A stretch of DNA of 64,000 nucleotides from a virus. Its lineage: Duplodnaviria > Caudoviricetes. Shown one piece after another: positions 1 to 64,000 of the stretch. The notes beneath the pieces were generated by a model that was not told where the DNA came from, made no database searches, and was given only the letters and a program-made list of their open reading frames with translations. Each line of letters starts with the position of its first letter. Position 1 is the first letter of the stretch. Made by a program: the position numbers and the translations under genes. The stretch is taken from positions 45,745 through 109,744 of the IMG/VR virus record IMGVR_UViG_3300028833_000098. One strand, written 5' to 3'.

Positions 1-49
1 ATGAAAGACAATATCTTTCGAAATTTAAATCAAAAGGAGTGTTTTATTC

Positions 50-2287
50 ATGGCATACAATGTATCAAATATGAACAATGGCCACGGATCATGGTTCCAG
101 GAACAGATGAACATGATTAACAACTCATCTGCTGCAGAGCTGGATTCACTTAGCGACACTTTTGCTAAGAATTTTCAGGAAACAGTTACTGATATCGCCA
201 ACACATATAACGGCATCAACGTAATGAGAGATGCCAAGAAGATGATGGATAACCCCGAGATCATGCAGGAATACAAGGTACAGCTTCTTGATCCTATTCT
301 TGAGGAAATCCGTACAGCTGCTGCTGATCAGACAGACCCTGGTGAGAAGTTCCACCTTGAGAGCGTTGCAGATCAGCTCGAGTCTTCATGGAATGAAAGC
401 CAGAAGAGCTTCCTGGTACAGGAGTCTTATAACACAGCTACATATCTTCCTCTTTCAACTCTCGACTTCCCTGCTCTGATCAAGCAGTACATCAGATTCC
501 TTGGTAAGGATATCATCCCCGTACAGACTGCTTCTTCAACAAACATCGAGCAGCGTATATTCGTTAAGTATCTCGTAAACAACCAGACTGGTGAAGAGTA
601 TGAGGTACCTAAGGTATACTGGCAGAAGGAAGCTGACGGCACACCTACATGGAAGAAGCTCTGGAATGCTGGTAAGGGCGTAAGGATCAACGATAAGGAT
701 CCTATCATGCTTGCTGACATAGCTGCTGCTAAGAACAAGAAGTATGATATGTTCAATCACCTTCTCCAGGACAACGGTGAGGCATATCCTGAACAGGGTC
801 AGGCTGGTGCATTCGAGAAGACACTGAGAACTCGTCTCTCTTATGACTTCAACATCCAGTACGTTGCACTCGATGGCTCAACAGAGGATAGTTATTCAGC
901 TATCACATTCTCTGGTGCAGGTACAACAGAGTCTCCTTATTCTCCTGCATATGAGTCTGGTAAGTACTACACAAAGAGCGGCGAAGAATATACCGCTGTA
1001 ACTGGTGATGATGCTCCTGCAGACTGGGGTACAGATACAACTGGTAAGTACTACTCAAAGACTCCTGGTCAGACTGGCGTTAAGAAGGTTAAGCTCCCTG
1101 GTGCTGGTATCGCTATTGATATCCAGACTGGTGGTGTATTCCTTAACGGTGACTTCGCAGATGCTAAGCTTCCCGTTGTTGATCCTAATACAAATATTCC
1201 TACAGGTGAAGTTACAGATGCTATCAGCGATATGCTTTCTGGTCGTGTTGACTTCGTTAAGGGCACACTGACAGCTTCTTCATGCGGCACAATCGTAGGT
1301 CTCTATGTTTCTGGTCACATCTCAAACGAGACAAACCTCAGAACAATCGGCTTCAGAGAGTATCCTCTCATCCGTAAGTTCCTGATCTCCGATGGTTGCA
1401 GATTCCAGCTTCCTTTCACAGTTGAAGACTTTGCTGAGGCAAACGCTGCACTCAACTTCAACCTCTACAACAGACTCGTTCAGGAGCTCGTTGTTAACCA
1501 GGAAATGTTCGAGGATGAGTCAATCCTTGAGTACCTCGACGAGCAGTTCGAGATGTATGATGGTTACGATTCAGACGTATTCGCTCTCGAGAGCTATACA
1601 CATACTGAGTTCTGTGACCTTGATCCTACTTCCATTTCACCTACATTCGCAGGCGATCCTTGGGAGTACAGAACCAATGCTATCCACAACGCAATCAACT
1701 CTGTAATCTATGAGCTCTGCGATCGTGGTAAGCTTGAGAACCTTGGCTTCGTTATCTATGCTAACCCCAAGGCTTGTCGTCTCCTCAATAAGTTCGTAAC
1801 ATGGACTGTTAAGAAGAGCACAGAAATCGGTGGTGTTCAGATGAACCACAGCTTCGGTATCCTTACTGACAGCGATCTCCCGATCCGTGTTGTTGCTTCT
1901 AACCGTGTTGACGCTTACACACTCATCCCTGCATACCAGAAGGATGAGGAGGGCAATCCTCTTCCTGAGGGCACAATGTCTAAGGAGTACTTCTTCAAGA
2001 TCGTTGCTTATCCGATGGATAAGTTCCACATCTCCTACAAGCACCTCCGTTTCGCACGTCACCTCACAAATTCTCCTGAGAATGCTGGTTACGCTGATAT
2101 CAACAATCCTGGTGGTCAGGCAGTTCTTATCACAACCTCTGCTCAGTACAAGACAATCTCTGTACAGGGTATTCAGGGTCGTGTTATCTGCAAGAACACT
2201 GTTCTCGTTCCTGATATCAAGGCTGGTGTTACAACTCCTTCTAACATCACAGACGGTGGAGAAGACGGCGGCAACAGCATGCCTTAA
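50..2287 (+). CDS. Major capsid protein (jumbo phage), with probable cleaved N-terminal propeptide and a surface insertion
   Basis: 745 aa; SD AAGGAG; strongly biased codon usage; helical acidic N-terminus ending at LVQE-S, then PLSTLDFPALIKQY..KDIIPVQTASS as in AR9-like capsid proteins; followed by a terminator. Confidence 0.75.
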   Translation: MAYNVSNMNNGHGSWFQEQMNMINNSSAAELDSLSDTFAKNFQETVTDIANTYNGINVMRDAKKMMDNPEIMQEYKVQLLDPILEEIRTAAADQTDPGEKFHLESVADQLESSWNESQKSFLVQESYNTATYLPLSTLDFPALIKQYIRFLGKDIIPVQTASSTNIEQRIFVKYLVNNQTGEEYEVPKVYWQKEADGTPTWKKLWNAGKGVRINDKDPIMLADIAAAKNKKYDMFNHLLQDNGEAYPEQGQAGAFEKTLRTRLSYDFNIQYVALDGSTEDSYSAITFSGAGTTESPYSPAYESGKYYTKSGEEYTAVTGDDAPADWGTDTTGKYYSKTPGQTGVKKVKLPGAGIAIDIQTGGVFLNGDFADAKLPVVDPNTNIPTGEVTDAISDMLSGRVDFVKGTLTASSCGTIVGLYVSGHISNETNLRTIGFREYPLIRKFLISDGCRFQLPFTVEDFAEANAALNFNLYNRLVQELVVNQEMFEDESILEYLDEQFEMYDGYDSDVFALESYTHTEFCDLDPTSISPTFAGDPWEYRTNAIHNAINSVIYELCDRGKLENLGFVIYANPKACRLLNKFVTWTVKKSTEIGGVQMNHSFGILTDSDLPIRVVASNRVDAYTLIPAYQKDEEGNPLPEGTMSKEYFFKIVAYPMDKFHISYKHLRFARHLTNSPENAGYADINNPGGQAVLITTSAQYKTISVQGIQGRVICKNTVLVPDIKAGVTTPSNITDGGEDGGNSMP

Positions 2288-2318
2288 TCGTACATAAAGT
2301 ACATGAATAATTAAAGTG

Positions 2319-2340
2319 GACGGGGGCAACAGCCCCCGTC
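2319..2340. terminator. Intrinsic terminator between convergent genes
   Basis: GACGGGGGC-AACA-GCCCCCGTC followed by a T-rich tract. Confidence 0.8.
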
Positions 2341-2347
2341 TATTATT

Positions 2348-2884
2348 TTACACTGTTTCTAAAAAATTCTCTATCATTGCTAAACACATTTTAATTACAT
2401 ATTCAGGTTCTATATCAGAATATGTTTCTAAGGTATTATCTATAATACTTCGCGTGGAATCCCTTCTTGCGATTTTAAGATTCTTTGATAATAAAACCTC
2501 CATATTGATATTTTCTAATATGGTTTCTCTCATTGCTTTTGATTCTTCAGGTGAAGGTAATCTAAACTCTTTTAAAAGATTTTTTGTTTTAATAACATTA
2601 TCAAGTTTCTTTTCAACGTTGTCGATACCACTGGATAACGATCCTATGTTCTTATTGATTATGGTAAGAGCCTTCTTATAATCATTATCCATATTGAATA
2701 ATTTATCATCTGAATTATCTTGGTTTACTTTCAATTGGTATACTGAGAAAGTCAATGATGATATTATGTCATTATTTTCTTTTTTCATTCTTAAAATAAT
2801 GACGAAGAGAACTGATGTCAATATCAGTAAAATGGATATGGCGACCAGCATGATTATTAATAAACATAAACAATTTGTAGACAT
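2348..2884 (-). CDS. Membrane-anchored coiled-coil hypothetical protein
   Basis: N-terminal hydrophobic helix (aa about 5-31), then heptad-like region; SD AAGGAGG. Confidence 0.65.
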   Translation of the reverse strand: MSTNCLCLLIIMLVAISILLILTSVLFVIILRMKKENNDIISSLTFSVYQLKVNQDNSDDKLFNMDNDYKKALTIINKNIGSLSSGIDNVEKKLDNVIKTKNLLKEFRLPSPEESKAMRETILENINMEVLLSKNLKIARRDSTRSIIDNTLETYSDIEPEYVIKMCLAMIENFLETV

Positions 2885-2928
2885 AATGGATCCTCCTTAA
2901 AAATATAAAAGATTGGAAGTGTTATTAA

Positions 2929-4512
2929 ATGAACAGTACTGTTATGAATACTATTAAAGCTATGATCGAACATAAGAAATATTCTGTTATAACCGAATAT
3001 GCGAATGTTGTTCATGGAAAGAATAACTTATTTGTTTCTGAATATGGTGGAAACAATGTAAGACTATACAAGGACAACGATAACAATGTACGAGTTCTCT
3101 GTCCTAAGAACATGGATACTGTACAGGAAGGTTACTTGGCAAAAGCTATTGCCGATGGATCTGTGTTTGATGATGCTGATGATATTGATAAGAATGCTTC
3201 AGTTATCGAGAGAACTTCAATCCCTTATGATGCAATGATCAATGTTGGTAAAGAACCTCCTAAGAACCTTAAACCCATGATCGCTATCGTAGTTGGTAGA
3301 ATGGGTGATGATGGTTCATTTAGTGTTACTGATGCTGACAGAACCAACGGCGTTAATTTCGTTAAGGATGTAACTGCTGCTAATGCAAATGGTGATTCTA
3401 TAAATGGTGTAGTTGACAATTATCTCGAAAAGGATAAGGAAGGTTTCTATACACCTGATATCGGTAAAAATATATCAGGACTCAATAATGAGCTTGATGA
3501 TGTAAATGATACTGATCCCGGCGATGTTGTATCTGATGATGATACAGTTGATTCATACGATGATTATGATATGGATGAATTCGAACGTGATCCTGATGCG
3601 CCTGATGAGGAACCCAGCAATCCTGAAGAGGATGGAGTAAACGATGTTCCTCCTGCCGTTGATCCTGATGCTGATTCAGCATCTGATGCAGAAGATGATG
3701 CAGATGAGACAGATAAGACAGAAGAAGTTGAAGAGTGTGGTGACACTAATACTGTTGAAGAATGCGGTAATAACTGCGTTCCCACAACTACAACTGAATC
3801 TGATGAAACTGGTGAGGAAACATTGAGTGCATCAATGGACAATAATGAAGAGACCGAACCTGCTGCACCTGAGGAAGATCCTATAGCTACAGATGTTGCT
3901 AATGGAATAATCGCAAGATATAAACGTGTATCCGAGTGTGGTAATAACTGTGTTCCCACTGGTAAGGCGGTTGTTCAGGAAGATGATATCGACAATGCTG
4001 AAACACCTTCTGATCCTGAAATAGATACACCAACTGATTCTGCAGTTGAACCTACAACAGAACCTGCTAGTGATGTTGTATCTGAAGATGGCGCACCAAC
4101 AGAGGAAACCACCGCTGATGGTTCAGTTAACAAATCACCAATGCCTATGTCGGCTGAGACAAAAACTATCGCAAACAACCAGATGCATCAGGAAGGTTTC
4201 TTAACAAAGAAGCCCAAAAAGCTAAAACCCATCGGAAGAGACGTGGTAGCATACATAACTTGCGAGATGAATGATATACATTCAGCAAATGATCAAGCTA
4301 TGTTAGCCGGTTATACTTGCTCTAAGATAGAACTGGTAGATTGGTACATCACCGTACTTGATACTCAGGATCCTAAGTATATCGTACCTCATACACGTCA
4401 ATATCTCGTAACTATTAAAGCACAGCTCGAAAGCCTGCTTGCACAGATATTGAAGATTCGTCCTATCAATAGGACTGATCAGATTTGGCGTGTTAACTAC
4501 CCAACAGTATAA
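2929..4512 (+). CDS. Acidic, largely disordered virion head / scaffold-like protein
   Basis: 527 aa; D/E/P-rich centre; repeated ECGNNCVPT; several xQE/xEE motifs; folded C-terminal domain after MHQEG; near the capsid gene. Confidence 0.5.
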   Translation: MNSTVMNTIKAMIEHKKYSVITEYANVVHGKNNLFVSEYGGNNVRLYKDNDNNVRVLCPKNMDTVQEGYLAKAIADGSVFDDADDIDKNASVIERTSIPYDAMINVGKEPPKNLKPMIAIVVGRMGDDGSFSVTDADRTNGVNFVKDVTAANANGDSINGVVDNYLEKDKEGFYTPDIGKNISGLNNELDDVNDTDPGDVVSDDDTVDSYDDYDMDEFERDPDAPDEEPSNPEEDGVNDVPPAVDPDADSASDAEDDADETDKTEEVEECGDTNTVEECGNNCVPTTTTESDETGEETLSASMDNNEETEPAAPEEDPIATDVANGIIARYKRVSECGNNCVPTGKAVVQEDDIDNAETPSDPEIDTPTDSAVEPTTEPASDVVSEDGAPTEETTADGSVNKSPMPMSAETKTIANNQMHQEGFLTKKPKKLKPIGRDVVAYITCEMNDIHSANDQAMLAGYTCSKIELVDWYITVLDTQDPKYIVPHTRQYLVTIKAQLESLLAQILKIRPINRTDQIWRVNYPTV

Positions 4513-4526
4513 GGAGGGATAAATCA

Positions 4527-5099
4527 ATGGATGTAAAGAATCTTTCTATGACAACAACCGTAGAGAACAATAAAAATCTCTTCGAGGATGTTGCTAAAGA
4601 ATATAATAAAGCTAAAGATGTATTCCGAGTTCAATACAAAATACTGAACTATGATAAGATAATAGATGAACTCATATCTTATCTGGACGGATACAAGAAA
4701 TATGCTGATAACGGTTCGGATAAATATAAAGGAAAGGTACTCACAATATCAAGAGCATTTTTCGACAAAATGTTTACTGATAAAGAGTATAAAAGAAAGA
4801 TCAACCTTTCGGAATTCAGAGAGATCAACTTCAATTATCTTAAGAGAACCAAGGAGCTCCAATCCGTAGTAGAATCTACATTGAAGGATGCTGAATCAAA
4901 TGGAGAATTGAATTCTCTGATAAGAATGATAGATAACCAGTTTAAGAAACTGGCAAAGGTTAACCGAGATGATATGAAGATCTATCTTTGGATCGTTAAT
5001 TCGGATTCAACATTCTTCAAGTTTAAGCTTGACGAAAAGACAAGAAAAGCGTATTATGATAAATCCTCTCCGGTAATGCATAAAGTCGTTAAGAAGTAA
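4527..5099 (+). CDS. Hypothetical protein
   Basis: 190-aa ORF with SD AAGGAGG, in operon. Confidence 0.6.
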   Translation: MDVKNLSMTTTVENNKNLFEDVAKEYNKAKDVFRVQYKILNYDKIIDELISYLDGYKKYADNGSDKYKGKVLTISRAFFDKMFTDKEYKRKINLSEFREINFNYLKRTKELQSVVESTLKDAESNGELNSLIRMIDNQFKKLAKVNRDDMKIYLWIVNSDSTFFKFKLDEKTRKAYYDKSSPVMHKVVKK

Positions 5100-5111
5100 G
5101 GTGGTGATGAT

Positions 5112-5870
5112 ATGAATATATCGGATGTAATAAACGATATTAAATTATCACAAGGACTTCAAAACATTGCACTTCCATTTGATGAACCTGTTGAAAATGT
5201 TATTGGGGAGATATTACGAATGACAGTTCGTGAATACTCTGAATTCAAACCATATAAACAGGAATGCTTTGCTGTAAAAAAGAATCTCAGATCTCCTAAT
5301 GAGATTGCTAAAAAAGAAGGAATATTCTTCTTACCTGAAGAATGTACTCGGGCTCCTGTTAAAGATGCTAAAGCTGAAATAACTGGATCAACTCCTGATG
5401 ATGCAATGGTTACTACAAATACATTCACTGTTGGTACACCATTTGTGGGTTTTGGTTCATATTATCCTCAGGACATTCTGAATGCACAAATGACAGGTGC
5501 TGCAATAAACAAATATTCTGGTTTATCATCACAATTGCCTAACTCGGAATATCTTGGTTATAACAAAATCAAGTTATATAATTTCCCTGAGCAATGTTTC
5601 ATCAAGTTCACTGTGGAAAGAGTTCATGACTATTCATTGGAGACTCTTCCTGATACTTGCTATGAGACATTCGTTGAACTGGCAACGTTGGATGTGCAGC
5701 GTACATTATACAACCAGATTAAAAACATGCAAAATGTTGGTTCTGCATTTAAAGAAATTCAATTAAAGATTGAAGACTGGTCTGGTGCAGAAAAAGAACA
5801 AAAAGCATGGATGGAAAAATACCGTGGTACATTCCATCTTGATAAACCCGATCTAATTACGTTCTTCTAA
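5112..5870 (+). CDS. Putative neck / head-completion protein
   Basis: 252 aa; lies between head genes and tape measure; C-terminal FVELATLDV..EIQLKIEDW resembles myovirus neck proteins. Confidence 0.45.
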   Translation: MNISDVINDIKLSQGLQNIALPFDEPVENVIGEILRMTVREYSEFKPYKQECFAVKKNLRSPNEIAKKEGIFFLPEECTRAPVKDAKAEITGSTPDDAMVTTNTFTVGTPFVGFGSYYPQDILNAQMTGAAINKYSGLSSQLPNSEYLGYNKIKLYNFPEQCFIKFTVERVHDYSLETLPDTCYETFVELATLDVQRTLYNQIKNMQNVGSAFKEIQLKIEDWSGAEKEQKAWMEKYRGTFHLDKPDLITFF

Positions 5871-5886
5871 TAACCATATGGTTTAT

Positions 5887-5914
5887 TATGATGGGGACAT
5901 CAGTCCCCATCATA
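5887..5914 (+). terminator. Stem-loop / terminator
   Basis: TATGATGGGGAC-ATCA-GTCCCCATCATA. Confidence 0.65.
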
Positions 5915-5948
5915 TAAGCCTCATCTATATAATAAGGAGGTGAATGTA

Positions 5949-8900
5949 ATGGCCCGTAACTTAGTTACACAGACATTAAATATTCTCCAAGGTGGCGTCA
6001 AAGAAGCTGGTAAAGATTATTTTTCTAATATGATATCTTTCTACAATGATGCCAAAAATGTTAAGAATACACTGATAAATTCCGGTACGGATGTATCAGA
6101 TACGTTTGCTCGTTTAAAGAGAACCAATGTTACTAAAGCTATTTCGGATTGGTTCTACCAGGAAGAATCTTCTTCTGAGATGGAGCTCAATGGTAACACA
6201 GATGAATTCGATCCCGGATTTAAAGGTTCTGATTCTGATAGTCCAAAATTAGACGGTGAATCAAGTAAGCCATCTGGTCTTACTGTTGATGCTATGATGA
6301 ATATCTCCAATAAGCAAACAAATGCTATATTGAAGGTAGGTCGTCGTCAGAACGAACAGTCAGTGGCTAACACCGCAGAAATCATTTCTACAATCGATAC
6401 TCGTTCTGCAGAAATGATTACTTCTTTGAATAATATCAACAAGACACTGTTGGGAATCAGTAGCCGTCTTGATAAGATCATCGAATTACAGGCTGTTCCA
6501 CTCACAGATCAAAAGGAAATTGATAAGGGTGGTCTCTATCAGGATGGTAATCTATCGCTGATGAGAATCTTTGAAGCTACAAAACAAAATGTTTTGACAA
6601 CCGGACCAATGTCATTATTGACAACTGGTATCGATATGCTTCGTTCAGGAGCATTGACACCAACGGCTCTTGCTGGTATTGGCATCAAAGGCCTTGCTGG
6701 TAAGATAAAGGTTAACGGTAAATCATTCGATGATTGGGGTAATGCATTCAATGAGTTGATTGGAACTGCAACCCAAACGGCAATGAATGAAATGATCAAT
6801 TCCAATTTCTTCCAAAAATACATTGGTAAGATAACTGGATTTGAAGGTAATAAGGATTATGGAACGATAGTCCCAAATCATTATGATAATAAACGTGCCG
6901 TGTTTGACGGAATGACAAGACAATCTATTGTCAATGTAATTCCGGAAATGCTTGCTAAGATCAATGAGTCATTATCAGGTCAATCATATTCACTTGATAG
7001 TCGTGGTAAATGGGTAGCTGGTCCTGCGAAGAATGAGTTCAATGAAGTAACGCGTGCTTCATTTGGTAGCTCTGGTCTCAAGGATAATACTATAAATTCA
7101 ATTTCCAATGCTGGTGTACAGAGTATTGGAAAGAAGATACCAACGGCTGATATTGAAAAAGCTGCAAAGGCTCTCACGATGACCATCGTTATGGATCAAC
7201 ACGCTAAGGGTGATCGTGCATTTACAATATCACAACTCAAGGGTGATTTAACAAACCAGGTCATTCAGGCATGTGAAGTATTGTCAATGACAGGTGGAGA
7301 TCCAAAATACTGGGCAAAGGTTTGTAATTCAATCATTATACAACTTTCATCTGGTATGATGGATGCTGCAGGTTTTGTTCGTAATGTAAATGACTCTGTT
7401 CAAAGGATGATAAATGAAGCTACTCAGTTTGCTCAGTCTGGTAAACAGAATGCTTCACAAGCAACAACGTTGTCATTCAATATGGCAGCTAACCAGTTCT
7501 TGGAACAATATGCACCTAAGGCAGAAACCGCCAAGATTGCTGAATCACATAACAAGGGTACTCTTATCGATGGTAAAAACATCAGAGTTGATGAAAGCAA
7601 TAAGGTTGGTAAATTCTCTGTTAATCAGTACATCGGAGGTATCTTCTATTTACTCAATAGAGGTATCAATGTTCGTATTGATAAAGACGGTTCTAAATAC
7701 GATGGTATTAATCTTGCTGATGTAAAACCTGACTCTGTACCATATGTATCTGATGATACGTTTGGCAAGATGGTCAAAGGTATGCTTGCTGGCAATAAAA
7801 ATGCCGTTAGTGATGCCGTTAAAGAAGAGATGGGTGTTGCTAAGAAGGAAAAAGGATTCATCAGTAAGATACTCGATAATCCTGCAATGCTTTTCAATTC
7901 ATTGACGAATATGTTCACTGGAGGTAGTGTAAATTTCCAGGGATTGAAAGACAAAGCCAAGAGTATACTTGGTGAAGAAAGATATAATGCCATCGCTGAT
8001 AAGCTCTCTGGTGTTAAAGATCGCATTACTCATGATGATAGATATATTGCAGCTAAACTTGCAGCAGAAGAAACTGTTGAAAAGTTAAAGAACAAGGGCA
8101 ATGAGTTATATGATAAATTTGGTCATACACGTATTGGAAATAATATGATGTATGCAAAGGATTCATTAAAACTCAAGGCTGCTGAAGATACCATCAATCA
8201 TATGAAAATTGATGATGAGATGGATCAAGAAGCTGTGTCAATCGCAAAGTATTATACAAGCAGAGGTATGCTTGATGAAGCAGCTTCGGCAGTATCAGGT
8301 ATAAAGAATGAGAATGTAAAAACTGCATTTTTGAACTTTGTAAGTATTCAGAAGAAGCGTTTACTTGGCCAACAAGCATTAGCCGAAGGAGAAACTCCTG
8401 ATATCGGATCAATATTAATTGAAAAAGATATCAAGGAGGGTAAGGATGGCAAGCCAGGTACAACCAATTCATTGTTATTCAAAATACTTGGTATAGTTGG
8501 TAAGATTGGTAAGTTCGTTGGTAATATGGCAACTCGTGGTATTACCAACATCTTCTATGGCTTGAAGTCAATGGGTCAAGCTTTGTTCGGTTATGAAGAC
8601 TTTGATCCTGTTAAAGGTATCAAGTACAAGAACAAAGGTATCTTTAGAAATCTTACAACTGAACTTGTCGCAGCTCAATGGAGAACAGCGAAGCATATAG
8701 TCAATGGCATCAGTAATCGAGTATTTGGTGAAGGTGATGCCGAATTCGTTGACGGAAAACTTGTTAATACCAAAAAGAAAACTCTTCATGAAAGATACAA
8801 TGATAAAATCGACAAACTCGCCAGAACCAAAAATATTGTGGATGAAAACGGTTTTGTCATTGACAGTGAAGAGAGTTGGCTGAATAAAACGGCAATAGGT

Positions 8901-11900
8901 TCCTATAGTCGTGAAGCAAAGTTTGTTGACGGAAAGTTCCAGGGATACGAACTTCGAAAAGACACTGCCATGACATATGCCGACACGTTGAAACATCCAA
9001 TTGAGGCTGTTTCCAAGGCTCTTGGAAACTTCAAACAGAATTTGGATTTCGTTGGTGAGAAAGCTGTTGAAGGAGTAAAGACAGCTATAACCGAAGTATC
9101 AGGTTTCCTCAAAAATCTGAAAACAAACATCGGAAAAGCATGGACAGGTTTCAAGAATACCAAGGTTGGTAATGCATTAACAAATAACAAAATCACAAGA
9201 GGATTCTTCTCTGGATGGAATCAAGCAAAACAGGCTAGACTTGAAAAGCAACAAAAGAAGAAGAAAGAAGAAGACAGATACGAGCATCCGCTTCAAGCAG
9301 AAATCGTTGATAGTATATCTCCTACAGAAGGACAAGCCACAGGCCATAAAAAGAAAAGCATATTCCATGAGATATATGAAAAGCTCTTCGGAAGTAAAAA
9401 TGATAGCGTAGTATCTCTGTTGAAGAAACAGGTTGACTTCCAGGAAGAAGAAGCTTCAGAAAATAAGAATAATACTACCGATGATGAATCTGGTAAGAAA
9501 AAGGGAATCATTGAAAGAGGCAAGGATTTCATAGCGTCAGCAAAGGCTAAAGTAACAAGCATGTTTTCATCTGAAAAGGACATTTCTCCTGCTGACGGTG
9601 CCGTTAGTGGTGGTGGCATGCTCAGCCATATCGGAAACACCTTAGGTAGTATGGCCAAGATGTTCGGTGGTTTCTTACAGATGTTTGCAGGTGTTGCTGA
9701 ACTGATTGGTTCGATAGTTATGAGTTTGGAGGGATTCCAAGCATTACGAGATCTTGTAAAGAGTATTCTCGTTGATGGTTTGAAACCTTTGAACGAAGTA
9801 TTCTATACAATCATAGATCTGATAAAACCTGTTACAAAGGTATTGACGAAGATAGTTAAGGTAATCGCTGAAACTATTAGTACAATAGCAAATGCAATTA
9901 TCGATACAATCTCGCCTATCATAGAAGCATTAGAACCAATATTTGATTCGTTGTTTAAGATACTATCACCTATTTTGAAAGTAGTTACAGTAATACTTGA
10001 CGTAGTACTTATGCCTATCAAGATGATACTCGAAGTATGTCAGCCTCTATTTGAAGGAATTGCATACAGAGTACAAGCTATTTCAGGTATACTTGAAATG
10101 GGCGTTGGCTTCTTGATGTCTGGCTTAGGAAAGATAATCACTGGTATCGGATTCGTTGCAGATCTATTGGGTAAATTCTTACCCGGTGATGACAAGGAAG
10201 TTGATGTTACTCTTGGTGAAGTAGGACTAAACATAATGAATGGTGCGGACGAGATGATGGATCAAGGTAAGCAAGACTTCCTCGAAGGTATCGAAGGTGC
10301 CTGGGGCAAACTTCTTGAATTCTTCACCGGTACACCATACGAAGGCAAGTCCAAAGAAGTTATTTCAGAAGCATACGGCGTTCCAGCTAAACTCGGCAAT
10401 GACTTCGGAGCTGGTGATGTTTATACAACAAACAACTATTACGGTTCAGGTAATCCTATGGATCAACACTCATACGGAAATTTCATGAACATGTCAAATC
10501 GTGGTTGTGGACCTGTTGCGCTTGCTGATGCATACGGTCGTCGTTCAGGTAACCAGGTTAATCCTGCATTACTCACAGGCGTAATGGGTGCAAGTGGAAC
10601 ATATGATCCTAGCAGAGGAACATCGGTTTCTTCGATGATGGCTATGGGTAATGCCATGGGAATGGGTATGCGTGCAGGTGGAGTTACTGCAGCTTCATTA
10701 CAGCAAGCATCTCCTACCAATCCAATCACAATTCTTGGTAGTGGTGCTGGATTCGGCACACGTAAAGGAAGCAATCACTATGTCAACGTGGTTGGTTCTG
10801 ATAAGAATGGTGGTACATATGTATCCAATCCATTAACAGGTAGAATCGAAAGACATTCAACAGGTAACATCGTTAACAATTCTAAACTCGGTCTATACGG
10901 CTCTGGTGACGATAGTGATCTATCAGAGTATGGATTCTCACAGGATGCACAGGATTCACTCAATCGTCTCAAGGAGATTACCAATAAACTCACTGGTATG
11001 TTCCTTGGTGACGATGATAGTACTACTCGTGCTAAGAACAAGAAGGCTGTTGAACATATGAAGAACACCCTCAAGAAAGAGGATTACGATGCTGTCGAAA
11101 CACAGGTTGTTGCTGAACTCAAGAATCGTTATCCAAAATATGAAGACGAAACCGACGATGAATATGAGAAACGTATAAGACTGAAACTCGTTACTCCCGA
11201 AGGTACTAAGTTACTTGTTAGCTTTGGTTCTGATAAGATGAAGAATACCGTTGAAGGTAGAATTGCATCACAGAATGAAGGAATCAACTCAATGATGGAG
11301 GCTGATAAAGCTTCTCGTGAAGCATTGTCTGCAGCATATGATTCATTTAAATCACAACTTGCATCATCGGGTGTTGAATCAGTTACAGGTGCCGAGATGG
11401 CAATGTTTGAACCAATCATTCATCTCACTCCAGAGCTTACAAAACAAGAAGCAAATGGTAGATACATTTCTTCACCTGTACATGACTTCTTTAATGCAAC
11501 GAGCGTTGAAGGTAAGGTTGGTGCCAATAGATCCGGTGGTGCAAAGGGTACTGTTTATAGTGCTGGCCGTGGTGGTTGGTTCGGTAATTACGGTGGTCCT
11601 CAAAACGACGAAGGTGTTGGTTCTACAGGTAAGGTTCATGAAGGTGTACTCCTTCATTATCTCAATGACGCTGGTGATGGTAATGCAGTAGCTAGAGCTA
11701 TAACCGGTGGTACAGTAACATACGTTACAAAGGATAAAGAAGGTGCTGGTAATGGTCTTGGTAATGCTGTAAAGTGGCGTGACTCTGGTGGTATGTATCA
11801 CTGGTACATGCATATGGCATCCATCGATAAGGATGTACAGGAAGGTACTAACATCGAACCAGGTCAGCTCATAGGTTACTTCGGCAAGTCTGGTCTATCG

Positions 11901-14048
11901 GATGATTCTGGAAGCAACGTTCTCAGATATGTTGTTACATCTGCAGGTCCTCAGGGATCTACCGGTGACCAGGGTTATATAAACCCATTCACATATTGGC
12001 AGTTCAGAGCAATGTCAGATGACCTGATTGGTAACTCTGAAAAGGAGAAGATCTATAATTATCTCGTTAATCATTTCGGTATGAGTGAAGCTGGTGCAGC
12101 AGGTGTTATGGGTGTACTCTCAAATGAAGGTATGCTCGAACCTGAACCATACGCAGCTCAAATGGAAGGTATTTTCGGTAACAATAAGGCTGAAATGTCC
12201 AAGAAATATTCGACACTTGAAGCAATGAATGATTATACCGTCAATACGTTATTCCCCAACTATGAAAGAAATGGTGTTGGAATAAACAAGGGAGGTTATC
12301 TTTCTGACGGTAAATATCTCCCTGGTATCGGCCTTGCACAATGGACAGGTCCTCGTGCTCGAGCATTATATGACTTTGCTAAATCAAAGGGTATGAACTG
12401 GTATGATCTCCAGGCACAGCTTGACTTTATGGAAGCTGAAAAGTCCAGCACATTTAGTTCATTGATGACAATGCTCGGCAGTAAGACGATAAGTCCTAAA
12501 CAGGCTGCTGATGCATGGATGACTCAATACGAGGCTGGTGCATCAGGTACTAATCCATATGATTCATGGTTAAGTGCAACTCAGATCACTAACCGTGAAA
12601 ATGCTGCAGAAAATCTTTATCGTGAACTGTATGGTCATGTTGCAAATACTGCCGCTACTGCAAAACCAGATGATGACGGTGTCTATAGAGGAAAGTTCAT
12701 TGCATCTGCAACCAATCCTAATGCATTTTCAGGAGATGGTTATTTCTCTGCAAACGGCGGAGCAATATTGGCGGATTATGGTAAACCAACAATAACATCA
12801 GTAAATATTAACGGAAGCCCATCAGGTAACTCACCACTACATGAGTTCTTTAGTAAGACCGCCGGTGGTAAGGCAATGAGTGGTGAAGGAAACTGGTACA
12901 AACAGCGTAACTCTCCAAATAGTAAAGGTCAGGGTTCTTCTGGTGCTGACCATTACGGTATAGATTTCTGGTGGGATTCTAACACAGAAGGTAGAGAACT
13001 TCATGCAACAACCGGTGGTGTTGTTGATCAAGTACAAGGTGGCAATGCTTATAACGGTGGCTGCGGTAATAACATTCGTTGGTTGGATGATTCAGGTTAT
13101 CTACACTGGTATATGCATATGAAAGATACGCCAAAACTCAGTAGAGGTGCTAAAGTTTCTCCAGGTCAACTACTTGGATATGTTGGTAATACCGGTGATA
13201 GTAGTGGAGCTCATCTGCATTATAGTATCATCGATAATTCCAAATTTAACGGTTATTCAAGTTCACCTGGTAATGTGAATCCGTTGTTGTACTTCGGCAA
13301 TTATGATTCCGCAGGTCCACAGACAAATCCGAATAGTCGTGGTGGTTTGACATTCTTGTCTGGCGAAACAACACCTACATCTCAGGGATACATTGCGAGC
13401 GCAGTAACAAAGATGTTGGAAGCTCGTGATGCTGCAGATCCAGGTTTCGATATATGGAACGCTGCAAATTATATATCCAATACAGGTGAACCAAGGAATT
13501 TGGCATTATCTCAAATAGCATCATACTATAACAACGCAATTAGTACAGCCAATCTGGCAACAACAACTAGAAACAATCCCGGTTTTATGAGCTTATACGG
13601 TCCTAGTCGTTGGGATTTTGATAATGGTAAAACAATGTCAATGACAGATCTCAATGATATGCTTGCAGATTATATGTCTGGAAAGAAAAGACCTTTCACA
13701 AACTTCTTGTCGGCCCTTAAATCGGCAACAGGTTCAGGTGACATTATGCCTTCTTCTGACATACCACCAATTGATATTAACAAACTCATGGAAGATTCTT
13801 CCAATAATGGTTTCAACGCGATGCAGCAATACGTTAACAAGTACGACATTAAAACTGATGACTCACACACAACGGACATGTTGGATAAATTGAGTAGTAT
13901 GACGTTTAATGTCAGAGCTAAACGCGTAGAGGAACTTCTTGAAATATTGATAGCAAAGGTTGATGGTAACCGCGCTCCAGACGCACCACTTCCTGAGTTA
14001 TTCGATGAAGGAATTCCCGAAGCTGTTACGAGACTCTCTATGGGTTAA
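5949..14048 (+). CDS. Tape-measure-like tail protein with C39-like peptidase, phage-tail lysozyme and two M23 peptidase domains
   Basis: About 2700 aa; amphipathic TMP-like repeats (about 9650-10250); GCGPVALA...NHYV (C39-like); AGAAGVMG..NE...GIGLAQWTGPR (lysozyme); HYGID...YMHM...HLH (M23); ATG 5949 follows AAGGAGG. Confidence 0.8.
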   Translation: MARNLVTQTLNILQGGVKEAGKDYFSNMISFYNDAKNVKNTLINSGTDVSDTFARLKRTNVTKAISDWFYQEESSSEMELNGNTDEFDPGFKGSDSDSPKLDGESSKPSGLTVDAMMNISNKQTNAILKVGRRQNEQSVANTAEIISTIDTRSAEMITSLNNINKTLLGISSRLDKIIELQAVPLTDQKEIDKGGLYQDGNLSLMRIFEATKQNVLTTGPMSLLTTGIDMLRSGALTPTALAGIGIKGLAGKIKVNGKSFDDWGNAFNELIGTATQTAMNEMINSNFFQKYIGKITGFEGNKDYGTIVPNHYDNKRAVFDGMTRQSIVNVIPEMLAKINESLSGQSYSLDSRGKWVAGPAKNEFNEVTRASFGSSGLKDNTINSISNAGVQSIGKKIPTADIEKAAKALTMTIVMDQHAKGDRAFTISQLKGDLTNQVIQACEVLSMTGGDPKYWAKVCNSIIIQLSSGMMDAAGFVRNVNDSVQRMINEATQFAQSGKQNASQATTLSFNMAANQFLEQYAPKAETAKIAESHNKGTLIDGKNIRVDESNKVGKFSVNQYIGGIFYLLNRGINVRIDKDGSKYDGINLADVKPDSVPYVSDDTFGKMVKGMLAGNKNAVSDAVKEEMGVAKKEKGFISKILDNPAMLFNSLTNMFTGGSVNFQGLKDKAKSILGEERYNAIADKLSGVKDRITHDDRYIAAKLAAEETVEKLKNKGNELYDKFGHTRIGNNMMYAKDSLKLKAAEDTINHMKIDDEMDQEAVSIAKYYTSRGMLDEAASAVSGIKNENVKTAFLNFVSIQKKRLLGQQALAEGETPDIGSILIEKDIKEGKDGKPGTTNSLLFKILGIVGKIGKFVGNMATRGITNIFYGLKSMGQALFGYEDFDPVKGIKYKNKGIFRNLTTELVAAQWRTAKHIVNGISNRVFGEGDAEFVDGKLVNTKKKTLHERYNDKIDKLARTKNIVDENGFVIDSEESWLNKTAIGSYSREAKFVDGKFQGYELRKDTAMTYADTLKHPIEAVSKALGNFKQNLDFVGEKAVEGVKTAITEVSGFLKNLKTNIGKAWTGFKNTKVGNALTNNKITRGFFSGWNQAKQARLEKQQKKKKEEDRYEHPLQAEIVDSISPTEGQATGHKKKSIFHEIYEKLFGSKNDSVVSLLKKQVDFQEEEASENKNNTTDDESGKKKGIIERGKDFIASAKAKVTSMFSSEKDISPADGAVSGGGMLSHIGNTLGSMAKMFGGFLQMFAGVAELIGSIVMSLEGFQALRDLVKSILVDGLKPLNEVFYTIIDLIKPVTKVLTKIVKVIAETISTIANAIIDTISPIIEALEPIFDSLFKILSPILKVVTVILDVVLMPIKMILEVCQPLFEGIAYRVQAISGILEMGVGFLMSGLGKIITGIGFVADLLGKFLPGDDKEVDVTLGEVGLNIMNGADEMMDQGKQDFLEGIEGAWGKLLEFFTGTPYEGKSKEVISEAYGVPAKLGNDFGAGDVYTTNNYYGSGNPMDQHSYGNFMNMSNRGCGPVALADAYGRRSGNQVNPALLTGVMGASGTYDPSRGTSVSSMMAMGNAMGMGMRAGGVTAASLQQASPTNPITILGSGAGFGTRKGSNHYVNVVGSDKNGGTYVSNPLTGRIERHSTGNIVNNSKLGLYGSGDDSDLSEYGFSQDAQDSLNRLKEITNKLTGMFLGDDDSTTRAKNKKAVEHMKNTLKKEDYDAVETQVVAELKNRYPKYEDETDDEYEKRIRLKLVTPEGTKLLVSFGSDKMKNTVEGRIASQNEGINSMMEADKASREALSAAYDSFKSQLASSGVESVTGAEMAMFEPIIHLTPELTKQEANGRYISSPVHDFFNATSVEGKVGANRSGGAKGTVYSAGRGGWFGNYGGPQNDEGVGSTGKVHEGVLLHYLNDAGDGNAVARAITGGTVTYVTKDKEGAGNGLGNAVKWRDSGGMYHWYMHMASIDKDVQEGTNIEPGQLIGYFGKSGLSDDSGSNVLRYVVTSAGPQGSTGDQGYINPFTYWQFRAMSDDLIGNSEKEKIYNYLVNHFGMSEAGAAGVMGVLSNEGMLEPEPYAAQMEGIFGNNKAEMSKKYSTLEAMNDYTVNTLFPNYERNGVGINKGGYLSDGKYLPGIGLAQWTGPRARALYDFAKSKGMNWYDLQAQLDFMEAEKSSTFSSLMTMLGSKTISPKQAADAWMTQYEAGASGTNPYDSWLSATQITNRENAAENLYRELYGHVANTAATAKPDDDGVYRGKFIASATNPNAFSGDGYFSANGGAILADYGKPTITSVNINGSPSGNSPLHEFFSKTAGGKAMSGEGNWYKQRNSPNSKGQGSSGADHYGIDFWWDSNTEGRELHATTGGVVDQVQGGNAYNGGCGNNIRWLDDSGYLHWYMHMKDTPKLSRGAKVSPGQLLGYVGNTGDSSGAHLHYSIIDNSKFNGYSSSPGNVNPLLYFGNYDSAGPQTNPNSRGGLTFLSGETTPTSQGYIASAVTKMLEARDAADPGFDIWNAANYISNTGEPRNLALSQIASYYNNAISTANLATTTRNNPGFMSLYGPSRWDFDNGKTMSMTDLNDMLADYMSGKKRPFTNFLSALKSATGSGDIMPSSDIPPIDINKLMEDSSNNGFNAMQQYVNKYDIKTDDSHTTDMLDKLSSMTFNVRAKRVEELLEILIAKVDGNRAPDAPLPELFDEGIPEAVTRLSMG

Positions 14049-14055
14049 TATAAAA

Positions 14056-14087
14056 AAATATTGCCGGGGATTACCCCGGCAATATTT
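14056..14087. terminator. Bidirectional intrinsic terminator
   Basis: AAATATTGCCGGGG-ATTA-CCCCGGCAATATTT between convergent genes. Confidence 0.85.
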
Positions 14088-14114
14088 CTATTTTACATTG
14101 TCCCGGCATTTAAT

Positions 14115-14315
14115 TTAGTAAAAGTTCCACCCATTGTTTCGGGCCACATTTACTATCTCTTGGGCCTCTTCAAGGGTGAAGTATTTTTCCCAACCATACA
14201 TTTCAGCGATCCAATCGCTTACGACCTGTTCGGGGACCTCGCGGAACTCCTCCCATTCGTAAGCGCTCTGGATCATCCTTGCTACCTCGGGGATACTATA
14301 CAACTTTTCTGACAT
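14115..14315 (-). CDS. Small hypothetical protein (putative early gene)
   Basis: 66 aa; SD AAGGAGG; downstream of repeated promoter element. Confidence 0.65.
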   Translation of the reverse strand: MSEKLYSIPEVARMIQSAYEWEEFREVPEQVVSDWIAEMYGWEKYFTLEEAQEIVNVARNNGWNFY

Positions 14316-14324
14316 AATTCCTCC

Positions 14325-14588
14325 TTACCAAGTTCCGTTGACATTTAATCCTATTTCTGCGGTGTGCTGTGCTGCTATCTCTTCTCGCCAGAACAATGCA
14401 TCATCTACTAGGTATTTGTACATGTAGGTTTGTGTATAGTGAATCTCATAACATACGTCTGGTTCATTCTTAAATATATACCTTATTCTGTCTTTCAATG
14501 TGTCAGCCTTCAGCACGTCTTCGGTTCTTCTGATTTTTGATAACTTTTTGTCATAAAATTCCTGTGGTTTCATATTCACTGTTCTCAT
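14325..14588 (-). CDS. Small hypothetical protein (putative early gene)
   Basis: Start moved to ATG 14588 (MRTVNM, 87 aa) after SD AAAGGAG; the longer ORF would overlap a promoter and a terminator. Confidence 0.65.
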   Translation of the reverse strand: MRTVNMKPQEFYDKKLSKIRRTEDVLKADTLKDRIRYIFKNEPDVCYEIHYTQTYMYKYLVDDALFWREEIAAQHTAEIGLNVNGTW

Positions 14589-14637
14589 AATTTTCTCCTT
14601 TCTCTCCATTAAGGAGTTTCGTAAATGGTTTATTTTC

Positions 14638-14691
14638 TTATCATAGTAATAATATATATGTAGAACTTTAGAATCCTGAAGGGTAGCATAG
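14638..14691 (-). promoter_or_regulatory. Putative phage early promoter element, copy A
   Basis: CTATGCTACC-N16-TTCTACATATATATTATTACTATGATAA; 28-mer identical to 51949-51976; core resembles the phiKZ early motif TATATTAC. Confidence 0.7.
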
Positions 14692-14714
14692 AAAAAAAAT
14701 AACTTATGCATACA

Positions 14715-14733
14715 GGTGGGGCCAAGCCCCACC
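14715..14733 (-). terminator. Intrinsic terminator
   Basis: GGTGGGGC-CAA-GCCCCACC with a downstream T-run on the minus strand. Confidence 0.7.
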
Positions 14734-14798
14734 CATACACACAAAATGGAGATAAAACTATGGGACCCAACGCACAAAGGTCCTAAGTCGTTAGAGGA

Positions 14799-15224
14799 TT
14801 ACTTCTTGAAAGCGTCTCTCTTGATCTTGAGCTTGGGCTCTTCATGAGCCTTAGTTGTCGACTTGTACTCCTTACCCTTATTGGGTCCATCGATTGTAAT
14901 GATGCCCTTTGAAACCTTCTCAGGTACCTTAACAACCTTGAGAGTTGCAGGAGCTGTCTTATCGTCAGCTGCAGGAATGTCGAAAGCTCTCTGTTCATCA
15001 TGCATAAAGCCGGATACGAACTCGGGGATCTGAGTTACGGTGTTTGTGATATCGGGAGTCATCTCATCAAGAATACCGATCTCATCCTTTGACGGATATC
15101 CTGCCTTTGCATAGAACTTCTTTGCATCCTGAACGAATGCATGCTGAAGATTTGCAGCAGGTGTTGCTGTGCTGTTGCCATAGTTAGCAAAAGCTGCGAA
15201 TGAAAAGCCTTTAGTAGTTGCCAT
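14799..15224 (-). CDS. Putative HU-like DNA-binding protein
   Basis: 141 aa; biased codons; basic C-terminal arm (KVPEKVSKG...NKGKEYKSTTKAHEEPKLK) reminiscent of the HU/IHF beta-arm. Confidence 0.35.
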   Translation of the reverse strand: MATTKGFSFAAFANYGNSTATPAANLQHAFVQDAKKFYAKAGYPSKDEIGILDEMTPDITNTVTQIPEFVSGFMHDEQRAFDIPAADDKTAPATLKVVKVPEKVSKGIITIDGPNKGKEYKSTTKAHEEPKLKIKRDAFKK

Positions 15225-15318
15225 TTTAATTTCCTCCTTGGATTTTAATTGTATTTATTTCAAGAGATTATATCTCTTGCTACCGATGAAACTATATGTG
15301 TTTTTAAAATTAAAAATT

Positions 15319-15510
15319 TTATCCACCAATCAGTCCATCTATTACACCGACAAGTCCACTGACTTGCTCTTCTGTTAAAGGCTGACGTGTGGTTATATCT
15401 ATACATGTGAAACCTTTACCAAGAAGATTCAATACCTCTGATGGTGTGGCAGTTGGTAGTTCACCTACCTTTTTACCACATGCATCAAGTATTACTATAG
15501 AATATGTCAT
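15319..15510 (-). CDS. Small hypothetical protein
   Basis: ATG 15510 after SD AAAGGAG. Confidence 0.55.
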   Translation of the reverse strand: MTYSIVILDACGKKVGELPTATPSEVLNLLGKGFTCIDITTRQPLTEEQVSGLVGVIDGLIGG

Positions 15511-15563
15511 GGTAACAATTTCTCCTTTCGTTGTACTCACATTTCTTTTATTTTGTTCTCTTT

Positions 15564-15977
15564 TTATTTATATATATCTATGATGGTTTTAATCCATCCA
15601 TAAGTTATGTCCAAAGGTAACTCAAACGGTATATCACAATCAAGTGACATGATAATGTTATTATATGACATTTTGTTCTTGTTACAAACGATGTCATCTA
15701 TGTATGCTGATAATGTTTCCAAAATGTTATCATCACACGATAGTTTATTATATGTTACACAACATGGGTTTGGTTCATATAATATTTTTATCTCATATAG
15801 TTCTTCCGTATGAAATATATTTACATATTCATTGTATATTCTATTTGACATATCAATGTACAGTTCGTCAATATGTTTTATTATTACATCTTCATCAAAA
15901 ATGGCTTTTCTGTACATTATATGAAATTGTATGAGTGTGTTTATTATTAGTGGTAAAGCTTCTTTTATATTTATCAT
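15564..15977 (-). CDS. Hypothetical protein
   Basis: ATG 15977 after SD AAAGGAGGTG; very AT-rich. Confidence 0.55.
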   Translation of the reverse strand: MINIKEALPLIINTLIQFHIMYRKAIFDEDVIIKHIDELYIDMSNRIYNEYVNIFHTEELYEIKILYEPNPCCVTYNKLSCDDNILETLSAYIDDIVCNKNKMSYNNIIMSLDCDIPFELPLDITYGWIKTIIDIYK

Positions 15978-16032
15978 ATCAGCATACACCTCCTTTCCGG
16001 AGAATAATATATTTTTGTTAATTATAATTAAA

Positions 16033-16062
16033 TGTATATGCCGGGATATCCCGGCATATACA
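16033..16062 (-). terminator. Perfect 30-bp palindrome, probable terminator
   Basis: TGTATATGCCGGGATATCCCGGCATATACA just after the stop of 16076..17125. Confidence 0.7.
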
Positions 16063-16075
16063 AAATAATTATTCA

Positions 16076-17125
16076 TTAGAAATCGAGATCATCACGTTTA
16101 TTATCGGATGTATCTACTGTTGATGAACTATCAGGAAGATCCTTATCGCCACTATTTGTAGTGCCGTTATTACCACCTGACTTTGAGGAAGTGTTGGATG
16201 TGGATTTTTCATCATCTTCATCATCCTCAGATCCTTTATTTGCGCGTGTATCATAGTGATCGATCTTGGCTTTAAGATTTTTCATCTTAATATTGTACTT
16301 ATCGATCATCTTTGTGTATCTATGTTCGATACGTTTCTTGCGCTGGGTTGCGGGAATCTTCTTATATTCATCATAAGCTTTCTTTGCAGCTTCATACTCC
16401 TTGGAGATCTTCTCATATTGTTCGATCTTCTTATCATATGATCTGGAAAGGCATGCTGATATAAGTGATATAGGATTCAGCGAAGCAGCTGTTCTGAACA
16501 CACCATTCAAAATACCGAATACACCTTCGATTACACCGACAACTGTATCTGCTGCTGCAGTAACAATACCAACTGATGCAGCTTCCTGAGTAATTGCATC
16601 GCCTTTTGGAGTAATGGGTTTATTCTTCTTAACAGCAGCTGCTGCCTTCTCATACATCTTCAATACTTTCTGATCATAATCTTTTCCGTTTTTAGTTATG
16701 AACTCGAAACGAACCTTGTCATCATCAGAAAGATTGGTTGGTTCCTCATATACGAGACCATTTTCTGTTGCCTTTGTGTAAGTGAAGATTGTCATCATTA
16801 CTGATATCATGATGCGTATTCCGTTTGTAAAACATACCGCATATGCAGTATTCTTGTCATTCGGTTTAGCCATGTATTCACCTATCATTTTCTTCCATAT
16901 AGGTTTATGCAATGATGCGAACATATCCTTTACACCGGTGATAACTTTTGTTGGTGCATTTTTAACACCATCACCAAGAGTCTTGACATCTTTTGATATA
17001 ATATCATAACAAGGATGTTTGGTGATATCACCTTTCATCTTGTATTCATCACCGCTCTTGTTTTTGTATGTTCTTTTAACATTCTTCAATGTTATCTCAG
17101 TATACTTTTTGAACTTTTCATACAT
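16076..17125 (-). CDS. Putative virion (head) protein
   Basis: 349 aa; ITQE-A motif then hydrophobic segment and coiled coil; co-transcribed with structural genes. Confidence 0.45.
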   Translation of the reverse strand: MYEKFKKYTEITLKNVKRTYKNKSGDEYKMKGDITKHPCYDIISKDVKTLGDGVKNAPTKVITGVKDMFASLHKPIWKKMIGEYMAKPNDKNTAYAVCFTNGIRIMISVMMTIFTYTKATENGLVYEEPTNLSDDDKVRFEFITKNGKDYDQKVLKMYEKAAAAVKKNKPITPKGDAITQEAASVGIVTAAADTVVGVIEGVFGILNGVFRTAASLNPISLISACLSRSYDKKIEQYEKISKEYEAAKKAYDEYKKIPATQRKKRIEHRYTKMIDKYNIKMKNLKAKIDHYDTRANKGSEDDEDDEKSTSNTSSKSGGNNGTTNSGDKDLPDSSSTVDTSDNKRDDLDF

Positions 17126-17146
17126 GATATTCTTACCCTCCCTTCA

Positions 17147-18862
17147 TCAAGCACCAAGCATCTTGAATACATCACGAGTCTTGGTACCAACAGTATCAAG
17201 TGTTGCAAGCTGTTTGTTTACAGCCGCAAGTGAATGTACATCATAGTCGCTATTCATATCAGGAAGGAGAATCTTAATGGATTCACGATCTGTATCAATG
17301 ATAATGAGTGACATGAGGAACAGTTCACCACAGAACTTCTTTGCTGCAGAAGGTTTGAGCAGATCAATATCTGTCTGAGCCTTGATGTTATCAACGTCAG
17401 TCTGTGTCATTATGATAGAAGCATTAGGGATCATACCATTCTGGAGATCACCTTTACCCTGCTTATCCTTAATAAATACTTTGAATAGTGATTTTCCCTG
17501 AACAACAGCAGCAGCAGGAGCATCACCCTTCATATGCGCAAGTTCATATAGACGACGATACCACTTTCTATTGGGATCACGTGAATCAGCAGCAGTCTGT
17601 TTCTTTTCCTTTATACGGAATACGAGATCCTTCAAGAACTTCAGTTCTCCTGCACGCCATTTAACCTTTCTGGAAATCTTATCCATTTCCTTAAGAGGAT
17701 ACTTGGCAACTTCAGGAAGAATTGAAGACTGTACCATACGAGTATGACACTTAACTCCGACAACATACTCGATAGGCTGGAGGGAATCATCCTTATTGAG
17801 CATATTGAGAGTTACCTTCATCAACAAGGGTTTCATAGTGTTCATCTTTTCACACAGCTTATCATTTACATATGATATGTTAGTGGTCTTAACACTCTGA
17901 AGAGCCTTTGTCTTTTCAAGAGAAAGATTGTCAGCCTTCCACTGGTCAACCTTTGTCTTTGCTTTAGCCTGTTTGATTCTATCGCCGGTTGTTGCGATGG
18001 TTTGGATTGAATTCGCAATATCACCAGGTGCCTTTGCAAGGTTATCGATTCCACTAGCTATTTGGTTGAATGCCTGTGAACGAGCTACGGGATGAGCCAT
18101 ATCGATTGTTCTTGCATCATGTGCCGATGGTCCTTCCAATCCATGATCAGTTGTATAATTCATATATGTCATGAATGCATTTTCAGGACCATTTCCGACA
18201 TCAACCTGATGACCGTTCAACATATTGAACAGCTGCTGACGTGTACCATATTGGATATCACCATTGGCATCAGTTTGGAATCTCCAAGGTATTTCAGGAT
18301 CGCCATTGGCATCCAGTACAGGAAGAGGATACTGAGGTACAAGATCATTGACGGGTGCTTCCTGGAAGTAATGACTGAACTCTGACATTGGTTCATAGTC
18401 ATATGCTTCATTGATAACCTTGGCATCCTTGTCTTCAATGGACAGAAGATCAAATTCAACCTTACAGTCCTCATTTATATATTCGGCATGACAAACATCA
18501 TGCTGGTAAGTTGTATCTGTGTATTCGAGATACTTGTTTGTATTTGTTTTATAATCAGCAAACTGCATACCGCGTTTTACTGAATCAGCATCAATAACGG
18601 GATTAATGCTTATAGCCATCTGGAGATATGTTGCATAAACCTGTTCAAGCAATGATACAGTTGCTGTTGCATAGTCCATTGGAATTGTATTCGATACAAA
18701 TACAGGAAACTCAAATAGATTTCCCTGTGCAGCTTTGACTATAGAACCTTTACGCTTGCTCTTTCTGAACTTTGAAGTTGCAGTGTCGACACGGTTTATA
18801 TAGCCAACAGCTTCATCGTTAGCGGTAGCAAATCTTGATAAAACATCTACATCTTTTGCCAT
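17147..18862 (-). CDS. Putative virion (head) structural protein
   Basis: About 571 aa; YFQE-A motif; FEFPVFVS and EYVVGVKC motifs resemble AR9-like virion proteins. Confidence 0.5.
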   Translation of the reverse strand: MAKDVDVLSRFATANDEAVGYINRVDTATSKFRKSKRKGSIVKAAQGNLFEFPVFVSNTIPMDYATATVSLLEQVYATYLQMAISINPVIDADSVKRGMQFADYKTNTNKYLEYTDTTYQHDVCHAEYINEDCKVEFDLLSIEDKDAKVINEAYDYEPMSEFSHYFQEAPVNDLVPQYPLPVLDANGDPEIPWRFQTDANGDIQYGTRQQLFNMLNGHQVDVGNGPENAFMTYMNYTTDHGLEGPSAHDARTIDMAHPVARSQAFNQIASGIDNLAKAPGDIANSIQTIATTGDRIKQAKAKTKVDQWKADNLSLEKTKALQSVKTTNISYVNDKLCEKMNTMKPLLMKVTLNMLNKDDSLQPIEYVVGVKCHTRMVQSSILPEVAKYPLKEMDKISRKVKWRAGELKFLKDLVFRIKEKKQTAADSRDPNRKWYRRLYELAHMKGDAPAAAVVQGKSLFKVFIKDKQGKGDLQNGMIPNASIIMTQTDVDNIKAQTDIDLLKPSAAKKFCGELFLMSLIIIDTDRESIKILLPDMNSDYDVHSLAAVNKQLATLDTVGTKTRDVFKMLGA

Positions 18863-18878
18863 TATATACACTACCTTT

Positions 18879-19454
18879 CTATTTTATTTTATTTAAACGC
18901 ATAACGTTTCTGATTGAATCAGGCATTTCTTCCATATAAGTTATCGTTATCTCATATCTCGGATTACAAGAATAATACTTATTGGATATGGATTCAATTA
19001 TCAAGCAGTCGTTTTCCATGATTCCAACATGACCACGTTTTTCATTCGGTTGTAACATATCGTAGATCGCTTTGTCGTAGTTATCAACATCACCAGTATT
19101 TACCCATGGACGAAGTATTCCCATCTCAGCCAATATGGTTTGTGTTTTGGTAAATGAAACAGGTGTCTTACAAAAAATATTAGATTCAATCTTACACGGT
19201 GTATCAATGAATAAACCGTGTAGCAACGGTCTAACCTTTTTGTCAAAGAAAGATTGGTTCTTTGCAGCACCTGGTACGTAAACACGATAGCCACACAAAC
19301 GTGGACGGTGTGATGGTACCGGAATCATAGGAATAGTAAACTTCACTTTTTTCCATTTGATGTTTGTATATACCGCCAAGATTGACGATACGTTTTGTTG
19401 TACAGAAGTAGAGGCACTCTTTACGAGTGCCTCAACCGTTTCTTTATTATGCAT
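18879..19454 (-). CDS. rusA: RusA-like Holliday junction resolvase
   Basis: PVPSHRPR N-terminal motif, catalytic-like GDVDNYDKAIYD, ENDCLI, KYYSCNPRYEITI. Confidence 0.8.
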   Translation of the reverse strand: MHNKETVEALVKSASTSVQQNVSSILAVYTNIKWKKVKFTIPMIPVPSHRPRLCGYRVYVPGAAKNQSFFDKKVRPLLHGLFIDTPCKIESNIFCKTPVSFTKTQTILAEMGILRPWVNTGDVDNYDKAIYDMLQPNEKRGHVGIMENDCLIIESISNKYYSCNPRYEITITYMEEMPDSIRNVMRLNKIK

Positions 19455-19465
19455 AATTACTCCTA

Positions 19466-20770
19466 TTAGTTAGCATAGATGCGATAGCTGAAGATGATTT
19501 TCAGATTAGACTGAAGAGGTATTGATTTGAAAGTGTAATATGTAACCAGCTTTATTCTTTGTGCTTCATCAACAGTGAGTGATGAAAATGCTTCATCACT
19601 AAGCAGGTTGATATAGTTGTCAGTCTCATATACATATGTCTGACTCTGGTTATACATTGCTGCAACCTTTATATTCTCTTTAGAGGAAAGCTCCTCCTTT
19701 ATTGTATCATAATCAATTGAACCAACGGATGATGTTACAACACCATCGATCGTTTCAATGAACGCATCTATATTTGCCTGTCCCTTGTTCTTAAGTGTTG
19801 CTGATAATACTGTAGAGATCTCTCTAGCAAGATCGATAACTTCAGTATCATATGCCTCGGTTGTTGTCTGAGGAGCACCGAATACCATGTTCAAGAATTT
19901 CTTGATATGTGTATCATACAACCTTTCAGCGATTGATCTATCACCAGGAATGACATCGAATGCAACAAGACCGAGTTCATTTACAACTGCGGATTGTGTA
20001 TTTCCTTCATTTTCGAAGTATCCTATACAATCACCATTTTTAGTATCAATTGATAATGTAACTTCAGCATATGTTTCAATACGATTTGTCTTTGGTGTTG
20101 CCGAAGGTGCAGGACCGAGATCAGACTGTGTGATGGGATCAATGTAATCCCATCTTTGTCCATCTTTCCACCAGTTATGGAAGACATGTGCACGTTCATC
20201 GAATTTCTTGATGTAGTACTTCTTGTCACCATCATATCTGAATACACCGAGATATTTTCCAGCCAGTGAAGGATCAAGTGAATCAGTTGTCTGTTGGAAA
20301 GGTATTGGATTACGAAGTTTGGTAAAACAGTAGTTGGTGTTCTTTGTTGATATTGAATCTTCTCCAGAACCACCATTACCAACTAAGAAACCCTGAATGA
20401 AATGGTCTGCTGTGATATCACCAACCATTGGTGTATATCCACCGGCGTCTGTTGCAGCTTCAGGGTCTCTTCCTATACCAAGACCGAGAGGCAGATTTGA
20501 ATTCAGATCAGGTATAACCACAGATGTGTCCTGACCAATATCTTCATATGAGGATGATGGATCATGTTTAGAATCAAGATGAAGACCAAACATTTTCATC
20601 AGTATCCACTGCATACCTGATATCGGGATTATATTATCGCCTTCATCCCAAAGAGATCTCTTCTTTGTGACAGGATCTTCGATCTCAATCTTTATGTGTC
20701 CTCTAAGTCCTATGTGATTTTCTTTATCTTTGAAAGATAATGAGTCATCAATATGAAACATATTGTCCAT
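19466..20770 (-). CDS. Baseplate / tail-fibre attachment protein
   Basis: GHIKIEI..NII, GFLVGNGG, VNELGL and terminal IIFSYRIY, typical of myovirus baseplate-fibre connectors. Confidence 0.5.
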   Translation of the reverse strand: MDNMFHIDDSLSFKDKENHIGLRGHIKIEIEDPVTKKRSLWDEGDNIIPISGMQWILMKMFGLHLDSKHDPSSSYEDIGQDTSVVIPDLNSNLPLGLGIGRDPEAATDAGGYTPMVGDITADHFIQGFLVGNGGSGEDSISTKNTNYCFTKLRNPIPFQQTTDSLDPSLAGKYLGVFRYDGDKKYYIKKFDERAHVFHNWWKDGQRWDYIDPITQSDLGPAPSATPKTNRIETYAEVTLSIDTKNGDCIGYFENEGNTQSAVVNELGLVAFDVIPGDRSIAERLYDTHIKKFLNMVFGAPQTTTEAYDTEVIDLAREISTVLSATLKNKGQANIDAFIETIDGVVTSSVGSIDYDTIKEELSSKENIKVAAMYNQSQTYVYETDNYINLLSDEAFSSLTVDEAQRIKLVTYYTFKSIPLQSNLKIIFSYRIYAN

Positions 20771-20790
20771 TTATTATAACCTCCTTATGT

Positions 20791-21477
20791 TCATAAAGTA
20801 GATTGGCCACTATCTGATTGACCAACCACATATTCTGGACGAGTAGAATATATGCATGTCGCTTCTATTGATTTCACCCAGAATTCATTTCCTTGAGGGT
20901 TTATATCAGAATCATATAATATATTTGTGATCATTAATATTACTTTTGTTTCTTGAGAATTATTCCCTATACGCTTACCATCTTCTGCAGCGATTTTATA
21001 TGGAGACTGTGTCCAATCAACCGATCGGAATGTGGGACCTGTTACGAGTTGTATCAGCTCACCATTGAATGGTTGGAATGAAGTCCAGTTACTACCTTTT
21101 GCAGATAGAGGGAAATCGATCTCATTGCATACGTCAGACATTGTTTTGACAGTTGATGTATATGCTATTTGAGTTTCACTTCTACTACCAGCTTTGAATA
21201 ATCCGAATGTAAATATTAGACCAGTGACATCACGGTTGATATCAACAAAATCATCGATTCTTGGATGTCCTGGATATGTTCCTGGTCCAGGTTCGGTTGA
21301 CCAGTTATCAGAAGAAGAACCCGATTTACCAGTAAGATCATCAACATGTAGTCCTTTCTGACCATCAGTTCCGGTATCAATTATTTGAATATTGTCACCG
21401 GCGTATCTTACTGACAATTTGTTATTCTGATCAAATCCTAATCCATCGCCAACATTCAGTTTTAACTGATATTTCAT
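20791..21477 (-). CDS. Tail-fibre-associated protein
   Basis: N-terminal LNVGDGLGFDQNNKLSV fibre-shaft-like repeat. Confidence 0.5.
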   Translation of the reverse strand: MKYQLKLNVGDGLGFDQNNKLSVRYAGDNIQIIDTGTDGQKGLHVDDLTGKSGSSSDNWSTEPGPGTYPGHPRIDDFVDINRDVTGLIFTFGLFKAGSRSETQIAYTSTVKTMSDVCNEIDFPLSAKGSNWTSFQPFNGELIQLVTGPTFRSVDWTQSPYKIAAEDGKRIGNNSQETKVILMITNILYDSDINPQGNEFWVKSIEATCIYSTRPEYVVGQSDSGQSTL

Positions 21478-21857
21478 TATTGACCACCTCCTGCGTTAAT
21501 CATATAATATGCAACGCAATCAGAAGCGATTGTATTTCCTGATAACTTTGATATTACAACACCATCATTTGCACGAATAAATTCAGATTGTCCTTCATAC
21601 TTTTTATGACGAGATACAGTTGAATTCATTCCAACAATATCCAATGGAGTAGACATATCGTTGTTATCAGCTGGACCTATGCAGTTTCCAGGAATATTAA
21701 ATATCCCGGATCCAGATGAGGATCCGGGAGTTGCAATCAGATTACCAGAGGAATCAAATGATAAACCCTGGTTCTCTGCAGATGATAACTTAAGCTTCAT
21801 AGCTCCATGTTCATCAAATGTTATAGTATTTGAATCAACAGTTACTTGAAGTATCAT
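21477..21857 (-). CDS. Tail-fibre-associated small protein
   Basis: VDSNTITFDEHGAMKL / QGLSFDSSGNL shaft-like repeats. Confidence 0.5.
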   Translation of the reverse strand: MILQVTVDSNTITFDEHGAMKLKLSSAENQGLSFDSSGNLIATPGSSSGSGIFNIPGNCIGPADNNDMSTPLDIVGMNSTVSRHKKYEGQSEFIRANDGVVISKLSGNTIASDCVAYYMINAGGGQ

Positions 21858-21868
21858 TTAATCCCTCC

Positions 21869-22336
21869 TTAGTTACATGATGCATCAGCCGGTACAGTAG
21901 CAACAACTGATGATGCAAGTGTTACATTAGTACCAGATGTTTTTAAAATAACATAATACTTGTATACATTGTTCTCGGTGTCGAGTACACGGAACATATC
22001 ACCAGGTAATATTATATCACATGGACGAATTGATATATCACTACCATCAGCTTGTGTACATGTAAAAGTACGATGTACTATGTCCGGTGCAACAACACGT
22101 TTTGGATATGATGTTGAACTGGTTGTTGATGTTATTCCAACCTGAATACCATTGTTTGACCGATAGTTATCAGGGAAACCATCCGTACCAGATCCAGGTT
22201 TTTGTTCTGCGTACAAGCCATCCTCTTTAACAACCAATGCTGTTTTGTCACCATCTTTCAAAGATCGTCTTATACGTAATTCACGATTTGAATTACGTTC
22301 AATTGAAAGATTGTAATTTACTTTGAGTTCAGGCAT
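21869..22336 (-). CDS. Tail-fibre-associated small protein
   Basis: ALVVKEDGLYA shaft-like motif; same operon. Confidence 0.45.
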   Translation of the reverse strand: MPELKVNYNLSIERNSNRELRIRRSLKDGDKTALVVKEDGLYAEQKPGSGTDGFPDNYRSNNGIQVGITSTTSSTSYPKRVVAPDIVHRTFTCTQADGSDISIRPCDIILPGDMFRVLDTENNVYKYYVILKTSGTNVTLASSVVATVPADASCN

Positions 22337-22356
22337 ATCTTATGTACACCTCCTCA

Positions 22357-25300
22357 TTATGGTTCATCGGTCGGTTCGGGATCAGGTACAAGTATCAAAC
22401 CAGGGCCAAGAGTAATTGTAACAGGCGATGTTCCATTGTATTCAATGTTGTTTGTTCCATCAGTGATAGTGAGGAGTTCTCCACCTCCACCTCCGCCGGC
22501 GTAATTTGGTGAGATTTTGAGATTACCCTCTTCATCTATACAGAGTTCACCATTATCGGTGACATCCTGATATTTCGATAATCTTACACCAAGAACATTG
22601 TTGCTATAAATACGCAAACCTTTTGATCCAGAACCTGTTGAATCGAATTGTTGACGACCATTCTCTGTTGTTGAATCATATTCACTGTTCTCATTGACTC
22701 TGACACCAAGGAATCCATTTGTATTGAATCTGAGTCCTCCATTGTAATATGGACTGAATGCCTCATCGAAATCTGGATCTGTTGATTTTGTACCATTTGA
22801 ATAGTCATATATCTTAACAGATACAGATGGTTTGAATTGTCCAGATGTTGAAGAAGTTATACCCTGGAACTCATTCAGATTTATATCGAGACCAGGCATG
22901 AATGAACCATCTTCTGCAGTTGAGAATTGACGTACATAACATGGATCGCCAGCTTCATCAGAAGATATGATACCATATTCTTCTTTGATGAATCTTTGCC
23001 ATGCTTGAAGAGCTGTCTCACCAGGTCTAATGTATCCATCACCGGTACCATTCAGAGCGTAATATTTTAATACACCTGAAGCGTCAACTGCATTAACATT
23101 TCCATCATGAGTAATATCTAGGGTGCCAAGCAGTTGTGATGTTAAATCAAGTATTGGTGATATCTCGTAGGTAAGTGTCGACGAATTGTAATGTGCTTCA
23201 TATGTAACATGGTAATATCTTCCATTATACATATCTTCAGGACGTTCAGTCATATCGGTATATCTCTTACCATCAACATAGTCTATTCGATGTATATAAT
23301 TCGGGTCACTATAGAAAATTCCGTTATTAAGATATCCTTGAATTGCCGTTTGTTCAGCAGCATATACTGCAAGAATTTGGGATGCCTGTACAGCGGTTAC
23401 TGGTGAATGAAGAAGTGGGAAGTCGACAATTTCAGGAACTCTCCATGTATATGCCGACACAACTATCTCCATAGTATCTCCGTTTATTGCTTCAACAACA
23501 TATACCTTGTTTGTTTCACCAGGATTCGGAAGAGATGCATATGACGGATAGTATTGATACATTGGTTCATATGTGGATTCCGATGCATTCCATACATAAC
23601 GTTTCTTTTTGTCTGCGTCAAAGTAGATTACTTCATTTTCACCATTAACAGGGAATGATTCTACACTGGGATATTCCTGTGTTACCCAACCCTTGAAATA
23701 GATATGTGGTGCTATTGAATTTTCATCAGCATTCTTTATTTCCAATGGATTGGTATATGTTTTTGATTCCCTGTAGAGCTGTATTCCAACGACATTGTCA
23801 TTCGAAATACCAACTGCGGCACTACCGAGACGTGGAACAATTTCTCTACTATTGACACGAAGACCTATTGATGAAACATAATCTGATGATGATCCAGGTG
23901 TGATGTATCTCAATCCACCATATAACGATCTTGCAATGGTATGTGTGTTTACATCAGGATCAGAGAAATTCACATCGAATATTGATGGTGTCACGAATCC
24001 ATAGTTTTTATCAACAACGACATATTGATTTATCTCATAACAGTAATTCTTTTGCGAAATTCTGTCATAATAGAAACCAAAGTTGGTTGGTGTTATTGGA
24101 TCAGAATATGTTTCACCATCATATGTCTCATAGAATATATTCTCGTGATAGTAACCCGGTGTCGCATTGGATATTCCTTCGTATACATTTACACCAAACC
24201 TGTTGAACTTGGACATTCTCATTCCAAGGCCCTTGTTTATTGTAAGACCTGGAGTTATTTTCAATGCTCCATCCACACCTTCTGTGGTTGTTAGACCTCC
24301 ACCAAGTTGATTATACCATGGCAATTGTCTAAGTGATTCAATCTTGGATATCTTTACTCCAAGTTTATTATCACCTGCATCACCAAGTGAGAAATCATCA
24401 ACTCTCACATTGATCTTACCACCATCATAGTATCCGGATGCAAGTTTTGCTGAAGCATCGTCACCAACATTTGTACCTATCTCAAGGAAGTTACCAACGT
24501 TTACGGCGAGACCACCTGATGATGACATATCACCTGATCCATCGATAGGTGTACTCAAATTATCAGATGTATCATTGTCAGATTTACCCAATAGAGAATT
24601 GGTGATAGCCTCTGAATCTTTGATTATCCTTAAACCTGACATGTTGTATGCATTCTTATCAGAAGCAGACATCTTCTTGAGTAAGTTAATACCAAGAAAT
24701 GATTCTGTTGTTAACGATTGTGATACCGTTGGTACGGAAACAGGCCAGTTTGTTATTGGACTATTACGGTCCGTGAATGAATTGTAAGGTATAACATTCA
24801 ATGAGAAATCGGGTGCAATAAAAGTACCGTTTGATTTTCTTAAAGTATTATGAGTTTCGCCGATCGGTGTTACTGTATAATGCTCTTTACTGATAGCTAT
24901 ACTAGGATTCTCAAAACTTGCATTGTTAAATGCATTAAGACCTGATATGTTATCAGTAACATTGTTTGAATCTATCTTACCATGGATAAGATCTATACCT
25001 ATCATTGATGATTGAACATCCATAGATGATGTATGTGTATCATAATACTTGAGGCCCATACCAACATAAGGCTTTATGGTAAAGAACTCAACCGTATATT
25101 TAGACCCTTCAACTGATGCGTCGTATACCGTTGTGACTCTGCCTATACAAGACTCCCTACAAACATAATCAGTATCGAGGTTTTGTTTAAGGGTACCGTC
25201 TGCGGTTCTGTAATTTTCATCAGAGAAACTCGTGAGTATCAGATCATTAACTTTGAAAGTTTGAGCTGTTTTAGCAGTACCAATCTCGTTACCATTGATC

Positions 25301-26085
25301 TTTATAAGAATATCCTTTGTATCCGATGACTGTTCATCATCTACATATAAAAGACCATCTGCACCCTCACCTGTTGCGCCATATACACCATCGAAGAAGA
25401 ATACTTCAGGAGCAATTTTTGATTTATCTATGTACAAACCATTCATTGCTTTTGACGCACTCTCTTCATACAGTTTTAGAGCGTCTTCACCATTTCTGAT
25501 GTTTACACCAAGACCTCCACCACGTAAATCTTTTCCGTTAACACTTTCGTCGTATATCAACGATGCATCAGTGTAACCAACTACGTTTATAGGTAACATG
25601 CTTAAAGCAATAATGTTTTCAGCAGTATCCCAATATGTATAGCCTATATATGATTTACGATCACTATTTGAATATGATTTGATATAGAATGGAATGTTTG
25701 CATGACCTTTGTCATGTGACCATGATTCCATTTCAAGACTGAGATCAGCAATTGTATCAAATAGCATTAATCTCTTGATACCGAACTCCGCAGCAAGTTC
25801 ATCAATAACCCAATCTTTTATTGTTGAGAACGAGACATTGGTAACATTACCAAGGCCGACATCAGCTGCTGTTATTACAACAACACCGTCTCTACCATTT
25901 ACAGAATTAACAATACGAGAAAGTGTGTTGTTAATAGCCTGCCACATCTTTTCGATTGTTATGCTAAGAGGTACTCCAGCACTTTCGTCATCAACGGATT
26001 TTGTGTTAGTGATAGGGTTTATATCAGATAGAGCAACACCATCACCAACGATTTCTTCACGTTTTAACTGAATACGATCCTGCAT
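22357..26085 (-). CDS. Long tail fibre protein with beta-shaft repeats and a dockerin-like module
   Basis: ATG 26085 after AAAGGAG; VNSVNGRDGVVVITAADVGLGNV fibre motif; many GGL(G/A)V(N/R) repeats; DITHDGNVNAVDASGVLKYYA dockerin repeat. Confidence 0.75.
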   Translation of the reverse strand: MQDRIQLKREEIVGDGVALSDINPITNTKSVDDESAGVPLSITIEKMWQAINNTLSRIVNSVNGRDGVVVITAADVGLGNVTNVSFSTIKDWVIDELAAEFGIKRLMLFDTIADLSLEMESWSHDKGHANIPFYIKSYSNSDRKSYIGYTYWDTAENIIALSMLPINVVGYTDASLIYDESVNGKDLRGGGLGVNIRNGEDALKLYEESASKAMNGLYIDKSKIAPEVFFFDGVYGATGEGADGLLYVDDEQSSDTKDILIKINGNEIGTAKTAQTFKVNDLILTSFSDENYRTADGTLKQNLDTDYVCRESCIGRVTTVYDASVEGSKYTVEFFTIKPYVGMGLKYYDTHTSSMDVQSSMIGIDLIHGKIDSNNVTDNISGLNAFNNASFENPSIAISKEHYTVTPIGETHNTLRKSNGTFIAPDFSLNVIPYNSFTDRNSPITNWPVSVPTVSQSLTTESFLGINLLKKMSASDKNAYNMSGLRIIKDSEAITNSLLGKSDNDTSDNLSTPIDGSGDMSSSGGLAVNVGNFLEIGTNVGDDASAKLASGYYDGGKINVRVDDFSLGDAGDNKLGVKISKIESLRQLPWYNQLGGGLTTTEGVDGALKITPGLTINKGLGMRMSKFNRFGVNVYEGISNATPGYYHENIFYETYDGETYSDPITPTNFGFYYDRISQKNYCYEINQYVVVDKNYGFVTPSIFDVNFSDPDVNTHTIARSLYGGLRYITPGSSSDYVSSIGLRVNSREIVPRLGSAAVGISNDNVVGIQLYRESKTYTNPLEIKNADENSIAPHIYFKGWVTQEYPSVESFPVNGENEVIYFDADKKKRYVWNASESTYEPMYQYYPSYASLPNPGETNKVYVVEAINGDTMEIVVSAYTWRVPEIVDFPLLHSPVTAVQASQILAVYAAEQTAIQGYLNNGIFYSDPNYIHRIDYVDGKRYTDMTERPEDMYNGRYYHVTYEAHYNSSTLTYEISPILDLTSQLLGTLDITHDGNVNAVDASGVLKYYALNGTGDGYIRPGETALQAWQRFIKEEYGIISSDEAGDPCYVRQFSTAEDGSFMPGLDINLNEFQGITSSTSGQFKPSVSVKIYDYSNGTKSTDPDFDEAFSPYYNGGLRFNTNGFLGVRVNENSEYDSTTENGRQQFDSTGSGSKGLRIYSNNVLGVRLSKYQDVTDNGELCIDEEGNLKISPNYAGGGGGGELLTITDGTNNIEYNGTSPVTITLGPGLILVPDPEPTDEP

Positions 26086-26233
26086 TATTTTCACTCCTTT
26101 ATGAAATAAATAATTATGGTTGATATAATTCTCGACCAAACCATAATGTATGTTTTAACCATTTACAGGTAAACTTACCTCGAGGTTTCTTATACATATA
26201 TAATACAAATGATTTTTGATAGGAGGCATTTTT

Positions 26234-29200
26234 ATGGCTGACGAAAATATCATGCTTAATAACTATTCTGATGATAGTCAAATTAAGTCATTCATGATGA
26301 ATGTATTGGCTCCAAGAGTATTCCATGATATACCAATAAATGTATTAAACTCGGGAATGTTCTCTTTGACGTCTGAATACATTTCTCAAATTACAGAACA
26401 GCTTTCGTTTACTTCGTCATTCTATTTCAATGAAGGATTCATAACAAAGGCTGTATTGCCCGATTCAATATATGCAGAAGCTGCTATATTTAACATCGGT
26501 TATTCATTCGCAACACCTGCATCAACAAACATTCTTCTTGAGTTGCGTATCAGTGATATCTACAATAATGCAGTATTCAACGCAACAAATGGACTATATG
26601 AATTTATCCTCGATAAGAACACAAAGTTCAATCTTCCAGAAGGATATACATATTCTCTGGATTATGATATTCTTATTCAATATAAGGATAAAGAATCATC
26701 AAGTACAGCTTCTTCAATTCCTGCATGGAATGTACAATACACAAATATGGATGAACCTAATGTATGTGCAACAAACAAGAGAACCTATATCACATACAGG
26801 GTTACTGATGTTTGGTTATGTCTGATGGTACAAGTAAATGAATATGAGCGTTCAACATATTCAGTTGTAAATACAATGACAAATGGTGTACCAAACGAGG
26901 ATAAGGTCATATCTTGTCAAAACCATATTGCGGGTTTTGATGTTACCTATATCGATGGAAACGGAAATAGAACCCCTCTACCAAGGAATCATATACTTGC
27001 TATACATGATACTGTACCTGATGGAGATCCATATGTTCATTACATAATGGACAACCAGCAGACAATCAGATTCTTATGGCAGTTTAATGGTTCAAGATAC
27101 TTCATTCCTGAACCAAATTCGTCATTTGAGATTGTTGTTTATACGTGTCATGGTAAATCAGCGAATGCACCAAACTACAAGAATGAAAAACAGCCTTCCG
27201 TAATTGCAGCTTCGAATAGATTTACCAATAATGCAAATGTAACAAAAGCTGCATTTGTCATAGGAGGATGTGTTGGTGGAACTGATATAGGTTCTGTCGA
27301 GTCAGTACGCAGAGATACAATTGAGGCTTATAATACAGCAAATGTTCTTTCAACCGACCACGACCTTGATGAATGGTTTAAGACATTCTACTTTAAGAAT
27401 GTTCTGTATCCATATTTCTTCAAGAGAAGAGACGATCCTTGGTGTAGAACATGGAGCGGTTATATTGCATTAAACGAAAATGACAATTATATCTACAAGA
27501 CAAATACCCTGCATGCTCATCTCACATATAGAGAATTATATAATAATGCTGATAACACCGTATCTAAAAATGAAATAATCATTCCTCCAGGATGGGTTTG
27601 GGTATATACTGATGACACCTATAGTGAACGCGATAAATACGTGGTTGTTCCATATACAAAGGCTGACGGAAAAACTATCGAGAATGCAAGAACACTTGCG
27701 ACAATAAATGATGAGTTTGTTTTCGCAAATCCTTTCGGTATTCGTATACAGAAAGATCCCTTTGCAATAGGATATTTTAATCCATGGGTAAATCAGTTCG
27801 TGACAGGTACAAGAATTACTAAGAATGAAGTAATCAATGTGAATGAAATAGATGATAATGATGTTGCATTCAGCTATCATGCATCACACATTATTTCAAA
27901 TATAGTAAGAACATACAAGGATGACTGCTATACTCTGACAACTCATATACTACCAACAGTTCCAAGTGATTCATCAACAGGAAGTACAGAAGAACTGGTT
28001 AAGCATGTACGTGTAAATGTGATACCTCCACAGTTTACAGCGAAAATGTTTGAGTATTTCCAAAATGTTCAAGACATATATGCTGAAACAATCCCAATGC
28101 TTGTAAGAACGAATGAAACTGATAGAATACCTTTCAATCCGGAAAGGACATATCTGTGTGCAACAAAGAATCAGGGTGTTCCGGAGAACGGTGATGATCC
28201 AAGAATCAATGCAAGTGATTGGATCCTTGGAAGAATATGGCTTGAGGACAATACGAATTCTGATGGTAAAGTATATCAGCTTCCTATTACTGCATCTGGA
28301 ATACAAACATTTGGTTCGGATGATATTTGGGGAGAAAATGGTATTGCTGAAGGTCAGGAAACAAGTGAGGATGTAACAATCACAATCGCACCTGGTTTGG
28401 AAGATGATTCACTGATATCATTTGAAAGAGTTGCCTCACAGAATTATTATGAGATGAGACTGAAAGAATCTTCATCACGTGGTTCTATAACAAAAATAAC
28501 CGTTGGTGAAGTATCAGAAACAGACTTACAAAAGTTTGGTGAAAATAAACTCGTTCGTTTGGGAAAGAGTTATCAGCCAACGATATATATCAACGTATAT
28601 TACAATATCACAAACAGTAGTGGTGATCCGGTAACAGAACATGTGTCTTATGCTATATCGAATGCTGCAAATATTTATTCCCCCGGCTACATAAGCACTT
28701 CACCAGATCCTTCAAATCCAACATATACTTGGGTAAGGAATGAAGAGGAAGGCGTTTATGAATGTGACTTTAATAATGTTGGCCCGACAGGAATAATTCT
28801 GTATGCTGATATGAAACCGGCACCTCAATCAGGATCATATTCATATTATCGTGTAAAGTTTTCTGATATTCCTGCAAACACACCTTTGTTCTATGTACAC
28901 TCCGATGAATTCCCAATGGATGAAAACTACATGCGTGTCGTTGCACATGCTCTTGTGAACGGTTCTGAAACAGGATATGTTGAGATGCAACCTGTTAAAC
29001 GTGAATCAGATGGTTCATATGAATATCAGGTTACAATGTATCCACTCAACGAACTCATTGACATTGATAACAGAATCAACATTTCATCCGTATATAATGG
29101 CGGTGGTAGTTGGATACCTACAAACGTAGCAACAAGTGTATCATTAGATGCATCTGATCCACAGATAAAGATATCAGTATTGATGAAAACCAAGAATCCT

Positions 29201-30379
29201 GATAGACCTTCGGAGGTATCTTCTGATAGTAACTTCGCAGGGTATAAGATCGTGGACGAATATATGCTGGATGATCTTTCACTGGTTCAGGAGCTTAAAG
29301 AAATGCGCAGTGTTGTTAAGTTTGAAGATACAACAGAACCCACAGAAGATCAATATCAATTGTACAAAGATTACATGGCATTGGTTGATGAGAATCCTTC
29401 GTCACCAACGAATCTCTTCTTCATGATTAAATATGCTTACAACAGAGCATATGATAAGATAATTGATCCCGAACCAGTTGTATCATTTGAGATATTTAAA
29501 CAGGCTGCAAATGAGAATCTCATAAAGTTCTCGATGTTGTGTAAGAGATATGATGAGGTAATGTCTGACTTTGATCGTCCTAAATGGTTCTCCACATACA
29601 TGGAACTTCTGCATACAATAACAGAAATGACATCATATACAGACGTCGAGGACTGGATGGTCATGTACAATACATTGAACTCATATGTCATGAATGTAAA
29701 TGCAACATTCGGCGATACAACTGTAAATGTCAACGGCGGTATAGAGATTCAGCTCGTACCATTCGTTGAATCATCTTTGATGACATCTGTTGATAATGAT
29801 GGACGTTACAGATTTGCTGATTTTGTATCCGCATTTACTCAGGTACATAAAGCAATCGAACCTGTTATATTCAAGAGACTTGATGGAAATCATTATCTTG
29901 ATTGCAAGCTCATCGGCACATATGGTAAATCTCGTACATATGTATCTGATACAAGTCCCGACGAGTTCTGGCCAAGTTTAAATCTTCAGCTTGAATTCGA
30001 TGTAAGGTTATTCAATAAGAGTCTGTCTACGAACACTATCAATGAACTCAGATTGATCGTTAAATCATACTTCAATAGAATTACAACAGTTCATTCTCCA
30101 AATAGAGATACCAATATGGATAACAACATCTACATTTCACATCTCATTCAACAGATGGAAGCACATGATAATGTAGCATGGATGAAGTTCAAAGGTTGGT
30201 ATACTAACAAGAAGGATGATACATCATACTACAAAGATGCTAATACGCAGGCCATAGAACTTAAATGGAATCAGCTTGAAGAAATGGGTAGATATGAAAA
30301 TGGTGAATCTCGTTTAGAGAACTTTACACCAGAGATGTTTATCCTTGAAGATGATAACATTGTGATCAATATTGTATAA
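26234..30379 (+). CDS. Baseplate wedge protein
   Basis: About 1381 aa; NEGFITKAVLPDSIY, YTCHGKSAN, GGTDIGSVESVR and FFKRRDD motifs of gp6-like jumbo-phage wedge proteins; ATG 26234 after AGGAGG. Confidence 0.7.
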   Translation: MADENIMLNNYSDDSQIKSFMMNVLAPRVFHDIPINVLNSGMFSLTSEYISQITEQLSFTSSFYFNEGFITKAVLPDSIYAEAAIFNIGYSFATPASTNILLELRISDIYNNAVFNATNGLYEFILDKNTKFNLPEGYTYSLDYDILIQYKDKESSSTASSIPAWNVQYTNMDEPNVCATNKRTYITYRVTDVWLCLMVQVNEYERSTYSVVNTMTNGVPNEDKVISCQNHIAGFDVTYIDGNGNRTPLPRNHILAIHDTVPDGDPYVHYIMDNQQTIRFLWQFNGSRYFIPEPNSSFEIVVYTCHGKSANAPNYKNEKQPSVIAASNRFTNNANVTKAAFVIGGCVGGTDIGSVESVRRDTIEAYNTANVLSTDHDLDEWFKTFYFKNVLYPYFFKRRDDPWCRTWSGYIALNENDNYIYKTNTLHAHLTYRELYNNADNTVSKNEIIIPPGWVWVYTDDTYSERDKYVVVPYTKADGKTIENARTLATINDEFVFANPFGIRIQKDPFAIGYFNPWVNQFVTGTRITKNEVINVNEIDDNDVAFSYHASHIISNIVRTYKDDCYTLTTHILPTVPSDSSTGSTEELVKHVRVNVIPPQFTAKMFEYFQNVQDIYAETIPMLVRTNETDRIPFNPERTYLCATKNQGVPENGDDPRINASDWILGRIWLEDNTNSDGKVYQLPITASGIQTFGSDDIWGENGIAEGQETSEDVTITIAPGLEDDSLISFERVASQNYYEMRLKESSSRGSITKITVGEVSETDLQKFGENKLVRLGKSYQPTIYINVYYNITNSSGDPVTEHVSYAISNAANIYSPGYISTSPDPSNPTYTWVRNEEEGVYECDFNNVGPTGIILYADMKPAPQSGSYSYYRVKFSDIPANTPLFYVHSDEFPMDENYMRVVAHALVNGSETGYVEMQPVKRESDGSYEYQVTMYPLNELIDIDNRINISSVYNGGGSWIPTNVATSVSLDASDPQIKISVLMKTKNPDRPSEVSSDSNFAGYKIVDEYMLDDLSLVQELKEMRSVVKFEDTTEPTEDQYQLYKDYMALVDENPSSPTNLFFMIKYAYNRAYDKIIDPEPVVSFEIFKQAANENLIKFSMLCKRYDEVMSDFDRPKWFSTYMELLHTITEMTSYTDVEDWMVMYNTLNSYVMNVNATFGDTTVNVNGGIEIQLVPFVESSLMTSVDNDGRYRFADFVSAFTQVHKAIEPVIFKRLDGNHYLDCKLIGTYGKSRTYVSDTSPDEFWPSLNLQLEFDVRLFNKSLSTNTINELRLIVKSYFNRITTVHSPNRDTNMDNNIYISHLIQQMEAHDNVAWMKFKGWYTNKKDDTSYYKDANTQAIELKWNQLEEMGRYENGESRLENFTPEMFILEDDNIVINIV

Positions 30380-30381
30380 AA

Positions 30382-30408
30382 TATATGGGGGCTTTACGCC
30401 CCCATATA
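30382..30408. terminator. Bidirectional terminator
   Basis: TATATGGGGGC-TTTAC-GCCCCCATATA between convergent genes. Confidence 0.8.
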
Positions 30409-30416
30409 ATTCTTTG

Positions 30417-33400
30417 TTATTCTTCAGGTGGATACCATTTTTCAGCATCATTAATATATTTAAGAGTAATATTGTTGATGCCATAGATTCGTTTTGGATT
30501 GTTATATGCTTGGATTGTTGTAGTTGTTCCGGCCATTTTGTGTTGTATGAGTGAGTTTGGATCAACGAACCTATGCATATTGGCTGTATCAACCACAAAG
30601 TCGTTATTACTATTATAATGATACGTATTGGTGTAATCAGAGATAACGACTTTTCCCTTGTACGTACATAATGTTCTATATGACGTGCTGGTAAGATAAT
30701 AGCTACCTGACGTTACGTATGGCACAGTTGCTGGAATTGCGGCGGACGATATATTGACACTTGTAGGACCACGTCTTGTATCACGGATTAAGTTCAAATC
30801 CATGAATAGACAATTGTTATACGCATTAAAATAATTGGTGTTTATACAAAGAAGTCTTTGCTTATTATCGTTAAATGATAATACCGTCGCAGATACTGTA
30901 TTACCAGAATAATTACTATTGTGCGGAAGTCCACCAATTGTTCCGGTAATATTGATGATGGATGATATGTTTGAATCGTCTATGTAATATATACTACAAC
31001 TATAGCTAGTTCGATGTGAAAATATTATACATGATTGATCACCATAGATGTGGGGATTAATTAACCTATTCCATCTATACGTCGTATCACTATTTACGTC
31101 GGATCCAGGTGCGATGAATTTACACATATCAGAACTCCATCCAGGACTAAATGCTCTATTGTCAGCAGGTCTCGTTGGATCATATATCATACATTGCCAT
31201 TCACCATCCCATGACGACGTTGTAGGTCCTGTTATGAATAAATATCCCTTCCAACCAACTATGTAGTCTATATAACCCGAATTTGCATTCCATATGTTTT
31301 TTGGTAAAGTGAATCTGTCAACTACTGAACCATCATCAAGACTGAATATCGTAAACACGTAATCTGTTTCAGTTGATAATTTATAATCAATCATAACAGC
31401 ATTGTTTGTATATTTTATTGCATATACGTTAGAAGTGTTCGGTTCACTTGTCCATGGATAGTTTATTGCTTCAGCGTAAGGTTCATAATCAGGAGCTCTA
31501 CCGTTTAGATTTATGACACATGCTTTAGATGGGCTTGAGAATATAACATAACCTGTTTCTGTAGAAGTTATTCGGAAATTTGTTCCGCTGTCATATTGAA
31601 TATTGTCTGGGAACGTAGAGCTGACATCAACAATGTATTCTGTCGGAGTCAATGTTGGATCTTGTTCCAATTCACTTGCAGATGGTATATCAAATACTGA
31701 TACCTTTGATAGTTGCGGTGTAAAATAGCTACCGTTATTACTGGATCTGAATACTTGTAGTATTCTATGTCCTGTTGGTTCGGTGAATCTTAACGTTGGT
31801 ACTGGTTCTTTACAGTTTCCTATACCACCTGATGTCACTATATCAAATGACATACCCAGATCGGGATAGTATATCTTATTTGACATATATATGTATCCCA
31901 TTTCATCATTTGATAAGTGGACTCGCTTTCCACACGTACCATAAAAAGTCATCATTATTGCGTTGCCCCATGTAAAAGAGCCAGCATCACCATTGCTATA
32001 TGGATCTATATTCGATAATGTCACAGGTTGTTCGATTTGTATCGTTGGTATCGTATAACCAGAACGCGTAACCAACATTGGTGCTTTATATTCTAGATTA
32101 GCTGATGGACCAGCTGTTGGTGATATACCGGATGAACCATCATATCGTATATAATATTTCTTCGTTCCTTGAGATACTGACACGTTTTTATTATCAGGAA
32201 TATATTCCCATGATGTTGTATCCCAATATGTGTCAGTACAGAAAATAGCAGCTGTTGTATCAAAAGATGTAATAGGGTATGCCGTGTATAGATTTGCATA
32301 TATTCTGTCGAATTGTCTACCCCATTCGATACCGTCGGCAGTCTTGTATTTTCCGTACATATATATTCCACACCAAGGATACAGCTGGAACATTGTTAGG
32401 TTGGTTGTGTTGTTTCCATTCGTTAATGTTTCTTCAATATCCCAATCATGTGTTAAACCATTATATGATTTTACATATGAGACATTCATATTTGCAACAG
32501 GAAGAGTTCCTCGTGCATCAAATTTTGAGTTTTGAACATATCCAAAATTAACAGAAACATCACCGGAAGCGATACTCCTGCAATACACACAATCATGTTC
32601 TATTGATTCAGGAGAAGGTAGTTCGATTGGTTTGAATATTGCACCCTGAGAACAATAACTCATACTAGCAGATGTCGTATAGTATGAATTCAGAAATACT
32701 GCAACGAACATATCATAGTATTTATCTTTTGATTCAATAAGCGAGTTCACATCAGTGAATGCAATGCTTCGTGTTGAGATTTGATTGGTGTCATCCCATG
32801 TACCATCTAAACAAGATGCGACCTTCTTACATATGAGACTCGCTCTACTTGATGTATCATCGTCATAATAATTTATCCTATTTCCAGTACCTCCATAATT
32901 TATGTATCTCGGTGATGATATCATTCCTGAACATACTGCATTTACTTGACCTGATGCATAATGCCAATCGCCACCGTTTGATTCACCAAATCCTATACAT
33001 GCCCAAGGATTCCACATAAATGCATATCCTTTGTTCCACATTCTCGTTTCAAGTTCAGGCTTATGGAAAATGCGTACATATGCAGTGACTATGAGCTTTT
33101 CACCAGTATGTTTTGTAAATGTCGTTCGGTGACCTTCATTATCATATAACAACGCATGTGTATAAAGGTATCGGTAATCACGATATACATTACCGAGACC
33201 GATTTCGGTGATATCGAGATCGCCAGATATACCCGATAAAACATAATCAAAATAACCTTCGTATACTTTACAATTGGCCCATAGAACCCCATTATCAGGA
33301 TCCCAATTAACCGTAGAGCCATCAATACGAGTCATATCAGAAAGTGTAAATGTTGCCATACCGGTGTATGTTTGTGCCCTCATGCCAGTATCTGTTGTTG

Positions 33401-33677
33401 ATACATCTTCTGAATCGGCGTATACACCATTTCCAATGATGCACATATTTATGTGCTGATAGTTAGGTATTGAAGATCCTGTTGAAAATCTTGCACGAAA
33501 ATACTCTTTTAGAGTAACATTCAATGCAAAAGCTTCGCCAGTTACATTACCATCTTTATCAACAGTCTTCAAGAAATAGACATTGTGATTGTCTATTCGT
33601 TTAGTATCACCATGAACACTTTTCCACTTTCTGTAGAATTCATTTAACTCATCCGGACACATGTAATTCATTGTCAC
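30417..33677 (-). CDS. Tail appendage / receptor-binding protein, paralog A
   Basis: 1086 aa; beta-rich; shares N- and C-terminal motifs with 34234..36975. Confidence 0.55.
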   Translation of the reverse strand: MTMNYMCPDELNEFYRKWKSVHGDTKRIDNHNVYFLKTVDKDGNVTGEAFALNVTLKEYFRARFSTGSSIPNYQHINMCIIGNGVYADSEDVSTTDTGMRAQTYTGMATFTLSDMTRIDGSTVNWDPDNGVLWANCKVYEGYFDYVLSGISGDLDITEIGLGNVYRDYRYLYTHALLYDNEGHRTTFTKHTGEKLIVTAYVRIFHKPELETRMWNKGYAFMWNPWACIGFGESNGGDWHYASGQVNAVCSGMISSPRYINYGGTGNRINYYDDDTSSRASLICKKVASCLDGTWDDTNQISTRSIAFTDVNSLIESKDKYYDMFVAVFLNSYYTTSASMSYCSQGAIFKPIELPSPESIEHDCVYCRSIASGDVSVNFGYVQNSKFDARGTLPVANMNVSYVKSYNGLTHDWDIEETLTNGNNTTNLTMFQLYPWCGIYMYGKYKTADGIEWGRQFDRIYANLYTAYPITSFDTTAAIFCTDTYWDTTSWEYIPDNKNVSVSQGTKKYYIRYDGSSGISPTAGPSANLEYKAPMLVTRSGYTIPTIQIEQPVTLSNIDPYSNGDAGSFTWGNAIMMTFYGTCGKRVHLSNDEMGYIYMSNKIYYPDLGMSFDIVTSGGIGNCKEPVPTLRFTEPTGHRILQVFRSSNNGSYFTPQLSKVSVFDIPSASELEQDPTLTPTEYIVDVSSTFPDNIQYDSGTNFRITSTETGYVIFSSPSKACVINLNGRAPDYEPYAEAINYPWTSEPNTSNVYAIKYTNNAVMIDYKLSTETDYVFTIFSLDDGSVVDRFTLPKNIWNANSGYIDYIVGWKGYLFITGPTTSSWDGEWQCMIYDPTRPADNRAFSPGWSSDMCKFIAPGSDVNSDTTYRWNRLINPHIYGDQSCIIFSHRTSYSCSIYYIDDSNISSIINITGTIGGLPHNSNYSGNTVSATVLSFNDNKQRLLCINTNYFNAYNNCLFMDLNLIRDTRRGPTSVNISSAAIPATVPYVTSGSYYLTSTSYRTLCTYKGKVVISDYTNTYHYNSNNDFVVDTANMHRFVDPNSLIQHKMAGTTTTIQAYNNPKRIYGINNITLKYINDAEKWYPPEE

Positions 33678-33686
33678 ATACCTCCT

Positions 33687-34229
33687 TTATATATTCATAA
33701 TTGTTGCTGCCCCAGCAGATAATTCCACTATACGCAATGTTGATTCAGGTTGACTTCCACCAACAATTGCCGATTTATATGATATCTCAAAATCTGAATC
33801 TATGGTAAAATCATACAAGTGCTGACCAGCTTTATCGACTTGGGGAGTAAGTTGTTCTGTGGTATAAGATTCTATATTGAACGTTGGATCCATATAAATG
33901 TCGTATAGATGATGTGTGGTATGATCAGTCTGTGGTGTCATATTAGCAGTAGTATAATTATCAATCCTGAATGTAGAATCAACGGATACATCATATAGAT
34001 GATGGGTTGTCTTAATATCCGTTGTAGTAACATATCTTTCAACCCAGTCTTCAACCGTTGATTTGTTGGTGGTGATGCTTAAAAGATTGAGAGATGGGTC
34101 TGTGTATATCGGCGGTTTGTATTCGCCTGTTACATAAACTCCTCTAACAGGTACCAAAGATGAATTACCTGAAGTATCACGTGGCAGTTTATGATATATT
34201 TCCTTTGCATTCGATATTGTTCCTGACAT
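33687..34229 (-). CDS. Tail-associated protein with three 30-aa repeats
   Basis: HLYD repeated with a period of 30 aa. Confidence 0.55.
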   Translation of the reverse strand: MSGTISNAKEIYHKLPRDTSGNSSLVPVRGVYVTGEYKPPIYTDPSLNLLSITTNKSTVEDWVERYVTTTDIKTTHHLYDVSVDSTFRIDNYTTANMTPQTDHTTHHLYDIYMDPTFNIESYTTEQLTPQVDKAGQHLYDFTIDSDFEISYKSAIVGGSQPESTLRIVELSAGAATIMNI

Positions 34230-34233
34230 ATCA

Positions 34234-36975
34234 TCAACTCCAACCTATGATTTGTCCATTTGCGTTTAATATGGGTGCTGGATGTCCGGGTGGTTTTCCA
34301 TTGTTTATATCATATCCCCATAACGGATTATTTGTAAAACTTACATTGAATGCTTTATTGGATATGCTCTTTGTATGATTGAATGTTGTGATTGTTTTTG
34401 TTTTACCTTTGACAGTTATAGGTATACTATTAACTGCCGGGAAAAGATATTGCCCATTACTATAAAACAAATATTCACCGTACAAATACATTCCAAGACC
34501 TGCTGTGATAGATGCATTAATAAACCTTTTGTAGACTGTATTGGTTCTAATGTATCTACCGAGATCACATATATACATTGCACCATATTGCCTATAATAA
34601 AGACCAGCCATATTTATTACAGCAACCAGTGTGTGACCATTGAGATACTTTATTTCACAATTGAATATTCCCAAATCTATAATACTTGGATTTGAATCGA
34701 ACGGTGACATGTTTCGAATATTTGTAGGGTTGTCATGTGTGATATAAAATACATGTGACATGGTTTTATCATTCGATCTTGAGTCATAAACCATGATAAC
34801 ATCGTTCACATATGATGCTTTTATCCTGTATGAATCTGCTAGGCTTGTAATATACATCGAATTACATGAATCCAATGTATATGATGAATTTGATATATCA
34901 ACATGATATGCAGCAGTATTACCATCATAAAACCATAGATGATCAGCATTGCCGAACATTGCGGCAACCGTGTATCCCGATGGAAGAGTGATAGTTCCTA
35001 TATCAGCTGCATATGTTGTGTCATATAAGTGAATAGTGGATCTATCCGTTGCAGTAATATAAGCTATCTTTGTTGTACCATGTAAACAACATGCACGTAC
35101 CCATGGATGTGTCTCAACCGATATTGTTGAGTCAGTTACTTTCATTATTACCGTTTCCTTAACGGACGTATTCAATGATTGGAATGTAAACAAACCATTT
35201 CCATTGGTTGATCTATATATTTGATTATATGAATTTACATTACCGGAGAAACCGAGAGACTTTTTAACCGATAAAACTGATATATCAGGAGTATTATCAT
35301 TAAGACCACTGACATCTATAGTATATATAGTGCCATCGTTTGAAGTGTCGAACAAGAATAACCATTTTCCATATGACATCAAATCGATATCGTAGAAAGA
35401 TGTATCAGAAGGTATGTTATATGATCTTTGTCTATTAAGAGCACATATCTGTCGTCCTACCGTTATACAGTTATAACCCGTATTAGTAGCGCTTTGATAT
35501 ATGCTACCTTTGTTGAGGTTGAATACCGATGCAGGGAATGTTTGATATCCATTCGTACCACCAGGAGAATCGAGTAATACAAATGGTGTAGTTGAACGAG
35601 TTGGGATGATACTTAATGCATTTGATGAAGAAATCCAATAACGACAATTTCTTGCTTCAACCGGGATGTTATTGAAATTGGTTATTGTTATCCACGTATC
35701 CTGGTCCCAATACTTATCACAAGCAATCAACATTTCATGACCTTGATTAACACTCAATATTGGATTTGTTGTATCAATGTTTTGATACAAATATGCAGTC
35801 TGTATTTGTCCATTTGACCAGTAGTACATCGTTTTGTAATAACCCGTCTCCAATCCGACATTCGTATATGACATATTGTCATCGTTTGAAAATGGACAAG
35901 GATTATCCCATTCGCCTGTATGATAATTGAAGGTGTAAACCTCCAGATCAGTCATCGATGAGAATGGCGGATATTGATTTGCATTATATGTGCTTGCATC
36001 AGTTATGTTTTTACCGATCTTATCAGAGAATCCAGATGATTTTGTCATATCATCTGATGTGAAAGCCGTTAATACAAAAGACTCTGGTTGAGACAATGTT
36101 TCGGGAGATATAATTGAAATACTAAGTGAATCATAAATGAAACCATCAATGTATCCATGTTCAGAACCTTCTTGATTCCATAATGTGAATGAACCACTCG
36201 TTGTTGTATTAACGATATTAGTACCTGATGTATCATCCCATGTATGTTGAACACCGGTATTACGAACAACACGAACATTTCCTCGTTTATATGTCATGAG
36301 ATTTGTTTCGAACATTCGATTGAACATTATTGCCGGTGTGGTTATTATTGGAAAAACGTTATTACTCCAAGAATTCATTATGACATGTTCATATAATGAT
36401 AAGCACATATAAATGTATATCGTGAGTTTCTCATTTTTCTTTTTGGTTATTTGAGACATTTCTCCACGATCGTTATATATGTGAGAATGTGTCCATAAAC
36501 TGTTATGGTTGGTACCTATACCATATTCGGTTATTAGTGTATCGGTGTCATAGTTTGAAATATTGGTAGGATATGACACCTTACCAAAACTTGATACAAG
36601 TGTGATGATTCCCGTATCAGCTTGTAGACCTTTTGAATATATAATCGGAAATTGATAATCCTTGGTTGTTGTTTCGTTGGTGGCCGCAAGGCCACCAAAC
36701 AATGGTGTTTCAATATACGATGTCGTTTTATCAAATTGAGAAACACCGCTTCCAACGTAAAGATGAACTGTATCGGATAATTCAAAAGAACTTCCGGATT
36801 TATATATTGCATTAAAACCTGTATTTGTCATCAGATTCATTCCATATTTAACATCAGTAACATTACCATGTTCATCTGTTGATTCGAAAATGTAGATATT
36901 TGAAATACCATGATTTTTTGATTTCATTGTATTTGCAAATTTCTGAATCATTTCGAATTGTTTGTTTTTATCCAT
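34234..36975 (-). CDS. Tail appendage / receptor-binding protein, paralog B
   Basis: About 913 aa from ATG 36975; paralog of 30417..33677. Confidence 0.55.
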   Translation of the reverse strand: MDKNKQFEMIQKFANTMKSKNHGISNIYIFESTDEHGNVTDVKYGMNLMTNTGFNAIYKSGSSFELSDTVHLYVGSGVSQFDKTTSYIETPLFGGLAATNETTTKDYQFPIIYSKGLQADTGIITLVSSFGKVSYPTNISNYDTDTLITEYGIGTNHNSLWTHSHIYNDRGEMSQITKKKNEKLTIYIYMCLSLYEHVIMNSWSNNVFPIITTPAIMFNRMFETNLMTYKRGNVRVVRNTGVQHTWDDTSGTNIVNTTTSGSFTLWNQEGSEHGYIDGFIYDSLSISIISPETLSQPESFVLTAFTSDDMTKSSGFSDKIGKNITDASTYNANQYPPFSSMTDLEVYTFNYHTGEWDNPCPFSNDDNMSYTNVGLETGYYKTMYYWSNGQIQTAYLYQNIDTTNPILSVNQGHEMLIACDKYWDQDTWITITNFNNIPVEARNCRYWISSSNALSIIPTRSTTPFVLLDSPGGTNGYQTFPASVFNLNKGSIYQSATNTGYNCITVGRQICALNRQRSYNIPSDTSFYDIDLMSYGKWLFLFDTSNDGTIYTIDVSGLNDNTPDISVLSVKKSLGFSGNVNSYNQIYRSTNGNGLFTFQSLNTSVKETVIMKVTDSTISVETHPWVRACCLHGTTKIAYITATDRSTIHLYDTTYAADIGTITLPSGYTVAAMFGNADHLWFYDGNTAAYHVDISNSSYTLDSCNSMYITSLADSYRIKASYVNDVIMVYDSRSNDKTMSHVFYITHDNPTNIRNMSPFDSNPSIIDLGIFNCEIKYLNGHTLVAVINMAGLYYRQYGAMYICDLGRYIRTNTVYKRFINASITAGLGMYLYGEYLFYSNGQYLFPAVNSIPITVKGKTKTITTFNHTKSISNKAFNVSFTNNPLWGYDINNGKPPGHPAPILNANGQIIGWS

Positions 36976-39900
36976 TATTATCATCTTCCTCCTCTCCAGT
37001 TGTTGTGATTTCATATGATATAATCTGTTTATATTCAGAATTCTTTATGAAATCTTCCGATTGATATATATGATTTGATTCATCAATGTTCATCAATTGT
37101 TTTTCAATATATCCAGTATTAAAATGAATACCTATATTGTCAATTGTTATAAATCGATCATCATACACATATGATCCAGGATGGGTGTCATTAGTTTGTA
37201 TCATTAACACGTTACTTTTTTGACCAACTTTATACTTTGTATAGTTATTAAAGTTAGCGACATATAGCTTGAGATTTCCTATAAAGAAGAAACCTTTAAA
37301 GCTTGCAGGACGATACCATGATCTATTATCCATTGCGCCAGTGTTGAATGGCAACGCGGTTGATATCCATTGTTTCACTTTCATATTGTATATGTATAGT
37401 GTGGATACATTCCCGGATATTGTTACATAGATCAGACCGTTCGACACTGATATTGTCTTTGGCTGATATGATGTATAAGGTGTCAGTATGTGTTCATCGG
37501 GAGTTCTTACATCATGATCGGGATTATCGGAAATTATATACAGATGACCAGTCTGTGTTAGATAAAACTTTCCATCATCATAACATATACATTTTGTACC
37601 AGGTTCATATGCATCCCATGGTGATCCAGGAAATGATATACGTGTAAGAGATGTTTTATCATATACTCGTGGACCAACACATTCATCCGATTCCCAAAAT
37701 GTCAAAACAGTATATTTACCAACACACATCTCATTTCGTCGTCCACCGTTTGTATCAGTATCAGGCACAAATGTAAATGATGTTGTGAGTGTATTAAATC
37801 TTACAAAACCATACTGAGTCAACAATAGTATCATTGTCGGTGAAACCCATTCCATTTTTCCATACGCATTAACATTGTAATTTGTATCAGAAGCTGGAGT
37901 ATTGTATGCAGTATATGGCTTTGAAGGATCTATGGGTACACGAAGAATTCTGATGAGATACTCTCTATTTAGCATACATGAATTGGTTAAATAGATATAC
38001 TCATCATCAACGAGAATGCTACCACCTGTGCATGCAGTATTTGATTGATCAAGAACTGTAACAGGTATATTATCTCTGACGATATATGATTTATTTTCAA
38101 TTATATTGAATCTTGTGATTCTAATGACAGAGTTGTTTAACAATGATGCAGTATAGATGTTACGTTTGTATTCACATGATGAAGAATTCATTACCGATGT
38201 TATTGCGGTTACTCCATCCGGCATAAAACTTCCTATATGGGTCTTATATCTATTTGGAACAATATCTCCTGTTCCAACACGTAACAAATCCAATTTGTCT
38301 ATCGTCTTTTCAGGTTTTGTTGGATAATAGTATGATGTTGGTTTGGCCCTTGTTTTGAATTGTACTATGTAAACCGTTGTATCGGAAGATGGAACATCTG
38401 ACATATCAAATGATAAATCCATGTTCAATCTTCTATTTTCGGCAATACCTGTGATTGTATATTCGAGGTTTATATCAACATTATCATCACAATCAGCATC
38501 ATATAGATCATCCAATATTTCCAAGGTAGAATACTCGGTAAACTGAACATGTTGTTTTGTTGGTATAACCACACCTCTTATTTTATCAACATCAGTATTG
38601 AATCTATCATACACGTAGAATCTGTGTACATCCATCAATCCTTCATCGGATACAATTGATCCACTACTAACGCCATATTCATTAAATACTTCCGGCGTTA
38701 ATTCGGAAATCGCGATTGATTCCCAAGTATTTGTATCTGTGTTATATGATTTATACGAATATTCATCCTGTGCTATGACATATACAGCCGAAACACTCTC
38801 AGCGGTTATTTCAATACATGTCATATTACGAACTGGATTACCGCCAGTAATTAACTGAGTATCTGTCAACCAATATTGAGAATCGGGAATATAACCTGTC
38901 GGTTTAAATGATGATTCTGTTAATACATATCCAGATCCACCAGATCCACCTTTATCATCATCACCAGAACCATCAACTTCGGTACCATTACCGCCGAACC
39001 AACCATTGCCGCCAGAACCTCCATAACCGCCATTGTAGTAAGTGCCAACACCATTAAATCCGAAGCCTCCACCTGCAGTCGATTGAGCAGGAGTTCCTGT
39101 TTGGGTTCCGGGACCATTATTCGTACCATAACCGCCGTTTCTAAATGATGTTCCTGCGAGACCGCCACCATTTCCTCCCAACAGATCATTCGCACCTTGG
39201 CCACCGCCTCCACCGGCAACTATAATTCTTGATAATGCTGATTCTTGTTCGTCTTCATACTCTGTTTTCTCAACAACATCACCACAAACAAATGGATCAC
39301 CTGCTGGTGATGTATATGCTATACCATTAATGATGTCATATAATCCGGACACCTGTTCTTCAGCATCTGGTTTTGATTTAAATGGGACATAATATCTTTT
39401 AAGCACATTATTCTCATATATCTTGAATGAATATATTTTTGCATATGCTCGTGCATCTGGTCCAACATCTCTATCATTATAAGCGAATAAATATGTATTC
39501 AGTGGCGAAGTAAATGAATTATCTCCTACATTTATAGATCCAACTTGTGTACCATTCATATCATACCATGTGAATGTATTTTTAGCTGTTGCTACAATAC
39601 GAATCTTTGTATCAAACGGCATGGCACTTCCATAATTATATGAACTGCCTGCACCAACAACCGTTTGATTAGTGCCATTATCTCTGTACAGGACCATGAA
39701 CATGTCTGTTGATGAAGAATTTCTTTGACCAAATAGAACCATGTATCTCGGTGTTGATGGTACTGATTCAGGATTCTTCAATGAAGTAATAATTTCATAC
39801 TTCGATGTGTTAGAATTAAAAATATGATTCAAATTGATATATTGTGTACGGTTTGATTCAATATATTCAATCTGATCATATTCATCAGGAATCTTACGTT

Positions 39901-42115
39901 TTTGAACAGTTAGACGAATATCTGTAGCACCACCACCAGCGGTTGCACCATATAGATGATTGGCATAACTACCCATTTTAACATTGAACCACATTCTGTT
40001 GTTGAATATAGAATCATGTGTAGCGGAACCAGATCCCAAGCCAACAAGATATGATGATGAACCAACACGGCAATCCAAATCTGTTACATTCTTCAGATTC
40101 ATGACTCCTTCAGCATAGCCACCTTTACCTGTATGGGATGCATGCCAACGTACACCACCATCACCACCATAACATTTGATGCGGTATGTTCCTGGAAGTA
40201 ATGAGATTTTTTGTTTTTCACCAGTGTATGGTACATGCAATATGTTACCAGTGAATATATTGTCAACTTTTTCATACACTGTGATTGACGGACCGTTGAA
40301 TGCTTGGCATGGTAACATCATGAAATCTCGGAAGTATAATGAAGGTATCAGATCCTCAACGCCATACATATAATCGTCCGGTTTATAGGATGATTCTGTC
40401 AATACATATGAAGTTCCACCTGAACCGTTTGAAGCAGTGTAGCTGTTGGAGGATTGTTGTAAACCTCTTAAAGCATATCCGCCATACCAGCCTCCGCCAC
40501 CACCGGATTGACCTTCCATTCCAAATGCTGTATTCCAAATATATGTCCTATCTTGTGCATTAGCACCTATACCGAATGAAGCACCTGATGTTTGATTTGC
40601 ACGAGTGTATGCCCAGTTGGTTGATGTTGCACTACTACCAGCAACGACCCATCCACTCTCAGGTCCGCCACCGAATGACAAGAAGTCTTGATATGAATTA
40701 TTGTTGGTTTGACATCCTGTTCCTCCTCCGCCGCCAGCAACAAATATTCGCGAATACAAACCGGAATCAATTCTCCTTATCACTGAAGGACCAATCGTGA
40801 AGTTATTACCGGCATCTTTGGTATATACCTTTCCTTCAACGGCATCATATAAGCCAGATGGATCAGCAGTCAGGTATTTATTGAGTGAGAAACTAGTAAC
40901 TGCCGCTGGAGTAAAGTTTGTATCATTGGAATAGCGCAAAACAATTCTAACGAACTTTGTATTCGCATTTAACGTTGATATCGTTCCACCAGGTTGCCAG
41001 GGACCATCAACAATACATGTCTTATTTTCATCATATTCCATTATTGATACCTGGAGATCATTTGATAATCCAGACATGCATGGATAAGAAGTGTCCACAT
41101 CGATGTATCCTACTGAACGGACTCTTGACGAACTATAATTATCTCCAGTTGTATATATAGTACCCTGTTCAAAAACAATGTCGGATGTATCCATTGCAAC
41201 GCCACCTGCGTTCTTAAAAGGAACTAGGTCTCGTACCAGGACATCATCATTATTCATTATTTTGAATGAATATATTTTCGCAATTGTTTTACTATTATCG
41301 GGGTTGCCGTTATGATTAAGATCAAATAGTAATAACGGATATGCACCATCAACCTGTGTTGCGGGGTTTGTATATGTTAATATTTCAACATCATTCATAT
41401 CATACATGGTGACATTGTTTTTATTAACTACAATTTTTACCTTTTGATCATATGTCATAGCAGGACCGCGTGATTGTGAGTCATTCAATGATGCAACTGC
41501 GAAATTTATCCTATCGCCTTCAAATCTTGTGAATAATACAAGCTGAGGAAAACGTGATCCGAATAATGCTTGATAACTGCGTCCGCCATTATTTGATACA
41601 CTACAAACACATTCTATTTTTGTATCTGATTTATGAATGAAATTTGTATTGATATACTGAGTACCATCAGATTGAATGTATTCAACCTCTTCAATTCCTT
41701 CGGGTAGCGTATGAGTCTTTTTGTCGTCAATTACAATGATACCATCATTTCGAATACGTATATCGGATGCACCACCGCCGCCAGCTCCATTCTGATAGTC
41801 TCTGGTTGCAGCTAAACCACCATTTCCACCACCGTTGAATCCTCCTTTTGGACGTTCATTGGTGTTTGATGTATTTTCACCATTTCCTCCCACGGCAGCA
41901 TAGAAAGTTTGCTCATGATCCAGGTCAAGTATTCCATATGTCGTACCACCCCATGATTTAAATGCATTTGATGTACTATCTCCACCTTTTGCACCATTTG
42001 CAACGAACAGATATGTTCCTGGTGCAAGAGAGAATTCTTCTACTTCACCTGTGTATTCAAATGATTTACGAGGTTTCCATATAATATCTTTATATAAGAT
42101 AAAATCTGTATCCAT
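36968..42115 (-). CDS. Receptor-binding protein with two glycine-rich domains and inserted lectin-like (LamG/ConA-like) domains
   Basis: Two copies of YTG..L.PGTY..GG / GGGASDIR / RIxVAGGGG / GSGG.YV; two EYIxSxxTQYIN...AKIYSFKI...GLYD modules. Confidence 0.7.
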   Translation of the reverse strand: MDTDFILYKDIIWKPRKSFEYTGEVEEFSLAPGTYLFVANGAKGGDSTSNAFKSWGGTTYGILDLDHEQTFYAAVGGNGENTSNTNERPKGGFNGGGNGGLAATRDYQNGAGGGGASDIRIRNDGIIVIDDKKTHTLPEGIEEVEYIQSDGTQYINTNFIHKSDTKIECVCSVSNNGGRSYQALFGSRFPQLVLFTRFEGDRINFAVASLNDSQSRGPAMTYDQKVKIVVNKNNVTMYDMNDVEILTYTNPATQVDGAYPLLLFDLNHNGNPDNSKTIAKIYSFKIMNNDDVLVRDLVPFKNAGGVAMDTSDIVFEQGTIYTTGDNYSSSRVRSVGYIDVDTSYPCMSGLSNDLQVSIMEYDENKTCIVDGPWQPGGTISTLNANTKFVRIVLRYSNDTNFTPAAVTSFSLNKYLTADPSGLYDAVEGKVYTKDAGNNFTIGPSVIRRIDSGLYSRIFVAGGGGGTGCQTNNNSYQDFLSFGGGPESGWVVAGSSATSTNWAYTRANQTSGASFGIGANAQDRTYIWNTAFGMEGQSGGGGGWYGGYALRGLQQSSNSYTASNGSGGTSYVLTESSYKPDDYMYGVEDLIPSLYFRDFMMLPCQAFNGPSITVYEKVDNIFTGNILHVPYTGEKQKISLLPGTYRIKCYGGDGGVRWHASHTGKGGYAEGVMNLKNVTDLDCRVGSSSYLVGLGSGSATHDSIFNNRMWFNVKMGSYANHLYGATAGGGATDIRLTVQKRKIPDEYDQIEYIESNRTQYINLNHIFNSNTSKYEIITSLKNPESVPSTPRYMVLFGQRNSSSTDMFMVLYRDNGTNQTVVGAGSSYNYGSAMPFDTKIRIVATAKNTFTWYDMNGTQVGSINVGDNSFTSPLNTYLFAYNDRDVGPDARAYAKIYSFKIYENNVLKRYYVPFKSKPDAEEQVSGLYDIINGIAYTSPAGDPFVCGDVVEKTEYEDEQESALSRIIVAGGGGGQGANDLLGGNGGGLAGTSFRNGGYGTNNGPGTQTGTPAQSTAGGGFGFNGVGTYYNGGYGGSGGNGWFGGNGTEVDGSGDDDKGGSGGSGYVLTESSFKPTGYIPDSQYWLTDTQLITGGNPVRNMTCIEITAESVSAVYVIAQDEYSYKSYNTDTNTWESIAISELTPEVFNEYGVSSGSIVSDEGLMDVHRFYVYDRFNTDVDKIRGVVIPTKQHVQFTEYSTLEILDDLYDADCDDNVDINLEYTITGIAENRRLNMDLSFDMSDVPSSDTTVYIVQFKTRAKPTSYYYPTKPEKTIDKLDLLRVGTGDIVPNRYKTHIGSFMPDGVTAITSVMNSSSCEYKRNIYTASLLNNSVIRITRFNIIENKSYIVRDNIPVTVLDQSNTACTGGSILVDDEYIYLTNSCMLNREYLIRILRVPIDPSKPYTAYNTPASDTNYNVNAYGKMEWVSPTMILLLTQYGFVRFNTLTTSFTFVPDTDTNGGRRNEMCVGKYTVLTFWESDECVGPRVYDKTSLTRISFPGSPWDAYEPGTKCICYDDGKFYLTQTGHLYIISDNPDHDVRTPDEHILTPYTSYQPKTISVSNGLIYVTISGNVSTLYIYNMKVKQWISTALPFNTGAMDNRSWYRPASFKGFFFIGNLKLYVANFNNYTKYKVGQKSNVLMIQTNDTHPGSYVYDDRFITIDNIGIHFNTGYIEKQLMNIDESNHIYQSEDFIKNSEYKQIISYEITTTGEEEDDNNG

Positions 42116-42154
42116 ATTATTTCACCACCCTTATTCATTTAATTATAAAAAAAA

Positions 42155-42604
42155 TTAATCCTCATTGTCATTCGTTAGAATGTTCGAATATGGTGTATCG
42201 GAAGGATTATATTCAACAACAGTAACATTCTCGGGTAATGCATTGACTTCTGTTGGTGTCGGTGAATGATCGAATGTAACGATCTGAGAATCGTAACCAA
42301 GAAGCTTGAGATTACCATCAGCGCAATCCTGTTGAACAGTGACTGATGTGTATGATGTTCCACCATTATAAGGAACGACGAGATATGCTATGTCTGTATT
42401 TGGATCTATAAGCGCTTGATAACGTTTATATTCTTTTCCAGATTCATATACTTCAAAACCATTTCCGGTTCCACCGCCACCACTACCATGTTTGAGTTCC
42501 ATAAGATCTTCTGTAAGACGATGAATGATCTGCCTTTGTTGATCCACAAGATCTATTAAGCGACGGAAACACTCCTCGATATTATTTGTATTATTATCTG
42601 CCAT
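42155..42604 (-). CDS. Small virion-associated protein (coiled coil, Gly linker, YESGKEY module)
   Basis: ATG 42604 after GGAGGTG. Confidence 0.5.
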   Translation of the reverse strand: MADNNTNNIEECFRRLIDLVDQQRQIIHRLTEDLMELKHGSGGGGTGNGFEVYESGKEYKRYQALIDPNTDIAYLVVPYNGGTSYTSVTVQQDCADGNLKLLGYDSQIVTFDHSPTPTEVNALPENVTVVEYNPSDTPYSNILTNDNED

Positions 42605-42618
42605 TTTGAACACCTCCA

Positions 42619-42819
42619 TTATTGATTTTGCTCTTCAACCCATTCGTGTATCTTTTCAGCACAACGATTGAGATCTTTATTGATTTCTTCGAGATCACTA
42701 TTTATCGGGTTAAGGATATCATTAAATTTACTCACTACATATTGCCAAGGAATCAGTGCAACTGAATCCCCATTCTCAAGATCAAACAACACAGGTTGTT
42801 TTGGATCACGTGCTGCCAT
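42619..42819 (-). CDS. Small hypothetical protein
   Basis: 66 aa; SD AAAGGAG. Confidence 0.6.
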   Translation of the reverse strand: MAARDPKQPVLFDLENGDSVALIPWQYVVSKFNDILNPINSDLEEINKDLNRCAEKIHEWVEEQNQ

Positions 42820-42888
42820 ATTAACAGCTCCTTTCTTTATTAGGTTATGAAAGCGTTCGACACTATAAAAAACAAAAAAGAATATTCG

Positions 42889-42910
42889 TTGAGGGCTTGT
42901 ACGCCCTCAA
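42889..42910 (-). terminator. Intrinsic terminator
   Basis: TTGAGGGC-TTGTAC-GCCCTCAA with a minus-strand T-run. Confidence 0.75.
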
Positions 42911-43021
42911 TTATATTCTCTAAACATTTTTCATCCACCTTGCCTACGGTGGCTTTATCAATGACTCATAACTTGTCCGTTACACAATCAAAGACTTATT
43001 AGCGTTTATATTCAATTTTAA

Positions 43022-43807
43022 TTAATAAACCCGTGTATTATAATCTTCACATGAGTGCACTTCATGCAAGATATAACGGGATTTCAACAGGTTACAGTTG
43101 TAAACTTTTGCCGAAGGGTATAATTCGTTTACTTCTGTAACGGTAAGTTTTCCAGGTATCGGCCTGGGCTTCTTAAGACAAATATGATCTCCATATCCGT
43201 CGGTATAACAGTGCTTACAAGTGAAACACTGTTTCTTTATTACTCTTCTGATCAAAGGTACAGAACCGAGCTGATCAGAAGATATCTCGGATTCTATTTT
43301 ATCATTGTTGAGGACATCTTCTGCTTTTCTTATTCTGCGGAATTCCTCAACGGTCTTTGTTAAGATTTCTGTAAACAGTGCCTGAACTCCTCTGATGCCA
43401 CCGAAACATCTTATGAAGTTTTTGACGCTGTTTTTATCGAGTTCGGTTATTGGTATGACCGGAACTCGATTGTATTTCATTGTGTCGATGAGTATGCCCT
43501 GTGCATACTTTATTACGTCTTCCGGGGTGTAACCAACAACCCAGAAATTATTTTTTACCTCATCAAGATATGGCAATTCCCTTATCGATCTTACGAGGGC
43601 TTTTATAAGCCTCCTACCTGGTAACCCCAGTGAGTTAATAAATGCCATGATCTTTTTGAGATCTGTTTCACCAATCGTAAAAGTAATTGGTGTTCGAATT
43701 AAGAAACCCGAATCATGCATCGGGTTTATTGTCAGAAAATTCCTGGGAATGTTATCTGTTTTTATTCCCAATTTTTCGAAATATCTAATCTCCTTTGTTC
43801 TTTCCAT
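43022..43807 (-). CDS. Hypothetical protein with C-terminal Cys cluster (possible metal binding)
   Basis: CFTCKHC...C...C...C; SD GAGGAG; preceded by an ATATATTATT motif. Confidence 0.6.
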   Translation of the reverse strand: MERTKEIRYFEKLGIKTDNIPRNFLTINPMHDSGFLIRTPITFTIGETDLKKIMAFINSLGLPGRRLIKALVRSIRELPYLDEVKNNFWVVGYTPEDVIKYAQGILIDTMKYNRVPVIPITELDKNSVKNFIRCFGGIRGVQALFTEILTKTVEEFRRIRKAEDVLNNDKIESEISSDQLGSVPLIRRVIKKQCFTCKHCYTDGYGDHICLKKPRPIPGKLTVTEVNELYPSAKVYNCNLLKSRYILHEVHSCEDYNTRVY

Positions 43808-43901
43808 TTTCTTTAACTCCTCTTTTTATATTATTAATATGGATGATGTTCTTTATTTCATCCATATTAATAATATATATACGAAGTTAAAGTATATTAG
43901 A

Positions 43902-44099
43902 TTAGAAATCGAAGTCAGAACACTCTGCTTCGTCGTCACCTTCGTCGTTTGACATGATTTCATACATGTCATCATCGAATTCTCCAAAGTCATCGTCGTC
44001 TTCTTCATCAAGAATATCATTCTTTGATGTGTAAGCAAGATAAGCCACTAAAGCGGATACGATGGTTACTATGAATGCTATAATTGCAAACTTTTTCAT
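43902..44099 (-). CDS. Small membrane-anchored acidic protein
   Basis: N-terminal TM helix and D/E-rich tail; SD AGGAGG. Confidence 0.65.
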   Translation of the reverse strand: MKKFAIIAFIVTIVSALVAYLAYTSKNDILDEEDDDDFGEFDDDMYEIMSNDEGDDEAECSDFDF

Positions 44100-44374
44100 A
44101 CTAAATACCTCCTGACATATTTACCGAGAGCTTCAGTAAATGTGTTGTTAAATTTATCCATATGCTCACTCGTACGATTCTGCAACCAGTAAACCTCGTC
44201 GATTGTCATCAGTATTGAGAAAGCAATATGTACTTCGTCATGTTTTTCGAGAGATGAGAATTCAAATGTCAAATAGAATCTTGTAAGGAAATAATCCTTA
44301 ATCTCTCGAATGATTCTATAGTCACCGTCATGGTGATGAGACATTTTTATCATTTTCCGGATAATCATCGTCAA
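44096..44374 (-). CDS. Hypothetical protein
   Basis: 92-aa ORF overlapping both neighbours; start uncertain. Confidence 0.5.
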   Translation of the reverse strand: MTMIIRKMIKMSHHHDGDYRIIREIKDYFLTRFYLTFEFSSLEKHDEVHIAFSILMTIDEVYWLQNRTSEHMDKFNNTFTEALGKYVRRYLV

Positions 44375-45569
44375 CCTCCAATTTCTCGATGAGCTGTTCG
44401 ATAGTGTATCCTCTCATGACATCCGTTTGTAATTCAGCAAACGTTATATGTCTGCGTATATTAACAGTTCTATCAGGATATCTTTTATAATGGAACATAC
44501 AGAACTCTCTAAATGTTTCATCACATACACCTTTGACCTCTAATTGAATATCACATCTGCCGGGACGAATCAATGCCGGATCAAGATATTCCTTATGATT
44601 TGTCGTGAGAACATATATGATATTATCAGATGCATAAATGCCATCCATGCAATTTAATATCGATGATAGGTTGGCTTTTCGTTTACGCATCTCAGTATCA
44701 GTATCGGGTAAGTCGCCATTGTGGTTGTAGTAACCTCCAGAGAAGAAACAGTCAACGTCCTCTATTGCTAATACCGAATATGATTCATTGTCAGGTCTAA
44801 CTTGTAATTCTGATAATGAATCTTCAAGCCATCCAATGTCTGCACCATTGAGTACATTGTATTTGGCTTTTAAATGTTCTGCTATAGCTTGTGTAATGAC
44901 ACTTTTTCCTGTACCTGGTTCTCCATATAACAATATTCCAAAATGATATGGAATATTGTTATCGATATACCATTGCCGTTTATTTACAAAATCATCCAAT
45001 GAGTTTATTAACAATTCCTTATCTTTCTTTGGAATAAAGATGTCATCGAAAGTTCTTCTCTTTCTGATGTTTATGTCTCTAAATCCACCTCTACCACATA
45101 CATTTGCTCGATTGATTCTTCCCCATCTTTCTTTGTCCTTTTTATTATTATATGCGATCATCCTATCTATGAAAAGATTCATATTGTCTATAAACTTTTT
45201 ATGTCTGAATGTACGAAGGAAGTAGTTTCCTGTTGTTGCAGTATGATGGTTATCCGATACTGTATCAGGAATCATGTCAAGCCATATTGGTAAACCATGA
45301 TACATTCTGAGCACACTTCTATGTCTCGTCATAGGAGTTCCATTGGATGGATTAGATTTCCTCTTATGAGGTACACCATCAAAGTTCGCATAACTCAATT
45401 GATATCCTACAGATGGGAATATCTCTTCTAATGTTGTATAACCCCACATCATTTGAGTTATATTTATCGAGAAATATAAATTGTCTGTTTGGTTGTTCAA
45501 TATGTTTGTACACATATCGACACCTTTTTTGATTAATAGATTCTTTATGAATTTTTTCGGTTCATACAT
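44328..45569 (-). CDS. BCS1-like AAA+ ATPase
   Basis: WY...IPYHFGILLYGEPGTGKS (Walker A), IEDVDC (Walker B), LSSILNCMDG, TTNHKEYLDPALIRPGRCD (SRH). Confidence 0.85.
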   Translation of the reverse strand: MYEPKKFIKNLLIKKGVDMCTNILNNQTDNLYFSINITQMMWGYTTLEEIFPSVGYQLSYANFDGVPHKRKSNPSNGTPMTRHRSVLRMYHGLPIWLDMIPDTVSDNHHTATTGNYFLRTFRHKKFIDNMNLFIDRMIAYNNKKDKERWGRINRANVCGRGGFRDINIRKRRTFDDIFIPKKDKELLINSLDDFVNKRQWYIDNNIPYHFGILLYGEPGTGKSVITQAIAEHLKAKYNVLNGADIGWLEDSLSELQVRPDNESYSVLAIEDVDCFFSGGYYNHNGDLPDTDTEMRKRKANLSSILNCMDGIYASDNIIYVLTTNHKEYLDPALIRPGRCDIQLEVKGVCDETFREFCMFHYKRYPDRTVNIRRHITFAELQTDVMRGYTIEQLIEKLEVDDDYPENDKNVSSP

Positions 45570-45817
45570 TTCCTTTACCTCCATTATTTTTCATATTATT
45601 ATTTAACGAGATTAATAATATGACGATCGGTATCTAAATGGGTTCTTTTGTTCATCAAATTCCATATGGTGTGCATTTATATTTTTATATCAGATTGGTG
45701 TTTAACCGCAGAATACTTCAGATGACGAAGTATCCGGGATGTATATTTCTCCCATGGAATCACTTCCTTTCGCCGATCGTCATATAAATAATATATATTA
45801 AAAAATAAAGAATAATA

Positions 45818-45837
45818 GATGGGGCATATGCCCCATC
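45818..45837 (-). terminator. Palindromic terminator
   Basis: GATGGGGCATATGCCCCATC followed by a T-rich tract on the minus strand. Confidence 0.75.
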
Positions 45838-45843
45838 ATATAT

Positions 45844-46214
45844 TCACATTAATATTTTTATCTTTGCCTTATACCTTTCAAACAAGTCATTCAATGTTCT
45901 ACATCCTGAAGGGTATAACCAGAATAACTTTACAGAAGCATCAATTTCATATGGAGCCAATACAACAACAGTATCAGCTCGGATCGGGATTACATCATCT
46001 AATTTGGAAACCTCACCATGTTTGATAAGATCAACAAATCTATCTTCGGTTATAATTCTATCAATGAATTTTAATGATTCCTTATAGATGAATGTTTGCT
46101 TTCCTGAGAAATCGATGTACCGTTCTGTTTTCTTAACACATATAGCGGGTCATATCCTGCTTCACTCATGTGTTTGTAATATGCTTTTAATTCCTCGTCT
46201 GTCCATTCTTTCAT
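45844..46214 (-). CDS. Hypothetical protein (about 123 aa) split by a 1-nt frameshift; absent from the ORF track
   Basis: MKEWTDEELKAYYKHMSEAGYDP continues in the -1 frame as AICVKKTERYIDF...KAKIKILM*; fills the gap between the exonuclease gene and the terminator. Confidence 0.6.
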
Positions 46215-46215
46215 A

Positions 46216-47262
46216 TCACAACAACTCCATCAGATTCAGATCTCCAACTTTCAACTTCATAAAAGCATCAAGATCATATAGATCTATTAGTGACGCTTTA
46301 AGTTTCTCAACAACAGATGTTGGGATCATTCGTGTATGACTATCGATATCAATAAGCTGATATGCTTTACGCAAATAATCATGATACTTGGGATCGATGA
46401 TTGGTAATACTGAATCAATAGTTTTTGGATCTTTTGGTATATCACCACGTTCATATGCTCTTAACAGATCATTTGCAAATGACGAGATACCGAGTTGTGT
46501 TATACCAATTAATCCTCTACCAAAGTCTCCTATTACAGCATTGAGCAAAGCATAAAATACTTTGTTCTGGATGAATGTAAACATGATGTCGTTATCAATG
46601 TTTGACACTGATTGAACTATCATTGTTGGATCTGACAGCTGATGATTGAACTTTGTCAATATGACTTTTGTGTTTGGTTCAAGCATGTATGTTGTCATTA
46701 TGGGAGAGCCAGATATGATTAATCTGGCTCTTCCGTTTGTCTTATAGTCATCAATTACATTAGGTACGATGTAGTTATCCAAACTATTACAACGAATAAG
46801 ATATGAGTTAGGTACATACTTGAGAACAACTTCAACCTTTTTCATTGATTCAGTCCAATAATAATTCAACTGTGCATATCTTTCTGAATCATACTTATTT
46901 GCATATGGTGCCAGATATGATTTTATGACTTCACGTTCAGGCAGTTTTCCAAACTCGAAGTCATTTACCATTAAGAACAATCTAACCTCTTGGAACTTGT
47001 TTGAAGCCCAGTCTTTCCAATGTTTAAGAGTTGTAAGAGTGTTTTCAATTATATCACTCTCAATCTCATCTTCATTTGCGAATGGTAAAGACTGTAAGAA
47101 TTTAGATGATGATCCCAATACAGGAATAATTGTATTGAGATCTATGAAGATATCAAGCTTGGAGAAAGAGTTAACAAACTCTTCTCCAACGAATGATGAT
47201 ATCACGGCATATCTCGTTTTGAGATATTTGCCGAATATAGGTCCTACAGAGAATTTATACAT
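46216..47262 (-). CDS. 5'-3' exonuclease / T4 RNase H-like (PIN-fold) protein
   Basis: DIFIDLNT first strand; NAVIGDFGRGLIGI H3TH-like motif. Confidence 0.55.
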   Translation of the reverse strand: MYKFSVGPIFGKYLKTRYAVISSFVGEEFVNSFSKLDIFIDLNTIIPVLGSSSKFLQSLPFANEDEIESDIIENTLTTLKHWKDWASNKFQEVRLFLMVNDFEFGKLPEREVIKSYLAPYANKYDSERYAQLNYYWTESMKKVEVVLKYVPNSYLIRCNSLDNYIVPNVIDDYKTNGRARLIISGSPIMTTYMLEPNTKVILTKFNHQLSDPTMIVQSVSNIDNDIMFTFIQNKVFYALLNAVIGDFGRGLIGITQLGISSFANDLLRAYERGDIPKDPKTIDSVLPIIDPKYHDYLRKAYQLIDIDSHTRMIPTSVVEKLKASLIDLYDLDAFMKLKVGDLNLMELL

Positions 47263-47274
47263 ATCAACCCTCCA

Positions 47275-49277
47275 TTATAGATTTTCTCCTCCGAATATAA
47301 AGTCCTCAAAACTACGAGGACCAACACGGTTGATTTTGTTACGCTCATCAAATATTGCATGTAACAAATGATGACGAGTCTGCTCAAATGCAAGAGCAAC
47401 AGTAACTGATTCGTGATTAGCCAATGCTGTCTTGAGACGCATTATCTGATATTCAGGATCAGGTTTTGTCCAATTGGGACGTAGGAGTTTATTCTCAATT
47501 GAACGTACGAGATGACCAATGATGATTCTGCATGAACAGAATATATTGGTATAATACCATGTATAAGATGTGCGAGTTCAGTTACAGCATCTTCGATTGT
47601 GTTGAACTTTGTTATGTCATTCTCCAGCATCTTCATGATGTTCATATAACGTGCAGTCATCATGATGTTTACTGGGATTATCGAACATAGAACTCCTTCT
47701 CCAAGTTCAAGTACCTTGTGTGATGATATTTTGTAGTATGTTTCGTCGTTCACAAGAACTTCTTTAAATGCATCAGTTATAACATCAGGAATATGAATGG
47801 ATGCATATTTTGATACAACGATAGGGAACATATCTTTTCCGATATAGATAGTGAGATTTTCTGATATATTATCGAGATAATCTTCCTTAAAGTATATATC
47901 AAACTTTTTATCATCAGTGGGAATGAGTGTTGAATTCTCCATGATGAAGTATTTTTCATATCCATCAGAGAACTCTATCTTTTCTGAATTGGTTTTCAGA
48001 AGATGTTTAGCAGAGAGAATTTTCTGACCAACATCCTTTGTCAACAATTCTGTTGTATAGATAAAGCCACCCTCAAGGTCTCCAACCTTCAATGCCTTGG
48101 TACCATAACATACATGACAGCAGTCCTCATTCAGATTACATGTACAAGGACTTCTGAACCAGAGCTTCTTTCCGAGTAATGATGTATCTTTCTTATTAAA
48201 GATTTTATATGGACCAACATTTTTCTTTTCCTGATAATATCGTCCATCCATCATTTCAAGCATGCACTCATCAATCTCTATCGGGATAGGATTTACTGAA
48301 CCACAATCCCATACAGTTCTTGATAGAGTTCCATATGTCAGAATCCATAAGTTACGAGCAAAGTAACCTGCTGATCCCATGTATTCTTCATTCATGATGT
48401 CAGGAACACGTGCTGCAATGGCACCAGCATACATTACCGGGAGATCATGGTAACCTGCACGGAATCCATTACCGTTCATGATTACTGGTACAATGTTTTT
48501 ACCATCAGGAATCTGAGAGAAGTTTATGTACAACTCTTCCATCTGTTTAGGTTTGAGGATTGGTGTGTATTTATCAGCTAAGAAGAATGGGTTTCCTCTT
48601 TTAATCATTTCAGCTTCAAGCAATTTATACTTTTCCTTGTTGGCTTCAACGATTTCACTTGTCTGCATAGTTGGTGGATATTCTGTATTATTAATATCTC
48701 TGATGATTTTCGAATCACGATAATGATCGAGAAACAGATTCTCTGCAGTGAATACCTGCATATCAGCCATGGAGAATATCAATAATAACTCTTTAAGATC
48801 CAACGACATTCTTGACATTATTACCTGGATCTCACGTATGGTTTTTCCATATGAAGATAACGTCTCTGCTATTTTGTCTTGGATCTTAACTCTTGCCTTT
48901 TTAGACATGTAGTCTTTGAGTAAGAAGTCATTGATATCTATGTATTCCAGATAGTTGATCACTGTTCTCAAGAATACGAGACTGATCATGAATCTATTCA
49001 AAGGAAGTTCATATGTGATATCATCTTCAAGAGACTTCTTGAATTTAATGAATGTGAATTGGAGTTTGTTACCCTTGTCGTCTTTGTTGCTCCAGCAAAG
49101 TGAAGCAACATCAACGACTCTGTTGTACAAATAGTCGAAGTTATTCTTGAATCTATCGAGAAGAATAACATCGCCTAATGCTTTATAGATTTGATCAACT
49201 GAAGTGATTGAATCAAGAACCTTGAGATCTTCAAATTCCGACTCATTGACATCTGTATTGATATTATAATTTATCAT
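47275..49277 (-). CDS. Phage multisubunit RNA polymerase beta-prime C-terminal subunit (probably non-virion RNAP); frameshift near 47526
   Basis: SAGYFAR, DCGS, FRSPCTC, CCHVCYG, QKILSAKH; the -1 frame gives VHAEIIIGHLVR...SVTVALAFEQ, matching RpoC KHIEVIVRQM / SFISAASFQE. Confidence 0.85.
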
Positions 49278-49300
49278 TATATTTTCCTCCAGTCATTTCA

Positions 49301-51694
49301 TTAGTTATCGATCATGTCTTTAGTAACCTTGAAGTTCATCAACATTTCCTTACGTGCTGATATGTTCTCCTTTCCACTACCTACAAGATTACCCATAATT
49401 GTATTTACATTTGGATTATCCATGCTAACACGGAGCAGTCTTCTTGTTTTAGGATCCATGATAACTTCACGAGATGCATATGCTGGTGAAGAACCAAGTC
49501 CCTTGTATCTATCCTTTATTGTCGGATAGAATCTTTCGACATCCTCGAAGAACTTTGATAAAGTTACAGATTTCTTCCTACCAGTATTCTTTTCGGGATA
49601 TTCAACAATGAGACCATACTTCCTTATTGCATTGATATTGTATTGAAGTTGTTCTATTAAATCATCATCAATAATAACAAGATGATCATGTAAATCTATA
49701 ACAGCTTTGAGTTGATGTATCTTATGATCATACGTTATTTCAGGATATATTTTAATGATGTTTCCTAACCATTCATCTATGTTATCTTCGAATCCCTCAA
49801 CAGTATTTCCATACTTCATAAATCCTTCTGCAATAAACTCAAGAAGCTGAGGCGATGTTGAACGAGTAATACTTGTATCAGTCAAGTTTGCAAGGTAATC
49901 GAATATATCTGACACGAGATCGCCAGCAGATACCTTCTGTCTAACATCAGGAAGATAGAGTTCTATATTACCGATGGAATTTACACATGCATCAATATAT
50001 TCTGATTGTGATGCAACGAAGTATACATCCTTTCCTGCCACGAGTCTGTAGAGTGGTGGTTCAGCAATATACAACTTACCAGCTCTAACAATGTCAGGAA
50101 GGAACTTGATGAAGAATGATGAGAATCCAACACGGATATGATATCCATCAATATCAGCATCAGTTGCTATGATGATCTTATCAAATGCAAGTTTTCTTAT
50201 ATCAAATGAAGGACCGATACCACATTCAAGAACTTTAACAAGATTCAACCAGGGTTCACTCTTTAAAGCTTCTTCAAGAGTACAATCCCAAGTATTCTTT
50301 GATTTACCTCTGAAAGTTAATATCGCCTGATACTTAGCATTGCGAGCAGCCTTTAAACCACCACCTGCTGAGTTACCCTCAACAAGGAACAGTTCCTTTG
50401 GATGATCTGATTTGGCTGATGAGCATGGATAGAATGAATCAGGTTTCTGCCATGATCTGAAACCCTTAGCATCTTTAGCAACGTTACGCATCTTTTCTCC
50501 TTCAATACGTGCACGATAGTTACCATGAATTACTTCAACGATTTCACCAAGTACACCGGATGTCGAATTAGATAATTTCTTGATTACTGCTTCCTCAATT
50601 GCCTTACCAAGTTCTTCGGATACATTCGCTTGTTTAGCTTGAGCAGAGAACATATTAGCTGCATCACAAGATACACGCAGAACCATGCTCATATGACTTT
50701 CGATATCTCTCTTGAGGTTTACACCTTCGAGTTTCTTGTACTTGTTAATGAGCTTCTGTTTCATGACTTTGTTATATGCTCTCATAACACCATCAACATG
50801 TTCACCATTGTCCTTATTGTGTAACATGTTAGTCCAAGAATGAATAATATCTTCACCCTTGTACTTTTCGGGATCAGCATAAGTGATAACACATTCCATT
50901 TTGAATGTTCTTTCCTTCATCTCAGTCTCGCCTTTATCATTGACGATCTCTTCAAGGAATTTACCTTCACATTCAAACTGAAGATCATTACACATTCTTG
51001 CATCCTGAGGAATAACAACATCATGGGTTTCATCTGCAAAGAATTCCCATAACTCCTTATGTTTAACATGATCCTCAACACCATTGATTGTGTAGATCAT
51101 ATTGATTCCACGAGGCAATGTATAATTGAAATCCTGTAACCATATCTTGATCTTTTCAACAGGAAACTTGTTTGTGTGAAGTATCTTCTTTGATGGACGG
51201 AATGTTGTACGTAAACCACCACGTTTCTCGTTATATGGTTTAACTATCTCATCCACTTTCTCTCCTTCTTTATAGATCAAAGTCATCATCTTCTTTTCAG
51301 TAGGTCTGAAAGTAGTGACTTCCATATATGATGAAAGAGCAGTTATACAAGTAATACCTGAACCATTCTCACCAGCAGTGTATCCACCAGATCTTATCAT
51401 ATTAGATCCAGCCTGGTTAGTCTCCAGAAGTATTTGTAGCATGTTCGTTGGAATACCTCTACCATTATCTTCTGCAGTAACTTCTGTGTCAGTTATGGTA
51501 GCCTTGATCATGTTGCCAGGTGATTCTGCTTTAAGACATTCATCTCTGTTATTTGAGATCAACTCATTAACCAGATGAAATGCACCGGCTTCACCAATAC
51601 CGCCAATGTACATTGTTGGACGACGTCTCATTGCATCAATATCATTTTTCTTGACGTAGAAAACATCGTCTTTGATTTGATTAGCCATAGTCAT
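49301..51694 (-). CDS. Type IIA DNA topoisomerase, B subunit (GyrB/ParE-like)
   Basis: RRRPTMYIG, EDNGRGIP, LFLVEGNSAGG, FRGK, IATDADIDGYHI, RYKGLG. Confidence 0.92.
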   Translation of the reverse strand: MTMANQIKDDVFYVKKNDIDAMRRRPTMYIGGIGEAGAFHLVNELISNNRDECLKAESPGNMIKATITDTEVTAEDNGRGIPTNMLQILLETNQAGSNMIRSGGYTAGENGSGITCITALSSYMEVTTFRPTEKKMMTLIYKEGEKVDEIVKPYNEKRGGLRTTFRPSKKILHTNKFPVEKIKIWLQDFNYTLPRGINMIYTINGVEDHVKHKELWEFFADETHDVVIPQDARMCNDLQFECEGKFLEEIVNDKGETEMKERTFKMECVITYADPEKYKGEDIIHSWTNMLHNKDNGEHVDGVMRAYNKVMKQKLINKYKKLEGVNLKRDIESHMSMVLRVSCDAANMFSAQAKQANVSEELGKAIEEAVIKKLSNSTSGVLGEIVEVIHGNYRARIEGEKMRNVAKDAKGFRSWQKPDSFYPCSSAKSDHPKELFLVEGNSAGGGLKAARNAKYQAILTFRGKSKNTWDCTLEEALKSEPWLNLVKVLECGIGPSFDIRKLAFDKIIIATDADIDGYHIRVGFSSFFIKFLPDIVRAGKLYIAEPPLYRLVAGKDVYFVASQSEYIDACVNSIGNIELYLPDVRQKVSAGDLVSDIFDYLANLTDTSITRSTSPQLLEFIAEGFMKYGNTVEGFEDNIDEWLGNIIKIYPEITYDHKIHQLKAVIDLHDHLVIIDDDLIEQLQYNINAIRKYGLIVEYPEKNTGRKKSVTLSKFFEDVERFYPTIKDRYKGLGSSPAYASREVIMDPKTRRLLRVSMDNPNVNTIMGNLVGSGKENISARKEMLMNFKVTKDMIDN

Positions 51695-51882
51695 ATCTCC
51701 TCCTAAGATTAATCGTACGATACAGTTGTCCCTATATCACGCAAAAATAATATATGTCTTTCAATAGACAAAAAAGTAAGTTCGTCTATGAACTCTCTAA
51801 TATGTACACACTACTGGCATGGTGTGAACCTCCTAGAATGGACTCGGTAAGAAACATACCGGGTCAGTTATTTATATTTGTT

Positions 51883-51904
51883 TGTGGGGGCATTTGCCCC
51901 CACA
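51883..51904 (+). terminator. Intrinsic terminator
   Basis: TGTGGGGGCA-TT-TGCCCCCACA then TATTTTTT. Confidence 0.75.
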
Positions 51905-51922
51905 TATTTTTTCACATTTTTA

Positions 51923-51976
51923 CTATGCTACCGGCTATTATTTTGAGTTTCTACATATATATTATTACTATGATAA
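51923..51976 (+). promoter_or_regulatory. Putative phage early promoter element, copy B
   Basis: Same CTATGCTACC-N16-28mer arrangement as copy A. Confidence 0.7.
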
Positions 51977-52125
51977 AGAACATAGCTAATCGAATCTATG
52001 CTCTTTCTAGCCAGGCAATTAGTAGGTTGGATTGATCATCGGAGGCGTGAACCGATATTAAGGTCAATCCAACCGAAGATTGCAATAACTTTTAACTCTC
52101 CTGATGGAGAGAAAGGAGAAATAGT
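51977..52125 (+). ncRNA. Structured 5' leader with bulged-G (loop E / sarcin-ricin-like) motif
   Basis: GCAAT..AGTA-GGTTGGATTGA...TCAATCCAACC-GAA..ATTGC nested stems. Confidence 0.5.
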
Positions 52126-52518
52126 ATGAAAAAGATATTCAATCTCACAGCACATCCAATTTCAATCATTGCTGAGGAAGATTGTCACAGCAATCCGGCA
52201 ATTAGGAAGTTGGTAGCAGATGCCAATGTAAAACCCATTATGGTAATCCCATCTTACGGTATGGCATCAGCCAAAAACGAAACTCATGAGGGCAATCCCA
52301 TAGAGGGTATTCCTGTTTTCGAGAAAAAGATTACAGGAATAGATCCTCTGCCCGAGGAAAGCCCTGAGAATATATACATAGTTTCGGCTATGTATGTAGC
52401 AGCTTACAGAGCTTTATATCCAAATAAAAAAATACCTCTGTACACTGTGGCTGATCCTGTGTACACTGAGGACGGCAGAACCATTCTCGGTTCAAGAGGA
52501 ATTATGCTGGCTCTGTGA
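52126..52518 (+). CDS. NLTxH-family small protein; candidate Crn4-like ring nuclease / anti-CRISPR
   Basis: NLTAHPI, IPSYG, GIPV, PLPE...YIVS, PVYTEDGRTILG; SD AAAGGAG; family link is from recall and unverified. Confidence 0.45.
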   Translation: MKKIFNLTAHPISIIAEEDCHSNPAIRKLVADANVKPIMVIPSYGMASAKNETHEGNPIEGIPVFEKKITGIDPLPEESPENIYIVSAMYVAAYRALYPNKKIPLYTVADPVYTEDGRTILGSRGIMLAL

Positions 52519-52522
52519 TTCT

Positions 52523-52554
52523 AATACCGGCTTAACCGCCGGTATTTTTTTTTT
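52523..52554 (+). terminator. Intrinsic terminator
   Basis: AATACCGGC-TTAACC-GCCGGTATT followed by a long T-run. Confidence 0.85.
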
Positions 52555-52650
52555 AATTAACAAGAAAAAAATATGCCGCGAGTATACCTTCTAGACAGGC
52601 TATACTTTTCTTCTAGGCATTGCCGCCACCCAACCCTGCTACGTAATTCA

Positions 52651-52678
52651 TTATCATAGTAATTATATATATTTAGAA
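52651..52678 (-). promoter_or_regulatory. Putative phage early promoter element, copy C
   Basis: TTCTAAATATATATAATTACTATGATAA, 26/28 identical to copies A and B. Confidence 0.65.
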
Positions 52679-52918
52679 TCTTGGTATTTAATAAAAAATA
52701 AAAGCAAGGAAAATCCGCGGCGAACTTTTTATCTATTTTCTTTAATTCTACTCTCATTCTTGTTTATTTTTTCTCTTTATATATAATAATATATAAAATA
52801 CTATTCCTACTATTTCCCGTCTTTTATATAATATATATTTTAAAATAAATAAAAAATAGAAAATATATTCAATGAACGATTCGGTAATCTTTAATCTATA
52901 ATGAAAGGAAGATTATAA

Positions 52919-54424
52919 ATGAAAATAATTGAATTATTTGATATTGATCGTTATATAAAAATAAATGATCTCAAAGAAGTAACATCACAGCATATATACA
53001 GAACACAAAACCAATTCAATCCAGAAGGATTATTCTCCGAAGAGATATTTGGTCAAACAGATCAAGTACGTAAATACAGATGTGGTTATATCAAATTACC
53101 TATTCATGTATTCAATCCAGACATCACAAAAACCATTATAGCCAGATCAGGTGGTATTATCAGAAAAATGGCATATGGTGAAGTAAGGTGTAATTTGGAA
53201 AATGGTGTACTTGTTGCATCAAAAGAAGGAAAGTATTGTGGACTCAAGGATCTATATGAAATATGGGATAATATAGATATAAGAAAAACTATCAATACTA
53301 GATCAAAAGACAATATTGATATCCTTACTAAATCACCAAAGAGGTTATTGTTCAATGATAAAGTTTTGGTATTACCTCCGGGATTTAGACAGATCGGTAT
53401 GAGAAATGGTAAACATACCAAAAGTGAGTTGAACTCTTTATATTCACACATACTTGGTCTGAAGAGCGTTACTTCACATACAACAACGAATGCTGTTCAG
53501 TTGTATGCAAAGTTCCAAGATGCTGTTGCTGACATATATACTTACATTCATGATTATGTTGGTTCAAAGAATGGTTTCTTCCAAAAGCATCTTCTTACTA
53601 AGACAACTACTTACACGGCTAGAAACGTTATCTCAGCTCCACGTTATAACACTGACAATCCTCATATAGGAATCTTTAGAACTGGTTATCCATTACATAC
53701 ATGCGTTTCATTATTCAAACCATTGATCAAATTCCAAATGCAACAGTTCTTCTCTTATTCAAACATTCAGGATATTCACCCCAACAAAGAAGAAGTAAAA
53801 CCTGGTGTATTGACAAATATATATGATAACAAGATGATCGATGATTTGTGCAATATTTATATGAATAACCCCGGATCACGTTTCAGAAAGTTATATCTCG
53901 ATGAAGAAGGTAACGTTCCAATCTTGATGGAATATCTTGATGTAAAACAGAACCAGATGGTTACTCGTCCATTGACATTGACCGATGTGATTTACCAATG
54001 TGCAAAGATTGTTATCGTCGATGCAAATCGTCATGTGTATACCGTTAGATATCCTATTGGTGACTACCTTGGAGCATTCTTTACAAAGGTACATATTCTA
54101 TCAACTGTTGATACGATGGAAATTCAATTCCGTGGCGAAACGTATGATACTTATCCTATTATAAATCCCGAAGCATCCCACAAGATAGTATCAGTCTCGT
54201 TTGCAGACACACTCACTCCTTCCAATAGTAGACTTAAAGCCATCGGTGGTGACTATGATGGTGATACAGTTAAGTCAACTGGTTTATGGAGTGAAGAAGC
54301 AAACAAACAAGCTGAGGAACTTATGTACTCTAAGATCTACAATATTAAAGCAGAATGTGATTCTGTTTATGTTATTGAGATTGAATGTTTGAATGGTTTG
54401 TATGCATTAACCAAACGAGATTAA
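52919..54424 (+). CDS. Phage multisubunit RNA polymerase beta-prime N-terminal/catalytic subunit (probably virion RNAP)
   Basis: GLFSEEIFG, GYIKLP, VLPPGFR, ARNVISAP, VRYP and catalytic GGDYDGD. Confidence 0.9.
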   Translation: MKIIELFDIDRYIKINDLKEVTSQHIYRTQNQFNPEGLFSEEIFGQTDQVRKYRCGYIKLPIHVFNPDITKTIIARSGGIIRKMAYGEVRCNLENGVLVASKEGKYCGLKDLYEIWDNIDIRKTINTRSKDNIDILTKSPKRLLFNDKVLVLPPGFRQIGMRNGKHTKSELNSLYSHILGLKSVTSHTTTNAVQLYAKFQDAVADIYTYIHDYVGSKNGFFQKHLLTKTTTYTARNVISAPRYNTDNPHIGIFRTGYPLHTCVSLFKPLIKFQMQQFFSYSNIQDIHPNKEEVKPGVLTNIYDNKMIDDLCNIYMNNPGSRFRKLYLDEEGNVPILMEYLDVKQNQMVTRPLTLTDVIYQCAKIVIVDANRHVYTVRYPIGDYLGAFFTKVHILSTVDTMEIQFRGETYDTYPIINPEASHKIVSVSFADTLTPSNSRLKAIGGDYDGDTVKSTGLWSEEANKQAEELMYSKIYNIKAECDSVYVIEIECLNGLYALTKRD

Positions 54425-54443
54425 TTTTTTATTCTGATAGGGG

Positions 54444-54884
54444 ATGAATATTATGGACGAAGAAAAGAGACCTAGTCACATGGAGATTTTTGATATCGAA
54501 AAAATGAAAGAACCTCATGGGAACAAAAACTTTCGTCGGTTGAATAATATAAACGACTATGATCTGTTGGTACATATCCAACAGACTTTGTCTATAAAAA
54601 ACCAATGTATTATCGAAATCATAACAGGTAAAGATATTCGTTGTATTAATCATAATGAGACAATTGATCGTAAAGTAAAAAACTTTGCGATGCAAGATAT
54701 TACAGATGAATTCAGAAAAGAGAATCCAAAATATACCGATGATGAAGGTAATGAAACAGAAACCGATGAAAATTATGAATGCAGACTTTGTCATTTAATA
54801 ATGCAACATAATCATCCTAGAAAGTTACAGATGATAAAATGTGCAGAATGTATTCATCAATGGATGAACTCTGATAAATGGTAA
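54444..54884 (+). CDS. Hypothetical protein with Cys pairs
   Basis: CIIEIITG...C, CRLC, CAECIHQWMN. Confidence 0.55.
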   Translation: MNIMDEEKRPSHMEIFDIEKMKEPHGNKNFRRLNNINDYDLLVHIQQTLSIKNQCIIEIITGKDIRCINHNETIDRKVKNFAMQDITDEFRKENPKYTDDEGNETETDENYECRLCHLIMQHNHPRKLQMIKCAECIHQWMNSDKW

Positions 54885-54947
54885 TAAATACAACCTTTTA
54901 GAAAAGCTCAAAGATAAAGAGCGTATTTAGAAAGGAATGACACATAA

Positions 54948-55913
54948 ATGAATTTTGGCGAAATGTTCAGTATGCTGGATAACTCTCCATCATATCAACA
55001 GCAAGCACAACAGAGCGTTGACACGTATGGTTATGACCCATTCACTCAACCTCCTGAACCACAATATCAGGATCAACCATCAATGACGTGGGAGGAAGCA
55101 TTCTCAAATTTTAAAACAACACCGGTATTATATAATATGGATGGATTCATATCCCCATATTCATCAAACAATTGGGGTAGTAATAGTAAACTGCTTCAAT
55201 ACATCGATGATCAATCCCGTTTACCGGCTCTTGAAAATAAGGTTGATCCAAACAAGATCTTCACATCGGAAATCAATTCTCTCCGTGCTCTTGAAGCAGA
55301 TCAGTTAAAACTCATAAAGATGATGGAAAAGAAACTTTATGAGAGTATCTCTGAAAAGGGTAAGATTGGTCTTACTGAAGAAGAGATAGAAGCATTGTCG
55401 GCAATAACTTCTGGTAGAAATGCAATAGCTGGTATGGCTAATGCAAGAGTTTCTATAAAGAAAAACATTGCAGATATTCGTATCAAACAGAATCAGCTTG
55501 CAAATAATCCCGCTGCTGCAAATGCAACTGGTAACACTGGTTACTCTGGATCGTCAATGGACATCGGTAGATCAATGTTGGATAAGATATTTGAAGTTCC
55601 TGCAGGAACGGCAAATCTTCCTACAACTAATATCGATTATTCACCGATCAATTCATCTGATGCTGGAAGAGTACTCGATGATCTCGTTCCCAATGTAAAT
55701 TCAAATCTCAAATATGAAGGTGTTGAACCAAAGACATATGTTGTCGTTGGTGATTCAGATACCGACATATCATTTGAAACTTACGATAGTGAAGGAAGAT
55801 TGATACCTGACTATCCTGCACCTGATGTAGATCCTGCATCAATTACTATCGACAGAGATGGCCGTAAGGCAGTTGATGGTTACCTCGTTGAATATCCTTT
55901 AAAAGAAAAATGA
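54948..55913 (+). CDS. Hypothetical protein
   Basis: 321 aa; central coiled coil; SD AAAGGA; upstream of the sheath gene. Confidence 0.6.
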   Translation: MNFGEMFSMLDNSPSYQQQAQQSVDTYGYDPFTQPPEPQYQDQPSMTWEEAFSNFKTTPVLYNMDGFISPYSSNNWGSNSKLLQYIDDQSRLPALENKVDPNKIFTSEINSLRALEADQLKLIKMMEKKLYESISEKGKIGLTEEEIEALSAITSGRNAIAGMANARVSIKKNIADIRIKQNQLANNPAAANATGNTGYSGSSMDIGRSMLDKIFEVPAGTANLPTTNIDYSPINSSDAGRVLDDLVPNVNSNLKYEGVEPKTYVVVGDSDTDISFETYDSEGRLIPDYPAPDVDPASITIDRDGRKAVDGYLVEYPLKEK

Positions 55914-55918
55914 TCATG

Positions 55919-55941
55919 TGGTGGGGCTTTATGCCCCACCA
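55919..55941 (+). terminator. Stem-loop / terminator
   Basis: TGGTGGGGC-TTTAT-GCCCCACCA. Confidence 0.7.
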
Positions 55942-56055
55942 TAATATTTAATATAAACTCATTGATAATTGCGAGCGATTACCTCATGAATCGCGATTCT
56001 TCATGATATAAAGCTCTTCAATTGCAATTAATCTTTTAGAAAAGGAGAAGAAAAT

Positions 56056-59000
56056 ATGCTTGAATCAAGATATGCTTTAAAATATCCAATGCCTCACAGC
56101 GTTGTACATATCATTGACAATTCAATGTATGCAGGTGAACTCCCGACTGTTGTTGCAGACGATCCTTCGTTGTACGCAACATTGGTTGTTACAGGAGCAC
56201 CTATGGGTGCAGATAACGAGATCATATCTATTAACAGAAGTGACGTTCTGAACGTTGCGTATGGTATGAGAAATCTCAGCCCTGCAGACATTAAGAAGTA
56301 TGGTCAGACTGTAACATATCCCGGATCCATTCTTAATCAGAATGCTCCGATAAAGTTCATGCGTGTAACACCGCCTGATTCTACATATGCATTTTCTTGT
56401 CTGCTTGTTCAGTGGAAGTGGGACGGCAATACAATGCACGTTCGCTTCAAGACTACCTCCGGTAATGGTAACAATGGTTTACCTCCTGGAGTTATTCATT
56501 CCAGCTTCAAGAACACTGAGCGTCTCAATAATGCTCTTGTTCGCGGATTCAGTTCTGATGAAACACAGGATGAAACAGACGGAACAACATGGAAGCAGCG
56601 TGTATTCATGACAAGTATCGCAGCAGGTAGAGGTAAGGTTTATAATTTCTATAATTATGCTATAAACCTCACACAGCAGACAAGACGTCCTGCTAATGTA
56701 AGATATCTGTTCAATACAATAGATACTCGTACATCACAGGTTGTTGAGCAGTTTGCTGCATCACTTATAAATGAAAACAACGTTCTGAGATCAGACTCTA
56801 TCGATTCTGTAAATGTTGCTGTCGGCAAGAGAGTTAGGGGTTCATCAATAATCGTTCCTACGGTTAATGAGAATGCCATTAAAGAACTCTATACTGAATA
56901 CATGCTTCATGTTAAAGAAATGATCGATGCTGATATTCCTCCTGTATATGGTACAAAGGATATGAGATTCGTAAATGATGTTTATAACACCATGAATGTT
57001 AATATCTTTGATGCTATCTATGGTCGTTATATCTATAACGGCGATACAGATGTTAAGCTTCCATATTACCAGGTTGATATGATCGACCTCGACATTCCTA
57101 AGCTGTATCCTTCAAATCGTATCAAGACTTTCCTTGATCCTGATACTGATATCTCCGAGTATGCAGCAAACCCGACTGATCTCCAGTCTATTCTGAATGC
57201 AAAGACATATGGTGTGTTCAACGCAAGTGATGCATATCATGTAGGTGACATTTTCTGTAATGCACCAACAACACTGTCACTTCAGATGATCGCTGGTATC
57301 AACCAGTATACTGGTGCAATAACATACATCCCGATTTCACAGCTCTATGTTGGCGATGGTCCATATACAGAGACATCTGAGAAGGATATGATCAGGGCTT
57401 ATACATTCTCAACAAATGATGATACTGCTATCAAGAGCGCTATCACCCAGCTTATCAAGTCCAGAAAACTCCAGCCTCGTGTAAAGGAAGTTAATGGCAC
57501 AACAAGAAAGTTCTCACATGACTTTGTTGTTGTTGGTCTTGATGGTGTTACAAATGACAACAAGCTCAACAAGTTCGTTGTTTATGAAGTAGCATACATT
57601 GATCAGAGTACAGCTGATACAAAGGTTCCTGAGATCGATCCTGATGCAACAGCAGCAATCGCTGAAAATGCTCTGTACGGCAAGCTTGTACTGCCTTCAT
57701 CGACAGTTACATCATTCGCAGTAGCAGGTTCTGACAGTGAGTATCTCACAATGCCTGGTACTGTTGTACTTGATACATCGGATGGCTCAATCGTTGTAAA
57801 TGGTTATAACATTGCAAAGGATGAGAACGATGTATTTGCTGTAAATAGCAACAGCAAGTTCTCTATAGGAGCACCTCCTACAAAGGCACCTGTTTCAACT
57901 GACATGATTGGCACATCATATGATGATATGATCTATCAGGCTAACTCACAGACAAGTGTTGATGTTCTTTGGAAGGTTAACGGCGGTACACCTACTTCAG
58001 AGTCTGGTTCTCCAATAACAAAGTATGTTGTTGGTGATCTCGTTGCAGTTGAGAATCTCACTGGTGTATACTTCAAGATCACAAGCGCAACACCCGTTGA
58101 TGTTACTGATCCTACAGGTGCACAGAATGTTGAGATCGTAATAGCTGCAAGTGCAGAATCTGAAGACAAGATCAATCCTTCAAAGTATCTGACAACGGAT
58201 ACCTACAGACTCGTTACAGAGCAGCCTGCAGACTTCGATCCTACAGCTTACTTCAAGATCGTTGACAATGCTATTGTAAATGGTGTTGAAGGTGATACTT
58301 GGGCTGCCAACATGTGGTATTCAACAATCACTTCAGGTTCTGAAGGAACAGGTCTGCTTATAACAATTGATGCTTCAAACATCACTGTTAGAACAGATCC
58401 TAAGGATGCTTCACCTTCATACATCTATCGTTATGCTGTCGGTGGTACACAGGGATCTATCTACAGATATGGTCTTGCCAATATCGATATTCCTTCAAAC
58501 TACTATTCGGCAACATACGGTATCAATCCTAACTCAGAGCTTGGCGGTATCCCCGTCGAGAATGGTTATGCTGGATTCTTTGATGATAACGTTTCTGATA
58601 TAGAATTCAAGTGGCACTATTCAGAGCTCCTCGTTAGAGCATACCGTGGTGAGATCGATGCACGTATCACTTCACCCACAAGATGCCCTGCGAAGTATCT
58701 GTTTGATGGTGGTACTAATACTATCGTTGGTCAGACAATACTTCCTTACATGGTATACAAGCCTATCGATATCATCAATGCTTCAACTATCTATACCGAT
58801 GATGAGAAGGAGTCAATCCTGCTCAACAACAAGCTCATCGATAACATCACAGAGTTTGTTGATATAGACGTTAAGCAGGCAATGTATGATCTGATGATCG
58901 TGCGTGTCTTCCAGGGAATTCCTGAAGATAAGAGACCTCTCGGTCCTGGTTCAGGCTTGTCACTGCATCTCGATGCTGGTGTAACTGATGCTAACACAGC

Positions 59001-59658
59001 AATGCTGGTAAATCAGTCATTCAGCAAGAGATTCGACAATGGTAATGCTTCATGGGATATCGGTGGTTTCGTTTCTGCTGCTGATGGTATTGCATATACC
59101 TACACAAAGAAGATCGTTGACTCTATCTTCTCACACATGCGTCAGTATACAGTAAATAAACCATTTACTGGCAAATATTCCAATATCGCTCCAACAGAGT
59201 ATTCATCATTCTTCCCGGATATCGATACTACTGATTGGGAGCTCAGACAGCTGCTCTATAATTCAGGTGGTAATACTTGGATTATGGACATCAACGGAAA
59301 CCTTCAGAGACAGTCTCAGCGTACTCTTGATAGAGGCGATGGTACATCTGATCTTATCCAGGAGAGCAATATGCGTACGCTTTCACAGCTCATATATCTG
59401 CTTCAGAATAAGATCAACTCCTACCTCCTTGAGTATAATGACGATGGTGTTCTCAACACCCTCAAGGATGAAGTTGATAATATGTTCTCTAACTGGGTTG
59501 GCAATCTCGTTCAGGATCTGGATATCAATTTCAAGAGAGATATCAATCCCGAAGATGGCGGCGAGATCGTTGTTTGCTATGTAACCGTAGTATTCCGTGG
59601 TCTCATACTCAGAGTTCCGATCATCGTTAACGTTCAGAGACGTACAACTTCTGAATGA
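56056..59658 (+). CDS. Contractile tail sheath protein
   Basis: 1200 aa; KKYGQ..., FMRVTPPD, C-terminal QESNMRTL...VTVVFRGLILRVPIIVNV; directly upstream of the tube gene. Confidence 0.8.
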   Translation: MLESRYALKYPMPHSVVHIIDNSMYAGELPTVVADDPSLYATLVVTGAPMGADNEIISINRSDVLNVAYGMRNLSPADIKKYGQTVTYPGSILNQNAPIKFMRVTPPDSTYAFSCLLVQWKWDGNTMHVRFKTTSGNGNNGLPPGVIHSSFKNTERLNNALVRGFSSDETQDETDGTTWKQRVFMTSIAAGRGKVYNFYNYAINLTQQTRRPANVRYLFNTIDTRTSQVVEQFAASLINENNVLRSDSIDSVNVAVGKRVRGSSIIVPTVNENAIKELYTEYMLHVKEMIDADIPPVYGTKDMRFVNDVYNTMNVNIFDAIYGRYIYNGDTDVKLPYYQVDMIDLDIPKLYPSNRIKTFLDPDTDISEYAANPTDLQSILNAKTYGVFNASDAYHVGDIFCNAPTTLSLQMIAGINQYTGAITYIPISQLYVGDGPYTETSEKDMIRAYTFSTNDDTAIKSAITQLIKSRKLQPRVKEVNGTTRKFSHDFVVVGLDGVTNDNKLNKFVVYEVAYIDQSTADTKVPEIDPDATAAIAENALYGKLVLPSSTVTSFAVAGSDSEYLTMPGTVVLDTSDGSIVVNGYNIAKDENDVFAVNSNSKFSIGAPPTKAPVSTDMIGTSYDDMIYQANSQTSVDVLWKVNGGTPTSESGSPITKYVVGDLVAVENLTGVYFKITSATPVDVTDPTGAQNVEIVIAASAESEDKINPSKYLTTDTYRLVTEQPADFDPTAYFKIVDNAIVNGVEGDTWAANMWYSTITSGSEGTGLLITIDASNITVRTDPKDASPSYIYRYAVGGTQGSIYRYGLANIDIPSNYYSATYGINPNSELGGIPVENGYAGFFDDNVSDIEFKWHYSELLVRAYRGEIDARITSPTRCPAKYLFDGGTNTIVGQTILPYMVYKPIDIINASTIYTDDEKESILLNNKLIDNITEFVDIDVKQAMYDLMIVRVFQGIPEDKRPLGPGSGLSLHLDAGVTDANTAMLVNQSFSKRFDNGNASWDIGGFVSAADGIAYTYTKKIVDSIFSHMRQYTVNKPFTGKYSNIAPTEYSSFFPDIDTTDWELRQLLYNSGGNTWIMDINGNLQRQSQRTLDRGDGTSDLIQESNMRTLSQLIYLLQNKINSYLLEYNDDGVLNTLKDEVDNMFSNWVGNLVQDLDINFKRDINPEDGGEIVVCYVTVVFRGLILRVPIIVNVQRRTTSE

Positions 59659-59683
59659 TTTGGTAGAAAGGAGGAATTAATTT

Positions 59684-60814
59684 ATGGCTATTAGCTTACA
59701 GACAGGCATCCGTGAGTATCATGGTGACCTTTCACAGTACACAGGTATGCTTGGCGGTCTCACACCCGACATACATACTCTTAGAAGTCTTAATCCGCTT
59801 ACTACCAACCGCGTTATCGCTGTAATGTATCGTGGTCCTTATTTCCTCATTCATTATTTCGGTAGCGATAAGAATAATGCTTATGATCCGAAGGGTGAGT
59901 TCGGTCAGTATAAGAAGATAATCGAGGCATACAACACCGGTATTACTTGTAATATCGGTGATGCTGGTCTTGCTCCGGCTACCCTTCAGGGCGGCTTCGC
60001 AGGTCGTAGCATCTCGATTCCTACAACACAGAATCAGCAGTCTGGTCAGTCTATTCAGTTCCAGGTTCCTGAAATGGTAGGCCGTCCTATGGCTAACTTC
60101 CACAACATGTGGGTTGATGGTATAGCAGATCCTGTTACAGGTCTTACAACATACCATGGTCTTGTTGCTGGTTCAGTTGATGAGAATCTCATACCTCAGA
60201 GAATCTTCGCACCTAACACCGGAGCAAACGTATTGTCATCGACAATCGCTCTTGAGCCTTCTCCTGCATGGGAAGTTGCAGAGTTCCTCGTTATCGTGCT
60301 CGACAGAAGTGGTGCACGTGTTGAGGCTGCAACAATGGCTCTCGGATGCGTTCCTTCCGGTAAGGTTGGTAATCAGATATTCAATTCGAACAATACAGGT
60401 CAGTCACAGATCGCTACACTTGATCTGAACTTCACTTGTCAGTTCATCCAGAGTGCATATGTAAATGACCTGGCTGCTAGGTATGTTGAACAGTTCGCCA
60501 TCTTTGGTAACTCAATCAACCTCAATCCTGGTGCTGGCGATGCATTCTTCGATCCCAATGGACCTACTCCGTCTAATGGCGGTACAATCAACACACCTAT
60601 CTTCAATAATGGTGAGCGTCCTTATCTCGATGCAGTTCAGTCTGGTCTTGGTAATGCTCCTGTTATGACAGCTGGTAGACGTCGTGTTGAGCGTGTTGCA
60701 CCTGCTCCTCAGTCTCTCGTACCTGAGGATCACTCACGTCTCTACATCAATGAGAAAGGTGATAGTAAATCTATTGCTAATCCATATGAGACAACAGCAA
60801 CACCTGGTTCGTAA
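59684..60814 (+). CDS. Tail tube protein
   Basis: GGFAGRS, VPEMVGRP...WVDGIADPVTGLTTYHG motifs of AR9-like tube proteins; follows the sheath gene. Confidence 0.7.
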   Translation: MAISLQTGIREYHGDLSQYTGMLGGLTPDIHTLRSLNPLTTNRVIAVMYRGPYFLIHYFGSDKNNAYDPKGEFGQYKKIIEAYNTGITCNIGDAGLAPATLQGGFAGRSISIPTTQNQQSGQSIQFQVPEMVGRPMANFHNMWVDGIADPVTGLTTYHGLVAGSVDENLIPQRIFAPNTGANVLSSTIALEPSPAWEVAEFLVIVLDRSGARVEAATMALGCVPSGKVGNQIFNSNNTGQSQIATLDLNFTCQFIQSAYVNDLAARYVEQFAIFGNSINLNPGAGDAFFDPNGPTPSNGGTINTPIFNNGERPYLDAVQSGLGNAPVMTAGRRRVERVAPAPQSLVPEDHSRLYINEKGDSKSIANPYETTATPGS

Positions 60815-60857
60815 TAAGGTTTGTCATTGTTTTCCTCAAAACAAAAAAAAATATGGT

Positions 60858-60878
60858 GGTGGGGCTATATGCCCCACC
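60858..60878. terminator. Bidirectional terminator
   Basis: GGTGGGGC-TATAT-GCCCCACC flanked by A and T runs. Confidence 0.8.
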
Positions 60879-60886
60879 TCGTATTT

Positions 60887-61285
60887 TTATTTTACTAATG
60901 AAAATATTTCAAGTATTGCAAACCGTTCGTATACAAGTTTTATTGCAACATAGTGTGCATCATTATATACAAAGAATCCTATTGATACTTTTTGTAATTT
61001 CTTATCCGCTTTTGTTACAAGCTTCTTTGATACAACGACACCATTATCCAAAAAGACGGGTGAATTTGATTTACCAATTATCGTTCTTTCATAATCACTA
61101 TAATTGGCAAACATGGCTGCTTCGGTAAGTTTATCATCACCGATTGTATCCAATGTATCCATTGGATATTTTGCAACCAATAATTCATTTAACAATGAAT
61201 CATCAGTGAAGATGTATTTGAACTTAACATTTTTTGGTTTATGTGTTTCAACCAATTCTTCCGGTGATAAAATCTTTTTTGCCAT
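60887..61285 (-). CDS. Hypothetical protein
   Basis: 132 aa; SD AAAGGA. Confidence 0.6.
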   Translation of the reverse strand: MAKKILSPEELVETHKPKNVKFKYIFTDDSLLNELLVAKYPMDTLDTIGDDKLTEAAMFANYSDYERTIIGKSNSPVFLDNGVVVSKKLVTKADKKLQKVSIGFFVYNDAHYVAIKLVYERFAILEIFSLVK

Positions 61286-61300
61286 ATAGAACCATTCCTT

Positions 61301-61951
61301 TCAATTATAACAATCAATCATTAGTTCCGTGAAATATGAAACATAAGCTTCAACGGTTATTGGATAAACACCATAATCATTATCCGAATCCGGTGTAGCA
61401 TCATATAATGATTGAAGTATTGCTAGTGATGTAGGATCTTCGCTCGGACCACTATGACGAATTAACCAATCTGAAGTATTTTCAATCATATCTCTTTTGG
61501 TACCACCATTCTCAAAACATTCGAACAATGTTGATTCATCAGCAAGTGTATAATCCATTACATATCCATGTGATAATTTAGTTATAGCGCCACCAATCAT
61601 CTTAATGAATTCTATATCCTGCCTTAGTATGGCCTCACCAAATATTGAATGATCACCAAGATCATTCGCTGCTGACTCTATTGCATGATCAACAAAACTT
61701 GCACATGTCATAACTGGGAATACACCAGGTTTATGATTTGACATGAATCGATAGGTTTTCAATATATGTGAACAGTCACTTGCTCTATATTTGTCACCTG
61801 AATGCAATTTCAATGCATCATTAACATCATGAAATCCATGTTGTGAAAGGAACTGTTGCATTTCTGTCATATTCTCTGCAAGTACATAATACTGCATGGA
61901 TCCTTGTTTTTTGACAGATGTAAAGTCAAACCGAATATATTGTTCGGGCAT
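61301..61951 (-). CDS. Hypothetical protein
   Basis: ATG 61951 after GGAGG. Confidence 0.6.
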   Translation of the reverse strand: MPEQYIRFDFTSVKKQGSMQYYVLAENMTEMQQFLSQHGFHDVNDALKLHSGDKYRASDCSHILKTYRFMSNHKPGVFPVMTCASFVDHAIESAANDLGDHSIFGEAILRQDIEFIKMIGGAITKLSHGYVMDYTLADESTLFECFENGGTKRDMIENTSDWLIRHSGPSEDPTSLAILQSLYDATPDSDNDYGVYPITVEAYVSYFTELMIDCYN

Positions 61952-61952
61952 T

Positions 61953-62648
61953 TTATTTACCTCCAATCTCTTTCATTACAACATTTGCAATGAACGAAAA
62001 TAATTCAAGATTCGACATCTTATAATCACCAACACGTCCAAATGATATGTAATAATAATCAGGTAGTCTATCCTGTAAATACTTCATCTGAAATCGTGTT
62101 ATATAATCGATAATCGTATCATCATAGTTTTCTATCTTATTGAATATATCACACAGATATTTATGGATACCAAGAGTATGTTGATTTAACAATTCCTTTG
62201 CAACACCTTTATATTCCAGGGTCTCCCCATCATAAAACATTTCAATTCCTTTGAATCTCATATATGATGTCCATGTGTTTGCATGTTTAAATTCAACACC
62301 CTCGATGTTATTGACTATCCTCTTCTTTGAATCAAATATACATGCATCAGAATGTAATGATACAACATTTGATTCATCTAACCCATTTGTTTCTAAGAAT
62401 TTTCTACGTGTTTCCAACTCACATTGTATTAGACGCTGGGAGAATTCTTTATTATCTTTTTGGATCAATCCTACTTCTCGGGTTCTTTGTTCTTTTGGCA
62501 TTCTTTTAAGCTTTTCTATAATACTCTTGTCTAATAAGTTATATCGTTCGGATATACTTACCGACATAGCTTTCATATCATATTCTACTATATTAGCATG
62601 AAACAAAAACTGAATATCTGGATTGAACCACATGAGTTTTTCATTCAT
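61953..62648 (-). CDS. Short family-B DNA polymerase-like palm fragment
   Basis: IVEYDMKAMSVSI (motif A-like) and SLHSDACIF (motif C-like). Confidence 0.55.
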   Translation of the reverse strand: MNEKLMWFNPDIQFLFHANIVEYDMKAMSVSISERYNLLDKSIIEKLKRMPKEQRTREVGLIQKDNKEFSQRLIQCELETRRKFLETNGLDESNVVSLHSDACIFDSKKRIVNNIEGVEFKHANTWTSYMRFKGIEMFYDGETLEYKGVAKELLNQHTLGIHKYLCDIFNKIENYDDTIIDYITRFQMKYLQDRLPDYYYISFGRVGDYKMSNLELFSFIANVVMKEIGGK

Positions 62649-62789
62649 ATTCACACAACCTTATCAATAATTTAATAGTATATGATTGTCATATACAAAT
62701 AAATGATATATGTATAGAAATTTAAAATTACATGTATGATTTATTTGTATAATGATACAAATAAAAATCTATATAAAGGAGCATACAAA

Positions 62790-64000
62790 ATGGACGAGAA
62801 TAACAAGTCTAAAGATCCGTTGCTTGATCTCATTAACAAGCATAAAGCTGCATCGGGCGATACTCCGGTACCAACTATAACTAATTCAACACCTCAGATA
62901 CCCGATGATGAAGATATCTACGGTGAGAATGATCAGCAGATTGCGATCGAAGCTGAAGACAGAGCTCGTGAAGAAGCACGTGCTGCTGCGGCTGCAGAAC
63001 AGCAAGCTATTGCAGATGAGGCTGCTGCTAAAACAAGTGGTTTCATGCCTCCTGATGAGAAGGATATGAAATACCATGAACAGGCCATCGGATTCCAGAC
63101 AGAAAAGCTTGCAATTGTAACAACCATGATCAATAAGGTTGTTGCAAAGTATAAGCTTATATCAGGAGGAATTCCTACAGAAATGATGAAGGATAACACA
63201 GGTCGTATTATTCTTGATCAGGTAGCTGTTAAGGCAGAACTCTGTGAATTATATGAGAAGAATGGTGATAAGATAACACCTGAATTCGAAATGATGATTC
63301 TTGATAACTGGATCATGCCTGACAATACACTTGCATCCGAAAACATCGTAGATGGTGTTGTAGTTGATGCTACAATGCAGAATGTTCAGAATAATGGTGA
63401 TGTTTCCAATACTGCATCGGGCAATAAGCCATCCAACGAACCTGTACAGAATCCCACAATCAACATTACTGTTGAGAAGGATACACCTGTCACAGTGAAT
63501 GTTGATGAGAGCGTAACTGCAAACCTGTCATATACAAACCAGGTTGATATTGTTGTAAAGGAAGTTTCTAAGGACGAAATCCTTAAAGCAAATATCATCG
63601 AAAACAGTAATATCGAAGGTATCATTCAGAAGTATGATTCAGGCATCAATGATGTACCTCTCACACTTCCTCTGTCGGGATATCGTTGCGTTGTTCGTTC
63701 AATCAACTGGTTTGACTTTATAAAGCTTGCAGCACCATCTTCAAACAGTCCTGTTGACAACGAGCTCAAGAAGTGGTCTGTAATATATGATCACATCAAG
63801 AATGTTTCAATAGGTGATTTCAAAGATCTTGAAGACTTCATGAGGAAGACAAAGTATCAGGATCGTGAACTTCTCATGTGGGGATTACTCGTTGCTACAT
63901 CAGACGATGAGGAGACCATCGAAGTTCGTTGTGCTAACCCGAGATGTGGTAAACCCATAAGGGTTACATATAATCCTCGTACAATTCATAGTATCGGTGA
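62790..64000 (+). CDS. Partial ORF (over 400 aa), putative baseplate hub assembly protein
   Basis: ATG 62790 after AAAGGAG; appears open to the window end; LPLSGYRCVV and RCANPRCG motifs resemble T4 gp26-like proteins. Confidence 0.5.
   Translation, partial: MDENNKSKDPLLDLINKHKAASGDTPVPTITNSTPQIPDDEDIYGENDQQIAIEAEDRAREEARAAAAAEQQAIADEAAAKTSGFMPPDEKDMKYHEQAIGFQTEKLAIVTTMINKVVAKYKLISGGIPTEMMKDNTGRIILDQVAVKAELCELYEKNGDKITPEFEMMILDNWIMPDNTLASENIVDGVVVDATMQNVQNNGDVSNTASGNKPSNEPVQNPTINITVEKDTPVTVNVDESVTANLSYTNQVDIVVKEVSKDEILKANIIENSNIEGIIQKYDSGINDVPLTLPLSGYRCVVRSINWFDFIKLAAPSSNSPVDNELKKWSVIYDHIKNVSIGDFKDLEDFMRKTKYQDRELLMWGLLVATSDDEETIEVRCANPRCGKPIRVTYNPRTIHSIG

Follow-up and report, generated by a model that had tools for sequence, protein, structure and literature searches.

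A probable split dockerin in a fibre-like protein of an uncultured phage and its possible use in attachment to Ruminococcus cohesins

Dockerins that bind a cell-wall cohesin and their probable phage counterpart

The group-4 and group-2 dockerins of Ruminococcus flavefaciens are distinguished by an additional helix, helix 4, and have the cell-wall cohesin ScaE as their common binding partner (PMC12270676). For the 'naturally truncated' dockerins of group 2, a single Ca repeat suffices for tight binding to ScaE (PMC12270676). In the FD-1 dockerins of groups 4/2, Gly-Arg (G-R) at positions 10/11 defines the recognition of ScaE. The complex of the ScaH dockerin with the ScaE cohesin (8AJY) provides the best match, in sequence and in fold, to a module that we describe here in a fibre-like phage protein. 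ScaH-like group-4 (type III) dockerins and the phage module have in common the Ca loop/helix repeats of the xDAxDASxxLxYYA kind and helix 4, and in a model of the phage module with a cohesin the two helices rest flat against it, as they do in DocScaH. Unlike the ScaH dockerin, the phage module resides inside a fibre-like protein that has no signal peptide, its repeats are split by a beta insert of 63 aa, its first Ca loop is lost, it has A-V rather than G-R at positions 10/11, and its binding to cohesin is seen in a model only.

Two further dockerin types resemble parts of this arrangement. The single Ca repeat, helix 3 and helix 4 of a group-2 dockerin (PDB 9GVB) match the second half of the phage module (9gvb_C, Z 3.8, rmsd 1.9, 45/45 residues, 36% identity, model residues 148-201); in group 2 each cohesin takes up two copies of the dockerin, whereas the phage module keeps its helix-1 partner in cis. 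The X-dockerins of ScaB and CttA (PDB 4IU2) belong to group 4 and, as in the phage module, their symmetry is broken by extended insertions (4iu2_B against the module model, Z 5.3, 97 residues aligned). The ScaB/CttA inserts pack on the X module, whereas the phage insert forms a separate beta unit. With respect to the architecture of the whole protein, the nearest parallel is to phage fibres carrying Ig-like, BACON or CBM domains, in which a module that binds the host surface or a matrix is likewise grafted into a structural protein whose N-terminal anchor is conserved and whose distal parts can be swapped. Unlike in those fibres, the module described here is the host's own plug for protein-protein assembly.

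A fibre-like gene with exchangeable distal parts

The window, i.e., the whole 64-kb stretch of DNA that we analysed, is the right-hand part of a 109.7-kb IMG/VR virus record for which CheckV gives a completeness of 41%, so that the phage genome would measure roughly 260 kb. A tRNA scan of the 64-kb window found none. Pieces of a split multisubunit RNA polymerase are encoded here, along with a topoisomerase II and a tape-measure protein of 2702 aa, part of which is an M23 peptidase, and the nearest relatives of the RNA polymerase piece, at about 30% identity, are in jumbo myophages of Bacillus, Listeria and Staphylococcus. DNA of the fibre-like gene is present in sequencing runs from sheep, goat, bovine and other gut from eight studies, the sheep-gut runs being the probable source, and this supports an origin in ruminant guts. 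The DNA is best explained as that of an uncultured, jumbo myophage-like phage that infects Ruminococcus in the rumen (R. flavefaciens group).

The gene for the fibre-like protein occupies 22357..26085 on the (-) strand and encodes 1242 aa from its ATG. The reading frame is open over 22357-26139 (-), from an upstream TTG at 26139, and the aa numbering of the protein (P0001) counts from this TTG. Judged from the sequence, the true start is probably the ATG at 26085, since every homologue begins with MQDRIQLK and an AAAGGAG is placed 8 nt 5' of this ATG. No N-terminal signal peptide was found in the protein, so that cohesins would come within its reach only once the cell has lysed, for example on the virion. 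The PHROG families annotated 'minor tail protein' gave a weak match to an N-terminal motif (aa 63-104, E 2.4e-4), and the leads obtained from the ESM Atlas, with low scores of at most 0.86, were all fibre or baseplate families. A tblastn search with the fibre-like protein against 50,697 GenBank phages returned zero matches, and an AlphaFold2 model of the N-terminal 312 aa built from 15 sequences was unusable (pLDDT 55.8).

Homologues were found elsewhere. A word-indexed search yielded two close relatives only, whereas an exhaustive HMMER search of 1.84 billion protein representatives with aa 860-1100 added 13 full-length fibre homologues at 26-37% identity. In IMG/VR there are 16 homologues, on contigs of 34-294 kb and with lengths from 701 to 1366 aa. 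All 16 have the N-terminal ~600 aa (about aa 10-600) in common, while their distal parts vary; the dockerin module is present in 4 (L058, L065, L067 and L069). Since only 4 of the 16 carry it, the module belongs to an exchangeable distal part, as receptor-binding parts do, and the family as a whole combines a conserved N-terminal anchor with exchangeable distal parts in the manner of fibres and receptor-binding proteins. After the dockerin module the protein continues with Gly-rich repeats that are conserved in the family. Taken with the weak PHROG motifs and the missing signal peptide, this modular architecture makes it likely, though on thin direct evidence, that the protein is a virion fibre.

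The dockerin module

Two motifs resembling dockerin repeats had been noted in the C-terminal third of the protein, and both are present in the reading frame 22357-26139 (-). The sequence PVTAVQASQILAVYA corresponds to aa 913-927 (window 23359-23403, (-)) and LDITHDGNVNAVDASGVLKYYA to aa 1007-1028 (window 23056-23121, (-)); they are separated by 94 aa and both lie within 23041-23430. The second motif is the better preserved. Its Ca-binding loop (D1008, T1010, D1012, D1019; G1013) and helix 3 span aa 1008-1031 (23047..23118, (-)), as delimited by a partial Pfam match and by invariant columns, and they form a 12-residue loop with ligands at positions 1, 3, 5 and 12 that is followed by a helix. 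Residues D1008, G1013, D1019 and Y1027 are invariant in 15 fibre homologues (31-74% identity), and the family consensus for this repeat reads DVNxDGxIxAxDASxxLxYYA. Position 3 of the loop is T in the present phage (not D/N) and A in a relative with 60% identity. In the first repeat, the helix is kept (helix 1, aa 913-931, 23347..23403, (-), with the pattern xASxILxxYA), and the loop that precedes it has no acidic ligands when counted back from the Q at position 12. Thus, the initial annotation was right to call the first Ca loop degenerate, and the internal symmetry that it described holds in part: the partner helix is there, but a duplicated repeat of Ca loop plus helix is not found in the present phage, because the first loop has been lost. 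The first loop is canonical, DxNxDGxxDxxD/E, in six homologues (P0007, P0008, P0016, P0021, L067 and L069) and degenerate in most others.

The suggested search with the Pfam Dockerin_1 profile (PF00404) failed for the present protein, which scored 12.5 bits against a gathering threshold of 22.9 (E 0.17); the sub-threshold match covers profile positions 30-55 of 57 only, i.e., about half the profile. Among the members of the fibre family, 10 of 15 are matched by Dockerin_1 at E<=1, with a best E of 2.9e-6. When the second segment was searched against the 1.84 billion proteins, HMMER returned approximately 41 short-stretch matches with E from 1e-6 to 1e-3, of which 40 were true Dockerin_1 proteins whose partner domains were LRR, CAP, Big_2, transglutaminase or cohesin. 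One of the dockerin matches (P0054, Coh-Doc) has 98% identity to a Coh-Doc adaptor of R. flavefaciens ND2009, and another is annotated Ruminococcus sp. The top sequence match in the PDB was the ScaH dockerin 8ajy_B (E 0.003). At the level of DNA, 8 of the 32 short matches between the 20-kb piece holding the fibre gene and the R. flavefaciens genus land exactly on the dockerin repeat, and the DNA of the Ca loop and helix 3 is identical at 37 of 43 nt to a dockerin repeat of R. flavefaciens 007c that encodes DFNHDGKVDAVDAS. With the whole module as query, the 161 genomes of the genus yielded a single partial match, to a bacterial membrane-protein pseudogene outside any prophage. Another lead, of a Phage_cement_2 domain together with a dockerin, was spurious: it traced back to P0030, which is repetitive, has many zero-stretch matches and lacks Dockerin_1.

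To describe the fold, aa 857-1079 were modelled by AlphaFold2 from 15 fibre sequences without templates (pLDDT 89.1). Searched against 48,161 PDB chains with VIA-align, the model matched first the ScaH group-4 dockerin 8ajy_D (Z 9.4, rmsd 2.7 Å, 83/84 residues aligned over model residues 48-202). Dockerins occupied all of the structural ranks 1-11, those at ranks 2-11 being from C. thermocellum, R. flavefaciens, A. cellulolyticus, C. acetobutylicum and C. cellulolyticum. The first Foldseek match was 8ajy_B (prob 0.98, E 0.058), and a fold search of BFVD gave none at E<=0.001 and a few leads of ~40 residues in uncultured gut phage proteins. The model is of a compact three-helix fold in which helices 1 and 3 are paired, and on this evidence the dockerin-fold module with its insert extends over aa 904-1058 (22966..23430, (-)). 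From the fold alignment, helix 1 and the 63-aa beta insert come first, then a short helix 2 and the Ca loop, and finally helices 3 and 4. The Tyr-rich insert (aa 933-995, 23155..23343, (-), with strands at model positions 77-139) is found in all homologues that bear the module. It parts helix 1 from the second repeat, so that the module is not contiguous over the about 60-85 aa of a usual dockerin. We know of no precedent for a 63-aa insert among solved dockerins of similar size. Helix 4 (aa 1043-1055, 22975..23013, (-); model helix 187-199) aligns to that of 8ajy and 9gvb, and the model thereby has the helix expected of group-4/2 dockerins.

The resemblance to group-4-type dockerins of R. flavefaciens that had been proposed from the sequence therefore stands, with 8AJY as the best match and helix 4 in place, and is best worded as a group-4/group-2 kind. 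The pairing of helices 1 and 3, together with the run of dockerins at the head of the fold ranking, upholds the proposal that the module is real. The Gly-Arg pair that the ScaE binders of groups 4/2 have at recognition positions 10/11 is not found here: the phage has A1017-V1018, the homologue P0003 has A-R and the family has mostly A-[VI]. With A-V in place of G-R, cohesin specificity cannot be read from the sequence. Taking these results together, we consider it highly probable that the module is truly a dockerin, in split form, and that its kind is that of Ruminococcus groups 4/2.

The host and a modelled cohesin complex

The 110-kb record was cut into 20-kb pieces, and all of it was compared with the full set of 161 genomes of the GTDB genus to which R. 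flavefaciens ND2009 belongs. Two spacers that match the phage sit in true CRISPR arrays of two of these genomes (G014 and G051). The spacer in G014 belongs to an array of 66 repeats and matches the protospacer at 16273..16307 in 32/35 positions (3 mismatches); 64 of the 65 spacers of this array, i.e., all others, have no phage match. The spacer in G051 is the last of a 5-repeat array and matches a second protospacer, which lies outside the window at G000 6045-6078, in 31/34 positions (3 mismatches, 29 contiguous). As a control, 400 other genomes of the family were compared with one 20-kb piece and gave no spacer. Further spacer-like DNA matches (in G069, G066, G038, G020, G102, G073, G148, G117, G183, G184 and others) fall outside repeat arrays and were set aside as chance or coding matches. 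Both spacer-bearing genomes encode full-length ScaE orthologues with an SPKTG sortase signal, in addition to further ScaE-like cohesins; the orthologues were identified via the ScaE of ND2009, which itself matches 2zf9_A with E 6e-27. The host prediction from CRISPR spacers that had been recommended thus led to the R. flavefaciens genus and to genomes that encode ScaE-type cohesins, and the host is likely to be a Ruminococcus with cohesins of this type.

A complex of the module with the ScaE cohesin of G014 and two Ca was modelled in three runs, which scored 0.77, 0.23 and 0.79 (median 0.77), and the best of three controls scored 0.01. In calibration, 58 of 80 solved complexes but 2 of 110 mismatched pairs attained the mark set for this score. 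The agreement of contacts among the runs was at least 9%, and the partner pLDDT at least 89. In the modelled interface, helix 1 (aa 916-934), loop positions 9-11 and helix 3 face the cohesin; within the second repeat the positions that touch it are 9-11, 13-15, 17-18 and 20-21. The beta insert, one residue excepted, remains outside. The model thus shows the canonical dockerin face of the module intact and free. In the proposed check by complex modelling, the module therefore passed with the one ScaE cohesin and by its canonical face, with the proviso that, since complexes like 8AJY are already solved, a passing score may reflect recall or likeness rather than binding by the present copy.

Proposed attachment through cohesins and competing explanations

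Because a fibre-like protein of the phage carries what appears to be a real dockerin, attachment via host cohesins is probable, and on balance we lean towards a phage that attaches to its host in this way, as the modelled complex would allow. We infer the virion location and trimer state of the protein, its binding of Ca, its binding to cohesin with the specificity of that binding, and its role in infection. The gene product would be a long, probably trimeric virion fibre that exposes a group-4/group-2 (type III) dockerin laterally, about 230 residues ahead of the fibre C-terminus. Helix 1 of this dockerin would be followed by the 63-aa beta insert and by a single functional Ca loop, with helices 3 and 4 coming last. 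In the extracellular medium, with Ca bound, helices 1 and 3 may lie flat against a cohesin at the cell surface, on the face by which it binds dockerins; the likeliest target would be a sortase-anchored cohesin of the ScaE type, or else a free cellulosome cohesin. The outcome would be a first, probably reversible, attachment, to which up to three plugs per fibre might lend avidity.

The same binding could serve a different end, in which the module takes hold of cohesins so that virions hitch-hike on, or are retained by, cellulosomes and plant particles at sites of high host density, and another protein at the tip recognises the receptor. Ig-like domains of phages keep them on mucus, and such retention would be akin to this. 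The lateral position of the module, about 230 aa from the C-terminus and away from the tip, would suit it, as would the family-conserved Gly-rich repeats that extend the fibre past the module and the very large unannotated neighbour proteins, which could be receptor-binding proteins. We nevertheless regard it as unlikely, since homologues exchange the stretch of the fibre that carries the module, as happens with receptor-binding parts, and since cohesins of the ScaE type are covalently cell-bound, so that to bind them is to adsorb to the cell. Somewhat less likely again is that the dockerin fold serves within the virion or in the folding of the fibre, either as a Ca-stabilised knob or as the plug for a cohesin-like domain of the phage, with no host cohesin involved. 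Dockerin-like modules are reportedly also found in non-cellulosomal proteins (Peer et al. 2009), the first Ca loop is lost here, and positions 10/11 are unlike those of known ScaE binders; moreover, the record covers 41% of the genome, so a phage cohesin could be missing from it. Against an internal use, the 110-kb record has no Pfam Cohesin match, the family conserves those residues on the surface of helices 1 and 3 that make up the cohesin interface in the model, and the closest sequences and DNA are those of Ruminococcus cellulosomal dockerins.

It is quite improbable that the protein stays outside the virion altogether and is freed at lysis to occupy host cohesins, by which it might block superinfection of neighbours or disturb the cellulosome. 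A RusA-like gene in the leftward gene string of the fibre gene would accord with this, but a protein of 1242 aa with Gly-rich beta repeats and an N-terminal motif in common with minor tail proteins speaks for a fibre, as do its conserved N-terminus and swapped C-terminus and the low-scoring ESM Atlas leads, all of them to fibre or baseplate. Least credible of all is a chance or convergent EF-hand-like motif unrelated to dockerins: the Pfam score under threshold would fit it, but the searches by sequence, fold and DNA all point to dockerins, and relatives carry both repeats.

Attachment through cohesins, as we prefer to read the module, leads to a broader and more tentative proposal: a lineage of rumen jumbo phages may have co-opted the host's plug for cellulosome assembly, with a ScaE-type cohesin as receptor, and pressure from phages may diversify cohesin-dockerin specificities. 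In a full-text literature search we found no dockerin in a phage fibre and no cohesin-mediated adsorption, and the papers in which both words occurred treated other topics. Binding of the module to a surface cohesin, if real, would be a mode of attachment that we did not find described, in which a virus offers the host's own high-affinity plug to the host's socket. To our knowledge, almost nothing is known of the phage receptors of the main rumen cellulolytic bacteria, for whose phages the proposal, if true, would name a protein receptor. A ScaE-type cohesin would be hard for the bacterium to lose without losing its fibre-degrading machinery, and the extreme diversification of cohesin-dockerin specificities in Ruminococcus would be driven in part by phages, linking predation by phages to the architecture of the cellulosome. 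Designer cellulosomes and affinity tags could also make use of a naturally split dockerin in which an insert of 63 aa and the loss of one Ca loop are tolerated.

With regard to the surroundings of the fibre-like gene, a Pfam search of ten genes around it gave RusA as the only match above the cut-off. This RusA-like nuclease gene shares a leftward gene string with the fibre-like gene, the neighbours are mostly unannotated, and several very large unannotated proteins are encoded next to it.

The beta insert and dockerin-like matches in other phages

Within the dockerin module of the fibre lies a Tyr-rich beta insert of 63 amino acids (window 23155-23343, minus strand), which could be a second binding site. 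Structural comparison of this insert gave no clear match, the best being a weak one (Z 3.2) to 2wzp_R, the baseplate receptor-binding protein (RBP) of lactococcal phage p2. When the AlphaFold2 model of the dockerin region was searched against the fold database BFVD, weak matches of ~40-110 residues (probability 0.69-0.87, 23-28% identity) were returned in proteins of uncultured gut phages (A0A8S5TMP7, A0A8S5SEA3, A0A8S5M7J6 and A0A8S5VR01). On the basis of these model comparisons, dockerin repeats may be carried by other phages too.

Other genes in the window

The fibre gene shares a leftward gene string with a 'virion structural protein' gene and a gene for a RusA-like Holliday-junction resolvase (window 18879-19454, minus strand; Pfam E 3e-10), and the synteny of the resolvase gene is kept in two related phages. 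The tape-measure-like protein of 2702 amino acids (window 5940-14048, plus strand) contains an M23 peptidase at amino acids ~2330-2440 and a lysozyme-like part, and these are consistent with a Gram-positive host.

Sequences common to the phage and Ruminococcus

Several copies of a ~40-nt promoter-like cassette, of the type TTGA..17 nt..TAcTAT followed by a hairpin and an RBS, are present in the phage, i.e., at window 51935-51976 and 14638-14665 (the latter on the minus strand), and at 29796-29835 and 8333-8372 of the whole phage record. Within the genus containing R. flavefaciens, 10 or more genomes have intergenic sites that match the cassette at 87-94%, a likeness that suggests either host-promoter mimicry or shared mobile cassettes. 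Short 5'-UTR/RBS-like stretches at window 15218-15266 and 15526-15581 also match several Ruminococcus genomes (79-94%).

Outside the window, a 132-nt intergenic stretch (record positions 720-851) has 89% identity to a Ruminococcus genome (G109:C11:115329-115460, E 2.5e-41), and may represent a small RNA, a regulatory element or a recent exchange. Likewise outside it, record positions 20848-21370 align over 529 nt at 71% identity with a second Ruminococcus genome (G124:C66:73951-74479); the phage and this genome have a gene in common there.
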